In this document: positions 1-32,000 of the stretch, in pieces
Layout: the number at the start of each line of letters is the position of its first letter
Position numbering within the stretch: the first letter of the stretch is position 1
Source of the DNA: Haloquadratum walsbyi C23
Lineage (GTDB): Archaea > Halobacteriota > Halobacteria > Halobacteriales > Haloferacaceae
Reading direction: 5' to 3'
Length of the DNA stretch: 32,000 nt
NCBI RefSeq assembly: GCF_000237865.1
Contig: NC_017459.1
Location: 2,190,001 to 2,222,000 of the forward strand
The notes under the pieces: generated by a model
Databases searched by the model: none
What the model saw: only the letters and a program-made list of their open reading frames with translations
What the model was told of the DNA's origin: nothing
Made by a program: the position numbers and the translations under genes

Positions 1-171
1 ATAACAACACCCGATGTATCAACGCTTGGGTTTGAAGCTGTGAGAGTCCTTATTCCGGGCGCACAACCGCTATTCCAACAACACAGTTTCTTCGGTGAGC
101 GAGCAAAACGTGTCCCGCGCGAGTTTGGATTTGACGCCAAACTTGATCGACCGTTCCACCCATTCCCGTAA
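1..171 (+). CDS. 3' end of a YcaO-type protein gene (5' part outside window)
   Basis: Frame 1 is open from base 1 to TAA at 169-171. The translation ITTPDVSTLGFEAVRVLIPGAQPLFQQHSFFGERAKRVPREFGFDAKLDRPFHPFP resembles the conserved C-terminal segment of archaeal YcaO-domain proteins. Recognised from memory only. Confidence 0.45.
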   Translation: MTTPDVSTLGFEAVRVLIPGAQPLFQQHSFFGERAKRVPREFGFDAKLDRPFHPFP

Positions 172-187
172 CAACTGAACGTCTCAG

Positions 188-195
188 TTTTTTTT
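188..195 (+). terminator. T8 run 17 nt after the stop of the YcaO-type gene; candidate archaeal oligo-T terminator
   Basis: tttttttt at 188-195 directly downstream of the TAA at 169-171. Archaeal termination commonly uses oligo-T tracts. Confidence 0.3.
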
Positions 196-270
196 ATATT
201 ACAATTACAATCACAATCATAGGGTTATGAGATCTATTCCTATACCACATAAGTATAGATCAAAAATATG

Positions 271-1473
271 TCAGACCCCGAATGTCGCTCGAAGCATGTC
301 ACGCGTGCCTGGTCCCAATCCAACTGCCAAAACCGCAATGAGAAGTAACATTGTGTAGCGAGGACTCTCCTCAAATATTTCTGGTTCGAATACCCAGATG
401 ACAAATGTTGCTGCAAGGAGTTTTATCAGGAGAAACGGCCATGTATCACCGGTAATAGCCAGAACTGATGTCGGAAGCACCGATCCAGTAACGTCAACAA
501 CAAACTGATTGACAGGATGTTTCGGCACGAGATTTGGTCCAGCACCAATTGCGCGCATCCAATCAAGCCCAATCACATTTGCGACCCCATCGACAGCATG
601 TCCCCAAAGAATAACGAGTCCAACGAACTCTGTGCCACGATTAATTGACGGCATGAACGTTTTGATGACCCACCATGTGATTCCAGTTACAGCAGTTGCC
701 CCAATGACTACGGTGAGAAGCACCTGCGGATAAAATTCAACACCAGGAGCTGAATTGATTACAAGTGAAATAAGATAGCCAAGAGCAAGCGCGAGTACTC
801 CTGTTCCAGTGATGAATAAAAGCCGATCATATCGTTCAACGAGACCACGGCGTTCTGCCCAGACAGTGAATCCAACAGCAACAAGTGTGACTGCAAAGAC
901 AGTGAAGTAGATGATTGGGCTGATGACAAGTGTATTGAGTGGATAACTGATGAGTGCGTCAGCAGACGGGACAGCGTCATTTGCGTCTTCAATGACTCTG
1001 AGTGCCCCACCAAAGAAGATGAATGGGGTAAGTGCATAGAATAGTTGTCGATCGGATCCAATCTTAAGTTGGCGAAGAAGAAACACCACCCCAATTAATG
1101 CAACAAGCAAGGTAATCATGTATCCAACTTCAGAAACGAGTGTATAGCCAGGATATGCAACAGGTTCAGTGGCGTTGGCACACGCCGTTGTACTCGTGAG
1201 GTATTGTACCGTTGAGCCAGGTCTAACTGCACATACCGCAGAGTTTGCATCCGCCTGAACCGGTCCCCAGAAATAATGCCAGAGAAAGCTATCATAAATC
1301 GTCTCTGGTGCGACAAGTGATCCAATAACAAGCACAGCGACTGTCGTCGATACAGTGCCAACCCACAGACGCTCTGGGGAAGTATCAAGACGAGCAGCGA
1401 CAGTAGACATATGCGTATTGCCGGTGGCATCACTGTTGAGAATTCCGGTCCACTCTAACGAATACACTGACAA
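271..1473 (-). CDS. polytopic membrane protein, probably DUF63 family
   Basis: 400-aa ORF with many hydrophobic segments. [15 protein letters not shown] and [12 protein letters not shown]...PKHPVN resemble the DUF63 signature as remembered. An internal Met at codon 22 (about 1410) is an alternative start. The overlapping ORFs 509-733, 759-1094 and 1116-1433 are out-of-frame shadows. Confidence 0.6.
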
Positions 1474-1640
1474 CTCTATGACTCAGTTAATTATAGTTAT
1501 TTACTGAAAATCAGAGGCTGAAGCCTCGCTCAACAATGCGAAGAGGAATTAATCTGATTGATAATTATTGACCATTGATCCTGAGTCACAGATGAATAGC
1601 TGGAACGACTAGCACAGTACGCCAGTGATATCGGGTTAAT

Positions 1641-2453
1641 TCATCTTTGGTCCGCGTCTGGGTGATCGATTGACTGTGCTGCTGAGAGAGCGTTCGAGTG
1701 TATCAATCCATTTGAGGCGATAAGCCCAATAGAGTCGTGTCGAAATGTGTCACCGTGGAGGTCCGTCACAGTACCACCAGCAGCACGAACCATTGCCACA
1801 CCCGCAAGTGTATCCCATGGTTTTGTCCGAAGATTTGTAATAACGGCATCAAGCGACCCATCAGCAACACTGGCAAGAGCAGCCTGCGCAGAGCCTATTC
1901 GGCGAAGATCACCAAAACGATCAACAATAGCCTGACATGCGTTGCCATATTGATTACGTGAATCGAAATCCCACCACATTGTTGGAGTAACAACGCCTGC
2001 TTCTGGGTCTGTTGTCTCTGAGACCGACACAGGGGTGCCGTTCCTGTATGCTGACTCGCCATCAGTCCAGTAATTATCATCGAGTGCTGGCAGAGTTATG
2101 ACTCCAGCAGTGACAACACCATCACGCACAACGCCAACAACTGTTGCCCAAGTCCGTGTGCCACGAACATAGTTATTTGTGCCGTCAATTGGGTCAATAA
2201 CCCATACCGTGTCATCTTCAGGGACGACTTTCAGTGCATCCTCTTCTTCACCAACAATAGCGTCTTCAGGAAAGGTCTCACGAATCGATTCAATGACTGC
2301 TGTTTGAGCATCACGGTCGGCTTGCGTCACAACATCTGTTTTCGCATCTTTTTGTTCAATTGCAAGTTTTGTTCGAAAACTATCAGCAGCGACATGTGCA
2401 CCGGCACGCGCGGCATCACGTGCGACGCTGATACGCTCAGATGTCGTCATCAC
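1641..2453 (-). CDS. suhB: inositol monophosphatase / fructose-1,6-bisphosphatase family protein
   Basis: 270 aa with the family motifs EEE...(metal site) and WVIDPIDGTNNY, plus the C-terminal WDTLAG motif. Confidence 0.9.
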   Translation of the reverse strand: MMTTSERISVARDAARAGAHVAADSFRTKLAIEQKDAKTDVVTQADRDAQTAVIESIRETFPEDAIVGEEEDALKVVPEDDTVWVIDPIDGTNNYVRGTRTWATVVGVVRDGVVTAGVITLPALDDNYWTDGESAYRNGTPVSVSETTDPEAGVVTPTMWWDFDSRNQYGNACQAIVDRFGDLRRIGSAQAALASVADGSLDAVITNLRTKPWDTLAGVAMVRAAGGTVTDLHGDTFRHDSIGLIASNGLIHSNALSAAQSIDHPDADQR

Positions 2454-2877
2454 GTGTAAGATTCGTCGTTAGGACGGGGATATCTGCACGCGCAACAATT
2501 GACTGTGAAACGCTGCCGACTAGATTCTCGGTATAATCAGCTCGGCGTGTCCCCATTGTGATGAGATCGACATCTGTCTCAGTGGCGTATGAAATAATCT
2601 CATCGGCTGGATCGCCTTTACGAAGTGCTGTTGTTGTTTTGATATCAGAATTATCGAAGAGACGAGCAGTTGCTTCGAGGGCAGTTTCGCCTTCAGCTTC
2701 AAGTTCGGCAATTACGTCGGCTTTCATTCCATCCTGAAGTGTGAGGAATGCCCGATCATCAACAACATATAGAATGTGTATCACCGCGTCACGTCGAGAC
2801 GCAATATCAATCGCATGATCAATGACAGTCTGCATCGCATCGGTCCCATCCGTCGGTAATAAGATTCGATTGAACAT
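2437..2877 (-). CDS. universal stress protein (UspA family)
   Basis: 146 aa. N-terminal MFNRILLPTDGTD and C-terminal GSVSQSIVARADIPVL are typical Usp signatures. The gene overlaps the downstream suhB-like start by 17 nt, suggesting an operon. Confidence 0.9.
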   Translation of the reverse strand: MFNRILLPTDGTDAMQTVIDHAIDIASRRDAVIHILYVVDDRAFLTLQDGMKADVIAELEAEGETALEATARLFDNSDIKTTTALRKGDPADEIISYATETDVDLITMGTRRADYTENLVGSVSQSIVARADIPVLTTNLTRDDDI

Positions 2878-3017
2878 GTAACCTCATATGTCAACTATAT
2901 CTGCGTAGTTCTATATCCTCCTTTCTTATCCCGTAATATATTAATGGTAGTTTATTACCGATGTCAGGTGATTACTATGGGCGAATTGTTTTTTTACTGG
3001 ATGATCGACAAATAGTG

Positions 3018-3377
3018 ATGAGTGTAATTGCATTATTGAGTGTTGCACCAGTGATTGAAGAGAGTATGGCAAGTGATGTTGCGGACGCCGTGGAAGCGCT
3101 TGATGAGTTCCCGGTTAGTTATGAGACGAATCCAATGGGGACAGTCATCGAAGCAGATGACACAGAAACGTTATTTACTGCTGCGCAAGCTGCACATGAT
3201 GCTGTCGATGCAGATCGTGTGAGCACCGTCTTGAAGATTGATGATAAACGGGCGCGTGACACAACCGCGCAAGAGAAGGTCAATGCTGTTGAGGAGACTC
3301 TTGGCCGACCTGCTCGAGGTGACAGTCTGTCGCCGACTGAAGGGTCGAAGACAAAAACAGTCAAAAACGATGAGTGA
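3018..3377 (+). CDS. MTH1187/YkoF-like (UPF0045) thiamine-binding family protein
   Basis: MSVIALLSVAPVIEESMASDVADAVEALDEFPVSYETNPMGTVIEAD matches the MTH1187-family N-terminus. The ATG at 3018 fits the family length better than the upstream ATG at 2961. Confidence 0.75.
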   Translation: MSVIALLSVAPVIEESMASDVADAVEALDEFPVSYETNPMGTVIEADDTETLFTAAQAAHDAVDADRVSTVLKIDDKRARDTTAQEKVNAVEETLGRPARGDSLSPTEGSKTKTVKNDE

Positions 3378-3419
3378 GTGACACTACTGCATTCAATTCG
3401 AAAAACCCTAGATCTAGGT

Positions 3420-3443
3420 TCAAATAAAAAATTCTTTATTTGA
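3420..3443 (+). terminator. AT-rich 9-bp hairpin downstream of the MTH1187-family gene
   Basis: tcaaataaa (3420-3428), loop aaattc, tttatttga (3435-3443); located 43 nt after the stop codon. Confidence 0.3.
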
Positions 3444-3603
3444 GTTCAAACAGCGTATTCCAACTATCTCAGCCGGCTTTGGATTACATCTAATCAATTG
3501 AGATACTCGCTCTCCCTCGCCTGTGGGATATCTTATCCAGTAAAATATCTATTCAACCATGGAGAATTAAGCGATAACATGTTTAAATTTCTGAGCGAAC
3601 CCC

Positions 3604-3609
3604 TTTATT
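3604..3609 (+). promoter_or_regulatory. TATA-like box for a probably leaderless mch transcript
   Basis: tttatt is centred about 25 nt upstream of the ATG at 3631. This spacing is typical of haloarchaeal leaderless mRNAs. Confidence 0.3.
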
Positions 3610-3630
3610 GAGCGCCAGTCAATAATAAGT

Positions 3631-4569
3631 ATGGATTCAATCAACCGGATGGCGGTTGAGCTTGTTGATGAGGCGATTGATTTTGCTGAAGAACTTCGAA
3701 TCGTTCCACAGGAATTGGATTCGGGTGCGAGAGTGCTTGATTTTGGTGTAAATGCAGAGGGTGGCGTTGAAGCTGGATTATTACTTGCTGAAATCCAGAC
3801 TGCTGGATTAGCAACTGTGCAAACCCGGATGGATGAGATTGCAGGCGTGCAAACACCACACGTCGAAGTTCAAACAGACCACCCTGCGGTAGCATTACTG
3901 TGTTCGCAAAAAGCAGGATGGGAGCTTGAGTTTGATGACCCAACGTTCGAGGGACTTGGGGCAGGACCAGCCCGTGCACTTGTTGCTGAAGAGGATGAAT
4001 TCCAGGCACTCGAATATTTTGATGAGTTTGACTTGGCTGTGCTTAGCGTTGAGAGCATTTCACTTCCATCTGAGACTGTTATTGAACATGTCGCGAATAA
4101 AACAGATGTCAATCTGAGCGGGGTTATGCTCCCAACATATGCCACTGGATCGGTTGTTGGAAGCGTCACAGCCGCAGCGCGAGCTGCAGAACTTGCATTA
4201 TTCCGATTATTTGAACTTGGATATGATGTTCGAAACGTTCATTCAGCATTTGGGTCAGCACCGATTGCACCAATTAGCTATAATGAAAGTATCGCAATGG
4301 GGCGAACGAATGATGCATTAGCATACGGGGGCACTGTGCATCTCACCGTCACGGCGGATGACCCTGTACTCAAAGAACTCCCCTCGACTGCTCGTGATAA
4401 ATATGGAACACCATTCGAGGAGATATTTGCTGAGGCAGATTGGGATTTCTATGATGTTCCAGAAAGTGTGTTTGCGCCCGCACAGGTGACTGTTGATGTG
4501 ATTGATGGTCCAACCCACGTTCTTGGCGAGACGAATGAGGAGCTTGTAGCTGAGTCATTTGAATATTAA
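3631..4569 (+). CDS. mch: methenyltetrahydromethanopterin cyclohydrolase
   Basis: 312 aa. The length and N-terminal region (SINRMAVELVDEAIDFAEEL...) and the overall acidic sequence match archaeal Mch as remembered. Confidence 0.85.
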   Translation: MDSINRMAVELVDEAIDFAEELRIVPQELDSGARVLDFGVNAEGGVEAGLLLAEIQTAGLATVQTRMDEIAGVQTPHVEVQTDHPAVALLCSQKAGWELEFDDPTFEGLGAGPARALVAEEDEFQALEYFDEFDLAVLSVESISLPSETVIEHVANKTDVNLSGVMLPTYATGSVVGSVTAAARAAELALFRLFELGYDVRNVHSAFGSAPIAPISYNESIAMGRTNDALAYGGTVHLTVTADDPVLKELPSTARDKYGTPFEEIFAEADWDFYDVPESVFAPAQVTVDVIDGPTHVLGETNEELVAESFEY

Positions 4570-4730
4570 TTATACTTTGTTTGAGCACGTCAGTATGGTG
4601 AAATATTACATAGTGTATATTTTCATAAATTGCCTCCCGGACAGCGGTGAATTAGTGATCCTTCGACTGATATGGCGTGCACAACAAGCAATATGAATCA
4701 AAAGACATGGTGATTACCCTGAATTCAGTA

Positions 4731-6107
4731 TCAAGCTGCTGGCGTTGCTGGATCATCATCGGCGTCTCCATCAGTCTCAGCGGATGAGTCGTCTCCATCA
4801 AGAAGCCCATCATTGATATTGTCATCACCGTATTGCTCACGAAGTCGACGGATACGTGTTGGAATCGGCGGGTGAGTCATATGGAATGCAGCGTATGCTG
4901 GATGTGGGAACGGATTCTGCAGATTTTCCCCAGCGAGTGTTTGAAGTGCCTGTGTCATAGCCGCTGGTCCGCCCATGGTTTCGGCTGCGAAGTCATCAGC
5001 CTCACGCTCATGCGATAATGAAAGGCGGTTCGTCACGGGTGACAGAAGTCCAAGAACTGGTCCAGCATACAACAGTCCAATGCCTAATGCAGCGTATGTC
5101 ACCGATGGAAGATTAAATGCAGTATACACCCACTCAGAGCTGGTAATCCACCATAGGAAGGCAAAAACTGCTCCCATCTGGATTGTGGACGCAACAAGTT
5201 GCTTCCAAATATGTGCTTTCTTCCAGTGTGCAAGCTCGTGTGCGAGAACCGCCTGAATTGAATTGGTGCTCATTTGCTCGATAAGAGTGTCAAACAAAAC
5301 AACTCGTTTAGCGCGACCAAATCCAATGAAATATGCATTTGAGTGCGACGACCGACGGCTTGCATCCATTTCATATATTTGCTCACAATCGAATCCAGCC
5401 CGACTGAACACATCTTCAACCGCATCACGAAGCGCTCCGGACTCAATTGGCTCGAAATCGTTGAACAGCGGTGCAATTACCCGTGGATATATCACCATCG
5501 TCGCGAGTGAAACACCAATGACAATGAGCCATCCGAGAACAGGCCATAACGATGGGACGGCTTCGATGACCCAAAGGACGGTTCCACCAATCAGCGTAGC
5601 TGCAATGAGTCCAATCACAAGACCAATTATCCAGTCACGAAGCCATAGCATAACCGTTTGATTGTTGAATCCGAATCGATCCTCAATAACAAATGTCTTG
5701 TATAGATCAAATGGTGCACTGAGGAACCGCGAACCAGCAACAGCACCAGCGATGAGTAGTACACCTTGTATGGATGGAGTCAATCCAGTTTGTGTGAGCG
5801 CTCGCGTCAAATCAGTGTAGATCCCGGTCACTACAATAGCTAAGAGAATAGCAAGTCCGACCCATGATTGAATCCGTGAGAGGATTGTTGTTGAACGCTG
5901 GTATGCAAGGATTCGCTCAGGATCTGAAATATTGAGTCCATCACGAATCCATGTATCTGCATCGCGGACAGCTGCAGCCCCGTAACTGATATTAAGCATA
6001 TCAAGTGCTGAATACACCACCTGAACACCAACAAGCAAAACAGCTAGTCCAATGACTGGCGTTGAGAGCGAGAGCATATATAGAAGATGTGGAGCCGACG
6101 TTTTCAA
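4731..6107 (-). CDS. M48-family (Ste24/HtpX-like) zinc metalloprotease, membrane bound
   Basis: 458 aa with multiple TM segments. HELAHWKKAH is an HExxH motif and a downstream glutamate lies in SLSHEREAD. An acidic C-terminal tail is present. Confidence 0.85.
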   Translation of the reverse strand: MKTSAPHLLYMLSLSTPVIGLAVLLVGVQVVYSALDMLNISYGAAAVRDADTWIRDGLNISDPERILAYQRSTTILSRIQSWVGLAILLAIVVTGIYTDLTRALTQTGLTPSIQGVLLIAGAVAGSRFLSAPFDLYKTFVIEDRFGFNNQTVMLWLRDWIIGLVIGLIAATLIGGTVLWVIEAVPSLWPVLGWLIVIGVSLATMVIYPRVIAPLFNDFEPIESGALRDAVEDVFSRAGFDCEQIYEMDASRRSSHSNAYFIGFGRAKRVVLFDTLIEQMSTNSIQAVLAHELAHWKKAHIWKQLVASTIQMGAVFAFLWWITSSEWVYTAFNLPSVTYAALGIGLLYAGPVLGLLSPVTNRLSLSHEREADDFAAETMGGPAAMTQALQTLAGENLQNPFPHPAYAAFHMTHPPIPTRIRRLREQYGDDNINDGLLDGDDSSAETDGDADDDPATPAA

Positions 6108-6156
6108 CCCCTCGGGAGGGATAAAGATCGATATCTATGATTTGGTCTGAATTGTT

Positions 6157-6363
6157 CAATGCGGTTTGTACGTGCGTGAGGAACACGGCGATATGTGCAA
6201 CGCTGATATGAATAGGACGGAGAACATCCGTTTCGACATCAACAACACAGAAAGTAACTCCCAGTTTGCGTCCAACTTGGACGGGGATGTGAGTGTCGAC
6301 TGGTTGGCGCAGTCCAGGGTCATCCTTCGTGGTTTATCAGATAGATTTTCATCGAGAAAATAA
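6157..6363 (+). pseudogene. tnpB: C-terminal remnant (about 69 codons) of an IS1341-type tnpB
   Basis: The translation CGLYVREEHGDMCNADMNRTENIRFDINNTESNS...VDWLAQSRV aligns with the C-terminus of the intact TnpB at 19356-20720 (RGLYVCEEHGD..FNADVNGAENIRLDINQSNSES...GWLAQPGV). No upstream tnpB sequence is present, because the M48 gene start lies at 6107. Confidence 0.75.
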
Positions 6364-6437
6364 GTGGTAGAATGCAAACCCTACTATCACAACTGCGGTC
6401 GAGAATAATCGCTCTTCAACGCCGGGAGGATATCAAT
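6157..6437 (+). mobile_element. right-end (RE) remnant of an IS1341-type element: tnpB 3' fragment plus terminal non-coding segment
   Basis: Downstream of the remnant stop, tgcaaaccctactatc and gggaggatatcaat (6424-6437) match tgcaaaccctaatatc and ggaggaggatgtcaat on the minus strand after the intact tnpB. Similarity is lost after about 6437-6441. Confidence 0.6.
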
Positions 6438-8061
6438 CTGAGAGGTCAATATGTGTGGTAACATCAGTGACCGTTCCAACACCCTTTGATTGTCCCTCAC
6501 GGAATACAAAGCGTTGTCCCTCTTCTACAAGATATTGGCGAAATTTGAATTCGACAGTTGCAGTACCGGTATCGCCAGGAAGGAGTTGCCCCTCGTCTGG
6601 ATGAAAGATAACAGCTTCACTTGCTGTTTGAAGATGAACAACGGGTTCATAGCCATCACGAATTCGTGTCGGGTGATTGAGTACCATTATTTCAGCCTCA
6701 AATGAGCGAACAGCGGTTGGATCATTTTCCGCTGGAAGCAGTGCCATCCCGCGTTCAATATCTTCCTCATCGACACCTTTCAGTGCAATGCCAACGATTC
6801 TTCCTGCTTCCGCGCGGTCGACACGATGATAATGCATTTCAATTGAACGCACTTCGACATCACGGAATGAGCCATCCGGCATTGGACCAATTTGTAGTTC
6901 ATCACCAGCCTCAACACTACCAGATCCAACAGTCCCTGAGGCAACAGCACCAACACCAGTCACGGAGTATGTACGGTCAATGTACATCCGAAAATCATCT
7001 CGATCATGATTGGTTGTTTTCGGGAGAGACTCAAACATTGAGTCAAGCTCATCAAGCCCAGTCATCGTCACTGCACTTGTTCGGAGGATCGGGACAACTG
7101 AGTCACTTAGTTCATCAACAGCCGCCGCAACCCCATGTCGCTCGATCAAAAACGGCGTTCGACCGACATCGCGGAGTAATCGCTCAACAGCACGCTCAAC
7201 CTCAGCAACGCGGTCGGTATCAACCATATCAACCTTTGTGATTGCAACAACCGTCGGAAGTTCCATTGCAAGTAGAATGCCAAGGTGTTCACGTGTGGTC
7301 TTTGTCGGACCATCATCAGCAGCGACGACAAGAAGTCCATAATCAAGTCGCTGCCCAACAAGTCCACGGATAGTTGTTCGAAGCCACGGTTCATGTCCTA
7401 CTGTGTCAACAAACGAGACAAGACGGTCTGACTCTTCGACAACCCGGGCTCGGTCTGATTTCCGATGTGGATTATCCATATGGACGGTGTCAGTGTCAGT
7501 AAATCCATACACAGCATATGAGAGGTCAGCTGAGAGACCGCGCTCAACCTCATGTGGTTGTACATCAAGAAAACCACGGGTCTGCCCCTGCCCATCATCA
7601 GCAGTCCCAGTCACGAGTGAGCCAACAAGCGTCGACTTTCCATGATCAACGTGACCGGCTGTCCCAACGACAATATGATCATCGTCGACATTGAGCATTG
7701 ACCCCTCGTTGAGAGTTGCAACCCCAACACGCCCACGCTCTGTTTCAGTACCAACTCCCCAGGTTTCAACATCCTCAATATGTGCTCCAGCCTCTTCGGC
7801 AAGCACAGAAAGAACATCCATTGACTCTGAGAACGCATCCGCAGAAATGCCGGCAATACCGCCATCGTCGGTCACACCGATAACGTACATCGCGGTGCCA
7901 TCGCCTGAGAGTATTCGATGGCGCAACTGTGCTGCGAGACTCTCAAGTCGTCCATCTGCGAGGTGTACCTCACGAGAGAGTCGTTCTTTGAACTCAACGT
8001 TTCCTCCCTCCTCCTCGCCGCGATCGAGGGCCGCCTCAAGAGCGGCCCGATCCGCGCTCAT
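6433..8061 (-). CDS. GTPBP1-like translational-type GTPase (EF-1alpha/EF-Tu domain architecture)
   Basis: G1 GHVDHGKST, G3 DTVGHE and G4 TKVD are followed by beta-barrel domains. The start is assigned to the ATG at 8061 (MSADRAALEAALDRGEEEGG). The 72 upstream codons of the tracked ORF (CLCLWLCC...SQSQS) are translated simple repeats. Confidence 0.85.
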   Translation of the reverse strand: MSADRAALEAALDRGEEEGGNVEFKERLSREVHLADGRLESLAAQLRHRILSGDGTAMYVIGVTDDGGIAGISADAFSESMDVLSVLAEEAGAHIEDVETWGVGTETERGRVGVATLNEGSMLNVDDDHIVVGTAGHVDHGKSTLVGSLVTGTADDGQGQTRGFLDVQPHEVERGLSADLSYAVYGFTDTDTVHMDNPHRKSDRARVVEESDRLVSFVDTVGHEPWLRTTIRGLVGQRLDYGLLVVAADDGPTKTTREHLGILLAMELPTVVAITKVDMVDTDRVAEVERAVERLLRDVGRTPFLIERHGVAAAVDELSDSVVPILRTSAVTMTGLDELDSMFESLPKTTNHDRDDFRMYIDRTYSVTGVGAVASGTVGSGSVEAGDELQIGPMPDGSFRDVEVRSIEMHYHRVDRAEAGRIVGIALKGVDEEDIERGMALLPAENDPTAVRSFEAEIMVLNHPTRIRDGYEPVVHLQTASEAVIFHPDEGQLLPGDTGTATVEFKFRQYLVEEGQRFVFREGQSKGVGTVTDVTTHIDLSD

Positions 8062-8165
8062 ATCGATAGGTAGGCAATGATTTATTAAAACCCTTTTCGT
8101 GGTGTGGCTTCTCTTCTCACAATATTGGTATCGAGGTGTATTGAGTATGTGGATGCAGATGTGCC

Positions 8166-8189
8166 GTGACTGTGACTGTGACAGTGATG
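8166..8189. repeat. hexanucleotide tract (gtgact gtgact gtgaca gtgatg)
   Basis: Direct reading of the sequence. It is the imperfect inverted partner of the tract at 8257-8275. Confidence 0.7.
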
Positions 8190-8256
8190 CAAGGTGAAAG
8201 CCCACACGGCTTTGATAATGTGGGAACTCACCTGCGGGCAAAACAATACAACATAG

Positions 8257-8275
8257 CCACAGACACAGACACAGC
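8257..8275. repeat. hexanucleotide tract (cc acagac acagac acagc)
   Basis: Direct reading. It is complementary to 8166-8189 apart from two A-A mismatches in 17 positions. Confidence 0.7.
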
Positions 8276-8389
8276 ATCGACAGATTGGCTGTACGATGAG
8301 AGCCGGTTAATTGGAGTAACCTATGGGAAGCACGCGAATCACCGCTGAACGGGAGTCACGATTGTTGTCCTGAGTTACAAAAAGTGAGA

Positions 8390-8706
8390 CTCTCCCGCGG
8401 TTGAAGACCTGTCTCTTACCCATAAGTTCGTGGAGTCGTAACCGGACGTTTCAGACGCTGTCAGAGGTATTTTGAACGCAGAAAATCGAGGAGAGAGGCG
8501 ATTCAAACAGTGATATTGGCTGTGGGGGTTATAGAACGCCGGTAATCAACTCCACTACGATTGTTCCAAAGAGGTATTAAATCTGTAGATACCGAGGATT
8601 TCAGTTGTGCTCGCCGATCCCGATCCCGTTCCGCTAAAGTCTTGACTCGAGTTGTGGGTAAGAGATAGGGTTGAAGACGCGGGTATTCTCCTTGTACTCT
8701 ATAACT
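8390..8706 (-). mobile_element. solo LE-type palindromic unit (IS1341/PATE-like end), split by MITE copy 1
   Basis: With 8409-8678 removed, the sequence reads ...cccgcg gttgaaga cgcggg tattctccttgtactctataact. This is about 35 nt homologous to the unit upstream of the intact tnpB (20816-20830 plus 22771-22802). Confidence 0.5.
8409..8668 (+). mobile_element. MITE copy 1 (260 bp) with IS4/Tn5-like termini
   Basis: Termini are ctgtctcttaccca... and ...tgggtaagagatag. It is flanked by a perfect 10-bp direct repeat ggttgaagac (8399-8408 and 8669-8678). The interior is collinear with copies at 20831-21089 and 30590-30848. Confidence 0.85.
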
Positions 8707-8730
8707 GGGCGTAGTATTGGGAGATCACTA

Positions 8731-9249
8731 TCACTCAGAGAGATGTTCATATGCCTGATTGACGCGTTTAAATTTCTCTTCATCACCCGTTTCGGTATCA
8801 GGATGAGTCTTTTTGACCCGCTCGCGATATGCACGCTTGATCGTTGTTTGATCAGCATCTGAGTCAACTCCGAGCGTTTGATATGCCTCTTGAGTGCTCA
8901 ATCCATTCGAGTGTCGTGGTGTTCGATTACTTCGCCCACGAGTGTATCGAGTCTGTCGGTGATTTGTTGCACGTCGTCCTGGTCCAGATCCCTCAAAACT
9001 ACCTGGTCCACGGGTGGCATTTCCAGACTGATCGACGCCGCGACGACTCCTTCGCTGCTGGGTTGCACCTGCGCGGAGTGTTTTCTCGATGCGTCCGCTC
9101 GCATGATACCACAGGAGGTATGTTGCTGCTGCAAAGGGAACAGCAACAATAAGTAAGAATATTTGATAAACGAATGAAAGGATGGTTAATAGGGTCGTAA
9201 TACCTGCAAAGACAGCTGCGATTCCGACAACGAGGCGATCTGCGTCCAC
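8731..9249 (-). CDS. J-domain (DnaJ-like) membrane protein
   Basis: 172 aa. The N-terminal hydrophobic helices are followed by a basic linker. The C-terminal J domain reads EAYQTLGVDSDADQTTIKRAYRERVKKTHPD and includes the HPD motif. Confidence 0.8.
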   Translation of the reverse strand: MDADRLVVGIAAVFAGITTLLTILSFVYQIFLLIVAVPFAAATYLLWYHASGRIEKTLRAGATQQRRSRRGVDQSGNATRGPGSFEGSGPGRRATNHRQTRYTRGRSNRTPRHSNGLSTQEAYQTLGVDSDADQTTIKRAYRERVKKTHPDTETGDEEKFKRVNQAYEHLSE

Positions 9250-9592
9250 ACCAGTAGCTAGATGCCAACGAACGTAAACTTCCCGGCGGTCTCAGTGAAG
9301 TATAATAATTGTTATATTATGTCGTCCATTGACGCGGATCGGCGAGGGGTGTGTGATTGTGAAACAATCTTGTATGGTCGGTAGGATTCGAGTGCATTTC
9401 ACCCATTTACCCGGACGATGAGATTTATATCATGTGCATATGTTGAATGCATCAGAGTCCACATTTAATACTAAGAGATAACCAAGAGAGACCACCGGAA
9501 AGACAGCACATATCTCCGTTCTCAAAGGCTGGCGTGACCTCACGGTCGAAATCAGCCGCATGAACAAACCTGACTAACTGGCTAACTAGAAT

Positions 9593-10822
9593 ATGACTGG
9601 GATAGAACAAGACGGTGACGAAACGGATACCATTGAGCAGATGCACCCTGACAGAGTCGGGCACATCCTTTCGGCGGGTGAGAAGAAACCAGTCCGGGTG
9701 TATCTTGAAGACGGCGAGATTACTGTCCCTATCAAGCCAGTCAAAGAGCGCAGAGGACCGGAAACGGTGACCGTGCCGTGCGCGTGCTTTGACGCAATAG
9801 TTGATATGGTTGATATCGCTGACGCTGGAGAAACCATCTACGCGAGATTCCACCTCCCAGAGAGTGAGTGGTATCGTCTTGGTCTTCATAAACACTGGGA
9901 GGAAGACAACGCCGAGGACTGGAGATGTGAGCGGATTATCGAGGTGTGGCTGAGCCGGTTCAAAAACACTTCATCCGGCGAGTACGACTCTGACAGGTAC
10001 AGCTCCCCCGTGCCGTCCGACTCTCCAACTGTCACAATCTACGAAGAACACGACTTCGAAATTAACTCACCACCAGCACCATTTGACCGACCAGATCTTG
10101 AGTTCGACGTTGCGACGGCGGAGAGTGTCTCTAATTATCATAACGCCCGCACCCGCCACACTCTCGGTTCTGTCAAAACGGTTGAACTGCTGGACAGCAT
10201 CGACGAATGTCCGGAGAAACGAGATGTCAGTCCGCCGAATGGGAGATACAAGATACCATCAAAACACCCGCAAGTTGACTTCGACGAGGTTGACCCACTT
10301 CCGATTGACGGGAATATTCTCGCCGCTGTCCACGCCATCAATCGCCACGCCAAGCGTCTTAATGAGGAGGCAGACCGGGCATACAAAATTGGTGAAGGGG
10401 CTGAAGCAAAAGTGAAATCCACTCAGAAGAAGGCACTGTACGATGCTAAGACCATTGCCGTCCACCGTCTCACGAAGTCCGCTCCTGATGCTGTCGACCT
10501 CCATCTCCACGGACTGTATGAGGATGTTGAGATGTACTGCTTCCGGTTCTCCACCGACTATTCCTTCCATCAACCGAGGGACGCCGTTGATGACGAGTTG
10601 CTGGATGCTGTCGGGTGGAACGTACATAATGAAGAAGCACGGGAAATCGACTTCCAACCATCTACAGACGTGAGTAATCTCCAGTTGTCTCTGTCAGAGG
10701 CACTGGGCGTTCTTTCTAGCCATGGAATCGACGCCAATGATCATCTCCAGACCGAAGTTGTCGAGGACTATACATTTGGGTACCGAATCTCAACGATATT
10801 CAGAATTGATGATGATGACTGA
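9593..10822 (+). CDS. hypothetical acidic protein, no family recognised
   Basis: 409-aa ORF with haloarchaeal acidic composition and an Asp-rich C-terminus. The opposite-strand ORFs 9452-9895 and 10138-10657 look like shadows. Confidence 0.6.
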   Translation: MTGIEQDGDETDTIEQMHPDRVGHILSAGEKKPVRVYLEDGEITVPIKPVKERRGPETVTVPCACFDAIVDMVDIADAGETIYARFHLPESEWYRLGLHKHWEEDNAEDWRCERIIEVWLSRFKNTSSGEYDSDRYSSPVPSDSPTVTIYEEHDFEINSPPAPFDRPDLEFDVATAESVSNYHNARTRHTLGSVKTVELLDSIDECPEKRDVSPPNGRYKIPSKHPQVDFDEVDPLPIDGNILAAVHAINRHAKRLNEEADRAYKIGEGAEAKVKSTQKKALYDAKTIAVHRLTKSAPDAVDLHLHGLYEDVEMYCFRFSTDYSFHQPRDAVDDELLDAVGWNVHNEEAREIDFQPSTDVSNLQLSLSEALGVLSSHGIDANDHLQTEVVEDYTFGYRISTIFRIDDDD

Positions 10823-11209
10823 TGAGTCTGACCGAGTGGTTCTACATCCCCAACAAGTCCTCCAACCCATTTAATTGGCTGCCCACCTTCGCTCAGAAAC
10901 ATACCCACCAACTCCCTGAACGAATACTAGAGTGATACTCATCTCGACGCCATCAGCAATCACAGAGGGCAGTCCTACGCATGTGTCCGAACAAATACCA
11001 CGTTTCAGTCTGTGATCGAAACCATTGCCGGGCGCGAGAGTCGACGCGTTGGCTGGCAGCAGCTCCGAAACGACTGTGCGATGAGGAGTCGGCGTATAAT
11101 CGAGTGGCGAGTGTTGAAGCACATCGTCAAGCAATCCGGCGACTACGACGACACACGTGGACAGTTCTCTGATGGTGATTACTTCGAATAGTTTCACCGG
11201 CGGTGTCGA

Positions 11210-12356
11210 GTGACGCGGGTTCAGCAGCTCCTATCACTGACACGAATAATCACGGCAGTAAATACTTGCACTAATCACTGTGAGACTGACACAGAGGTTG
11301 TCAAGAAGTCCGAACCCAACTGCACACTGCCGTATCGGACAAGGCGACTCTCACATCCACGAGCGATATATCAAAGATGGAAGCCTCGCTTTGTATTGAA
11401 CACCCCGGACTCGCTCCCACCAGAGAGTTATTACGGTTGGACGAAACAGAAATCCCGGTTCCCAACCACATTCTCGATTTTATTAGCTACCCGAAACTAG
11501 TAATATGAAAACGCCGGTACTCCACATGCCTGAGCATGTATACACGCTCGACGTGCCCGCTTTTATGACCGGGGGAAAATCTGAGACAGTTATAGACCGT
11601 ATATTGGTGGTCGATCTCAGTGTAAAAAACAGGTCGTGGCGATTGTCTTTGACAGCGGCGACGGGACACACAAACAACTAGCGCCGCACGGTTCCTCAGT
11701 TATCAAGCGAAGGGCAAATTATTCCAAGTGAAAGGGTTACCGACCTGCTGGCGGAGTTGCAGCAATAGGGCGAGCACGCACAGATCGGTCCCGATTCGAC
11801 CACCTGCCGAGTGAGTATCGCCAGACACGCCAGAAGGACCGGGAGTTATGCAAACAGATCTAGCACGATGTGACGACCAGTTGTGTGTGTCTGACAATCG
11901 AGATCAAGTGTGAGACTATCATTTTGAATCGCCCGGGGAGATTTAATCTCTTGATACAGCTGGTTCGCGTGGTCATGACTATTTCTTGCTCCTGCAGGTC
12001 TTGTCAAACATGTCGTAGAGCGGCGCATCGACTACGAGGTTGGTCGTATTGCCATCGGTGACGGTGAGTTAAGCGAGATTTATCGGGACGAGAGCAGCGA
12101 CTCACGAAATTGGAATAAATGTGGGAACAAGAAACTTCACAGATGGGAGTCCGACCGGCTCGCCACATTGCTCGAATATACGTCTGAAGAACACAGAATA
12201 CTCGTGAATCGTTTCAGGGTCGCATCAGATCAGCATCAATATCAAAGCCCTGGGGCACTCTCCCTCTTTCCCTGTAGACAGATAACCCAAACTCGGGATC
12301 CTCGTCAAGGGGCTGGGGCGGATGTCAACAGGGTATCAAACCAGTATGTTCAATAA
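11210..12356 (+). pseudogene. tnpB: heavily degraded tnpB (IS200/IS605-family OrfB) of a different lineage
   Basis: Pieces appear in three frames. VVDLSVKN (about 11603) is the RuvC-I region. VGRIAIGDGELSEIYRDESSDSRNWNKCGNKKLHRWESDRLATLLEYTSEEHRILVNRFRV (about 12040-12220) aligns to VGRINIGKLAGVRED...NWGKHGNLDLHGWAFDRFSNILEYKAKGEGIEV of the intact copy. GADVNRVSNQY is the RuvC-III NADxN motif. There are several stops and frameshifts and the zinc finger is missing. The 5' limit is uncertain. Confidence 0.5.
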
Positions 12357-12378
12357 TCCGTCGCGCACAGCTTGTTGT

Positions 12379-12558
12379 ATGAGTCTTGAACGCGAATATG
12401 AATGTCCAGACTGTGGAGGAATGCATTTTTGGAAAACAGCATCAATGGAAGTCCATTTGGGGACGAAAATTAAGTGGGCGTGTGATGGGTGTGGATATGA
12501 ATTTATAGAGATTGATGATATCAATACAGCAGGTGGAGTCTCAGTTGACTCGGATTAA
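12379..12558 (+). CDS. small CPxCG-related zinc-finger protein
   Basis: 59 aa from the internal ATG: MSLEREYECPDCGGMHFWK...WACDGCGYEF. There are two CxxCG knuckles and an acidic tail. Confidence 0.6.
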   Translation: MSLEREYECPDCGGMHFWKTASMEVHLGTKIKWACDGCGYEFIEIDDINTAGGVSVDSD

Positions 12559-12592
12559 GTATTGAGAGACTGAAAATCACTCAATTATCTCT

Positions 12593-13300
12593 TCACTCGC
12601 CAAGGTACAATGCTGCTACTTCATCACTTTCGAGTAACTCCGTCCCGTCACCCTCAAACTCGTTTTCTCCCATATCAAGAACATATCCGCGGTCAGACAC
12701 GCTGAGTGCCTGACGAGCATTTTGCTCAACCATTAAAATCGCGGTATTTGTTTCATCACGAATCTCAACAAGTCGATCAAACATATTATCAACAAGATCC
12801 GGAGCAAGGCCTGCGGAGGGTTCATCAACAAGTAACAAGTCAGGGTCTATCATCAGTGCTGAGGAGAGAGCAAGCATCTGTTGTTGCCCACCGGACATTG
12901 AGCCAGCCCGCTGATTCCGACGTTCAGAGAGTATTGGAAATCGATCCCAAACGCTTTGAAGATCAGATTGAGTTGGTGTTCCATCGATATAGGCCCCCAT
13001 TTCGAGGTTTTCGCGAACGCTAAGGGTTGGAAATACATTCTCTTTTTGTGGAACATAACATAATCCCTGTTGAGTCACTTGATTAGGGCGTAACGATGTA
13101 ATATCATTCCCATTGAATCTCACAGTTCCTTCCCAACAATCAATTAAGCCATATGTTGCTTTCATCATTGTTGATTTCCCCGCTCCATTCGGACCGATGA
13201 TTGTGACAATTTCATCACGCTTCACATCGAGATCAACCCCATGAAGTATCTCGGCATCTCCGTATCCAGAAACGATATTACGTGCCTCAAGGAGCGGCAT
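12593..13300 (-). CDS. livF: branched-chain amino acid ABC transporter ATP-binding protein LivF
   Basis: Walker A GPNGAGKST, signature SGGQQQ and Walker B LLLVDEP. The ATG at 13300 (MPLLEARNI) lies 1 nt after the livG stop. Confidence 0.9.
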   Translation of the reverse strand: MPLLEARNIVSGYGDAEILHGVDLDVKRDEIVTIIGPNGAGKSTMMKATYGLIDCWEGTVRFNGNDITSLRPNQVTQQGLCYVPQKENVFPTLSVRENLEMGAYIDGTPTQSDLQSVWDRFPILSERRNQRAGSMSGGQQQMLALSSALMIDPDLLLVDEPSAGLAPDLVDNMFDRLVEIRDETNTAILMVEQNARQALSVSDRGYVLDMGENEFEGDGTELLESDEVAALYLGE

Positions 13301-13301
13301 C

Positions 13302-14333
13302 TTACTCAGCCCCCAGATATGCATCAATAACTGCTTGATCTGAACGAATCTCCTCAGGCGACCCCTCGACAAGTCGTTTCCCTTCATTCATCACGATAAT
13401 ACGATCCGAGAGTTCCATGATAACATCCATATCATGCTCAACGATACAAAATGTGTATCCATCATCGCGAAGCGCCTTTACGCGATTCATCAGCTTTTGA
13501 GTGAGTGCCGGATTGACGCCTGCGACCGGCTCATCAAGAAGAATAAGCTCTGGGTCAAGCATCAGGACGCGTCCAAGTTCAAGCAGTTTTCGCTGTCCCC
13601 CAGAAAGATTCCCTGCGGGTTCATTCTGAAGATGATCAATTTCAAGGAGTTCAAGCATCTCAATCGCACGATTTCGGACAGTATCTTCCTCAGCCGCAAC
13701 AGTTGATTGTCGAAGCCATGTATTCAATACACGTTCGCCAGCCTGATCCTGTGGAGCAAGCATCAAATTTTCAAGAGCGGTCATTTCACCGAGTTCTCGG
13801 GTTAATTGAAAGGTGCGAACAAGTCCAGATCGTGCGAGCATATATGGACGACTATTTGCAGTTTCTGACCCACGTTGTTTGAATCGTTCTTGAGTGAGAT
13901 ACCCACCTGCACCAAGAGCTGCTGCGCCAGCAGTCATCCCGATTGCTGGAAGTGCTCCGAGATTGAGTGTGCCAAGCCCAATTGCTCCTCCAATAACGCC
14001 TGTTGTGAATGCACTAGCAGCACTCCAGATTTGTGATTCTGTCTGCGTTGGTGTCATAAGCGTTTGAAGATCAGTTCCGCGATAGTGAACTGTTCCACCG
14101 TCTGGGATATAGAACCCACTAATAAGATTAAATGTCGTCGTCTTTCCGGCACCATTCGGTCCAATAAGCCCTGTTATTGATTCTGAGTTGATATCAAATG
14201 AGGCACCATCGACAGCCACAATACCGCCAAACGTTTTTCGCAAGTTTCGGACTGTCAACAGCGGGTTCGTATCAGACGGTGGTGATTCATCATCAGACAT
14301 ATTCATCGATAATTCAGTATGATCTGTGCTCAT
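13302..14333 (-). CDS. livG: branched-chain amino acid ABC transporter ATP-binding protein LivG, with internal hydrophobic insertion
   Basis: Walker A GPNGAGKTT, RTFQ Q-loop, signature SGGQRK, Walker B LILLDEP and the C-terminal LivG-type motif VIDAYLG. At 343 aa it is larger than E. coli LivG (about 255 aa). Confidence 0.9.
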   Translation of the reverse strand: MSTDHTELSMNMSDDESPPSDTNPLLTVRNLRKTFGGIVAVDGASFDINSESITGLIGPNGAGKTTTFNLISGFYIPDGGTVHYRGTDLQTLMTPTQTESQIWSAASAFTTGVIGGAIGLGTLNLGALPAIGMTAGAAALGAGGYLTQERFKQRGSETANSRPYMLARSGLVRTFQLTRELGEMTALENLMLAPQDQAGERVLNTWLRQSTVAAEEDTVRNRAIEMLELLEIDHLQNEPAGNLSGGQRKLLELGRVLMLDPELILLDEPVAGVNPALTQKLMNRVKALRDDGYTFCIVEHDMDVIMELSDRIIVMNEGKRLVEGSPEEIRSDQAVIDAYLGAE

Positions 14334-16204
14334 TCTTCACCTTCCAGTTCTCTTTGTGTCCCCATATCAGGAATTCGCTCGTTATCTACACTGGTATTTG
14401 TTGTGCTGTCACTATGCTCGCCTGATGAGTTCATTTCAGTGCGTTGTGCTCGTTGAGGACCTGATGAATCTCCATCGGTTGTCGTTGTTGTAGCAGCGCT
14501 TGTTCGGCTCCCTAAAAGTCCCTCAGGAAGATAGTACAACACGATGAGAAACAAAATGCCAACAACAACAAGTCGGAACGCCTGAATATTAACGCGAATT
14601 GCCGGTGGGAAAAAGGCTGCAAGTTGTGTTGTTGCCTGTTGGAACGCCCAGAAAAGAGCAGCGCCAATGATCATTCCTTTATTATTCCCTGCACCGCCAA
14701 CGAACATGATGAGTAGAGTAATAAATGTCACGCGAGGTGCGAATGTCGTAAATGTCAGCCCCTGTGCATACATTGCCCACAAAGCACCGGCAAATCCACC
14801 GAGCGCAGACCCTATAACCATACTCTGAAGTTTATATGTGAACGGGTTTTTTCCAAGTGATTCAACAACTGTTTCATCATTCCGTATTGCTCGAAGCACT
14901 CGACCAAACGGCGATTCAACGGTTCGTTCAACAATCGCGTATAGTCCAACAAAGAATAATACAAACCCGGCTAACTGGAACCGAGGATAATCAACTTTGA
15001 CAGTTAACTCACCGATGCCAGCAATAGCATACCCAATACCAACATCGCCCCCAAATCGAAGCAGCCAGACAATATTCTGAAACAGCGTCTGCGCAACCCC
15101 AGCGATATCGCCACTACCAAGCGGACCAAGTATTGGCAACACAAAATACCATAGCGATATAAACCATATCGACCCAACCCCGACAATAGCAAGTCGATTG
15201 TTTGATAATGCATCAATCTGGGTTGTGATATAATAATACACGCCAACAAGAGTAGCAAGTGCGCTGATAGTGATGATAATTTTAATTCCGACTGCCTCCA
15301 AAACTGGGAGTGGGATTAGTGCAACTAAGAGCCCTGTTCCAAGACCAATGCCTGTTGTAATCGCACTCCAGGAGAGATCCGCATAGTGCTCACGGAGAGC
15401 GATTGCAGCGACAATCCAGGTGTATACTGAGACAATCACACCAACTGTGAGCGTAATACCTATTATGAACACTGCAGCAGCGGCAAGAATACCTGCGAGT
15501 CCTCCGGCGACTGCAGCAGTTCGTGACACCTGTTTGGCGATTGCATCGACATGTGTGAACCCGAATGTCGCAAGGGTATATACTCGATCACGAGGGGGCG
15601 TTGAGTCATCACGTCCACGTTGTATTGATGATGGTGACGCTGCTGTTGCTGTCGCTGATGGAGCCTGGGAAACCATGCCAAGAACGCCTGTCGTCAGCCC
15701 CCAAGCCACAAACACAATCAATCCGAGCAGCACTGCACCGATAATCGTCTCACCGGTAACTGGGAACGGTCCCTGAAGCGGCGGGCTATATCCACGGAGG
15801 GCATCGGGTCCATTTGCAAGCCATGTTTCTGATTGAATCACACGCTGGAAGATAACGGAGATACCGAGCACTGTGATTGCAAGATAATCCTCACGTAATC
15901 GAATTGTCGGAAGCGTGACTAATCCACCGACAATACCCGCAAGAATGGTTCCTGCAAGAATAGCTGTTACCCAGCTACCAAGAATTGGAATATCACCGAG
16001 TCCGATCAAATAGACCGTGAAATCTGTTGGATCATCAGGTCCAAGTACAAACAATGCCGCAGTGTATGCGCCGATAAGATAGAATCCAACATGACCGAAA
16101 TCAAGAAGTCCTGTATGACCATATTTAACATTTAATCCGAGGGCGAGAATACCATAAATTGAGACAAGAAGCATAAACGAAACGACAACATCTGCAACAG
16201 CCAT
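14330..16204 (-). CDS. livM: branched-chain amino acid ABC transporter permease LivM-type (expanded)
   Basis: 624-aa polytopic protein with a LivM-like N-terminal and C-terminal core. The start and stop overlap the neighbouring genes, consistent with an operon. A Ser/Thr/acidic tail is present. Confidence 0.85.
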   Translation of the reverse strand: MAVADVVVSFMLLVSIYGILALGLNVKYGHTGLLDFGHVGFYLIGAYTAALFVLGPDDPTDFTVYLIGLGDIPILGSWVTAILAGTILAGIVGGLVTLPTIRLREDYLAITVLGISVIFQRVIQSETWLANGPDALRGYSPPLQGPFPVTGETIIGAVLLGLIVFVAWGLTTGVLGMVSQAPSATATAASPSSIQRGRDDSTPPRDRVYTLATFGFTHVDAIAKQVSRTAAVAGGLAGILAAAAVFIIGITLTVGVIVSVYTWIVAAIALREHYADLSWSAITTGIGLGTGLLVALIPLPVLEAVGIKIIITISALATLVGVYYYITTQIDALSNNRLAIVGVGSIWFISLWYFVLPILGPLGSGDIAGVAQTLFQNIVWLLRFGGDVGIGYAIAGIGELTVKVDYPRFQLAGFVLFFVGLYAIVERTVESPFGRVLRAIRNDETVVESLGKNPFTYKLQSMVIGSALGGFAGALWAMYAQGLTFTTFAPRVTFITLLIMFVGGAGNNKGMIIGAALFWAFQQATTQLAAFFPPAIRVNIQAFRLVVVGILFLIVLYYLPEGLLGSRTSAATTTTTDGDSSGPQRAQRTEMNSSGEHSDSTTNTSVDNERIPDMGTQRELEGEE

Positions 16205-16206
16205 AT

Positions 16207-17664
16207 TTATCTCCCCCCTATGATGCCCTCAGGCTTCAATAGTAGGACAGCAAGAAGGACAACGAACGCAACCGGGATGCGGTATGTCGCGCTCAGCCCT
16301 GGGATTGCGAAGATTCCAATTTCCATCGCAAGTCCAACAACATAACTTCCAAGAATGGCACCATACACAGAAATTCCACCAAGAATCACGCCTGCGAACA
16401 TTGGAAGTAAGAGATTAAATCCAAGATTGATTGTAATTGAGCTAAAGAGGAATCCAAGCATAATCCCGCCAACGGCAGCAAAAAGCCCAGCGATAATCCA
16501 GACGGACATCATCACTCGCCGAGTATTGATCCCTCGAACTAACGCCAACTCTCTATTATCACTCGTTGCTCGCATTGTCTTTCCAAGGGTTGTTGCCTGA
16601 AGCACATAATGCAATGCACCCATCATTACAATCGCAAGGACAATTATTCCGATTCGAAGGGGGGAGGTTCGGATCCGTGTCGCTACGAGCGTAGTGTCCG
16701 GGACTGTTCCATTTGCGCCCCCCCAGAATACGGTTGCTCCGATAGCCAGTATAACAATTGAGCCAAGAGCAGCTGTGAGTCGAGGACCAATAATAGCTGC
16801 TGGGCTCCGTCGATCAAGAGCAACATATGTCACAGCAATGATAGCCAGCAGAATAACCGCGAATTCAATCCATCCATAACTTGCGACAAGAAGCTGTTTT
16901 GATGCACCACCACGCGTCTCTTGAAGACTAATAAATAGCCCATCGGAAGCAATGAAAAAGTCAAAAAATTTGGCAAGGGTCACATCAAGCGCCCCACCAA
17001 GAAATGGAATAGATGTCTCGACTGAGTAAAATCGTATTGACCCACCGAAGATGGTTTGAATGCCAAATCGGACAATGAAAGCAACAGCAAGTGAAACAAC
17101 AAGCATCAATGCAAGTTCGATGTTTTTTTCACGAAACTTTCTGAAGATAACTGACTCTAATAATGGGACAGTTGCGCCCAATAATACAACTGAAAACAGT
17201 AGTGCAGCACCGAAGGATGGAGTTCCAAGGACGACTAATGCACCAATAGCGCCAGCGACGACAATATGTACAGTAAGCCCCAGACGTCCTGGGACATCAA
17301 TTCCCCACCATTGCCCATAAAGCGCATCTCGTCCCCCAAGGTGATAGACTGTTCCTAAGACACCGATGGCTGATAGAACAAACAAAACACCTAATCCTGG
17401 AAGACTAACTTGCTGAGCACTTGGAGCAAGTAACTCAAAAACCGGGACAGTATCTGGTTTGTTCACCAGTAGTGCGGCATACGCACCAAGCGTCAGAAGG
17501 TCACCATGTGCAAAGTTCGGCACCTCAGCAATGTCGTACACAAGAGCTAATCCCGTCGCACCGAGCGCAACGATACTGCCCGTCACGACACCTGTCACAA
17601 CTGCATTCAACAATCCCGTCTCTGGTGCCATGTCGCAGATTGTCAGTGTAAAGGGTAAAATCAT
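16207..17664 (-). CDS. livH: branched-chain amino acid ABC transporter permease LivH-type (expanded)
   Basis: 485-aa polytopic protein with N-terminal GVVTGSIVALGATGLALVYDIAEVPNFAHGD and C-terminal LLLKPEGIIG, both typical of LivH. Confidence 0.85.
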   Translation of the reverse strand: MILPFTLTICDMAPETGLLNAVVTGVVTGSIVALGATGLALVYDIAEVPNFAHGDLLTLGAYAALLVNKPDTVPVFELLAPSAQQVSLPGLGVLFVLSAIGVLGTVYHLGGRDALYGQWWGIDVPGRLGLTVHIVVAGAIGALVVLGTPSFGAALLFSVVLLGATVPLLESVIFRKFREKNIELALMLVVSLAVAFIVRFGIQTIFGGSIRFYSVETSIPFLGGALDVTLAKFFDFFIASDGLFISLQETRGGASKQLLVASYGWIEFAVILLAIIAVTYVALDRRSPAAIIGPRLTAALGSIVILAIGATVFWGGANGTVPDTTLVATRIRTSPLRIGIIVLAIVMMGALHYVLQATTLGKTMRATSDNRELALVRGINTRRVMMSVWIIAGLFAAVGGIMLGFLFSSITINLGFNLLLPMFAGVILGGISVYGAILGSYVVGLAMEIGIFAIPGLSATYRIPVAFVVLLAVLLLKPEGIIGGR

Positions 17665-17760
17665 TTCGATGCCACAAACTGTATACTCGTTAATACCTCA
17701 GCATCTGAAATCAATATATGTCCGATAGATGAATATTGTTTGAACATACTCGTCAGTAGT

Positions 17761-17769
17761 TATTTATAT
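17761..17769 (+). promoter_or_regulatory. TATA-like box for livJ-type gene (leaderless spacing)
   Basis: tatttatat is centred about 29 nt upstream of the ATG at 17795. Confidence 0.3.
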
Positions 17770-17794
17770 GTTTGATAGCAACAATCGATACGTA

Positions 17795-19123
17795 ATGTCT
17801 GAACGTAGTCGACGTGATATTCTCAAAGGACTTGGTGCGGCCGGAACTGCCGGTGTTGTCTCTCTTGCTGGATGTTCACGCCAGTCAGGTGGTGGGTCGA
17901 CAGAGGAACCAGAGACCGAAGCCAGCGATGGCGAGTCGACAGCCACCGAAGAATCAATGGATGAAGCTGAAGATGGTGAGCCAATCGCTCTTGGCTCAAT
18001 ATTCCCAGTCACTGGAACGAATAGTGCATATGGCGGTGGTCACCAGCAGGCATTTAACCTCGCTATTGAGGAGATTAACAACAGTGGAGGCCTCCTCGGT
18101 GGTCGTGAAATTACGGCAGTCAATAACGATACTGAGGGGAGTCCATCGCGATCTGCACAGAAGTTCCGGACAATGATCAATCAGGAAGGTATCGCCGGAC
18201 TCGTTGGTCCATATTCGAGTGGAATTGGAACGACCCTCGCACCGATTGCTCGTGATAACCGAGTCATGGAGATTTCAAATGGAAATACCTCACCTGCACT
18301 CGCAACAGCAGGTGTTAATGAGGATAACGGCGCTAAATACTATGGGCGAACAGCACCGAATGATGTTCAACAAGCCCTTGTTGTTGCACGAGTGTTGAAT
18401 CAAATTGTTGGTGCGGATACGGCTTCTTTCCTGTATGTTGATAATCCATATGGACAAGGACTTGCTGAAGCAGCAAGTGAAGCATTCAGTGGTGAAACAT
18501 TGAATATGGTCGCATATACAAAGGCGACAAATGACTATACCTCAACACTTGATGCTGTGTTTGATGACGATCCAGACGCTGTTGGTGCGGTAATGTATCC
18601 CGGAAACGGTCGAACAATCCTCAGACAGTGGAATCAAGGTGGATACGGCGGACAATGGGTTGGTGCAGAGGCAATTTGGTCACCACAAATGCTCTCTGAC
18701 CTTTCGGATATTGTCGAGGGCATGTATATTACCTCCCCACAAACAGCAAACAGCGAAACATTCCAAGAGAACATGGGCGGAACCGATCAGATTACACAAT
18801 TCGCTCCACACGCATATGATGGCGCGTATCTCATGGGTCTTGCCATGGAGAAAGCTGGTGAGGCAAGTGGAACAGCAATCGCTGAGAATGTCCGAAGTGT
18901 GTCACGACCTAATGATGGTGATACGACAGTATCGGTTGCAGAATTTGATGCTGGGAAAGAGGCGCTCAGTAGTGGAGACGTGAATTATGAAGGTGCTTCC
19001 GGTTCAGTCGATCTTAATGAAGATCTTGAACCAGTTGTTCCATATCGGATTATGGAAGTTTCAAGTGGTGAAGCACAACTGTCTGAAGAAGTGCCACTAT
19101 CATACTTTGAGGGGAAGATCTAG
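17795..19123 (+). CDS. livJ: branched-chain amino acid ABC transporter substrate-binding lipoprotein (Tat signal)
   Basis: MSERSRRDILKGLGAAGTAGVVSLAGCS contains a twin-arginine motif and a lipobox. An acidic Ser/Thr/Glu linker follows, then a type-I periplasmic binding fold (LGSIFPVTG...YGG). Confidence 0.85.
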   Translation: MSERSRRDILKGLGAAGTAGVVSLAGCSRQSGGGSTEEPETEASDGESTATEESMDEAEDGEPIALGSIFPVTGTNSAYGGGHQQAFNLAIEEINNSGGLLGGREITAVNNDTEGSPSRSAQKFRTMINQEGIAGLVGPYSSGIGTTLAPIARDNRVMEISNGNTSPALATAGVNEDNGAKYYGRTAPNDVQQALVVARVLNQIVGADTASFLYVDNPYGQGLAEAASEAFSGETLNMVAYTKATNDYTSTLDAVFDDDPDAVGAVMYPGNGRTILRQWNQGGYGGQWVGAEAIWSPQMLSDLSDIVEGMYITSPQTANSETFQENMGGTDQITQFAPHAYDGAYLMGLAMEKAGEASGTAIAENVRSVSRPNDGDTTVSVAEFDAGKEALSSGDVNYEGASGSVDLNEDLEPVVPYRIMEVSSGEAQLSEEVPLSYFEGKI

Positions 19124-19290
19124 TTACTGCGTACTGCGAGAATATTATATTCATCACTCTCAAGTTCTGATTTAGGATTGCGCACTGCATATGAGATGAT
19201 TCATATGTGAATCCTCACACAATCGTTGACTTTATGTCTCTATTTTTCTGTGGCACGCGCACAAAGGCGTGGCTGAGACATCTCGATCAA

Positions 19291-19480
19291 ATTGACATCC
19301 TCCTCCGCGTGAACGCGGAGGAATCCCACGGCACCACACCGCTTGGGTTGGGATATTAGGGTTTGCAGTCTCCCACCTCTGCCCGAGGTTGGAATCCTCG
19401 GGAAAGGTCATAAAGGTAGACTCCGGGCTGTGCCAACCAGCCGGTACTCCTATCCCCACCCAAATCGGGTGCAGACTCAG
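19291..19480 (-). ncRNA. predicted omega RNA (reRNA) scaffold region of the TnpB element
   Basis: By analogy with characterised TnpB systems, the guide RNA scaffold overlaps the tnpB 3' end and runs to the RE. A 9-bp hairpin tcctccgcg-tgaa-cgcggagga lies at 19301-19322. The 5' extent is not determinable by eye. Confidence 0.3.
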
Positions 19481-20720
19481 AGTTACTTTGATTAATGTCG
19501 AGACGGATATTCTCCGCCCCATTCACATCAGCGTTGAACGCATCCCCGTCGCCGTCGCCGTCGCCGTGTTCTTCACACACGTACAAGCCACGCTCAACAC
19601 GCTGACTCTCGTCTTCTCTCCCACAGACACAACACGTCTTGCTTGTGTCGCGCTCTGACACTTCTCCGACTTCGATTCCCTCACCCTTCGCTTTGTATTC
19701 GAGGATGTTCGAGAACCTGTCGAAGGCCCACCCGTGCAAGTCAAGATTACCGTGCTTCCCCCAGTTCTTCGACTCACCGTTACCGTTGTCGTCTTCGCGG
19801 ACACCAGCGAGTTTTCCGATGTTGATGCGCCCAACACCGTTTTCGATGCATCGCTGAACGATGTGTGTCGCCAAAGAGTGGAAAAAGTGGGTTCGGCGCT
19901 CCGACCACTTCGCATGGAGTCGAGTAGCCCTGTCACCACCAGAGTCATCACACTTGGCGATTTCTTTCGGGAAGTAGTAGCCGTCCTGTTTCAGGCGGTT
20001 GCCGGGGTAGAGGTCGGCTTCCTCGGTGCTGTACGAGATAGCGGCGAAGTTACAGATACCGAGGTCGATACCAGCAGTCTCGGTGCCGGGCGCGGTGGGT
20101 GTCTCGATTTCGTGCTTGCAGACGAGGTGAAGTTCCCACCGCTGTTTCGCCCTATCGTAGACTGTTCGAACCTGTTGGAGGTTCTCGACGGTGACACCGG
20201 GTGCGGTTTCGTACTCAATAAGGATGTATTCCCACGCTTTCGGGTGTTGTTTGTGATTCGCGCCTTTTGAGAGTCGAACGCGGTTGTTCTTGGTGTCGTG
20301 TTTGATGCCGTTCTGCTTCCACGTTACTGTTGAACGAGGGTGTTCTTCGTGGACGCGGCGACCCTGTTGGTCGTAGTAGTTTTTTTTGCGGTAGCCGGGC
20401 GGATTCGCTCGACTGTCAGACTTCCTCTTGCCGTACCACGAGTTGAAGGCTTCAGCGAGTTCCTCCAGAACGCGCTGACTGGATTGACTGTGCAATCCCT
20501 TGTAGTTATTGTGAGTCTTCAACTCGGTTTTGAGGTCGCCGTGGTCGGGTATCTCGCCCGTGGCTTCCCACTGTTGTCGAGAGTGGTAGTTGGCGACATT
20601 CCAGAGTTTCGATGCACTCCACCCATGCCGGTCAAGCGAGTCCGCTACCTGTGCGTGGTTGCAGATCTTCGCTTGATGGGTTCGGTGGACTTCCAACATT
20701 CTGAACGTCTGTATAATCAT
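19356..20720 (-). CDS. tnpB: TnpB (IS1341-type RNA-guided endonuclease, OrfB family)
   Basis: 454 aa. RuvC-I is AGIDLGICN. The zinc finger reads CCVCG...YVCEEHG. RuvC-III is FNADVNGAENI. An alternative start is Met8 (20699, MLEVHRT), with gtataaat about 25 nt upstream. Confidence 0.9.
   Translation of the reverse strand: MIIQTFRMLEVHRTHQAKICNHAQVADSLDRHGWSASKLWNVANYHSRQQWEATGEIPDHGDLKTELKTHNNYKGLHSQSSQRVLEELAEAFNSWYGKRKSDSRANPPGYRKKNYYDQQGRRVHEEHPRSTVTWKQNGIKHDTKNNRVRLSKGANHKQHPKAWEYILIEYETAPGVTVENLQQVRTVYDRAKQRWELHLVCKHEIETPTAPGTETAGIDLGICNFAAISYSTEEADLYPGNRLKQDGYYFPKEIAKCDDSGGDRATRLHAKWSERRTHFFHSLATHIVQRCIENGVGRINIGKLAGVREDDNGNGESKNWGKHGNLDLHGWAFDRFSNILEYKAKGEGIEVGEVSERDTSKTCCVCGREDESQRVERGLYVCEEHGDGDGDGDAFNADVNGAENIRLDINQSNSESAPDLGGDRSTGWLAQPGVYLYDLSRGFQPRAEVGDCKP
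19547..19568. repeat. hexanucleotide tandem repeat (cgtcgc x3 plus partial) inside tnpB, encoding GDGDGDGD
   Basis: Direct reading. The remnant copy at 6157-6363 has HGDMCNAD where this copy has HGDGDGDGDAFNAD. Confidence 0.8.
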
Positions 20721-20830
20721 TTATACTCGCTTCAGTATTAACGTTTGGTGTTTGAGAATGGTGGAATATCCCGTCCAGCCATCGGCGGTGGTTGCGGAGG
20801 AGTTGTCGGATTCATCCCGCGCCTGAAGAC

Positions 20831-21089
20831 CTGTCTCTTACCCACAACTCGAGTCAGGATTTTAGCGGAACGGGATCGGGATCGGCGAGCACGACTGAAA
20901 TCCTCGGTATCTACAGTTTCAGCACCTCTTTGGAACAATTGTAGTGAGCTTGATTACCGGCGTTCTGTCACCCCCACAGCCGATATCACTATTTGAATCG
21001 CTTCTCGCCTCGATTTTTTGATTCAAAATACCTCTGAGAGCGTCTGAAACGTCCGGTTACGACTCCACGAACGTATGGGTAAAAGACAG
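20831..21089 (-). mobile_element. MITE copy 2 (259 bp), inverted relative to copies 1 and 3
   Basis: Termini are ctgtctcttacccacaac... and ...tgggtaaaagacag. It is flanked by gcctgaagac at 20821-20830 and 21090-21099. The interior is nearly identical to copy 3; the ORF-track peptides across the two copies are identical. Confidence 0.85.
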
Positions 21090-21099
21090 GCCTGAAGAC

Positions 21100-22760
21100 C
21101 TGTCTCTTACCCATAACTCAATACTAGAGGGTAATTTCGACCAAATCAGGCATGAAAAGAAGAAATCAATCAAATTTCCATCAGTATCTGCCCAAGATTA
21201 GAGAAGTATCCATGAAGCCGCTTGGAAAGCTCAGCTGAACTCGTTATTTCGGCGGGTTCTGCTGAATGAGCCGCGAAGCGCGCTCATTCAGTACCGAGTT
21301 CGTATCCTTCAGCCCACATGCGTAGCTTCTGGAGTCCTTTCCACATCGTCTTCCACCCTGGTGGCGGATCTGAACCACGATCAAGATAACCGCCGAGTTT
21401 AGCCACGCTCACTGCGTATGATTTCCCATCTTGACCGCTCAATTCTGGAAATTTCGTTTCCAGAATTGTGCGCTCTGCCTCACTCAGCAGGACCGCCGGA
21501 GATACTGAACTATCATCACGAGCAAGTTCTCGTAGCTCCAGAACTTTCCACGCGATCACTGAATACATGCTCAACAACACTTCCATCCGCTCCCAAGTCT
21601 GCAGTTGCCGTTCTTCGATGTTACAGCCACTCTTGAGCACTTTATGCCAGTCTTCAATTCGCCAGCGGAGACCGTAATAGTCGATGAGTGTCAGCGTTTC
21701 CTCAAACTCTTCGACCGATTCAGTGGTGAGCAACACCCACTGAATCGGGTCGTCATTTTCACCGACCTCGTCAACTCTCACGACATTCACCTCGATTGAA
21801 CCCTCTTGTTCAGGATTATTCTTTGGCGCGCGCAACTCACACGTTCCAGTGGCTATCGACAACTCCGCTGTTCTCGCTTCGCGCCCACCTCCCTGTTGAA
21901 TCTCGATTGTTTTGCGACCTTGCTCGGCAAGGTCGCTGCTCCAGTCAAAGAGTTTTCCAGGTTCACCATCATCAGTCCAAATCCGTCGGTTTTGACTCGC
22001 TCGGATGATGAAGCCAGCATTTTCCATCTCTCTGGTGACTCCCTCGTAGAACGCGAATGAATCTGCGCCTCGGTCATGGATAAATAGCGGGCGGATATCG
22101 TCGGCAAGCCAGTCTCTGGCTTGCCTGTCGCCACGGCTCCATTTCTCATGTTCACTGTCAAGTTGAATCGGCTCTGCTTTGCCGTTGGCATCGTACTTCT
22201 CATCGGCCTGCTGGTCCTCGATCAGCGGCTGCTGATCGATGACCCCAGTCATTCGATGGGTCCGTGGATTGATTCCGATCGTGGAGTGAAGCTTGATACC
22301 TTCGAGATCCATTTCAGAGTTGCCAATATCGCCGAGACCCTCCTTGGAGGGGTGTCTCGGAAACACGAGTTCGGTGGTATCGGAGACAATCAGGAGTTCG
22401 TCTGACCGACTCACTCTTGATTGCTGTTGCTGCTTGTGAGCAGAGAGAACCTCGTTGGGATCCACACTCTCATTATCGCAAAATCGGTATGTAGCTTTTG
22501 TGGACGCCCAGTCTCCGCAGGCAGCAGGGATGGACTCGGCAGGTGAGCTGCCGAGTTCATCCCCAAGTTGTACTAGTCGGTCACTCAGGCGCTTGTCTCC
22601 AAACTCGGCTGATCGAAACTCCGTTTGAATCCATCCTGAAACATCCATGTCACACAGCTGCCCATCTTCATCGAGTTCTGGCTTCCAACTCCGTGAGCGA
22701 CGCCCCATCTACCAATCTTGGTTCGTCTACTCTTGTATTACACTTGTGGGTAAGAGACAG
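21100..22760 (-). mobile_element. IS4-family (IS50/Tn5-like) insertion sequence, 1661 bp
   Basis: Imperfect terminal inverted repeats are ctgtctcttacccataactcaatac and (reverse complement) ctgtctcttacccacaagtgtaatac. The first 10 nt equal the Tn5 mosaic end CTGTCTCTTA. The element is flanked by gcctgaagac at 21090-21099 and 22761-22770. Confidence 0.9.
21284..22708 (-). CDS. IS4-family DDE transposase (Tn5 Tnp-like)
   Basis: 474 aa. The N-terminus FGDKRLSDRLVQLG...ATYRFCDNESV is like the Tn5 Tnp DNA-binding region. DDE context is IVSDTTEL and FIHDRGADSF. The Y(2)R(3)E(6)K signature appears in YGLRWRIEDWHKVLK. Confidence 0.9.
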   Translation of the reverse strand: MGRRSRSWKPELDEDGQLCDMDVSGWIQTEFRSAEFGDKRLSDRLVQLGDELGSSPAESIPAACGDWASTKATYRFCDNESVDPNEVLSAHKQQQQSRVSRSDELLIVSDTTELVFPRHPSKEGLGDIGNSEMDLEGIKLHSTIGINPRTHRMTGVIDQQPLIEDQQADEKYDANGKAEPIQLDSEHEKWSRGDRQARDWLADDIRPLFIHDRGADSFAFYEGVTREMENAGFIIRASQNRRIWTDDGEPGKLFDWSSDLAEQGRKTIEIQQGGGREARTAELSIATGTCELRAPKNNPEQEGSIEVNVVRVDEVGENDDPIQWVLLTTESVEEFEETLTLIDYYGLRWRIEDWHKVLKSGCNIEERQLQTWERMEVLLSMYSVIAWKVLELRELARDDSSVSPAVLLSEAERTILETKFPELSGQDGKSYAVSVAKLGGYLDRGSDPPPGWKTMWKGLQKLRMWAEGYELGTE

Positions 22761-22986
22761 GCCTGAAGACGCGGGTATTCTCCTCGAAATTCTATAATAA
22801 CTCTGAGCATTCGCTTACACTGAATATCACAATGCAGTGATTGACCGGTACAGTACACAATGTGGCATAGTCGGCTTGTGACGTCGCCAAATGCTCATAT
22901 TGATACATTGTTAATATGATGAGGGAATATGTGTAATACCAAGAGACATACTCACGGTGCTATTGAGTTCCGCTATAACTAATACA

Positions 22987-24285
22987 ATGTCTGTAAATAT
23001 TGAAACACACTGGCATCCAACGACTAAATTAAATGCCATTGGGAATGAGCTTGATTTTAGTCGCATCGATCCACTTCCATCAGGGGTCGAACGCGATCAA
23101 ATTGAGGAATACTGTTATACTGTTGAACAGTTGTATGGAGCATATATCGAAACAATTAGGAATAAAACAATTCTTTCACAGCGAGAGGCACAGACATGGG
23201 TTCTTCGGAATCTTGTCCATGAGGGAGCTGATCGACTTACTTTTGATGCAGTTGGACTATATATATGGGCAATTGGACGAGAGACAAGCGGTGATCCACT
23301 TTCACGAACAATCATTGCTGAGTATCACGACCATGCGGTGTCAAAAATTGATGATGCAACAGCAACGATGATGCATGCCGGTGCACCGCCATATCCGGAT
23401 GATGTGCTTGATGACCCAGTCGCGCTATGGGTTGACGCCACTGCACGGCGGCGAATCGCCAATCGGCGATTGACAGATGAAAGTTATAGCGACGTGCTTG
23501 AGCGATTGCTTGATGAAACCGCTCACACAATTTCACTTGAAGAGCTTGTTAAGACGTATCAGAACCAGTTTAATTCACTCGCGACGGTTGCTGTCCAGAC
23601 CGTGCGACCAGCATGGGACCGCGAAATTCCGCTCTCAGTGCATATCAACTCTGAAGATGAGACATCGGTTGATGAGCCCAATGATATCACGACATCGCAG
23701 TTGATTCCAGAAGTAGTCTCAACGGCAGATATGCTCTCATTCAGCAATCAAGTGCTTCCATTTAGCGTTGAAAGCCGCCCTGCAACAACTGGAACAGACT
23801 CAATGCTTGTCGTCTATGCTGACGGAGTTCATCATGAGTCTGTCTCGATCGCAGACGGTATTGTCCGATTGACCCGAGCGATTGACGCAGCAGATGAGAC
23901 GCTTCAGACAGTCAGTGACCGGGCTCAAGCGAGTGGAGTCTGCGCACTTGGCGTGCGGAATGAGCCAGTTGGCAATGGTGTGCATCTTGTGCTGATCGCC
24001 CCATCATCACTGGCGGTACATCCTGGGGATGAGCCTGGTGGCTTTATTCCACCAGAGCGACTTTCAGTTGCTGATCGGACACTGTCGGTTGAGCGGGTAA
24101 CAAATGTAACCCCAACACTGTATCACGAGGAATATCGCCCGGATACAACGCTTATTTGGGTTGCAAATAAGACGTCGATGGCTGAATCATGTGTTGAGAG
24201 TCATCTTGATGGGCCTTCCTCGATTCCAGAGACAAATAGCGCACAACGAGAATTGTTCCCAACGTCAGTGCTCCAGACCGGATGA
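22987..24285 (+). CDS. hypothetical protein with possible N-terminal helix-turn-helix segment
   Basis: 432 aa from the ATG at 22987; the tracked ORF starts at an upstream GTG at 22957. ILSQREAQTWVLRNLVHEG resembles LuxR/sigma-70-region-4-type HTH sequences. The rest is unrecognised. Confidence 0.55.
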   Translation: MSVNIETHWHPTTKLNAIGNELDFSRIDPLPSGVERDQIEEYCYTVEQLYGAYIETIRNKTILSQREAQTWVLRNLVHEGADRLTFDAVGLYIWAIGRETSGDPLSRTIIAEYHDHAVSKIDDATATMMHAGAPPYPDDVLDDPVALWVDATARRRIANRRLTDESYSDVLERLLDETAHTISLEELVKTYQNQFNSLATVAVQTVRPAWDREIPLSVHINSEDETSVDEPNDITTSQLIPEVVSTADMLSFSNQVLPFSVESRPATTGTDSMLVVYADGVHHESVSIADGIVRLTRAIDAADETLQTVSDRAQASGVCALGVRNEPVGNGVHLVLIAPSSLAVHPGDEPGGFIPPERLSVADRTLSVERVTNVTPTLYHEEYRPDTTLIWVANKTSMAESCVESHLDGPSSIPETNSAQRELFPTSVLQTG

Positions 24286-24407
24286 GTGAATATAAAGATA
24301 ATAAATTCACAGATAGTTGAGTACATTGAGGAGATTCACTAGCAAATCTTTTGTTTCATTCATCAGAGTGCGTACGGCTAATTTTATAAGTTGACCAAGG
24401 CGAATGC

Positions 24408-24420
24408 CGGGGCTTGACCC
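24408..24420 (+). repeat. 13-nt direct repeat cggggcttgaccc, copy 1 (weak hairpin)
   Basis: Identical 13-mer at 24651-24663. Confidence 0.7.
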
Positions 24421-24647
24421 GTGTATGAAGCTGACGTGTAGTGTTATAAAATATAAATCACAGGATCATGAGTACTACGATGGACGACACCTGCTACATT
24501 CAGCTTCAAGTGCAAAAACACGGACGGTTGGATGGTCTGCTGTCGCCACAAGCTCGGTCGGGGAGAGGCCGAATCAACGCTTGTGGAGACTGTGCCCCCT
24601 GTAGATTTCCTTGTGAGATCTGCAAAGTGCGTCGTGGAAACAGGAAG

Positions 24648-24668
24648 CCTCGGGGCTTGACCCTGAGG
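24648..24668 (+). repeat. hairpin cctcgggg-cttga-ccctgagg containing 13-nt repeat copy 2
   Basis: 8-bp stem with one G:U on the plus strand, which would be an A-C mismatch on the minus strand. It lies 24 nt from the stop of the minus-strand gene 24692-24946. Confidence 0.6.
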
Positions 24669-24691
24669 CACTTCACATCCCATAATCAACA

Positions 24692-24946
24692 TCAGGTATC
24701 CTCAATCTTCTCGATCTGCTCCTGTAACTCTTCGATGTCCTGTTCATCAGTTGTTCCCCAAACGGTGACGATACCGATAGCAAAAAGGAATATAATACCC
24801 CAGCCAAGTGTCGCAAACTCAGCAGGCACGTACAGAGTGAAAATACCATCAATCACACCTTCTAGTGAAAAGACGATTATGACAGGACCAATTACCTCTC
24901 GTGGTATGAAATGATTAATATACGCTTTGAGGATTCGCGCATTCAT
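24692..24946 (-). CDS. small membrane protein, hypothetical
   Basis: 84 aa with two hydrophobic helices and an acidic C-terminal tail (DEQDIEELQEQIEKIEDT). Confidence 0.5.
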   Translation of the reverse strand: MNARILKAYINHFIPREVIGPVIIVFSLEGVIDGIFTLYVPAEFATLGWGIIFLFAIGIVTVWGTTDEQDIEELQEQIEKIEDT

Positions 24947-25050
24947 ATTTGGACCACACTATCTCAACTGGAATAAGTCATTATCGTCTGAAGTCTCTAA
25001 GGGGCTCCTTCGAGGCAAGTATCTCCCTCAGAAATCATTGAATTATCAAT

Positions 25051-25359
25051 TTACCTGGCATCAACAAACTGTGTGATTGATACAAGATAGCCGGTCAGTA
25101 TCACTCCGGCAATCCCGCTGATTACCACACCAGCAATTGTCACTAGTAATGTGTGTGTGAACAGTGGTGCAATGAGCGACTCAGCAATACCCCACCCGAC
25201 GAATACAAACAATAGTGCAATACACATCCCCAGAGTGAATAATTCACCATAATGTGAGCGAAAAGAACCCGAACATGGTGCAGACAGATAGTATCGATTA
25301 TATTGATTGACTTTGTCACCCAGTCGTCGTCGAACACCAGGCGGATCTAAGTCTGTCAC
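25051..25359 (-). CDS. small membrane protein, hypothetical
   Basis: 102 aa with a basic N-terminus and two or three hydrophobic helices. Confidence 0.5.
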   Translation of the reverse strand: MTDLDPPGVRRRLGDKVNQYNRYYLSAPCSGSFRSHYGELFTLGMCIALLFVFVGWGIAESLIAPLFTHTLLVTIAGVVISGIAGVILTGYLVSITQFVDAR

Positions 25360-25576
25360 GTATTCAATGAGTTGTCAATTCCACCTGAAGGTATTCCTGG
25401 ATAGTTTAACATTTTATTATCGGTGAAAATCCCCACTCGTTCGCGAGCACAAATTCCAAAGGAGAAGTGCTGAATGATCGTTCCAACTGGTATCTTATCG
25501 GGTTCGATCTGATACATTCGAATCGCTGCCGCACAACACCCTTCAATTTAAACGCAGTCTTTGATAAATAATAATC

Positions 25577-25996
25577 ATGTCAGATTTACTCCTCATATAT
25601 GATGATCGAAATAGCTTGTTTCGGGGTGGAGCCCGTCAGGTTGCCCGCGTGTCTGATGGAATACGACTTGTTCCATGGCAGGCAAAGATTACTCGAGAGT
25701 TCTTTCAAGCGCAATTTGGCGATCATCTGTTTGCGTTTGTATTAATTAATCCAGAGACGAACCGCGTCCACGCTGGCGGAAAAACAGTACGGCGTCTGCT
25801 GCAAGATAGAGGAGCTCCACGTTCTGTTGCAACTACGATTGAAGGAATATATCAAGTCATTGGTGACCAATTTGGTCGGATTGTCCATGGGCAGACACCA
25901 GCAGATATTGACGGAACATTTCCCATCAATGAAAATGCTCGACCACATATCAAGGTCATTCAGCGTAAGTGTTCACTTGGATCCTGTGAAGAGTAG
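25577..25996 (+). CDS. DCC-family (DUF393) thiol-disulfide oxidoreductase-like protein lacking the CxxC motif
   Basis: 139 aa. LLIYDDRNSLFRGGARQVARVSDGIRLVPWQ aligns with the remembered family pattern vlYDGxCxxC...rf.p.Q. The cysteine positions are N and F here. Confidence 0.4.
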   Translation: MSDLLLIYDDRNSLFRGGARQVARVSDGIRLVPWQAKITREFFQAQFGDHLFAFVLINPETNRVHAGGKTVRRLLQDRGAPRSVATTIEGIYQVIGDQFGRIVHGQTPADIDGTFPINENARPHIKVIQRKCSLGSCEE

Positions 25997-26026
25997 ATCA
26001 TTAATTGCAGTCAATTTTGATAACTA

Positions 26027-27052
26027 CTATGTGGCAAACTCGACATCTGTGATTTCAAACCGTGCCCCTCCCTCAGAGCTTTTTATGACCTGTAGACTCC
26101 AGTCATGTCCAGAAGTAATCTGTTGAACAATACTTAACCCGAATCCAGTTCCGCTATCGTTAGTTGTGTACCCCGTTTCAAAAATCCGATCATGCTCACT
26201 CTCGGGGATACCGGACCCATCATCTGCAATGTAGAATCCATCTGAGGTGGTCTCAATAACTACGTTGACCCCCGGTCCACCGTGCTCAATTGCGTTTCGT
26301 AAGAGATTCTCAAAGAGTTGCTGAAGTCGGGAGTTATTGGCTAGTATCTGTGGATTTGTCTCAGGGAGACTCAAACTCGCCTGTTGGGTATCTACACTTT
26401 GCCATGCTTGTTTTGCTACTATTTTGATCGAAACTGAACGCATCTCGCCGATATTACGACTTTGTGCAAGTTCTAATAATTCAGTGATCAATACGTTCAT
26501 TCGATCAAGCGCAGTATCCACAAGATGTAATTCATCGCGATCGATATCGGTCTGTAACAAATCAATATATCCTTGAGCAACGTTCAATGGATTTCGTAGG
26601 TCATGTGAGATGACGCCTGCAAAGCTCTCAAGCCGTTCGTTTTGACGCTTGAGTTCGCGTTCATGTGCTTTCCGCTCTGAGATATCTTTAATCGTTCCAA
26701 AATGATATGTTGTACCGTTGATTGAGCGCTGTGTTGTGACTGTTGCAACAGGAACTTCCTGACCGTTGTATCTATGTACCGTCTCGGCTTTTCGCGTTTC
26801 ATTATCCTGAAACGACATCCAGTACGTTTTAAACTTATCAGCATCAATCTCTGAGACAATTTCCCATAACGGCTCTCCAACTAACGCTGATGATGTAACA
26901 TTAAATAATTCGGCATATGACTCATTTACATAAACATATTGACCATCTTTGGTATAAATCCCAACACCGACACCAACTGATTTGATCATTTCAGCGAGGA
27001 ATTCTGGTGTTAAATCAATTGAACTATCAGAAGCCATTAGCGTGGATTCCAT
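26027..27052 (-). CDS. PAS-domain sensor histidine kinase
   Basis: 341 aa with an N-terminal PAS-like region. H box is SHDLRNPLNVAQGY, N box LLRNAIEHG, G1 DDGSGIP and G2 GTGFGLSIV. Confidence 0.9.
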   Translation of the reverse strand: MESTLMASDSSIDLTPEFLAEMIKSVGVGVGIYTKDGQYVYVNESYAELFNVTSSALVGEPLWEIVSEIDADKFKTYWMSFQDNETRKAETVHRYNGQEVPVATVTTQRSINGTTYHFGTIKDISERKAHERELKRQNERLESFAGVISHDLRNPLNVAQGYIDLLQTDIDRDELHLVDTALDRMNVLITELLELAQSRNIGEMRSVSIKIVAKQAWQSVDTQQASLSLPETNPQILANNSRLQQLFENLLRNAIEHGGPGVNVVIETTSDGFYIADDGSGIPESEHDRIFETGYTTNDSGTGFGLSIVQQITSGHDWSLQVIKSSEGGARFEITDVEFAT

Positions 27053-27240
27053 TTAATTCTGATCGTATAATATCTTAATCATTACTCACTCTGCATATAG
27101 TTCCTCACGATCAGATAGCCTGCTACGTTGATTCAATAAACTATCAAAATATAAGATGTCATGGGGATATTACGATATCCATTATTTGAAAGAAGAGGTC
27201 AAAAATAAATATATTGATATTTCGGGTATTTGATAAAATT

Positions 27241-27272
27241 CTGCGCTTCAGGGCAGAGAGGATGTCAAACGG
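27241..27272 (+). mobile_element. solo RE-like fragment of an IS1341/PATE-type element
   Basis: ctgc-gcttcagg-gcag is followed by agaggatgtcaaac. The 11-mer gaggatgtcaa is identical to the minus-strand sequence next to the RE hairpin of the intact tnpB element (19290-19300) and close to ggaggatatcaat at 6425-6437. Confidence 0.4.
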
Positions 27273-27550
27273 CTGCATTTTCCATGTACAATTATTGAGT
27301 GAAGAGTATCAATCACACATAGTCCGCTTCCGGCACAGTGAATAAATGAATCTCTTGAGACGATACTCAAACTATTAAATTAATTTTTGCTCATCTGTAG
27401 AAGCGAATACCCGTCGTTTCAATCCTCTCTGATCACAGGTGTCAGTTCGTTACTCTGCCGACTCTACACCCAATCTTCCGCAGGTACTGACTGTTACAAA
27501 TAAGCGTTAATTTCTGAGAATGGCATATTGTATAATGTGATGATCAAAAA

Positions 27551-27841
27551 CTAAAACGATATTAAAAATTCATATGGCGGGGTACCTGGCTGTGTCTGTT
27601 TGACACCAAGAAGTGAAATATGAGGGTTCACCCGCTTTCTTAATTGCCGTTTTTCACCTGGTTGTACGTACTCCTCCACGCGAATCTTCGCAAATTCAAC
27701 CTCATATTCATCTTGAGTATTATCCCCATAGTAAATCTCCAACAGCGGGTCATCGTCTGATACCTTCGTAACATCAATTGGAGATTTGTCTAAATCTTCA
27801 AGAGCAGATATAACCTCGAGACCTGCTTCTTCAACGTTCAT
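27551..27841 (-). CDS. hypothetical acidic protein
   Basis: 96-aa ORF with acidic haloarchaeal-like composition. No motif recognised. Confidence 0.4.
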   Translation of the reverse strand: MNVEEAGLEVISALEDLDKSPIDVTKVSDDDPLLEIYYGDNTQDEYEVEFAKIRVEEYVQPGEKRQLRKRVNPHISLLGVKQTQPGTPPYEFLISF

Positions 27842-28058
27842 ACGTTGATTGTAGAGTTACATCCTAAAATGATACAGGGGACTATACGCTTTCAATATCC
27901 TGTGTACGTCGTCGTTCTGTCGTATAGCTCTGTTTGTGACTTATTTCCGACCACAGATTGTATGATCTATGGAACGCTTGCTATTCGATTTATTTGCTGA
28001 GCTACTCCGCCCCAGTAGTTCCATGTTTGGCTTTTCCTATCTAAGATTGAAATAAACT

Positions 28059-28158
28059 CACATTCTGGAGACTCAATATAGATTTCAGAGTTACACCAAC
28101 ACCTGCCGTTGAGAGTACTGATGGGAGGGTTCCATCGGTGAACAGATATCCCATAATA
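28059..28158 (+). repeat. repeat block A (about 100 nt; conserved core 28100-28152)
   Basis: The core cacctgccgttgagagtactgatgggagggttccatcggtgaacagatatcc is about 85 % identical to 29552-29603. Weaker similarity extends to cattctggag / cattccagag on the left. Confidence 0.75.
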
Positions 28159-28389
28159 AAGTGCTCGAGAGACGCGACAATCGGAGTTTGACTATATGGG
28201 ACAGGACATTTAGGATATGTATGATCTGTGTTATATATGACTCATTCAGATACGCAAATTAAGCCTGACACAGCCGACATACTAAGTTAAATTGCAGAAA
28301 GTGAGAACGCAAGCCTCGATAGTCTGCTGAGGCGGATGCTCGTCCGATATATATCTGTTGAATTACGACAAGCAACATAACAAATCCTC

Positions 28390-28662
28390 TTGACACGCAC
28401 ACATACTGAGGACACTACTACGACCAGCTCAGACCCACTGTGTCCGTACTGTCATTCCCCTGTTTCATCAATCTTGAACTTGAACAGAAATTCTACAAGC
28501 ACTGTCAGTATATCCAGCATCTATCGGTGTGAGGACAGATATTGCCCTCTGGGTATGTTTATTGAGACAGGTATGGAAAAAACTGAATACGGAGATCTCC
28601 AACTCCTCACAGAGATTATTGACAATAGCGATGAGCGAGATACATATGACATCCGAAGTTGA
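28390..28662 (+). CDS. possible small zinc-ribbon protein (only a TTG start available)
   Basis: CPYC ... CEDRYC cysteine pairs. An in-frame stop lies immediately upstream of the TTG at 28390 and there is no ATG or GTG near the 5' end. It may be non-functional. Confidence 0.3.
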   Translation: MTRTHTEDTTTTSSDPLCPYCHSPVSSILNLNRNSTSTVSISSIYRCEDRYCPLGMFIETGMEKTEYGDLQLLTEIIDNSDERDTYDIRS

Positions 28663-28867
28663 TGATGAGGAGTTCCAGACGCTTGCAGATCCGATGGATA
28701 TGGATACACTCCGAGGGGACTACTTCGAGGGTGGTGTATTTCTTCTTCTCGATAGGACATGCACTATCGACACAGATGGGAACGGGAAGTACCGCGTCCA
28801 TGAGGGCAAGGAGCAGGTACTGACTGACGCAGATTTTAGTGAGGTTAGGTCGCTACTGAGGAACTAG
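28631..28867 (+). CDS. hypothetical small acidic protein
   Basis: 78 aa from the ATG at 28631 (MSEIHMTSEVDDEEFQTLADP...). It overlaps the preceding ORF by 32 nt. Confidence 0.4.
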   Translation: MSEIHMTSEVDDEEFQTLADPMDMDTLRGDYFEGGVFLLLDRTCTIDTDGNGKYRVHEGKEQVLTDADFSEVRSLLRN

Positions 28868-28984
28868 GGAGAATTGCATAGAGCGATTCGCAAGGAGTTG
28901 AGTTCACACACAGCTTAATGAATCACCCGTCAGAACGAGCATGCGCGTTTATGAGGTTGGTAGTATTCGAGTCCGTGGCGTGGA

Positions 28985-29350
28985 CTAGGCTGGGGTAACG
29001 CTGTAGACTCGTGTCCCAATATGATAGACCATACTGACTGTATAGCCCAATACACCGATCGTTGCGAGTACTGCTCCGATGAAGACCGCTGAGCCACCCA
29101 AGCTGAGAATTCCACCCAGACTTACGCCAGCAAGAGCAAATCCGAGAGCTCCAATCCCCGCAGTGAGGGCTGGTGCCCATGCTCCAATCTTCACAGCACC
29201 GAGAGCAGTCACCCCCGCGATAACTGTGAAGATGAGGGGCGAGTAAAGACCGAGCGGGGCGACACCCATTAGGACTGCCCAGTACGCTCCAGCTGAGAGA
29301 ACGAACAGTCCGAGCGGTATGAGTATCGCTCTGAGTCTCACCTTTTCCAT
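28985..29350 (-). CDS. small Gly/Ala-rich membrane protein, hypothetical
   Basis: 121 aa with four hydrophobic segments. The other ORFs overlapping it (28923-29417, 28930-29115) are shadows. Confidence 0.55.
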   Translation of the reverse strand: MEKVRLRAILIPLGLFVLSAGAYWAVLMGVAPLGLYSPLIFTVIAGVTALGAVKIGAWAPALTAGIGALGFALAGVSLGGILSLGGSAVFIGAVLATIGVLGYTVSMVYHIGTRVYSVTPA

Positions 29351-29507
29351 ATACTCGGCGACGAGAGTGGGCGATAAATAACTTAGTGCTCTGTTTCACG
29401 TAGAATGACACGCGCATGCTCTGTATTGAACCATTCCTGTCTGAATATGAGTAGTCCTCTACACTGTATTCAGTTCAGACTCCCCTTCACAACTTACAGG
29501 CTCAGTA

Positions 29508-29611
29508 TACATTCCAGAGGTACACTAACCCATCATAGAAGACCGCACTCACGCCTGCCGTTGAGAGTGCTGAAAGGAGAGTTCTGTCGGTGAACAGATA
29601 TCCGCATACTG
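29508..29611 (+). repeat. repeat block B (direct copy of block A; core 29552-29603)
   Basis: See block A; same orientation, 1.45 kb downstream. Confidence 0.75.
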
Positions 29612-29785
29612 AGAACATCAATTGTTGGGTTGGACTGGTCGAATAAAAACGTCTGTTGCAACTCTCTCACTCAGTAACTCACTTTGATTATCGCGGTAGT
29701 GCTGTTCGAAACCCAATACTGACTCCTCGCGTACTGGGTGGGATTCGGAGCTTATTTTTGTCTCATTCGACTATAAAATTGTATA

Positions 29786-30022
29786 ATGGTATCAGACAAA
29801 GAACGGCTTGAGGAGGCTCTCAGGTGGCTCAAGGAGGTGAAAAGGCTTAAACAAGATAAGGAGCGACTCTATTCAAACTCTTTTTTGCAGGGATACAAAC
29901 AATATATTATTCCCCACAAATACCACGACATGGAGGGAGTATCGGAGGATGAAGTTGACAAGATAATCCAGCGATATGAACGTGATCTCGAAGATTTAGA
30001 GACAGGGAACTTCCAGAAATGA
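29786..30022 (+). CDS. hypothetical small charged (coiled-coil-like) protein
   Basis: 78-aa ORF rich in E/K/R/L. No motif recognised. Confidence 0.4.
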   Translation: MVSDKERLEEALRWLKEVKRLKQDKERLYSNSFLQGYKQYIIPHKYHDMEGVSEDEVDKIIQRYERDLEDLETGNFQK

Positions 30023-30364
30023 GTAGTGTCTCAAATATTATCTGGGTATCTTCGCGTTTATTTAGTTACTGATTATTTTGATCGTGCCAGTCCTCGTACT
30101 AGTTTTTCCTGTTTGCATGGATTCCGATTTCTGTCGGCAGTTCAGGGTACTCGATATACGTTGATTTGACTCCTTTTAGGATTCGTCGGCATCAGTTAAT
30201 CTCATTGGTGTACCGATATAGTATCCTGTCTAGTTCCCACGTCTGTCCTCACAGAGTAACGAGCGGAGATTCTCAAACCGCTCAAAAATGACGGAGATAT
30301 TTGGGTCAATCGCCGAACATTTAAGACGACATTCGAAAAACGGCTACCCCAGTGGGGTGACCAT

Positions 30365-30589
30365 TCAAATCAGTTCAGAGCTGTTGAACGTCTCATCACG
30401 CTCGTATTCAATGAGTTTCAACAGAGCGTTCAAAAACTCTGTCTCGTTGTGATCATCTGTGCTTCGAAGCGCATCTTGTGCACGCTCTCGGGTAACCTCA
30501 TCTTTGGGTACACTCAATCCGTTCATAAAATGGATTCGGGGTGCTGATTGAAGTACTTCCTCCCCATACCAGCGACCATCTTGGTAATC
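30365..30589 (-). pseudogene. 5'-truncated ORF fused to the MITE terminus
   Basis: The tracked ORF 30365-30604 begins MGKRQ. These five codons are the reverse complement of the MITE end ctgtctcttacccat (30590-30604). The native reading frame therefore enters from the MITE boundary without its own start. Confidence 0.5.
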
Positions 30590-30848
30590 CTGTCTCTTAC
30601 CCATAAGTTCGTGGAGTCGTAACCGGACGTTTCAGACGCTCTCAGAGGTATTTTGAATCAAAAAATCGAGGCGAGAAGCGATTCAAATAGTGATATCGGC
30701 TGTGGGGGTGACAGAACGCCGGTAATCAAGCTCACTACAATTGTTCCAAAGAGGTGCTGAAACTGTAGATACCGAGGATTTCAGTCGTGCTCGCCGATCC
30801 CGATCCCGTTCCGCTAAAATCCTGACTCGAGTTGTGGGTAAGAGACAG
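30590..30848 (+). mobile_element. MITE copy 3 (259 bp), no target-site duplication
   Basis: Termini are ctgtctcttacccataag... and ...tgggtaagagacag. The flanks are cttggtaatc (left) and accttgacga (right) and do not match. GC content jumps at 30849. Confidence 0.85.
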
Positions 30849-31287
30849 ACCTTGACGACGACCCGGCCTACCTGGCGATCCCGCATCCAGAAGGACTACC
30901 CGACCGACCGCTCGACCAGCTACGAAGAAGTGAACCTCGCTGTCGATGACAGCACCTACGACACGGTCTCGCGGCTCCGGTCGTACCTGAACAACCGCTG
31001 GCGGGACAGCGAGGCACTGTCCCCGTCGCGGCAGGCCGACCGGATGACCACCGAGAGCGTTCGGCGTGTCATCCGCTCGCTGACCGTGGAGGCCGACGTG
31101 CGCCCGCAGAGCATCGAGGGCGGGCAGGCGACCCTGAGGACGTGACGCCCACACGCTTCGGCACAGCGTCGCTTACAGGATGCTCCACGAGGAGGACGGC
31201 TACACTCTATACGATGTCCGGAACCGGCTGCGCCACGCAACAATCAAAACAACCGAAGAACGGTACGACCATTTCGACCGCATCTGA
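30849..31287 (+). pseudogene. tyrosine recombinase (phage-integrase family) gene fragment, 5'-truncated and frameshifted
   Basis: Frame 0 gives ...ALSPSRQADRMTTESVRRVIRSL...IEGGQA. Frame 1 gives PEDVTP. Frame 2 gives HTLRHSVAYRMLHEEDGYTLYDVRNRLRHATIKTTEERYDHFDRI*, which contains the R, H-x-x-R-type box and the catalytic Tyr region. Frame changes occur at C-runs near 31132-31135 and 31148-31150. Confidence 0.7.
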
Positions 31288-31289
31288 CC

Positions 31290-31772
31290 ATGACGGAAGA
31301 CGACGTTGGTCCCAAGAACCCGCAGCCGGAAGGACACTACCCGCGCTTCGCGGACAACAAGTGGCACTACGTCCCCGACGAGTTGGCGCAGACGATCTCG
31401 CTCGGGCCGGCAGGCGACGGTGAGGAAGGCCAGGACTGGGTGCTAACGTACACGCCCGAGCGGCGAAACGAAGATGACCGGGAGAAAATTCTCGTTCGAC
31501 TGACGCCACGCGCGCTGCACGAGCTGTACATCGAGACAAAGGGCGCCTCTCAGCAGACCAGCGGATGTACGGGCACAGCGCAGAGTGCGACCCTTGCGGC
31601 GACCAGGTCGATCTCGACGAGGCGATTCCGAACCAACGCGGGAAGCCATGCCACAGACGCTGTTAGGCCGAGTACACTGGCGCGCCAGACTGGTTCAGCG
31701 ACTACGTGTAGCGAGAGACGGGAAACAGCAGGAAGACGGTGGCGAGGAACCCGGTTTACCGGACGTGAGTAG
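31290..31772 (+). CDS. hypothetical ORF in GC-rich segment; only about the first 85 codons look protein-like
   Basis: The N-terminal part is MTEDDVGPKNPQPEGHYPRFADNKWHYVPDELAQ...LHELYIETKG. After that the frame turns Arg/Ser/Thr-rich, typical of read-through in GC-rich DNA. Another frame (31565-31711) reads MYGHSAECDPCGDQVDLDEAIPNQRGKPCHRRC-TAG-AEYTGAPDWFSDYV. Confidence 0.3.
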   Translation: MTEDDVGPKNPQPEGHYPRFADNKWHYVPDELAQTISLGPAGDGEEGQDWVLTYTPERRNEDDREKILVRLTPRALHELYIETKGASQQTSGCTGTAQSATLAATRSISTRRFRTNAGSHATDAVRPSTLARQTGSATTCSERRETAGRRWRGTRFTGRE

Positions 31773-31814
31773 GAGGAGGGTTGAGGCCGGGAAGATGCCC
31801 TTCTAGAACGCTGG

Positions 31815-32000
31815 CTACGCCGATGCCGGGGATTCGGACGAATCACCGAGCGACTTGGTCAGTTCAACCTCAATCTTGACCGTGTCGTACGGGACATAGG
31901 GCTGCTTCGCGCCGCCCTCTTCACGGAAGTGGACGATCCGGTACTCGGCCAGAGTCTGAACATCGTCGTGGACCTGCCGGATGTCACGGTCGAGGCGGTC
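31815..32000 (-). CDS. 3' end of a hypothetical gene continuing beyond the window
   Basis: The minus-strand frame is open from the window edge to TAG (31815-31817). It reads DRLDRDIRQVHDDVQTLAEYRIVHFREEGGAKQPYVPYDTVKIEVELTKSLGDSSESPASA, with codon-like GC3 bias. Confidence 0.4.
   Translation of the reverse strand, partial: DRLDRDIRQVHDDVQTLAEYRIVHFREEGGAKQPYVPYDTVKIEVELTKSLGDSSESPASA

What the first reader, a model, noticed from the sequence alone, without database searches (positions are those of the whole stretch)
6157..6441. Orphan tnpB 3' remnant (the omega-RNA-coding part only) wedged between two housekeeping genes; its terminus supplies the GTPase stop codon
Only the last ~69 codons of a tnpB plus about 75 nt of RE-like sequence survive. 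That is the part which encodes the guide-RNA scaffold in characterised TnpB systems. The conserved terminal motif gggaggatatcaat (6424-6437) overlaps the TGA (6433-6435, minus strand) and the last codon of the convergent GTPBP1-like gene. The GTPase C-terminus and stop are therefore element-derived. Any transcript running out of the remnant would be antisense to the GTPase 3' end. Sense-overlapping RNAs from IS1341-type genes have been reported as stable ncRNAs in Halobacterium (from memory). Selective retention of this portion suggests possible domestication as a regulatory or orphan guide RNA.
Basis: partly seen in the sequence, partly recalled or inferred. Interest (0 to 1): 0.65.

Follow-up and report, generated by a model that had tools for sequence, protein, structure and literature searches.

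The report
Decaying tnpB transposon stump beside GTPase
This is a real but ordinary piece of transposon debris in Haloquadratum walsbyi: the last ~285 bases of an IS1341-type (tnpB) element, whose final bases happen to supply the stop codon of the neighbouring GTPase gene, with no sign that it has been kept for a function.

Summary
Window 6153-6436 (+) is the 3' end of an IS200/IS605-family (IS1341-type) tnpB element. It is 53% identical to residues 375-446 of the intact TnpB at 19356-20720, and Rfam sot0042 (the haloarchaeal omega-RNA) matches 6252-6427.

Seventy-five family copies end at ...GGAKRTCAA, so the right end is base 6436. The GTPase stop (TGA, 6433-6435 minus) and the third base of its last codon are therefore element DNA. 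The rest of the GTPase tail is not. The remnant-free sister lineage J07HQW1 has a homologous tail of equal length, ending GAG-TAA on a TTAC target.

Stop-codon supply is a family habit: 11 of 14 long convergent ORFs end at that TGA. It follows from the TTAC/TTATA target preference.

Domestication is not supported. The RNA-like part keeps 37/49 consensus pairs against 47-49 in most relatives. Its hallmark UUCA hairpin is down to 4/9 pairs, and its folding z-score is -1.07 against -5.05 for the intact copy. The promoter-bearing left end is gone. Apparent sequence conservation traced to a chimeric contig and a mosaic one.

Published work already reports most H. walsbyi tnpB genes as disrupted, and already floated the retention-for-RNA idea. 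Verdict: ordinary, low interest.

The parts
6146..6249 (+). Remnant of the tnpB 3' coding region, equivalent to TnpB residues ~375-405. It covers the second half of the zinc ribbon, with Cys replaced by Arg, and the RuvC-III 'NADxN' stretch. It carries an 18-nt deletion relative to its relatives.
   Evidence: BLASTP to the intact TnpB, 53% identity, E 5e-15. tblastn census. blastn to plasmid tnpB genes from window 6153. A 4-nt indel and 13/100 differences in contig L153.
6250..6436 (+). Segment homologous to the sotRNA/omega-RNA scaffold, running to the element's right end. The tnpB-frame stop lies at 6361-6363.
   Evidence: Rfam RF02656 hit at 6252-6427, 27.4 bits, below the gathering score of 88. 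37/49 family-consensus pairs. MFE z-score -1.07.
6406..6427 (+). Degraded subterminal right-end hairpin. The UUCA loop at 6415-6418 is kept. The 5' arm is TAATCGCTC, the 3' arm ACGCCGGGA, and only 4 of 9 pairs remain.
   Evidence: Family copies have 8-9 paired positions with compensatory changes. The L153 variant C6412A breaks one more pair.
6428..6436 (+). Terminal GGATATCAA, the right-end terminus. The element ends at A6436.
   Evidence: The last five bases are GTCAA in 70, GTCAT in 3 and ATCAA in 2 of 75 copies. The following base varies. Published H. walsbyi element ends also read ...GGATGTCAA (PMC3119063 Table S9).
6433..6435 (-). TGA stop codon of the GTPase gene, lying inside the element terminus. 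The third base of the last codon, GAT (complement of A6436), is also element DNA.
   Evidence: J07HQW1 has GAG-TAA at the same place.
6433..8061 (-). GTPBP1-family GTPase gene, 542 aa, convergent with the remnant.
   Evidence: Pfam GTP_EFTU, D2 and D3 domains. Identical protein in H. walsbyi DSM 16790 AM180088.1.
6108..6145 (.). Short non-element spacer upstream of the M48 protease gene. It is polymorphic. The stretch CCCTCCCGAG on the gene strand is shared with J07HQW1 and J07HQW2.
4731..6107 (-). M48-family (CAAX/HtpX-like) protease gene on the same strand as the GTPase. Its start is TTG 6107 or ATG 6077.
   Evidence: Pfam Peptidase_M48_N and Peptidase_M48. GTPase-M48 synteny in J07HQW1, J07HQW2 and J07HQX50.
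19292..20720 (-). Comparison copy in the same window: an intact 454-aa tnpB with a well-folded omega-RNA region and right end ...GGAGGATGTCAA ending at 19292.
   Evidence: Pfam OrfB_IS605 and Cas12f1-like_TNB. Rfam sot0042 at 67.7 bits. MFE z-score -5.05. 48/49 consensus pairs.

Best explanation
The feature is a dead, 5'-truncated copy of an IS1341-type (IS200/IS605-family, tnpB-only) insertion sequence.

Inferred history: after the H. walsbyi DSM 16790/C23 lineage split from the J07HQW1/J07HQW2 lineages, the element inserted in the plus orientation. It landed immediately 3' of a TTAY target that lay, on the opposite strand, across the last base of the final sense codon and the TAA stop of the GTPase gene. 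The element's right end finishes with TCAA, whose complement is TTGA. The insertion therefore replaced '(G/A)-TAA' with 'T-TGA'. The protein kept its length of 542 aa, and only the last residue changed, from Glu to Asp.

Later a deletion removed the left end, about 1.2 kb of tnpB and probably most of the old GTPase-M48 spacer. This kind of event is very frequent in this genome.

What is left is drifting. The coding frame is broken and AT-biased substitutions have hit one arm of the right-end hairpin. It most likely has no function beyond passively providing the stop codon and about 290 nt of spacer.

Shown: identity, boundaries, absence from sister lineages, structural erosion, and the family-wide stop-codon pattern. 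Inferred: the order of events, the exact ancestral target (TTAT versus TTAC), and the lack of function.
For: Identity:
- Protein, DNA and RNA-model homology to tnpB 3' ends.

Boundary:
- 75 family copies from about 55 haloarchaeal genomes end at ...TCAA with a variable next base.
- Published H. walsbyi element ends read the same.

Lineage-specific insertion:
- The GTPase-to-M48 spacer is 355 nt in H. walsbyi, 202 nt in J07HQW1, 174 nt in J07HQW2 and 46 nt in J07HQX50.
- J07HQW1 matches the window only from 6437 rightwards.
- Its empty site reads ...GTCGTTAC|TCTGAG.

Target:
- Elements with ...GGATGTCAA ends use TTAC or TTATA targets (PMC3119063 Table S9).
- Left-end flanks in my loci are TTATA, or TTAC in a few.

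Stop supply is a general by-product:
- 22 of 31 convergent ORFs of at least 80 codons end exactly at the right-end TGA. So do 11 of 14 ORFs of at least 200 codons. One third would be expected, giving p = 2e-5 and 7e-4.
- 7 of 8 tested ORFs carry Pfam domains.

Decay:
- 37/49 consensus pairs against 47-49 in 17 of 19 relatives.
- Terminal hairpin at 4/9 pairs.
- Folding z-score -1.07 against -5.05.
- 27.4 against 67.7 bits on the same Rfam model.
- The zinc-ribbon Cys is lost and 18 nt are deleted.

Base rate:
- 14 of 60 decidable right-end-bearing copies are 5'-truncated.
- A second truncated tnpB sits at the DUF7111 locus.
Against: - No transcript data were available, so a plus-strand RNA cannot be excluded.
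- The first two helices of the RNA still pair: 13/14 and 5/5, including changes compensatory relative to relatives.
- Polymorphism in the remnant is low among 18 population sequences: 2/187 in the RNA-like part and 0/104 in the 5' part. GTPase third positions show 38/541. M48 third positions show 4/449, and the variable sites are clustered, so this is uninformative.
- In the wider family sample, 8 of 14 truncated copies retain only the last 45-110 codons. That exceeds a uniform breakpoint model (p = 3e-4). It could reflect a bias towards keeping the RNA-coding end, or merely cumulative deletion together with my right-end-anchored search.
Confidence: 0.85

Rival explanations
1. The surviving omega-RNA/sotRNA-coding stump is retained because it still makes an RNA. 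That RNA would act either as an antisense regulator of the GTPase 3' end or as an orphan guide used in trans by an intact TnpB.
For: - The surviving piece covers the whole Rfam sot0042 model.
- Helices 1 and 2 still pair.
- There are precedents in Halobacterium salinarum (PMC4615843): a sotRNA antisense to a neighbour's 3' UTR, a probable sotRNA in a 120-bp truncated tnpB pseudogene, and expressed PATE-derived RNAs.
- An intact tnpB exists 13 kb away.
- The remnant is present in every H. walsbyi contig examined.
Against: - The 'RE-like UUCA tetraloop', described as the hallmark of those functional RNAs, has lost its stem: 4/9 pairs, and 3/9 in the L153 allele.
- Helices 3 and 6 are also damaged.
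- The fold is no better than shuffled sequence.
- sotRNAs lack their own BRE/TATA promoter and appear to be processed from the tnpB transcript. That promoter region is deleted here.
- The scaffold is only about 70% identical to that of the nearest intact copy.
- The conservation signals proved to be artefacts.
Confidence: 0.07
2. The minus strand of the remnant has been co-opted as the 3' UTR or terminator of the GTPase mRNA, or as part of the upstream region of the M48 protease gene.
For: - Both genes are on the minus strand, and the remnant now makes up about 290 of the 325 nt between them.
- The minus strand carries a T-rich run, TTATTTTCT, about 85 nt after the stop.
- The ancestral spacer sequence seen in J07HQW1 and J07HQW2 is gone.
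Against: - Nothing specific supports this. Spacers at this position differ completely among lineages, from 46 to 355 nt, so no particular sequence seems required.
- The likely M48 upstream region (6108-6145) lies outside the remnant.
- No archaeal promoter or terminator tool and no transcript data were available.
Confidence: 0.06
3. It is a PATE-like non-autonomous mobile element, with left and right ends fused, rather than a dead stump.
For: PATEs derived from IS605-type elements by core deletion are common in H. walsbyi. Some keep part of the tnpB C-terminal coding region.
Against: - No left-end sequence or hairpin lies upstream of 6153.
- The right-end hairpin is broken.
- No second copy was found. 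The one apparent close copy, L003/P0001, is an assembly chimera.
- A viral-contig scan found nothing.
Confidence: 0.02

Closest known systems
Disrupted IS605-type / IS1341-type (tnpB) transposons and their remnants in Haloquadratum walsbyi (Dyall-Smith et al. 2011, PMC3119063)
   Same: - Same organism and same element class.
- Same 3' terminus, ...GGATGTCAA.
- Same TTAC/TTATA targeting.
- Same fate: deletions that leave 'short C-terminal remnants'.
- Neighbouring left-end hairpins in this window are hit by SMR-type insertions, as that paper describes.
   Different: This particular copy has no close relative in the data I could reach; it is about 70% identical to the nearest. I could not check whether it is individually annotated in the published genomes.
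sotRNAs / omega-RNAs of haloarchaeal IS1341-type tnpB genes (Rfam RF02656; Gomes-Filho et al. 2015, PMC4615843; renamed omega-RNAs in PMC12558985)
   Same: Same position, overlapping the last ~35 codons of tnpB and running to the right end. Same helix order. Full-length match to the model.
   Different: - The score is far below the gathering threshold: 27.4 against 88.
- The UUCA-tetraloop stem and two other helices are eroded.
- There is no cognate tnpB or promoter in cis.
- Expression is unknown.
IS608 (Helicobacter pylori) peel-and-paste insertion: target TTAC, right end ending TCAA (from my own knowledge of the IS200/IS605 literature; the paper says only that ISHp608 uses a short targeting sequence)
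   Same: Insertion 3' of a TTAC-type tetranucleotide without target duplication. The right end finishes in TCAA.
   Different: No tnpA is present here, and transposition itself was not tested. The stop-codon replacement is a consequence I infer from sequence comparison.

Membership tests
IS200/IS605 family, IS1341 group (tnpB-only element) | Sequence homology of the tnpB 3' end and right end to family members | tested here: met
   53% aa identity to TnpB residues 375-446 and 68-74% nt identity to 25 plasmid tnpB ends.
IS200/IS605 family, IS1341 group (tnpB-only element) | Complete TnpB ORF (RuvC I-III and zinc ribbon) | tested here: not met
   Only the equivalent of residues ~375-454 remains. 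A zinc-ribbon Cys is replaced by Arg and 18 nt are deleted. There is no Pfam hit.
IS200/IS605 family, IS1341 group (tnpB-only element) | Left end with a subterminal hairpin preceded by the TTAC/TTATA target | tested here: not met
   There is no left-end-like sequence upstream of 6153. TTAC is seen only at the empty site of J07HQW1.
IS200/IS605 family, IS1341 group (tnpB-only element) | Right end: subterminal hairpin followed by GGAKRTCAA | tested here: inconclusive
   The terminus GGATATCAA is present. The hairpin is reduced to 4/9 pairs.
sotRNA / omega-RNA (Rfam RF02656 sot0042) | Reaches the Rfam gathering score | tested here: not met
   27.4 bits against 88, with E 4.4e-5. The intact copy in the window also falls short, at 67.7 bits.
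sotRNA / omega-RNA (Rfam RF02656 sot0042) | Conserved scaffold helices, including the right-end-like UUCA tetraloop on an 8-9 bp stem | tested here: not met
   Per-helix pairs are 13/14, 5/5, 5/8, 5/5, 2/3, 3/5 and 4/9, for a total of 37/49 against 47-49 in most relatives. Folding z-score is -1.07.
sotRNA / omega-RNA (Rfam RF02656 sot0042) | Transcribed or processed as a discrete RNA associated with TnpB | not testable with these tools
   No transcript data were available. The cognate tnpB and left-end promoter are absent in cis.
PATE (palindrome-associated transposable element) | Both element termini with near-terminal palindromes, in multiple copies | tested here: not met
   There is no left end, the right-end palindrome is broken, and no further genuine copy was found. 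A whole-genome search of H. walsbyi was not possible.

The most novel reading that the evidence does not exclude
Despite its eroded 3' helices, the stump may still be transcribed on the plus strand. The RNA would keep helices 1-2 and run past 6436 into the GTPase gene. It would then act as a cis-antisense RNA on the GTPase mRNA 3' end. Alternatively it could be loaded in trans by one of the few intact H. walsbyi TnpB proteins as an orphan guide, with a guide segment equal to the GTPase 3' end. Either would be a domesticated remnant guide RNA without its nuclease gene.
Probability: 0.06. Interest if true: 0.55.

Novelty: new member of a known kind. Interest (0 to 1): 0.17.

Why it matters
For the finding itself, little. 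It is one more of the roughly 80 broken tnpB copies per genome already reported for H. walsbyi. The idea that such stumps persist because of their RNA was raised in 2015 and gains no support here.

Two by-products are mildly useful.

First, the case dates and reconstructs an insertion cleanly. A sister lineage preserves the empty TTAC site, which shows how a peel-and-paste element can land on a stop codon without harming the gene.

Second, across about 75 haloarchaeal copies, the right-end TCAA supplies the TGA stop of a convergent gene far more often than chance predicts. This suggests that TTAC/TTATA targeting steers these elements to TAA stop codons in GC-rich genomes. Annotators should expect stop codons that sit inside IS ends.

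Tried and rejected
1. Pfam and NCBIfam on the 69-aa fragment gave nothing relevant. Homology had to be shown by BLAST and Rfam.

2. P0001/L003 looked like a second remnant, 99% identical in the RNA-like part but about 83% identical upstream. I first read that as conservation. Longer contigs of the same H. walsbyi locus (L166-L171) show a different, family-typical RNA part. L003 is therefore an assembly chimera that switches to the GTPase-locus sequence.

3. L153 gave 3/187 differences in the RNA-like part against 37/384 at neutral-proxy sites (p = 1.7e-4). The haplotype table shows it is mosaic. It has 38 private differences left of about 6240 and only 3 to the right, where its alleles are those of L147 and L149. 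I rejected it as evidence of constraint.

4. The population polymorphism test on 18 sequences is inconclusive, because diversity is patchy: M48 third positions 4/449 against GTPase third positions 38/541.

5. The metagenome scan for the junction 18-mer returned 19 loci, but only 5 were this locus. A viral-contig scan gave 0 hits.

6. RNAalifold on the whole heterogeneous family gave a poor consensus. I used the 19-sequence subfamily instead.

7. I did not build a covariance model and did not run the bacterial promoter/terminator scanner, which does not apply to archaea.

8. I looked for the remnant in the supplementary tables of Dyall-Smith 2011 by HBSQ001 coordinates (~2,106,3xx-2,106,6xx). 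It was not listed among strain-specific elements, as expected for a feature shared by both strains.

9. HqIRS71 was considered and excluded, because its 3' end (...GTAGTTCAC) is a different type.
Full report
ORGANISM AND CONTEXT

The window is Haloquadratum walsbyi, at 48% G+C. The 542-aa GTPBP1-family GTPase encoded at 6433-8061 (minus) is identical to the protein of strain DSM 16790 (AM180088.1). It is also found in 225 blocks of saltern metagenome contigs. It carries EF-Tu GTP-binding, D2 and D3 domains.

Downstream on the same strand lies an M48-family protease gene, 4731-6107 or 6077. GTPase-then-M48 synteny is ancestral. It is kept in the MAGs J07HQW1, J07HQW2 and J07HQX50, with spacers of 202, 174 and 46 nt. 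The spacer is 355 nt in H. walsbyi proper, counted to the ATG start.

Yes. The plus-strand frame from 6157 reads VQCGLYVREEHGDMCNADMNRTENIRFDINN...SSRK and stops at 6361-6363.

- It aligns to residues 375-446 of the intact 454-aa TnpB in the same window (19356-20720 minus; Pfam OrfB_IS605 and Cas12f1-like_TNB). Identity is 53% and E is 5e-15.
- At the DNA level, window 6153-6443 matches the 3' ends of annotated TnpB genes on 25 haloarchaeal plasmids, at 68-74% identity and E down to 7e-29.
- Rfam RF02656 (sot0042) matches 6252-6427 over its full length with E 4.4e-5. This family is the sense-overlapping transcript of Halobacterium IS1341-type genes, now regarded as their omega-RNA. The score of 27.4 bits is well below the gathering score of 88.
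- The motif GGGAGGATATCAAT sits at 6424-6437, and TCA at 6433-6435 is the complement of the GTPase stop.

WHERE DOES THE ELEMENT END?

A scan of one genome per species for AAACCCTAMTATCMCAAC returned 120 loci. About 85 of them were haloarchaeal copies of this element family.

In 75 copies with a recognisable end, the sequence runs hairpin (8-9 bp, mostly with a UUCA loop), then GGAKR, then TCAA. The last five bases are GTCAA in 70, GTCAT in 3 and ATCAA in 2. The next base is T 33, C 21, G 13, A 7, which marks it as flank.

Table S9 of Dyall-Smith et al. 2011 draws H. walsbyi and Natronomonas element ends at the same ...GGATGTCAA. It lists their 5' targeting sequences as TTAC (HqIRS54, ISHwa24, ISNph18) or TTATA (HqIRS56). 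Left-end flanks in my loci agree: TTATA mostly, TTAC in a few.

The remnant therefore ends at A6436. The GTPase stop codon (6433-6435) and the third base of its last codon are element DNA.

IS THE GTPASE C-TERMINUS ELEMENT-DERIVED?

Only those four nucleotides are. After the conserved ...SKGVGTV, the tail varies among 120 orthologues. The closest lineages still align codon for codon:

- H. walsbyi: ACC ACA CAT ATT GAC CTC TCA GAT TGA
- J07HQW1: ACT ACA CCT ACT GAT AAC TCA GAG TAA
- J07HQW2: one extra codon

J07HQW1 and J07HQW2 lack the remnant: blastn finds homology to the window only from 6437 rightwards.

On the plus strand the J07HQW1 site reads ...GTCGTTAC|TCTGAG, where the window reads ...GGATATCAA|TCTGAG. 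This is what insertion 3' of a TTAC target predicts; after a synonymous GAG/GAA change the target would be TTAT. The target moved to the far side of the element. The right-end TCAA took its place and turned (G/A)-TAA into T-TGA. Protein length is unchanged, and the last residue went from Glu to Asp.

STOP-CODON SUPPLY IS A FAMILY HABIT

Among the 75 copies, 31 open frames of at least 80 codons run convergently into the right end, and 22 of them stop exactly at the terminal TGA. Of the 14 frames of at least 200 codons, 11 do. Chance predicts one third, giving p = 2e-5 and 7e-4.

Seven of eight tested frames are real genes with Pfam domains: cytochrome b C-terminal domain, a ParA/NUBPL-family P-loop NTPase, a PQQ-repeat protein, an AIR-synthase-related (PurL-like) protein, a histone deacetylase, a NUDIX hydrolase, and DUF7345/7343.

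The likely reason is an inference. In GC-rich haloarchaeal genomes, TTAC/TTATA is often the complement of a TAA stop. Insertions there are harmless because the element brings its own TGA in frame.

IS THE RNA-CODING PART INTACT?

No.

- I derived a consensus structure from 19 close subfamily members. On it, 17 have 47-49 of 49 pairs and two have 41. The intact copy in this window has 48. The remnant has 37.
- Its helices 1, 2 and 4 are kept (13/14, 5/5, 5/5). Helices 3, 5, 6 and 7 score 5/8, 2/3, 3/5 and 4/9.
- Helix 7 is the right-end-like UUCA tetraloop hairpin that Gomes-Filho et al. single out as the common motif of functional sotRNAs and PATE RNAs. Here the loop survives, but the 5' arm has changed to TAATCGCTC while the 3' arm ACGCCGGGA still resembles relatives such as L080/L128. 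These are one-sided, AT-ward substitutions.
- A population variant, C6412A in L153, breaks a further pair.
- The RNA-like segment folds no better than shuffled sequence: -53.7 kcal/mol, z = -1.07, with 28 of 200 shuffles as good. The intact copy gives -91.3 kcal/mol, z = -5.05, with 0 of 200.
- The Halobacterium study found no BRE/TATA promoter upstream of sotRNAs, and northern blots and processing-site data point to processing from the tnpB transcript. The left end and 5' part of tnpB, where that transcript starts, are deleted here.

IS IT CONSERVED MORE THAN NEUTRAL DNA?

I found two apparent signals, and both collapsed.

(a) P0001/L003 looked like a paralogous stump nearly identical in the RNA-like part. 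L003's genes are H. walsbyi genes. Six longer contigs of that locus carry a different, family-typical truncated tnpB with a normal right end; in two of them an inserted repeat interrupts it. L003 is a chimeric assembly.

(b) The 1361-nt contig L153 differs from the window at 3 of 187 RNA-like positions. The neutral-proxy classes differ far more: 8/91 and 9/125 third codon positions, 7/68 spacer positions and 13/100 positions in the coding stump. The haplotype table shows L153 is mosaic. It has 38 private differences left of about 6240 and 3 to the right, where its alleles circulate in the main population (L147, L149).

Among 18 main-population sequences, segregating sites number 0/104 in the coding stump and 2/187 in the RNA-like part. 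The comparison classes show 4/449 for M48 third positions, 38/541 (clustered) for GTPase third positions, and 5/68 for the spacer. The test is inconclusive and gives no positive evidence of constraint.

BASE RATES

In my sample, which is anchored on the right end and therefore biased, 14 of 60 decidable copies are 5'-truncated. Breakpoints lie between residues 77 and 410, and 8 fall between 343 and 410.

In H. walsbyi itself, 77 of 82 and 83 of 100 tnpB genes are disrupted. Deletions leaving short C-terminal remnants are described explicitly.

The hypothesis that sotRNA presence explains the persistence of truncated tnpB pseudogenes was already stated in 2015, for a 120-bp Halobacterium pseudogene.

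VERDICT

The feature is a genuine, correctly located tnpB 3' stump. Its last bases do supply the GTPase stop codon, and target-site choice explains that overlap. The domestication reading is not supported, although expression was not testable. It is an ordinary feature of this genome.

Noticed in passing
Family loci L021-L140 (right-end junctions); window 6433-6436: Across about 75 haloarchaeal IS1341-type copies, the terminal TCAA of the right end supplies the TGA stop of a convergent gene far more often than chance. This holds for 22 of 31 ORFs of at least 80 codons and 11 of 14 of at least 200 codons, and 7 of 8 tested have Pfam domains. It suggests that TTAC/TTATA targeting steers insertions onto TAA stop codons.
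   Followed up: partly
window 8380-8710 (minus strand), between the DnaJ-like gene and the GTPase gene: There is an orphan IS605-type left end: TTATAGAGTACAAGGAGAATACCCGCG, then a hairpin. The TTCA loop of the hairpin is split by an insertion of about 270 nt with inverted ends (CCTATCTCTTACCCA ... TGGGTAAGAGACAGG), flanked by repeated TCTTCA. This resembles the SMR-A elements reported to attack PATE/IS605 hairpins in H. walsbyi.
   Followed up: partly
window 19292-22800 (minus strand): The intact tnpB (19356-20720) is separated from a left-end match at 22764-22784. In between lie a similar SMR-like insert (about 20840-21110) and an IS4-type DDE transposase gene (21284-22708). This is a nest of mobile elements inserted into one another.
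   Followed up: partly
L166-L171, about 5287-5800 (H. walsbyi DUF7111 / archaetidylserine synthase locus): A second 5'-truncated tnpB (ORFs of 110-169 aa) has a well-preserved RNA-like part and right end. In L168 and L170 the right-end hairpin is interrupted by an insert of about 107 nt. The downstream gene differs among strains: SQS_PSY, Usp or Zip.
   Followed up: partly
L003 (ENA ERZ24791984 contig 2T053.MEGAHIT_0000000012412), 6550-6728; protein P0001: The end of this metagenome contig is chimeric. It joins the DUF7111-locus tnpB stump to the GTPase-locus stump, so the 113-aa protein P0001 in the public protein collection is an assembly artefact.
   Followed up: yes
window 6493-6607 and 7531-8030 (GTPase gene): Synonymous polymorphism in the GTPase gene is strongly clustered, and the alleles are reshuffled among contigs. 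Third positions show 38/541 segregating sites, against 4/449 in the adjacent M48 gene. This indicates frequent short recombination tracts at the locus.
   Followed up: partly
window 6077-6122 (minus strand) and the same region in L016 and L018: The sequence CCCTCCCGAG(R)(R)(R)TTGAAA upstream of the annotated M48 ATG is conserved in H. walsbyi, J07HQW1 and J07HQW2. The 33 nt from TTG to ATG stay in frame, so the protease may start at TTG 6107 (458 aa) rather than at the ATG (448 aa).
   Followed up: no
window 9593-10822 (+) and 22957-24285 (+): Two long ORFs of 409 and 442 aa, the first very acidic, have no Pfam match at E <= 1e-5.
   Followed up: no

Follow-up and report, generated by a model that had tools for sequence, protein, structure and literature searches.

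The insertion sequence ISHwa2 and the MITE HqIRS35 ('Duanwu') were described in the archaeon Haloquadratum walsbyi (Dyall-Smith et al. 2011, PMC3119063; Chen et al. 2009). According to the 2011 survey, ISHwa2 is 1661-1668 bp long, with inverted repeats matching at 19 of 20 positions and a 10-11 bp duplication. HqIRS35 is given there as 241-266 bp long, with inverted repeats that match at 16 of 19 positions and a duplication of 10 bp (Table S8; its strain-specific insertions are listed as 260+10 bp), and as resembling ISHwa2 at the termini only (PMC3119063). The same survey places 30 of 31 nested MITEs of Haloquadratum in PATEs or IS605-type elements and describes two HqIRS35 cases in which the PATE position is identical and the orientation opposite (PMC3119063). 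A second kind of nested repeat, the SMR-A repeats (HqIRS42/43/55), enters PATEs and IS605-type transposons at their near-terminal palindromes, and its describers proposed that the repeats inactivate their host elements (PMC3119063). In the available part of that paper, the rule of insertion centred on the dyad is given for SMR-A repeats and not for ISHwa2 or HqIRS35 (PMC3119063).

The window analysed here, a 32,000-nucleotide stretch of the Haloquadratum walsbyi C23 genome, contains three MITE copies that are 92-99% identical to each other (Table 1). MITE copy 1 begins with CTGTCTCTTACCCATAAGT and finishes with AGTTGTGGGTAAGAGATAG, and its terminal inverted repeats (8409-8427 and 8650-8668) are complementary at 16 of 19 positions. 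A perfect 10/10 duplication lying flush with the inverted repeats is expected by chance at about 1e-6 per element. As an earlier note on this DNA had it, and as can be read directly from the sequence, removal of 8409-8678 leaves CCCGCG-GTTGAAGA-CGCGGG followed by TATTCTCCTTGTACTCTATAA, i.e., an intact hairpin. No empty allele of this locus was found in metagenomes, which gave paralogous unoccupied copies only, and an Rfam scan of the window returned no match.

Table 1. Features of the two interrupted hairpins and of the elements around them (window positions).
Feature	Positions	Strand	Details
Left part of putative mini-PATE (+ strand letters)	8384-8398	-	right-end-like diverged tail GTGAGACTCT + CCCGC of stem; boundary 8384 approximate
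5' stem arm CCCGCG	8394-8399		last G (8399) is base 1 of the duplication
Left target-site duplication GGTTGAAGAC	8399-8408		closing base pair + 8-nt loop; 0 mismatches over 10 bp
MITE copy 1, HqIRS35/'Duanwu'-type	8409-8668	+	260 bp, non-coding
Right target-site duplication GGTTGAAGAC	8669-8678		perfect 10-bp match to left copy
3' stem arm CGCGGG	8678-8683		
GCGGG + left-end outer segment TATTCTCCTTGTACTC of putative mini-PATE	8679-8699	-	segment also in 17 unoccupied copies
TTATA (minus-strand reading)	8700-8704	-	conserved target pentanucleotide at IS200/IS605-type left-end boundary
ISHwa21-like IS1341-type (TnpB-only) IS200/IS605 element	19292-22792	-	left end holds second hairpin target
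Right-end subterminal palindrome (T)CCTCCGCG-TGAA-CGCGGAGG(A) of the ISHwa21-like element	19301-19322	-	without MITE or IS
TnpB ORF	19356-20720		PF01385 (5.5e-28), PF07282, NF040570 (191 bits)
Locus-2 duplication GCCTGAAGAC, copy 1 of three	20821-20830		preceded by CCCGC
MITE copy 2	20831-21089	-	259 bp, inverted relative to copy 1
Locus-2 duplication GCCTGAAGAC, copy 2	21090-21099		common to MITE and IS
Tn5-like IS, ISHwa2-type	21100-22760	-	1661 bp
Transposase CDS	21284-22708		474 aa; DDE and YREK motifs intact
Locus-2 duplication GCCTGAAGAC, copy 3	22761-22770		followed by GCGGGTATTCTCCTCGAAATTCTATAA
GCGGG 3' stem arm + outer segment TATTCTCCTCGAAATTC + TATAA	22771-22797	-	TTATA target on minus strand
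MITE copy 3	30590-30848	+	259 bp; no duplication, no hairpin context

MITE copy 1, compared by description, matches the published HqIRS35 in length, inverted repeats and duplication. The sequence that it has in common with the IS at 21100-22760 is confined to the terminal 17-19 nt, and it has the features of a MITE: inverted repeats that match those of an IS, a duplication of the same length, no transposase, an unrelated interior and multiple copies. The IS itself contains a single ORF of 474 aa, has short terminal inverted repeats, with the ends CTGTCTCTTACCCATAACT and CTGTCTCTTACCCACAAGT, and is flanked by a 10-bp duplication. Its transposase matches PF14706 (2.8e-22), PF01609 and NF033590 (414.7 bits, with a cut-off of 160), and the structure of the Tn5 transposase, 1MUS, with an E value of 4.6e-37. 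In the alignment to 1MUS, its SDTT, HDRGAD and YGLRWRIEDWHKVLK segments match the DDE triad and the Y-(2)-R-(3)-E-(6)-K signature, the aligned Tn5 residues being D97, D188 and Y319-R322-E326-K333. The Tn5 dimerisation domain PF02281 scored 20.5 bits, under its cut-off of 26.7. This transposase shares 98% identity with a metagenome protein; for the best match that lists NCBI among its sources, the figure is 83%. Judged by its sequence, the element at 21100-22760 is an IS4-family, Tn5/IS50-like element of the ISHwa2 type, and the product of 21284-22708 is the presumed source of transposase acting in trans on the MITE.

The nature of the interrupted hairpin is best seen at the second locus, where MITE copy 2 and the IS lie in the left end of an ISHwa21-like element that is 1561 bp long after the removal of 1940 bp of nested insertions. 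This element carries a TnpB gene, which lies about 95 nt inside the hairpin, has no terminal inverted repeats and has subterminal palindromes at both ends, of which the left one is restored by excision. The right one folds with a dG of -11.2 kcal/mol (z -4.6), and the right end, GGGATTCCTCCGCGTTCACGCGGAGGAGGATGTCAA, matches the ISHwa21 3' end as published in Table S9 of the 2011 survey except in the loop, TTCA versus TGAA, its reverse complement (PMC3119063). TTATA adjoins the left end, 10 unoccupied copies have unlike flanks from that point on, and TTATA is listed for HqIRS56 in the same table (PMC3119063). The hairpin is no anonymous, free-standing REP-like unit: IS200/IS605-type (TnpB) elements, and their terminal-only remnants, have it as their subterminal palindrome. 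The flanking homology of about 35 nt that the note reported between the two loci does exist, on the right side only (GCGGGTATTCTCC..TCTATAA); it is the left-end tip of an IS200/IS605-type element, up to its TTATA target.

At locus 1, the left-end tip, the palindrome and TTATA are all present; the right-end tail AGAGTCTCAC has diverged from AGGATGTCAA, leaving the boundary at 8384 approximate, and its ACTCT is also found in one other copy (L127). The hairpin at locus 1 would be part of a terminal-only IS200/IS605-type remnant of about 46 bp, a mini-PATE with a putative left boundary. The palindrome together with the left-end tip occurs unoccupied in 17 metagenome copies, ten of them with the inner flank of locus 2 and six being mini-PATEs of about 46 bp, such as TTGACATCCT-CCCGCGCCTGAAGACGCGGG-TATTCTCC..TATAA. 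Since the flanks of these 17 copies diverge past TATAA, this position marks a transposon boundary. An archaeal TATA box in the TTATAGA flank, with the hairpin at the 5' end of a transcript, was also considered and was rejected because the divergence sets in directly after TATAA.

A target-blind scan that used the IS end only, in a sample without a cultured Haloquadratum walsbyi genome, gave at least 120 loci, 116 of those listed being haloarchaeal, from at least 22 named genera. T at -7, A at -4 and CCC at -15 to -13 are present in 122 of the 162 unique junction flanks listed (75%) and at 0.8% of random positions; 64% of the listed junctions also have at least 2/3 complementary outer duplication pairs, as against 0.16% at random. 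Among the 26 listed sites whose empty form could be reconstructed, 18 have at least 6/8 stem pairs centred exactly on the duplication, compared with 0.74% of random centres in related DNA that reach 6/8 stem pairs. The listed sites comprise 100 distinct duplications and 79 distinct stems, and their consensus duplication is S-N-C-T-N-N-A-G-N-S, flanked by CCC...GGG. Within it, T4 and A7 are 90-92% conserved, and of the 6 sites that have a perfect duplication but no palindrome, 4 show them too. All four plasmid-borne full-length copies (4/4) lie in such palindromes. In Salinibacter ruber, two copies with a transposase 60% identical to ours have 10-bp duplications centred on GC-rich palindromes, one of which forms the right end of an IS200-type element with a Y1 transposase; the loops, GGAA and TTAC, do not carry the T4/A7 signature and are still struck at the dyad. 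About 25% of the listed junctions lie outside such palindromes, so that we are dealing with a preference and not with an absolute requirement. A TnpB gene was found next to the target at only 9 of 117 listed loci, even after an iterated profile search, and most targets would therefore be non-coding PATE-like remnants.

The pattern is more than chance. Unoccupied palindromes do exist (the 17 copies in metagenomes and the one at 19301-19322), yet about 75% of the 162 listed junctions use such palindromes; the pattern that the earlier note named as a refutation, in which copies elsewhere never use them, is not what is seen. In a comparison meant to tell palindromy from the 8-base consensus, the ratio of palindromic to weaker sites was 7:3 for occupied and 11:12 for unoccupied ones, a difference that is not significant (Fisher p 0.28). 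As far as junction sequences can tell, the site preference is a family-wide property of the transposase and no local accident. The targets are mutually homologous, and their conserved flanks and stem covariation may reflect the target family's own constraints instead of reading by the transposase.

We propose, with a probability of about 0.78, that MITE copy 1 is a trans-mobilised derivative of the ISHwa2 lineage that was inserted, centred on the dyad, in an IS200/IS605-type subterminal hairpin through the site preference of the transposase. The MITE would be a non-autonomous derivative of this Tn5-like (IS4 family, IS50-type) lineage that has kept only the ends of about 19 bp, and a transposase such as the product of 21284-22708 would move it in trans. 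Integration would proceed by ordinary cut-and-paste DDE chemistry, with two strand transfers 10 bp apart, one on each side of the dyad of a GC-rich palindrome and at equal distance from it. This palindrome is the very hairpin that IS200/IS605-type (TnpB/IS1341-type) elements use for their own single-strand transposition. The target at locus 1 was probably a terminal-only remnant of about 46 bp; at locus 2 it is the left end of the full ISHwa21-like element. We infer that a two-fold-symmetric transposase dimer reads a symmetric duplex site of about 20 bp, CCC-N5-T-N2-A-N5-GGG, with C/G beside T and A. The palindromes would supply such a site, and the preference would extend the symmetric target consensus of IS10, Tn5 and IS231; extrusion of a hairpin or cruciform may help and would not be required. 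The insertion would split the hairpin needed for excision and integration and thereby disable the host element, and the incoming element would gain an abundant and harmless landing site.

It is possible, if rather doubtful, that what is recognised is a structure: either the transposase or a host factor recruiting it would bind an extruded hairpin or cruciform, or a single-strand hairpin at the replication fork, and cut at a fixed distance from the stem whatever the loop. Hairpins of IS200/IS605 elements form in vivo for their own transposition, and the reconstructed ones fold stably in single-stranded form (-8 to -11 kcal/mol). Insertions are centred on the dyad across 79 stems and more than 10 loops, the centring survives mismatched inner stem pairs (at locus 1 of the window and at the listed sites L033, L079 and L098), and the Salinibacter loops do without the T4/A7 signature. 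Against recognition of structure stands this same signature, conserved as it is at most sites and recurring where there is no palindrome. Tn5-type transposases integrate into duplex DNA with a symmetric sequence preference, as reportedly described by Goryshin in 1998 (cited in PMC1525189). The earlier note argued for geometry from the different loops at the two loci. The loops do differ, at only 2 of 8 positions (GT versus CC, with TGAAGA common to both); the argument is weak because these positions are uninformative, varying family-wide, and both loops keep T4 and A7. Furthermore, when the second element entered locus 2, the 10-mer copy that it used already stood 260 or 1661 bp from its 5' stem arm, and this tandem of MITE, 10-mer and IS suggests that an intact hairpin is not needed for insertion, although the tandem could also have originated by recombination between two differently occupied copies. 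A broader version of the structural reading, which we hold to be similarly unlikely, makes the ISHwa2 lineage a cross-domain clade (Halobacteria and Salinibacter) of Tn5-like hyperparasites of IS200/IS605-TnpB elements that would find the end-hairpins by structure (extruded hairpin or cruciform) and not by sequence, cut 5 bp on each side of the dyad and disable both TnpA-dependent mobility and the right-end TnpB guide-RNA unit.

Survivorship offers a very improbable account of the same data. If insertion were essentially random and copies lasted in neutral DNA such as dead transposon ends, a preference would appear without any recognition, and haloarchaeal genomes are indeed gene-dense, PATE/IS605 remnants are neutral and a quarter or so of the listed junctions lie elsewhere. 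Selection, however, cannot explain why the duplication sits precisely on the dyad at 18 of the 26 reconstructed sites, nor why T and A reach 90% at fixed positions, and hundreds of positions that are just as neutral go unused in intergenic DNA and in PATEs, which are 400-600 bp long.

That the two loci of the window are a single event is harder still to believe. Duplication, gene conversion or a move of the host element might have carried a composite of MITE and hairpin between the loci, and the homologous right flank would fit this. Nevertheless, the duplications are unlike, the MITE lies in opposite orientation relative to the common flank, the left flanks are unlike and the MITE copies are about 8% divergent; moreover, a split hairpin should block IS605-type mobilisation. 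The two insertions are independent given the different duplications, the opposite orientations and the copy identity of about 92%, as the earlier note had claimed for these two hits by one MITE family on one type of hairpin, and its statement that the cuts are placed identically relative to the 6-bp stem at both loci was borne out when the coordinates were checked. The least credible alternative, a repeat-induced mis-join that would have put the MITE at locus 1, can point to MITE copy 3, which sits at an abrupt GC change without a duplication, and to window proteins that are found on metagenome contigs only (of those looked up by exact match, three had no record and one occurred on ENA metagenome contigs alone). 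A mis-join, however, would not generate a duplication, and copy 1 has exact junctions on either side, a 10-bp duplication free of mismatches and a site that excision turns back into a known element.

The MITE in the hairpin is a real case of one transposon family entering another. Both the pair of elements and the habit of Haloquadratum MITEs of residing in PATEs and IS605-type elements had been published in 2011, and the case was largely anticipated, with precedents in the targeting of PATEs by mobile elements in Haloquadratum (2011, PMC3119063) and in the insertion of ISRm22 into REPs (2006, PMC1525189). What the family-wide data indicate is that a transposase closely related to that of Tn5, which is widely used, can show a very sharp natural target preference, with 75% of the sampled junctions in one kind of palindrome of about 20 bp, roughly a 100-fold enrichment. 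The targets would be functional hairpins of IS200/IS605-TnpB elements, which are now studied as ancestors of Cas12, and the insertions would represent a natural mechanism that inactivates TnpB elements and would account for part of the transposon-in-transposon nesting in haloarchaeal genomes. The pair offers a tangible case in which to study the reading of symmetric or structured targets by a DDE transposase. For annotation, split half-palindromes beside these MITEs are likely to be interrupted IS605-type ends or PATEs.

Symmetric targets are known for other IS4-family elements: IS10 prefers GCTNAGC, Tn5 GNTYWRANC and IS231A GGG-N5-CCC, found in the ends of Tn4430; IS231A, too, prefers the ends of another transposon. 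These elements resemble ours in their family, in duplications of about one helical turn and in two-fold-symmetric sites, but they are less choosy and do not depend on a long GC-rich palindrome, and the duplication here is 10 bp. IS1397 and ISKpn1 of the IS3 family reportedly enter the loops of REP/palindromic units of enterobacteria and leave the palindrome split between the flanks. They use an OrfAB frameshift transposase and a circle intermediate and make a 3-4 bp duplication. The element here is not of their kind, having a Tn5-like transposase and a duplication of 10 bp; the comparison with REP-targeting elements drawn in the earlier note is apt, the likeness being one of behaviour only. 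Within Haloquadratum, the SMR-A repeats are unlike MITE copy 1 in being about 110 bp long, without target duplication or known transposase, and with inverted repeats described as unrelated to any IS (PMC3119063). ISHwa2 was thought in that survey to be absent from other archaea (PMC3119063), whereas at least 22 genera have members of its family here. A parallel outside archaea is ISRm22 of Sinorhizobium meliloti (IS4 family, IS4Sa subgroup), all copies of which lie inside REP palindromes (Tobes and Pareja 2006, PMC1525189; PMC2266710). It is bacterial, belongs to another IS4 subgroup and has 6-bp repeats as reported, and its target is a RAYT-associated REP (PMC1525189; PMC2266710), whereas the targets here are ends of TnpB-carrying IS200/IS605 elements. 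Some ISRm22 copies carry hybrid, non-matching direct repeats, ascribed to recombination between copies (PMC1525189; PMC2266710), and the same pattern is seen here. Both ISRm22 and the ISHwa2 family belong to the IS4 family, insert at the axis of palindromy and choose GC-rich symmetric targets (PMC1525189; PMC2266710).

The layout proposed in the earlier note for the hairpin at 8394-8683 (locus 1) agrees exactly with the sequence in the ends of MITE copy 1, whose termini are complementary at 16/19 bases, in the 10-bp repeat that flanks it, and in the palindrome restored without it: when MITE copy 1 and one repeat are excised, CCCGCG-GTTGAAGA-CGCGGG is obtained, followed by TATTCTCCTTGTACTCTATAA. 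That this locus and the sister hairpin at 20.8/22.8 kb (locus 2), which is occupied by MITE copy 2 and a full-length IS, were struck independently is likewise borne out, since their left flanks are unrelated, their duplications differ, the MITEs are oppositely oriented with respect to the right flank that both loci share, and the MITE copies are only ~92% identical. The "8-nt loop" of the window hairpins is a four-base-loop palindrome with mismatched inner pairs.

Coordinates of mobile elements, palindromes and neighbouring genes in the window
Feature	Position	Size or orientation	Sequence or arrangement
Decayed mini-PATE-like sequence	6396-6436		GAGAATAATCGCTCTTCAACGCCGGGAGGATATCAA
Direct repeat flanking MITE copy 1	8399-8408 and 8669-8678	10 bp, perfect	GGTTGAAGAC
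MITE copy 1	8409-8668	260 bp	start CTGTCTCTTACCCATAAGT, end AGTTGTGGGTAAGAGATAG (read in sequence)
J-domain ORF	8731-9249	172 aa, minus strand	
End of the TnpB element opposite locus 2	19292-19327		GGGATTCCTCCGCGTTCACGCGGAGGAGGATGTCAA
Intact right-end palindrome of the TnpB element	19301-19322		
TnpB gene	19356-20720	minus strand	
Locus 2 tandem	20821-22770		CCCGC-GCCTGAAGAC, MITE copy 2, GCCTGAAGAC, IS, GCCTGAAGAC, GCGGGTATTCTCCTCGAAATTCTATAA
MITE copy 2	20831-21089	inverted	
IS	21100-22760	1661 bp	
Solo right-end-like relic	27232-27269		TCTGCGCTTCAGGGCAGAGAGGATGTCAA
MITE copy 3	30590-30848		

Rather than a free-standing REP-like unit, the hairpin is the end of an IS200/IS605-type element, as is evident from a neighbouring TnpB gene, a match to the end of ISHwa21 and unoccupied copies. 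The locus-2 palindrome lies ~95 nt upstream of the TnpB gene (PF01385, PF07282, NF040570), and the opposite end of the TnpB element equals the published 3' end of ISHwa21 listed in Table S9 of PMC3119063, except for the loop, which is present as the reverse complement. Without its two passengers the TnpB element is 1561 bp long, a length typical of ISHwa21-type members of the IS1341 type (IS200/IS605 family). One metagenome scan, with the reconstituted site and its right flank (CCCGCG-NN-TGAAGACGCGGGTATTCTCC) as the query, returned 17 unoccupied copies: 10 have the inner flank of locus 2 (...GTCGGATTCAT), six are mini-PATEs, i.e., terminal-only remnants of ~46 bp (TTGACATCCT, palindrome, left-end tip), and one (L127) has an ACTCT tail, as at locus 1. 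In all 17 the flanks begin to diverge directly past TATAA, which indicates an element boundary adjoining a TTATA target, the target given for related elements in the same Table S9 (PMC3119063). The 35 nt of flanking homology noticed earlier is therefore real but corresponds to the tip of the left end of an element of the IS200/IS605 type. Judged from its sequence, locus 1 reads as a remnant that keeps only the termini of such an element, with a diverged right-end tail and an uncertain left boundary. Folded as single-stranded DNA, the reconstituted hairpins reach -8 to -11 kcal/mol. The J-domain of the 172-aa ORF is at its extreme C-terminus and ends at profile position 54 of 63; the ORF, which may be a truncated DnaJ-like gene, stops 27 nt short of the TTATA boundary of the mini-PATE. 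Three IS605-type palindromes or relics in the window are unoccupied: the right end of the TnpB element, the decayed mini-PATE-like sequence, which overlaps the stop of a GTPase gene, and the solo relic.

The IS encodes a 474-aa transposase in which a profile search finds PF14706, the DNA-binding domain of the Tn5 type, and PF01609, a DDE domain. The protein scores 415 bits against the NCBIfam model NF033590 and matches Tn5 transposase structures with an E value of 4.6e-37, an alignment in which the DDE and YREK residues are conserved; it shares 98% identity with a metagenome protein and 83% with the best match listing NCBI among its sources. Window proteins searched for by exact sequence either have no record or occur on metagenome contigs alone, and the source is thus probably an uncultured Haloquadratum-like archaeon. 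The MITE and the IS have only the terminal 17-19 nt in common. In size, inverted repeats and duplication length, the IS agrees with ISHwa2 of Haloquadratum walsbyi (1661-1668 bp, 10-11 bp duplication) and the MITE with HqIRS35 ("Duanwu"), the MITE of ISHwa2 in this species (241-266 bp long, with 16/19 inverted repeats and a duplication of 10 bp, and present in 34-36 copies per genome), all as given in Table S8 of PMC3119063. MITE copy 3 is 98-99% identical to copy 2 and has neither a target duplication nor a palindrome context; the G+C content, ~47% over the window, climbs at this point, from ~48% in the kilobase before it to 63% in the window's last kilobase. This setting suggests that MITE copies recombined, that foreign DNA has its edge here, or that the assembly contains a chimeric join.

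A target-blind scan of a collection of species-representative genomes, with the IS end alone (CTGTCTCTTACCCAYAAST) as the query, returned at least 120 loci, at least 116 of them haloarchaeal (at least 22 named genera plus MAGs). Four bacterial loci among the matches listed were set aside as chance; in one of these, Ktedonobacter racemifer L091 (~7050-7100), the IS-end motif abuts a perfect palindrome with a 19-bp stem (GTGATGTGTGCTGGCAGCC-TGC-GGCTGCCAGCACACATCAC), beside it and not at its centre. The ISHwa2-type family is often multi-copy in haloarchaea, e.g., on plasmids of Natribaculum breve (L001-L120, among the matches listed).

The junction flanks among the matches listed are very uniform: the C-rich 5' arm of the stem leads into a loop of four bases (TTCA, TGAA, TAAA or TTTA in 109/162 unique flanks) and the first three bases of the 3' arm, after which the IS end begins. 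Their outer context is of four recognisable kinds, which are the outer and inner sides of the left and right ends of IS605-type elements (e.g., ...TTAC-AG..GAGGAGAAAGCC; ...GGATTCATCC; ...TTGACATCCTCC). All three outer pairs within the last 10 nt are complementary in 51% of the 164 unique flanks listed versus 2.2% of random positions in the same loci, and T at -7, A at -4 and at least two C at -15..-13 are found in 122 of the 162 unique flanks listed (75%) versus 0.8% of random positions in the same loci. The latter base pattern together with at least 2/3 complementary outer pairs occurs in 64% of unique flanks listed (0.16% of random positions), and at least 6/8 stem pairs centred on the duplication in 18 of the 26 unique reconstructed empty sites listed (0.74% of random positions). 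The 10-bp duplication therefore spans the four-base loop plus three stem pairs on each side. At least 100 distinct duplications and at least 79 distinct 5' stems are present in the junction sample. Two independent samples agree, one from plasmids and one from Salinibacter. On haloarchaeal plasmids all four full-length copies found by BLAST lie in such palindromes, three with a perfect 10-bp duplication; the left end of the fourth was not located. A TnpB-like ORF is next to the junction at only 9/117 loci among the matches listed, and thus most targets are non-coding PATE-like remnants. About 25 of the 52 paired MITE/IS copies among the matches listed are without a matching duplication (L002, L003, L009, L034, L067, L080, L094 and others); in many, each flank by itself ends in a palindrome half, and in several the two sides carry different outer flanks, that of a left end and that of a right end. 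Recombination of two MITEs located in both ends of one IS605-type element, with deletion of the TnpB core, would fit these pairs.

Homologues of ~60% identity are found in the bacterium Salinibacter ruber and in MSBL1 archaea. Two S. ruber copies, whose transposase is ~60% identical, have 10-bp duplications centred on GC-rich palindromes. At L143 (628-1110) the related IS lies at the dyad of ...GAAGCCCCGCCC-GGAA-GGGCGGGGTTCTTCAC, the right-end hairpin of an IS200-type element just downstream of a Y1-transposase (Y1_Tnp) gene. At L142 (1400-2950) its position is the dyad of a hairpin that resembles a terminator, CCCCACCC-TTAC-GGGTGGGG, with a T-run after it.

In place of recognition of stem geometry, the key inference of the earlier note, we favour, with a probability of about 0.55, the reading of a symmetric ~20-bp site as duplex DNA. 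Conservation within the duplication is 90% at T4, 92% at A7 and ~71% at C3 and G8; for CCC...GGG it is ~80%. T4/A7 are also present at 4/6 non-palindromic sites with perfect duplications, and the two loops of the window differ from each other at variable positions only. IS10, Tn5 and IS231A targets have a symmetric consensus, which this site resembles. When palindromic and non-palindromic sites matching the 8-base consensus were compared directly, p was 0.28. At locus 2, one 10-bp frame was used twice: the later element entered the duplication copy made by the earlier one, when the hairpin was already split, which suggests that insertion does not depend on an intact hairpin, provided that recombination did not produce the tandem. 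The three copies of the repeat separating and flanking the two elements are identical, and this tandem is the sole case of its kind among the ~160 junctions among the matches listed. It is rather unlikely, set against this duplex reading, that the transposase finds the hairpin by its geometry, a mechanism for which speak the dyad-centred position kept over many stems and loops, including GGAA and TTAC of Salinibacter, and the tolerance of mismatched inner pairs. Survivorship alone cannot explain the pattern, as it fails to account for base-exact centring.

ISHwa2 and HqIRS35 were already described in the 2011 Haloquadratum comparison (PMC3119063), which also reports 30/31 nested MITEs in PATEs or IS605-type transposons, SMR-A repeats within near-terminal palindromes, and HqIRS35 twice at one and the same PATE position, with opposite orientations. 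ISHwa2 was considered there to be nearly unique to Haloquadratum, whereas we find the ISHwa2-type family in at least 22 haloarchaeal genera. For this Tn5-like lineage, the rule that the 10-bp duplication is centred on the dyad, the target consensus, the spread over at least 22 haloarchaeal genera and the conservation in Salinibacter were not found stated in the literature searched and, within that literature, would be new here. For ISRm22, of the IS4 family, insertion on the axis of REP palindromy was shown earlier, with some direct repeats that are hybrid as a result of recombination (Tobes and Pareja 2006, PMC1525189); the non-matching MITE/IS pairs in our sample resemble these hybrid repeats.

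Follow-up and report, generated by a model that had tools for sequence, protein, structure and literature searches.

The window considered here, the whole stretch of 32,000 nucleotides analysed from Haloquadratum walsbyi C23, contains an IS605-type element that carries tnpB as its only transposon gene. Its 5' (LE) subterminal hairpin is split by two further mobile elements lying back to back, a MITE of the HqIRS35 family and the insertion sequence ISHwa2 (Table 1). A 10-mer, GCCTGAAGAC, is found at the outer flank of the MITE, at the junction of MITE and IS, and at the outer flank of the IS; an earlier note on this DNA had described this arrangement, and the coordinates confirm it. The 10-mer has no further occurrence in the window, where 0.07 occurrences would be expected by chance, and none of 100 shuffled sequences contained three.

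Table 1. Features of the nested locus and of the second occupied hairpin, with positions in the window
Feature	Position	Strand	Basis or sequence
Host element, IS605-type (IS1341 group), TnpB-only	19292..22793	-	Metagenome alleles, domains, termini
3' (RE) terminus and subterminal hairpin	19292..19321	-	CCTCCGCG-TTCA-CGCGGAGG-AGGATGTCAA
tnpB ORF, 454 aa, intact	19356..20720	-	Pfam OrfB_IS605 (5.5e-28), Cas12f1-like_TNB (2.2e-14)
Left arm CCCGCG of the split 5' (LE) hairpin	20816..20821	.	Preceded by GGATTCAT
Target-site duplication, copy 1, GCCTGAAGAC	20821..20830	.	Exact 10-mer search
MITE, HqIRS35 family, 259 bp	20831..21089	.	Size, ends, identity to HBSQ001 MITE
Target-site duplication, copy 2, GCCTGAAGAC	21090..21099	.	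Common to MITE and IS
ISHwa2, Tn5-like, IS4 family, 1661 bp	21100..22760	-	Identity to reference copy, transposase domains
ISHwa2 transposase ORF, 474 aa, intact	21284..22708	-	
Target-site duplication, copy 3, GCCTGAAGAC	22761..22770	.	Exact 10-mer search
Right arm CGCGGG and outer LE segment	22770..22793	-	Reads AGAATTTCGAGGAGAATACCCGCG up to the host 5' terminus
TTAT tetranucleotide preceding the host element	22794..22797	-	Alleles L125-L127, no duplication
Second occupied hairpin	8394..8683	.	MITE 8409-8668; duplication GGTTGAAGAC at 8399-8408 and 8669-8678

Composition of the nested locus

After subtraction of the 1940 bp contributed by the nested MITE, the IS and the extra duplications, the host element is 1562 bp long. 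Three metagenome contigs (L125-L127), 97-99% identical to the window on both sides, join position 19290 straight to 22794, so that the whole host element is absent from them. The element has two subterminal hairpins, neither terminal inverted repeats nor a target duplication, and a tetranucleotide on its 5' side, as expected of the IS200/IS605 family, and TTAT likewise precedes homologous ends in L122, L124 and L136. Its ends resemble the published ISHwa24/HqIRS54-type termini (PMC3119063 Table S9), and relatives with 80-83% identity, annotated as RNA-guided endonuclease TnpB, are present on many haloarchaeal plasmids. The host element itself has no tnpA, and its Y1 TnpA is presumed to be supplied in trans. 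The RE terminus, which reads ...GGATGTCAA, contains an unoccupied and intact hairpin with a stem of about 8-9 bp and a loop of 4 nt (-11.0 kcal/mol, z = -5.0). At the other end, the sequence preceding the left arm, GGATTCAT, is the reverse complement of the conserved GGATGAATC motif. The palindrome described in the earlier note is therefore real but not free-standing; it is the subterminal hairpin at the 5' end of the IS605-type TnpB element. A role for it as a terminator or promoter of the flanking genes was considered and dropped, as its flanks match IS605-type termini and the whole block is an insertion.

Removal of 20831-22770 in silico restores CCCGCG-CCTGAAGA-CGCGGG (in wider context ...ATCCCGCGCCTGAAGACGCGGGTATT...), reproducing the earlier reconstruction. 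As single-stranded DNA, the restored site folds with a 6-bp stem and an 8-nt loop (-7.9 kcal/mol, z = -2.2). In homologous elements the hairpin is longer in the stem (8 bp) and smaller in the loop (4 nt), as in CCCGCGCC-TAAA-GGCGCGGG (-11.7 kcal/mol); the copy in the window is a weaker version of it, in which a C.A mismatch interrupts the upper part of the stem. The earlier description of the 10-mer as an 8-nt loop with its closing pair thus fits the fold of the window's own copy but not that of the homologues, by comparison with which the 10-bp duplication is taken to cover the 4-nt loop and the 3 bp of stem on either side of it. The possibility, also raised earlier, that the 10-mers existed as a tandem repeat before the insertions is ruled out by an unoccupied homologous element end in Salinigranum, where an intact hairpin has a single copy. 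Copy 2 of the 10-mer forms, together with the adjoining inverted repeats, a new 38-bp near-palindrome at 21076-21113.

The IS is 98.1% identical in nucleotide sequence, over its full length, to the ISHwa2 copy of H. walsbyi HBSQ001 (AM180088.1), and its transposase shares 98% identity with the representative of a 90% cluster that contains CAJ52575.1 and CCC40581.1, both named ISHwa2 transposases. Both ends are perfect (CTGTCTCTTACCCA), with inverted repeats of about 17 bp per end. By these identities the element is assigned to ISHwa2, which is already catalogued and for which a 10-bp duplication is already documented (published values 1661-1668 bp and 10-11 bp; PMC3119063 Table S8). Among the matches listed, 24 of the 41 paired elements elsewhere have a 10-bp duplication, and some ISHwa2 relatives are 1489-1492 bp long. 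The transposase has the Pfam domains Tnp_DNA_bind (2.8e-22) and DDE_Tnp_1 and carries the Y-2-R-3-E-6-K (YREK) signature of single-ORF DDE transposases as YGLRWRIEDWHKVLK at residue 345. A phmmer search matched its residues 24-415 to the Tn5 transposase (PDB 1MUS, E = 4.6e-37), with an additional weak match at the C terminus. Domains, motif and homology all bear out the earlier assignment to an IS4/Tn5-like element. The terminal repeat, CTGTCTCTTACCCAYAA, fits the signature CW------Y---CA-A--W- given for the IS50 subgroup (PMC2266710) at positions 1, 2, 9, 13, 14 and 16. In 2011, ISHwa2 was regarded as essentially missing from other Archaea (PMC3119063); ISHwa2 and its MITEs are now detected across many haloarchaeal genera.

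The MITE ends in CTGTCTCTTACCCA and CTGTCTTTTACCCA, and it is only in these termini, over about 17-20 bp, that its sequence agrees with that of ISHwa2. It is 93.5% identical to a MITE in H. walsbyi HBSQ001, and copies overall are 92-94% identical to that reference. H. walsbyi C23 and HBSQ001 have about 5 and 1 copies of ISHwa2, respectively, and HqIRS35 numbers about 34-36. From size, ends and duplication we infer that this HBSQ001 reference MITE is the catalogued HqIRS35 ('Duanwu'), for which a length of 241-266 bp and a 10-bp duplication are published (PMC3119063). Two further MITE copies lie in the window; the copies are 259-260 bp long and non-coding. The second MITE listed in Table 1 sits inside CCCGCG-GTTGAAGA-CGCGGG, and its insertion is also present in metagenome contig L126. 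Its carrier is probably a 'terminal-only' PATE of about 47 bp that is LE-like, an extent estimated from the sequence, as no empty allele was seen.

Insertion sites across copies and genomes

Species-representative genomes were scanned with an end-only pattern, consisting of the terminal repeat alone, and one H. walsbyi tile is among the matches listed. About 40 bacterial 16-mer matches, mostly from Clostridia, were left out of the sample; they were rejected as family members and judged to be a different sequence family by their conserved unrelated flank, ...GTTA.TGT.CCTAT....

Among the matches listed, a 10-mer that is self-complementary in its outer 3+3 bases adjoins 58 of 100 haloarchaeal ends, compared with 2.4% at random (p ~4e-67). 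Likewise among these matches, 10 of the 23 elements with perfect duplications form 7 or more of the 9 pairs of a stem that has the duplication at its centre, compared with 0.26% of random positions (p ~2e-20), and IS605-type LE or RE motifs are present in at least 77 of 117 unique flanks. The flank consensus of the matches listed has T4 in 89/97, A7 in 92/97 and the outer CCC in 73-80/97. As read from the aligned flanks, the target consensus is CCC-N2-[SNCT-NN-AGNS]-N2-GGG, in which the bracketed 10 bp are duplicated. Most copies therefore lie at a fixed position in a repeated palindrome family, as in the known class of palindrome-targeting elements. The strong sequence- or structure-specific targeting that had been proposed from the window alone holds family-wide, and the other copies, including the second MITE of the window, do not show the heterogeneous, non-palindromic targets that would have spoken against it.

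The same pattern is seen in individual elements. Full-length IS copies from five genera have perfect duplications on hairpin tips in 5/7 cases and lie between the halves of two different hairpins in 2/7. Many copies elsewhere also lie between halves of two different hairpins, an arrangement that indicates recombination or loss of the host core. LE ends also hold the ISHwa2 copy of the HBSQ001 reference and a MITE near it, and in Haloplanus a homologous TnpB element carries a related MITE at the same position but in reversed orientation. No orientation bias relative to the hairpin is evident among the insertions, both orientations being represented. Where a hairpin has a 5-nt loop, the insertion register tracks T-NN-A. 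Sites that are not hairpins make up about 15-20% of the total among the matches listed and retain T4 in 5/7 and A7 in 5/7. In Natribaculum breve, multiplication of host and MITE as one unit, which would inflate the sample, was rejected because the host-element copies are about 99.6% identical and the MITEs inside them only 93-98% identical.

These insertion sites support the prediction that the ISHwa2-family transposase prefers such hairpin tips as an intrinsic target. The conserved target positions could also reflect the shared ancestry of mutually homologous IS605-type ends and not a need of the transposase.

Origin of the double occupancy

We consider it very probable that the locus represents three nested mobile elements, with ISHwa2 and the MITE placed at the hairpin tip by an intrinsic preference for a symmetric target of about 20 bp. 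The IS605-type TnpB-only element inserted 3' of TTAT between two chromosomal genes. Its LE hairpin, the structure that a Y1 TnpA would recognise, then received ISHwa2 and HqIRS35, both through the same cut, staggered by 10 bp about the hairpin tip. We propose that the transposase acts as a symmetric dimer of the Tn5 type, which recognises the two half-sites in double-stranded DNA, its attacks on the two strands being offset by 10 bp around the dyad. In haloarchaeal genomes, the twofold-symmetric site, CCC-N2-[S-N-C-T-N-N-A-G-N-S]-N2-GGG, is found almost only in the end hairpins of IS605-type elements and of the PATEs derived from them. Once the first element had inserted, either copy of the duplication would still have the 10-bp core with an outer half-site on one side. 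Core and one half-site are assumed to be enough for a second insertion in the same register, which would leave three 10-mers. Since each genome offers no more than a few hundred hairpins as preferred sites, a double insertion would be expected now and then, and no special mechanism would be needed.

The use of the same 10-bp cut by both elements agrees with the two successive events put forward in the earlier note, which had also suggested looking for empty and singly occupied alleles. The metagenome scan with unique flank yielded only the three contigs without any of the host element; a singly occupied allele was not among them, so the succession itself is deduced from the arrangement of the elements. 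Exact-protein look-ups with the transposase and the TnpB of the window, the neighbouring binding protein and the C23 ISHwa2 likewise gave no match. Judging from the position of the insertions, the split LE hairpin probably impairs the TnpA-dependent mobility of the host element, and the IS and the MITE likely occupy a harmless multi-copy site.

The transposase could instead recognise structure and not duplex sequence, its target being a cruciform or a single-stranded hairpin at a replication fork or in the single-strand intermediate of IS605. Stems differ in sequence (CCCAC/GGC, CCCCG/CCC, CCCGC/GCC) without loss of pairing or of the centred register, and a bacterial MAG and Ktedonobacter show the same layout on hairpins of other sequence, as such recognition would predict. 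However, the covariation of stems is already enforced by the host element's own function, and at the second insertion the small hairpin would have been unable to form because 259 or 1661 bp already lay between its arms. Moreover, sites that are not hairpins exist with clean 10-bp duplications and keep T4 and A7. A 10-bp duplication also demands that the two strands of a duplex both be attacked, at staggered positions, as the chemistry of Tn5 teaches. We regard recognition of structure as unlikely.

Transfer of both elements together is a further alternative, in which a pre-formed composite of MITE, 10-mer and IS moved as one 1930-bp unit into a hairpin tip that shared the 10-mer of its internal spacer. 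The outer ends, at 20831 and 22760, have the inverted orientation needed for such a move, which makes it mechanically possible, and hairpin tips can be identical between copies of one IS605-type family, as they are in the flanks from Natribaculum breve. Nevertheless, the spacer and the new target would have to match in 10/10 positions, and the origin of the double occupancy would merely be shifted to another identical hairpin. A second abutted pair of ends was not found in 124 loci among the matches listed, nor did the abutted-ends signature IR-N10-IR have a match in the viral-contig scan. For these reasons, a mobile composite appears quite improbable.

Selective retention would require near-random insertion with survivors only in dispensable mobile-element DNA. 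Insertions within other mobile elements are neutral, and a tendency of mobile elements to lie within mobile elements was noted for Haloquadratum in the 2011 comparison (PMC3119063), yet retention leaves the single-nucleotide register unexplained, with duplications centred on the tip and T4/A7 in >90% of the flanks among the matches listed. Hairpin tips are also far scarcer than neutral intergenic and mobile-element DNA, and in Natribaculum breve independent MITE variants occupy the identical position in near-identical hosts, which together make retention highly improbable. An assembly artefact that merged a MITE haplotype and an IS haplotype of one hairpin in tandem is scarcely credible, for although MITE and IS ends have about 17 bp and the 10-mer in common, haloarchaea are polyploid with heterogeneous populations, and the locus is polymorphic in metagenomes, the join of MITE end, 10-mer and IS end exists in neither haplotype and k-mers longer than about 30 would not be expected to create it.

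Implications and relation to known systems

Insertion at hairpin tips by target preference, the reading favoured here, links two very abundant classes of mobile elements. It accounts for the 'mobile elements inside mobile elements' of Haloquadratum and other haloarchaea and offers a simple means of finding the boundaries of IS605-type elements and PATEs. Such insertions may immobilise TnpB/IS605-type elements and seed rearrangements. More tentatively, the ISHwa2 clade might be viewed as a site-selective 'hyperparasite' of the Tn5 type, with a target module that evolved for the TnpA-binding end hairpins of TnpB/IS605 elements and, in some bacteria, for REP-like hairpins. If so, the hosts, which are the most abundant class of haloarchaeal transposons, would serve as safe, multi-copy, horizontally travelling landing pads, and each insertion would split a hairpin required for the mobility of the host. 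Tn5 is the standard near-random transposase of genomics, and a close relative of it appears to place most of its insertions in a symmetric motif of about 20 bp with single-nucleotide register. This behaviour is relevant to understanding how DDE transposases choose their targets, and if the specificity belongs to a part of the protein that can be transferred, it would provide a natural template for a site-directed Tn5.

The elements themselves, the 10-bp duplication and palindrome-targeting ISs are already known, and the result extends known biology and does not constitute a new kind. ISHwa2 resembles Tn5/IS50 in its transposase, which is homologous over nearly the full length and has an N-terminal DNA-binding domain, a DDE domain and the YREK motif, and in its terminal signature. 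It differs in size, with a 10-bp duplication and a length of 1661 bp compared with 8-9 bp and 1350-1550 bp in the IS50 subgroup, so the earlier remark that its duplication is unlike that of Tn5 was correct. The Tn5 target consensus is A-GNTYWRANC-T. Target preference in Tn5 is weak and palindromic (PMC1525189), whereas that of ISHwa2 is strongly restricted. The earlier view that such targeting is unusual therefore stands with respect to Tn5 but not for the IS4 family as a whole, in which ISRm22 and IS231A are precedents for specificity.

The REP-targeting ISs, among them ISRm22, IS1397 and ISKpn1 (IS3 family), and ISPa11, ISPpu9, ISPpu10 and IS621 (IS110 family), are similar in that they insert near-exclusively in short, repeated, GC-rich extragenic palindromes. 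For IS1397 and ISKpn1, the transposase itself was found experimentally to be responsible for target choice. ISRm22, of the IS4 family, inserts in REPs (Tobes & Pareja 2006, PMC1525189), which are similar to the subterminal hairpins of IS200/IS605 elements (PMC3333891). The targets of ISHwa2, in contrast, are functional end hairpins of archaeal TnpB/IS605-type transposons and PATEs. The ISHwa2 system differs further in that the transposase is Tn5-like, MITEs have the same specificity, and the duplication exactly spans the hairpin tip.

A preferred symmetric target at the end of another transposon is a feature shared with IS231A, which inserts in the terminal repeats of Tn4430 with the consensus GGG-N5-CCC. 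IS231A, also of the IS4 family, is documented as showing insertion specificity (PMC2266710). It belongs to another subgroup, with CAT ends and duplications of 10-12 bp, its host is of the Tn3 family, and its target is not a hairpin recognised by a Y1 enzyme.

A parallel in Haloquadratum is provided by the SMR-A repeats (HqIRS42, HqIRS43 and HqIRS55), which also insert in near-terminal palindromes of PATEs and IS605-type transposons (PMC3119063). They insert without duplicating their target, no known transposase fits their inverted repeats, and how they are mobilised is unexplained, whereas insertion of ISHwa2 and HqIRS35 leaves clean 10-bp duplications and the DDE transposase of these elements is identified. 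In the main text of Dyall-Smith et al. 2011 (PMC3119063), palindrome targeting is credited to the SMR-A repeats. For HqIRS35, the supplement of that paper records two 'switch repeat' cases, at the same PATE position in two strains. The hairpin-tip rule, its consensus, the behaviour of ISHwa2 itself and back-to-back double occupancy are absent from that account, and a family-wide hairpin-tip rule for this Tn5-like clade appears to be undescribed.

Two elements in one palindrome

Three copies of the 10-mer GCCTGAAGAC lie in the window (0.07 expected by chance), and, as the earlier note had claimed, they form the outer flank of a MITE, the MITE/IS junction, and the outer flank of an IS (table). 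A terminal inverted repeat, CTGTCTCTTACCCA..., is common to the two elements between the 10-mers, and the sequence they share is limited to these termini (roughly 17–20 bp). In silico removal of 20831–22770 restores ...ATCCCGCGCCTGAAGACGCGGGTATT..., again as claimed, a palindrome for which folding of the single strand gives an 8-nt loop on a 6-bp stem. The abutting MITE and IS inverted repeats and the shared 10-mer make a new near-perfect palindrome, TGGGTAAAAGACAG-GCCTGAAGAC-CTGTCTCTTACCCA, which could be a recombination or deletion hotspot.

Features of the window, with their positions
Feature	Position	Strand	Length	Remarks
Second MITE	8409–8668
IS605-type 3' motif GGATGTCAA	12320, 27260	plus
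Hypervariable patch	19281–19291
Host element	19292–22793	minus	1562 bp	length after subtracting nested DNA
tnpB	19356–20720	minus		intact; directly left of palindrome
10-mer copies	20821, 21090, 22761		10 bp
First MITE (HqIRS35)	20831–21089		259 bp	non-coding
MITE/IS near-palindrome	21076–21113		38 bp
IS (ISHwa2)	21100–22760	minus (ORF)	1661 bp	intact 474-aa ORF
Segment with HqIRS46-like end	24385–24671		287 bp
Third MITE	30590–30848

The ORF of the IS encodes a DDE domain and, N-terminally, a DNA-binding domain of the Tn5 type. It has the YREK signature of the IS4 family, and Tn5 transposase is homologous to it over nearly the full length (E = 5e-37). The terminal repeats match the IS50-subgroup signature (PMC2266710). 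The element is the known IS ISHwa2: named ISHwa2 proteins and the window transposase fall into one 90% cluster, and over its full length the element is 98.1% identical to the ISHwa2 of H. walsbyi HBSQ001, which is present there in one copy. Dyall-Smith et al. 2011 describe ISHwa2 as Tn5-type, 1661–1668 bp long, with a 10–11-bp duplication, and list HqIRS35 as its MITE (241–266 bp, 10-bp duplication; PMC3119063, Table S8). The earlier remark that the duplication is 10 bp and not the 9 bp of Tn5 is correct, but because of these published values it is not new.

Halorubrum and Halorhabdus tiamatea (there named ISHti4) have transposases at least 90% identical to that of ISHwa2, and relatives with 65–85% identity occur in many genera, also on megaplasmids. 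In 2011, ISHwa2 was considered nearly unique to Haloquadratum among Archaea (PMC3119063). The sequence comparisons point to extensive horizontal spread of ISHwa2-type transposases.

The palindrome as the end hairpin of a TnpB element

On the minus strand, the palindrome with its flanks reads TTAT followed by AGAATTTCGAGGAGAATACCCGCG-TCTTCAGG-CGCGGGATGAATCCGAC, closely resembling 5' ends published for IS605-type elements of Haloquadratum and for their derivatives, the PATEs, such as ISHwa24 and HqIRS54 (PMC3119063, Table S9). The 3' end of the host element, at 19292, is ...CCTCCGCG-TTCA-CGCGGAGG-AGGATGTCAA. Position 19290 is joined straight to 22794 in three of three metagenome contigs (L125–L127), which are 97–99% identical to the window on both sides, and the whole block is therefore an insertion 3' of TTAT without a duplication of its own. 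Such insertion is the behavior expected of the IS200/IS605 family. Relatives of the host element with 80–83% identity are found on many haloarchaeal plasmids. The few bases beside its 3' end vary between the window and the three empty alleles (TCGATCAAA, TTGCTCAACAT, TACTCAAAT) and make up a short hypervariable stretch right where the element is inserted.

In Salinigranum marinum, a relative carries this 5' end in an intact form that no element occupies, GGATTCATCCCGCGCC-TAAA-GGCGCGGGTATTCTCCTCGAA...CTATAA, with a 4-nt loop and an 8-bp stem; the window hairpin is a slightly decayed form of it. The duplicated 10 bp comprise the 4-nt loop and, on each side of it, 3 bp of stem. The earlier note was right about the hairpin but missed that it is the end hairpin of another transposon. 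That the 10-mer pre-existed as a tandem repeat is ruled out by the unoccupied S. marinum end.

Targeting at other sites

The second MITE of the window has the duplication GGTTGAAGAC within CCCGCG-GTTGAAGA-CGCGGG, and a roughly 43-bp sequence around it is common to the first site. To sample further ends, the terminal repeat alone was used as the pattern, with one genome per species. Among the matches listed, the outer 3+3 bases of the abutting 10-mer are perfectly self-complementary at 58 of 100 haloarchaeal ends, compared with 2.4% of random 10-mers from the same loci (p about 4e-67), and the strong targeting claimed earlier thus holds across copies. Likewise among the matches listed, at least 7 of 9 stem pairs are centred on the duplication in 10 of 23 elements with a perfect 10-bp duplication, compared with 0.26% of random positions (p about 2e-20). 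Motifs of IS605-type ends, 5' or 3', can be recognised in at least 77 of 117 unique flanks. The target consensus from 97 unique flanks is CCC-N2-[S-N-C-T-N-N-A-G-N-S], with T at position 4 of the duplication (T4) in 89 and A at position 7 (A7) in 92.

Full-length copies of the autonomous IS were taken from seven plasmid records of five genera; in five the duplication is perfect and sits on a hairpin tip, and the other two are flanked by halves that come from two different hairpins. In H. walsbyi HBSQ001, the copy of ISHwa2 sits in such a 5' end, as does a MITE 1 kb from it, and TTAT precedes each of these ends. In Haloplanus, a related MITE is inserted at the corresponding position of a homologous TnpB element and points the other way; both orientations relative to the hairpin are used. 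Several sites in Natribaculum breve have identical flanks; their host-element parts are about 99.6% identical and their MITEs only 93–98%, so these are separate hits and not one multiplied composite. About 15–20% of sites are not hairpins. These have clean 10-bp duplications all the same, with T4 and A7 each kept in 5 of 7.

Even minimal PATEs serve as targets: on an N. breve plasmid (L050, 5718–5973), a hairpin with a 3' terminus on one side and a 5' terminus on the other, a "terminal-only" PATE of roughly 50 bp, holds a MITE whose duplication is perfect. Bacteria have this terminal repeat too, at two loci of Ktedonobacter sp. SOSP1-85 and three of the bacterial MAG OY769902.1. In the latter it forms the ends of 396-bp MITEs that have 10-bp duplications and in some cases sit at the tips of GC-rich hairpins, e.g. 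CCCCCGGC-TTTA-GCCGGGGG. Two sampled Ktedonobacter ends, taken singly, lie next to IS605-like sequence: GAGAAAGCCCCGG, and on the opposite side GATTCATCCCCG, which is the reverse complement of ...GGATGAATC. The targeting may not be confined to Archaea.

Many copies in other genomes (ten loci) have no matching duplication. They lie between the left half of one hairpin and the right half of another, often the outer sides of a 5' and a 3' end, a sign that copies have recombined or that the core of the host element was lost from between two occupied hairpins. The third MITE of the window, 98% identical to the first, also lacks a target duplication (left CTTGGTAATC, right ACCTTGACGA), and G+C rises from about 48% to 63% directly to its right (31001–32000). 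The two observations suggest a rearrangement mediated by the MITE, or a boundary of foreign DNA that was acquired. The HqIRS46-like segment is not in metagenome contigs L125 and L126, and its end, ...GAAGCCTCGGGGCTTGACCCTGAGGCACTTCAC, is almost the same as the 3' terminus published for HqIRS46, a PATE of H. walsbyi; the segment is a second strain-specific insertion of a palindrome-associated element. The two further 3' terminal signatures of IS605-type elements suggest additional IS605-type or PATE ends. Comparison of H. walsbyi strains gave several 10–16-bp intergenic indels bounded by 10-bp direct repeats (PMC3119063, Table S6), which could be footprints of excised ISHwa2/HqIRS35 with the duplication retained.

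Mechanism and known systems

Our results show that a Tn5-type DDE transposase making 10-bp staggered duplications has a strongly preferred symmetric target, that end hairpins of IS605-type elements and PATEs supply this target, and that the IS and its MITEs have the same preference. A symmetric transposase dimer would read two half-sites (CCC...T / A...GGG) in duplex DNA and cut 10 bp apart about the dyad. Double occupancy would reflect a pair of insertions in one register. The later insertion would have entered a copy of the duplication made by the earlier one, a copy in which the 10-bp core and a single outer half-site remained but the small hairpin could not form any more. Of the two successive events proposed earlier, the three same-register 10-mers are observed and the succession is our interpretation; either element may have come first, at this chromosomal position or at a former location of the host element. 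Sequence reading is favoured over pure structure recognition, though not proven, because the second hit would have had no hairpin, T4 and A7 are kept at non-hairpin sites, and in 5-nt-loop hairpins the register follows T-NN-A. The insertions appear recent, as the three 10-mers are identical, the ORFs are intact, and the whole block is absent from close relatives. Each genome has about 100 IS605-type elements, about 180 PATEs, and about 40 copies of ISHwa2 and HqIRS35 (PMC3119063). With the few hundred hairpins that the IS605-type elements and PATEs would supply, an occasional double hit is, by our rough estimate, expected from coincidence alone.

ISHwa2, HqIRS35, and the 10-bp duplication were already known. 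In the literature searched we found no description of the hairpin-tip rule for ISHwa2/HqIRS35 or its consensus, of its spread over haloarchaeal genera, or of back-to-back double occupancy. Haloquadratum mobile elements show a tendency to insert into one another, the palindromes near the ends of PATEs and IS605-type elements are insertion sites of SMR-A repeats, and HqIRS35 is recorded twice at the same PATE position, in opposite orientations in two strains (PMC3119063 and its supplement). IS200/IS605 hairpins and REPs are alike (PMC3333891). Insertion into repeated palindromes defines a well-known class of ISs, with IS1397/ISKpn1 (IS3 family), several elements of the IS110 family, and ISRm22 (IS4 family) among its members (PMC1525189); the targeting reported earlier as unusual for an IS4/Tn5-type element is real, but ISRm22 provides an IS4-family precedent for such specificity. 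Members of the IS50 subgroup make 8–9-bp duplications, whereas the window IS makes 10 bp and is longer than the subgroup (PMC2266710).

What the first reader, a model, noticed from the sequence alone, without database searches (positions are those of the whole stretch)
28059..29611. Two directly repeated ~100-nt blocks with a conserved hairpin bracket a 1.4-kb cassette of small genes: candidate cargo-carrying IS200/IS605-like (PATE-like) element, or a pair of paralogous micro-ORFs
Blocks A (28059-28158) and B (29508-29611) have the same orientation and a 52-nt core about 85 % identical.

Reading 1, element ends. The core folds as ctgatgg-gagggtt-ccatcgg in A and ctgaaag-gagagtt-ctgtcgg in B. 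One G:C to A:U compensatory change is present, along with one mismatch. Hairpins in direct rather than inverted orientation at both ends are the hallmark of IS200/IS605-type single-strand transposons. The segment between the blocks contains no transposase. It holds a zinc-ribbon-like ORF, an overlapping acidic ORF and a small membrane protein.

Reading 2, micro-ORFs. On the minus strand each block is entirely covered by a short ORF. These are 28041-28154 (MGYLFTDGTLPSVLSTAGVGVTLKSILSLQNVSLFQS) and 29502-29618 (MFSVCGYLFTDRTLLSALSTAGVSAVFYDGLVYLWNVY). Four of the seven differing codons in the core are synonymous, which hints at a conserved micro-protein family below normal annotation cut-offs.

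The gccgttgagag motif also resembles the gcggttgaagac / ggcgttgaagag segments of the other element-end units in this window.
Basis: partly seen in the sequence, partly recalled or inferred. Interest (0 to 1): 0.7.

Follow-up and report, generated by a model that had tools for sequence, protein, structure and literature searches.

The report
Two decayed copies of a small membrane-protein gene
The two repeated ~100-nt blocks are not transposon ends. They are truncated minus-strand leftovers of a 62-residue membrane-protein gene that is intact in related Haloquadratum genomes, so the finding is ordinary gene decay in a recombining accessory region.

Summary
**Observation:** The repeat is real. 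Window 28094-28151 and 29546-29603 are 84% identical, in direct orientation, and are the only two copies in the window.

**What the blocks are:** Both are coding sequence on the minus strand. They belong to an uncharacterised family of 61-67-residue proteins with two predicted helices. I found the family intact in at least 9 different Haloquadratum contexts, and at about 40% identity on Halobellus and Halorientalis plasmids.
- Intact members are under purifying selection: pairwise dN/dS is 0.12-0.55, dS reaches 0.9, and variation is concentrated at third codon positions.
- Block B (29502-29618) keeps the family's promoter-like box and start codon. It has lost 72 nt, which removes the N-terminus and helix 1. 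Population alleles of B carry other deletions, one of which shifts the frame.
- Block A (about 28073-28155) is an orphan 3' fragment. It starts at codon 30, carries a 23-nt frameshifting deletion, and is fused to unrelated DNA.

**Hairpin:** The proposed hairpin is not conserved; two of its 7 pairs are broken in 10 and 6 of 12 copies. It is no more stable than shuffled sequence.

**Pairing:** Paired blocks occur only in contigs orthologous to the window. Everywhere else the gene is single.

**Verdict:** The IS200/IS605 or PATE reading is rejected. The micro-ORF reading is partly right. Interest is low.

The parts
29502..29618 (-). Block B: an internally deleted copy of the 62-residue small membrane-protein gene. 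It has 38 codons from the family's own ATG, or 39 from the TTG at 29621. It lacks the N-terminal segment and helix 1 (family codons 3-26) and keeps the helix-1 end, the TDR loop, helix 2 and the WNVY C-terminus.
   Evidence: tblastn with the family protein gives E=1e-16 and 79% identity over 39 aa. The DNA alignment shows a 72-nt in-frame gap directly after ATG-TTC. Population alleles exist with a 55-nt deletion (frameshift) and with 55+14-nt deletions (back in frame).
29642..29649 (-). TATA-box-like TTTTTATT lying 24-31 nt upstream of B's ATG. It is conserved in the family members that share the 78-aa neighbour. I infer it is the promoter of a leaderless transcript.
   Evidence: Alignment of upstream regions of window B, L004, L017, L019, L026 and L028. 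The role as a promoter is inferred from position only and was not tested.
28073..28155 (-). Block A: an orphan 3' fragment of a family member, covering codon 30 to the position of the family stop codon. A 23-nt deletion shifts the last 8 codons out of frame. The listed 37-codon ORF (28041-28154) starts at an ATG contributed by the junction and ends in non-homologous sequence.
   Evidence: Alignments. Homology to L026, L027 and L028 (the Zn-finger block) stops at 28157, exactly at A's 5' edge. A's 3' flank matches no family member's flank (z<=1.1).
28157..28945 (+). Small-gene block between the repeats. It holds a CPxC zinc-finger ORF (28390-28662) and an overlapping acidic ORF (28529/28646-28867). 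The same block lies downstream of intact family genes in other contigs without a second flanking repeat.
   Evidence: blastn gives 80-84% identity over about 795 nt to L026 2974-3766, L027 and L028. tblastn with the Zn ORF gives 90% aa identity. There are no Pfam hits.
28985..29350 (-). 121-residue hydrophobic protein gene, co-directional with and downstream of B. This position is variable in the family: other contexts carry unrelated genes of 69-194 aa here.
   Evidence: ORF list. The identical protein is found on 8 metagenome contigs. It is not similar to the downstream genes of L019 or L029.
29786..30022 (+). 78-residue acidic protein gene, transcribed divergently from B. It is the most constant neighbour of the family.
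   Evidence: tblastn gives 94-95% identity to L017 and L019, 76% to L026 and L028, 62% to L020 and 72% to L015. In each case the gene is divergent from the 62-aa gene.
27551..27841 (-). 96-residue acidic ORF downstream of A. It is found only in contigs orthologous to the window.
   Evidence: ORF list. tblastn finds no hit outside the orthologous contigs.

Best explanation
**What the blocks are.** Blocks A and B are remnants of two copies of a small protein-coding gene on the minus strand. The native gene encodes a protein of about 62 residues. It has a short polar N-terminus, two hydrophobic helices joined by a T-D-R loop, and a W-N-(V/P)-Y C-terminus. I infer it is a helical-hairpin membrane protein. 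The gene sits in accessory regions of Haloquadratum genomes that carry many small genes. It is usually divergent from a 78-residue acidic protein gene and is followed by a variable gene.

**State of the two copies in this window.**
- B keeps the promoter-like box and the start codon, but 72 nt coding for the N-terminus and helix 1 have been lost.
- A is a bare 3' fragment with a frameshifting deletion, joined to unrelated DNA at both ends.

**Why they look like repeats bracketing a cassette.** The 84% 'direct repeat' is simply the shared C-terminal coding sequence. The 'hairpin' is incidental to the codons for L-F-T-D-x-T-L-x-S. The arrangement arose by recombination among paralogous small-gene modules. 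B is itself mosaic: its 5' flank is closest to the secY-adjacent copy of J07HQX50, while its 3' half and 3' flank are closest to the L026 and L020 copies.

**Shown versus inferred.**
- Shown: homology, coding constraint in the family, the truncations, the lack of a conserved hairpin, and single-copy status elsewhere.
- Inferred: membrane location, promoter function, and loss of function of A (very likely) and B (uncertain).
For: 1. **Family.** A 63-aa ORF found in L017 retrieves 14 proteins. Twelve of them are 61-67 aa and 70-100% identical, and several are annotated 'hypothetical protein [Haloquadratum]'. A and B align to their C-terminal part.
2. **Coding constraint.** Nine intact ORFs from different contexts give pairwise dN/dS of 0.12-0.55 with dS up to 0.93. 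Variable columns by codon position are 25, 20 and 40. Indels between members are in frame.
3. **Breadth.** There are 69-aa homologues at about 40% identity on Halobellus and Halorientalis plasmids. An exhaustive profile search of 1.84 billion representatives finds only 8 clusters.
4. **Truncations.** B has a 72-nt in-frame gap. A has a 23-nt gap and begins at codon 30. A's 5' edge coincides with the end of homology to L026, L027 and L028. A's 3' flank is unrelated to any family flank.
5. **Decay signs in the population.** The B alleles in L004 and L032 carry 55-nt (frameshift) and 55+14-nt deletions. Point polymorphisms in B are 3 non-synonymous to 1 synonymous.
6. **Hairpin.** Pair 29-41 is unpaired in 10 of 12 copies and pair 31-39 in 6 of 12. 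Folding z-scores run from -1.2 to +0.6. RNAalifold finds no compensatory pair, and the covariation term is unfavourable. There is no Rfam hit.
7. **Pairing.** In the genome and metagenome scans, paired copies (spacing about 1452 nt) occur only in contigs 97-99% identical to the window. All other contexts hold one copy: intact 62-codon ORFs, plus one frameshifted copy (L031, and the matching copy beside an N-run in L017).
8. **Structure.** The AlphaFold model of the family shows helices at 4-12, 15-34 and 36-61, although mean pLDDT is only 64. Hydropathy peaks at residues 19-30 and 42-55.
Against: - B retains an open frame, its start codon and the promoter-like box. Two different secondary deletions (the window type and the L032 type) both put the C-terminal helix back in frame. 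A residual 38-39-residue single-helix peptide could therefore still be made and selected. The chance of two out of two restoring the frame is about 1 in 9, so this is not significant.
- No transcription or translation data are available.
- The structure model has low confidence.
- The exact recombination history was not resolved.
- The second copy in L017 sits next to an assembly gap and may be a scaffolding artefact.
Confidence: 0.85

Rival explanations
1. IS200/IS605-derived, transposase-free (PATE-like) element. Under this reading the two blocks are hairpin-bearing left and right ends, and the 1.4-kb interval is mobilised cargo.
For: - The blocks are direct repeats flanking small genes, and no transposase lies between them.
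- Haloquadratum genomes carry many PATEs and IS605-type elements (PMC3119063).
- A TnpB gene lies in the window at 19356-20720.
Against: - The hairpin is not conserved and is no more stable than chance.
- The blocks are coding sequence of a family under purifying selection.
- Other copies are single and are intact ORFs.
- All orthologous contigs contain the full interval.
- The Zn-finger block occurs elsewhere without a second block.
- The blocks share no similarity with any other part of the window, including the flanks of the TnpB gene.
Confidence: 0.02
2. Both short ORFs (37 and 38-39 codons) are functional, translated paralogous micro-proteins in their present form.
For: - Both ORFs are open on the minus strand.
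- 4 of 7 core codon differences are synonymous.
- B has the conserved promoter-like box and start codon.
- Two B allele types independently restore the frame.
- A 39-aa allele has been called as a gene in a public collection (P0018).
Against: - A's ATG derives from unrelated flanking sequence, and its last 17 residues are out of frame relative to the family.
- A lacks the family promoter.
- One B allele (L004) is frameshifted.
- B polymorphisms are mostly non-synonymous.
- The native family form has 62 residues and two helices.
Confidence: 0.1
3. The blocks are the two halves of one insertion event. A 1.45-kb segment like that of L026 (gene 3' part, 121-aa gene, acidic ORF, Zn ORF) recombined into a resident copy of the small gene near codons 27-30. 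This could have happened by Campbell-type single crossover of a circle, or by a deletion-coupled insertion. The result is a chimeric gene (B) and the displaced 3' part (A) as direct repeats. This reading concerns origin only and is compatible with the best explanation.
For: - B is mosaic. Its upstream region and 78-aa gene are 88% identical to L017, while its core is 93-94% identical to L026 and its 3' flank matches L026 and L020 (z of 30-40) and not L017.
- A starts at codon 30, and B's deletion ends at codon 27.
- The A junction shows microhomology with the end of the L026-type sequence.
- Deletion-coupled insertions are described for Hqr. walsbyi (PMC3119063).
Against: - A's 3' flank is unlike the flank of the presumed resident copy in L015 and L017.
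- A is only 84-87% identical to B and about equally distant from every member, so the event would be old and its traces are blurred.
- No allele lacking the insertion was found.
Confidence: 0.25
4. The conserved core is a structured RNA or a cis-regulatory element (an sRNA, or an RNA antisense to the small gene) on the plus strand.
For: A folds into a 7-9 bp stem. Both blocks lie in divergent intergenic-looking regions.
Against: - There is no Rfam hit at either threshold.
- There is no covariation.
- The substitution pattern follows minus-strand codons.
- The plus-strand ORF seen in L017 is not conserved in L015 (my translation of the sequence).
Confidence: 0.03

Closest known systems
Uncharacterised 61-67-residue 'hypothetical protein' family of Haloquadratum (for example J07HQX50_02471; P0001-P0012), with 57-141-aa relatives in other haloarchaea
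   Same: B and A align to the C-terminal half of the family in the same frame and on the same strand. B shares the family's start codon, upstream box and divergent 78-aa neighbour.
   Different: Both window copies are truncated. B lacks codons 3-26. A lacks codons 1-29 and is frameshifted near its end. There is no Pfam, NCBIfam or PHROG model for the family, so its function is unknown.
PATEs and IS200/IS605-type elements of Haloquadratum (Dyall-Smith et al. 2011, PMC3119063)
   Same: Non-inverted repeats at the two sides of a transposase-free segment, and a short palindrome inside the repeat.
   Different: The palindrome is not conserved. The repeats are coding sequence. Copies elsewhere are unpaired. 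There is no presence/absence polymorphism, and no relation to the ends of the TnpB element in the window.
Deletion-coupled insertions and mosaic replacement between close relatives in Hqr. walsbyi (PMC3119063)
   Same: There are sharp homology breakpoints at 28156, inside B, and at 30322. Segments have different nearest relatives.
   Different: No donor and recipient pair, and no pre-insertion allele, was recovered here. The history is therefore inferred.
Partial gene duplications at integration sites (attL/attR-type repeats of a gene's 3' end)
   Same: Directly repeated 3' portions of one gene flank an inserted segment.
   Different: The repeats are only 84% identical. The interval holds no integrase. 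The left flank of A does not continue the gene's native 3' flank.

Membership tests
IS200/IS605 family / PATE | Encodes TnpA (Y1) and/or TnpB; or, for a PATE, has ends related to those of a resident IS605-type element | tested here: not met
   No Pfam hit for any ORF in 27551-30022. The blocks match nothing else in the window, including the flanks of TnpB at 19356-20720. Only elements inside this window could be compared.
IS200/IS605 family / PATE | Conserved subterminal imperfect palindromes (hairpins) at both ends | tested here: not met
   Two of the 7 stem pairs are mostly unpaired across 12 copies (10/12 and 6/12), and 3 pairs are invariant and so uninformative. Folding energy is within the range of shuffles. 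There is no compensatory pair.
IS200/IS605 family / PATE | Discrete unit found at several unrelated sites, with presence/absence polymorphism | tested here: not met
   Paired blocks occur only in contigs orthologous to the window (97-99% identical). 12-13 such contigs all carry the interval. All other contexts hold a single gene.
IS200/IS605 family / PATE | Insertion next to a specific short target without target-site duplication | not tested
   No empty site is available for defining junctions.
62-residue Haloquadratum small-protein family (P0001-P0012) | Significant sequence similarity in the family's reading frame | tested here: met
   B: tblastn E=1e-16, 79% identity over 39 aa. A: 13 of the 18 core residues are identical to B, and the core DNA is 77-87% identical to family members.
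62-residue Haloquadratum small-protein family (P0001-P0012) | Full-length ORF of 61-67 codons with two hydrophobic helices | tested here: not met
   B has 38-39 codons and only helix 2 is complete. A holds about 19 in-frame homologous codons followed by a frameshift.
62-residue Haloquadratum small-protein family (P0001-P0012) | Purifying selection on the ORF | tested here: inconclusive
   Met for intact members (dN/dS 0.12-0.55). For the window copies only 4 point polymorphisms in B (3 non-synonymous, 1 synonymous) and several indel alleles are available.
62-residue Haloquadratum small-protein family (P0001-P0012) | Family upstream region (TATA-like box at -31 to -24, same ATG) and divergent 78-aa neighbour | tested here: met
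   Met for B. Not met for A, whose upstream DNA is homologous to an unrelated L026-type intergenic region.
Integrase-mediated insertion (attL/attR) | Near-identical core repeats and a recombinase gene at one end of the insert | tested here: not met
   The repeats are 84% identical. There is no recombinase in 28156-29501.

The most novel reading that the evidence does not exclude
The small gene could be a preferred recombination point for exchange of small-gene cassettes in Haloquadratum accessory regions. Three breakpoints fall at codons 27-30: A's 5' edge, the end of B's deletion, and the switch in B's nearest relative. The gene downstream differs in almost every context, and integrase genes lie within 1.3 kb or two genes of the small gene in three contexts (L019, L026, L030). 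Separately, the 38-39-residue single-helix remnant of B may still be selected, because two independent secondary deletions restore its frame.
Probability: 0.1. Interest if true: 0.5.

Novelty: new member of a known kind. Interest (0 to 1): 0.18.

Why it matters
The result removes a false candidate for a cargo-carrying single-strand transposon. It also shows how decayed fragments of very small genes can mimic mobile-element ends, because they appear as direct repeats with an incidental hairpin.

It documents a narrow, uncharacterised family of small two-helix proteins. An exhaustive profile search found only 8 clusters at 50% identity among 1.84 billion representatives. The family has a constant 78-residue divergent partner and variable downstream genes. 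It adds concrete examples of gene decay and mosaic replacement to the known low coding density of Haloquadratum genomes.

None of this would surprise a specialist.

Tried and rejected
- **A's N-terminus.** I first thought the sequence upstream of A (28156-28210) was the decayed N-terminal part of the gene, with an ATG at 28207-28209 and a shared CCGATTGTC. I rejected this because the stretch is collinear with an unrelated intergenic region of L026, L027 and L028.
- **Downstream gene.** I tested whether the 121-aa gene downstream of B is homologous to the 122-123-aa genes downstream of family members in L019 and L029. It is not (E=0.8 and 3.4).
- **A's 3' flank.** I tested whether it continues the native 3' flank of the secY-adjacent copies (L015, L017). 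There is no significant similarity.
- **Integrases.** I searched for the integrases of L019, L026 and L030 in the window by tblastn and found none.
- **Family databases.** Pfam, NCBIfam and PHROGs gave nothing for the small protein or its neighbours. The family has no hit in the phage collection, and the 78-aa protein has no hit in the plasmid collection.
- **tRNA and Rfam scans** were empty.
- **Structure prediction** gave only a low-confidence helical model (mean pLDDT 64), so I ran no fold search.
- **L022 ORF.** The 62-aa ORF at L022 515-703 turned out to be an unrelated protein.
Full report
**1. The observation**

The window has about 47% G+C and encodes acidic proteins. Its close matches are contigs from hypersaline metagenomes and Haloquadratum MAGs.

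The repeat finder reports a 58-nt direct repeat, 28094-28151 against 29546-29603, at 84% identity (D5). A degenerate 47-nt pattern built from the two copies matches only these two sites and never matches in shuffles. There are no tRNA or Rfam features. The description is therefore accurate.

**2. What the blocks are**

*Finding the family.* A genome-collection scan with the two most conserved core segments returned three Haloquadratum loci and six unrelated chance hits. In Haloquadratum sp. J07HQX50 (L017), LUM.47 (L015) and J07HQW2 (L009), the stretch homologous to block B is about 72 nt longer. It forms a 61-63-codon ORF on the strand that corresponds to the window's minus strand.

*Size and spread of the family.* A protein search with that ORF found 14 proteins. 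Twelve are 61-67 residues long and 70-100% identical, and several carry the label 'hypothetical protein [Haloquadratum]'. The window peptides align to the C-terminal part of the family. The consensus is MSFADTDIQSLGQSPIVHGLLWFVVISICGYLFTDRTLISALSTATVSAVFYGGLVYLWN(V/P)Y.
- Relatives of 69 residues at about 40% identity lie on plasmids of Halobellus sp. DFY28 and Halorientalis litorea.
- An exhaustive profile search of 1.84 billion representative proteins found only 8 clusters. All share an HG-x-x-W-F motif and a C-terminus close to V-Y-x-W-(N/E/Q)-P-Y.
- No Pfam, NCBIfam or PHROG model matches.

*Predicted fold.* A low-confidence AlphaFold model (mean pLDDT 64) gives three helices at 4-12, 15-34 and 36-61. 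Hydropathy peaks at residues 19-30 and 42-55. I infer a small helical-hairpin membrane protein.

**3. Coding or structure?**

*Coding signal.* Nine intact ORFs from nine different genomic contexts give pairwise dN/dS of 0.12-0.55, with dS up to 0.93. Variable alignment columns fall 25, 20 and 40 at codon positions 1, 2 and 3. Length differences between members are in frame. The opposite-strand ORF seen in L017 is closed in L015 (my translation of the sequence).

*Hairpin.* Twelve copies of the 58-nt core were aligned.
- Three stem pairs never vary and so carry no information. Pair 29-41 is unpaired in 10 of 12 copies and pair 31-39 in 6 of 12.
- Only copy A folds into the full stem. Folding energies are indistinguishable from shuffles, with z between -1.24 and +0.59.
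- RNAalifold chooses a different structure with no compensatory pair and an unfavourable covariation term.

The sequence is conserved because it codes for G-Y-L-F-T-D-R-T-L-x-S-A-L-S-T-A, not because it folds.

**4. State of the two window copies**

*Block B*. B keeps the family's upstream region, including a TTTTTATT box at -31 to -24 from the ATG. That is the position expected for an archaeal TATA box of a leaderless transcript; this is inferred from position, not tested. B also keeps the same ATG (29618-29616). Family codons 3-26 are missing, a 72-nt in-frame gap that removes the polar N-terminus and nearly all of helix 1.

Contigs 97-99% identical to the window carry other alleles of B:
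- L004 has only a 55-nt deletion between two TTCAGT repeats. This shifts the frame (MSSADTDIQYADICSPTELSFQHSQRQA*).
- L032 has that deletion plus a further 14-nt deletion that restores the frame. It is 39 aa and is also present in a protein collection as P0018.
- The window type can be derived from the L004 type by a 17-nt deletion between two TCAG repeats.

Point polymorphisms in B are 3 non-synonymous to 1 synonymous. The pattern fits relaxed constraint. However, two frame-restoring secondary deletions leave open a residual single-helix peptide. The chance expectation of two out of two is about 1 in 9.

*Block A*. Homology to the family begins at codon 30 (GGATATCTG, window 28151) and ends near the position of the family stop (28073-28075). 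A 23-nt deletion throws the last eight codons out of frame, so the tail of the 37-codon ORF (VTLKSILSLQNVSLFQS) is not homologous protein.

The DNA immediately upstream, from 28157 to 28945, is 80-84% identical to L026 2974-3766, L027 and L028. In those contigs that block is followed by a small CPxC zinc-finger gene, not by the family gene. Homology breaks exactly at A's edge. The ATG of A's ORF lies at that junction. A's downstream flank matches no family flank (z<=1.1). A is thus an orphan internal and 3' gene fragment.

**5. Is the interval a mobile cassette?**

The metagenome scan with a 26-position invariant pattern returned 13 stretches. The two with paired matches (spacing 1451-1452 nt), and two more in which the second copy just misses the pattern, are all 97-99% identical to the window across the whole locus. 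The other nine carry a single copy: eight intact 62-codon ORFs and one frameshifted copy.

Counting as well, 12-13 orthologous contigs carry the complete interval, and no empty site appeared.

Contexts of intact genes differ widely:
- next to secY and the ribosomal operon (L015, L017, and the orthologous L001 and L038);
- within 1.3 kb or two genes of a tyrosine integrase (L019, L026, L030);
- next to HNH-repeat or GmrSD genes (L021, L022);
- next to a methyltransferase (L023);
- on plasmids (L029, L030).

A 78-81-residue acidic protein gene is divergently paired with the small gene in L015, L017, L019, L020, L026, L028 and the window. The gene downstream is different almost every time.

The zinc-finger and acidic-ORF block lies downstream of the small gene, in convergent orientation, in L026, L027 and L028 as it does for B in the window. 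There is no second repeat beyond it.

The interval holds no transposase or recombinase. The blocks have no similarity to the ends of the TnpB element or the Tn5-like IS and MITEs in the window.

PATEs, as defined for Haloquadratum, have near-terminal palindromes related to IS605-type elements and show insertion polymorphism (PMC3119063). None of this holds here.

**6. Origin (inferred)**

B is mosaic. Its upstream region and 78-aa neighbour are closest to the secY-adjacent copy of J07HQX50 (88% DNA identity, 94% protein identity). Its core is closest to L026 and L028 (91-94%, against 84-87% to L017). Its 3' flank matches only L026 and L020 (z of 30-40). A is about equally distant from all members (72-84% over 58 nt).

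The simplest account is recombination among paralogous small-gene modules. One possibility is insertion of an L026-like segment into a resident copy near codons 27-30, leaving the displaced 3' part as A. This is in line with the deletion-coupled insertions described for this genus. The unmatched left flank of A, and the absence of a pre-insertion allele, keep this at about 25% confidence.

**7. Comparison, novelty, verdict**

The blocks are truncated members of an existing but uncharacterised hypothetical-protein family. They work like gene remnants, not like transposon ends. Every tested defining feature of IS200/IS605 or PATE membership failed.

The finding is real but ordinary, so interest is low. 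The most novel reading still open is that the small gene is a recombination hot spot for cassette exchange and/or that B survives as a selected single-helix micro-protein. I put that at about 10%.

Noticed in passing
window 30306-30322 and onward to 32000: Only the last 5 codons and the stop of secY remain (minus strand, MFGD*). Contigs L001 and L038 are 97-99% identical up to this point and continue into full secY and the ribosomal-protein operon. The window (and L037 and L043, up to 30589) continues instead into a 79-aa ORF, a MITE, and DNA of 63% G+C from about 31000. That DNA holds a weak, frameshifted C-terminal half of a tyrosine recombinase at 30741-31287 (Pfam Phage_integrase, E=0.0038, 17.5 bits, below the 27.1 cutoff). 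This looks like an insertion or replacement boundary at the 3' end of secY, and it is polymorphic in the population.
   Followed up: partly
window 21284-22708 (-), with inverted repeats at 20816-20847 and 22744-22775; MITE-like copies at 8393-8692, 20815-21116 and 30574-30853: A Tn5-like IS (Tnp_DNA_bind, DDE_Tnp_1 and a weak Tn5 dimerisation domain) with CTGTCTCTTACCCA-type terminal repeats. It is probably the ISHwa2 type described in PMC3119063. Three elements of about 290 nt share those termini.
   Followed up: partly
window 19356-20720 (-) and 6153-6393: A TnpB gene (OrfB_IS605 plus the Cas12f1-like TNB domain). A fragment of about 240 nt related to its 3' end lies in inverted orientation between the M48 peptidase and the EF-Tu-like GTPase genes (74-87% complementary arms I4-I6 and I9).
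   Followed up: no
L004 about 297-433 and L032 1774-1890 (orthologues of window 29502-29621): There are three allele classes at block B in natural populations: 72-nt in-frame, 55-nt frameshifting, and 55+14-nt in-frame deletions. All sit at short direct repeats (TTCAGT, TCAG).
   Followed up: yes
L017 2043-2241: Haloquadratum sp. J07HQX50 has a second, frameshifted copy of the small gene beside a run of N upstream of rpl15 and secY. The same sequence occurs on a separate short contig (L031). The placement may therefore be a scaffolding artefact rather than a true second flanking repeat.
   Followed up: partly
L026 about 3790-3900 and L028 about 2330-2440: Where the window has block A, these contigs carry a very small CPxC...CxxC zinc-finger ORF (MECPKCESTDICSPVD...CRDCGHKWG). 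This is one more of the zinc-finger micro-genes in this accessory region.
   Followed up: no
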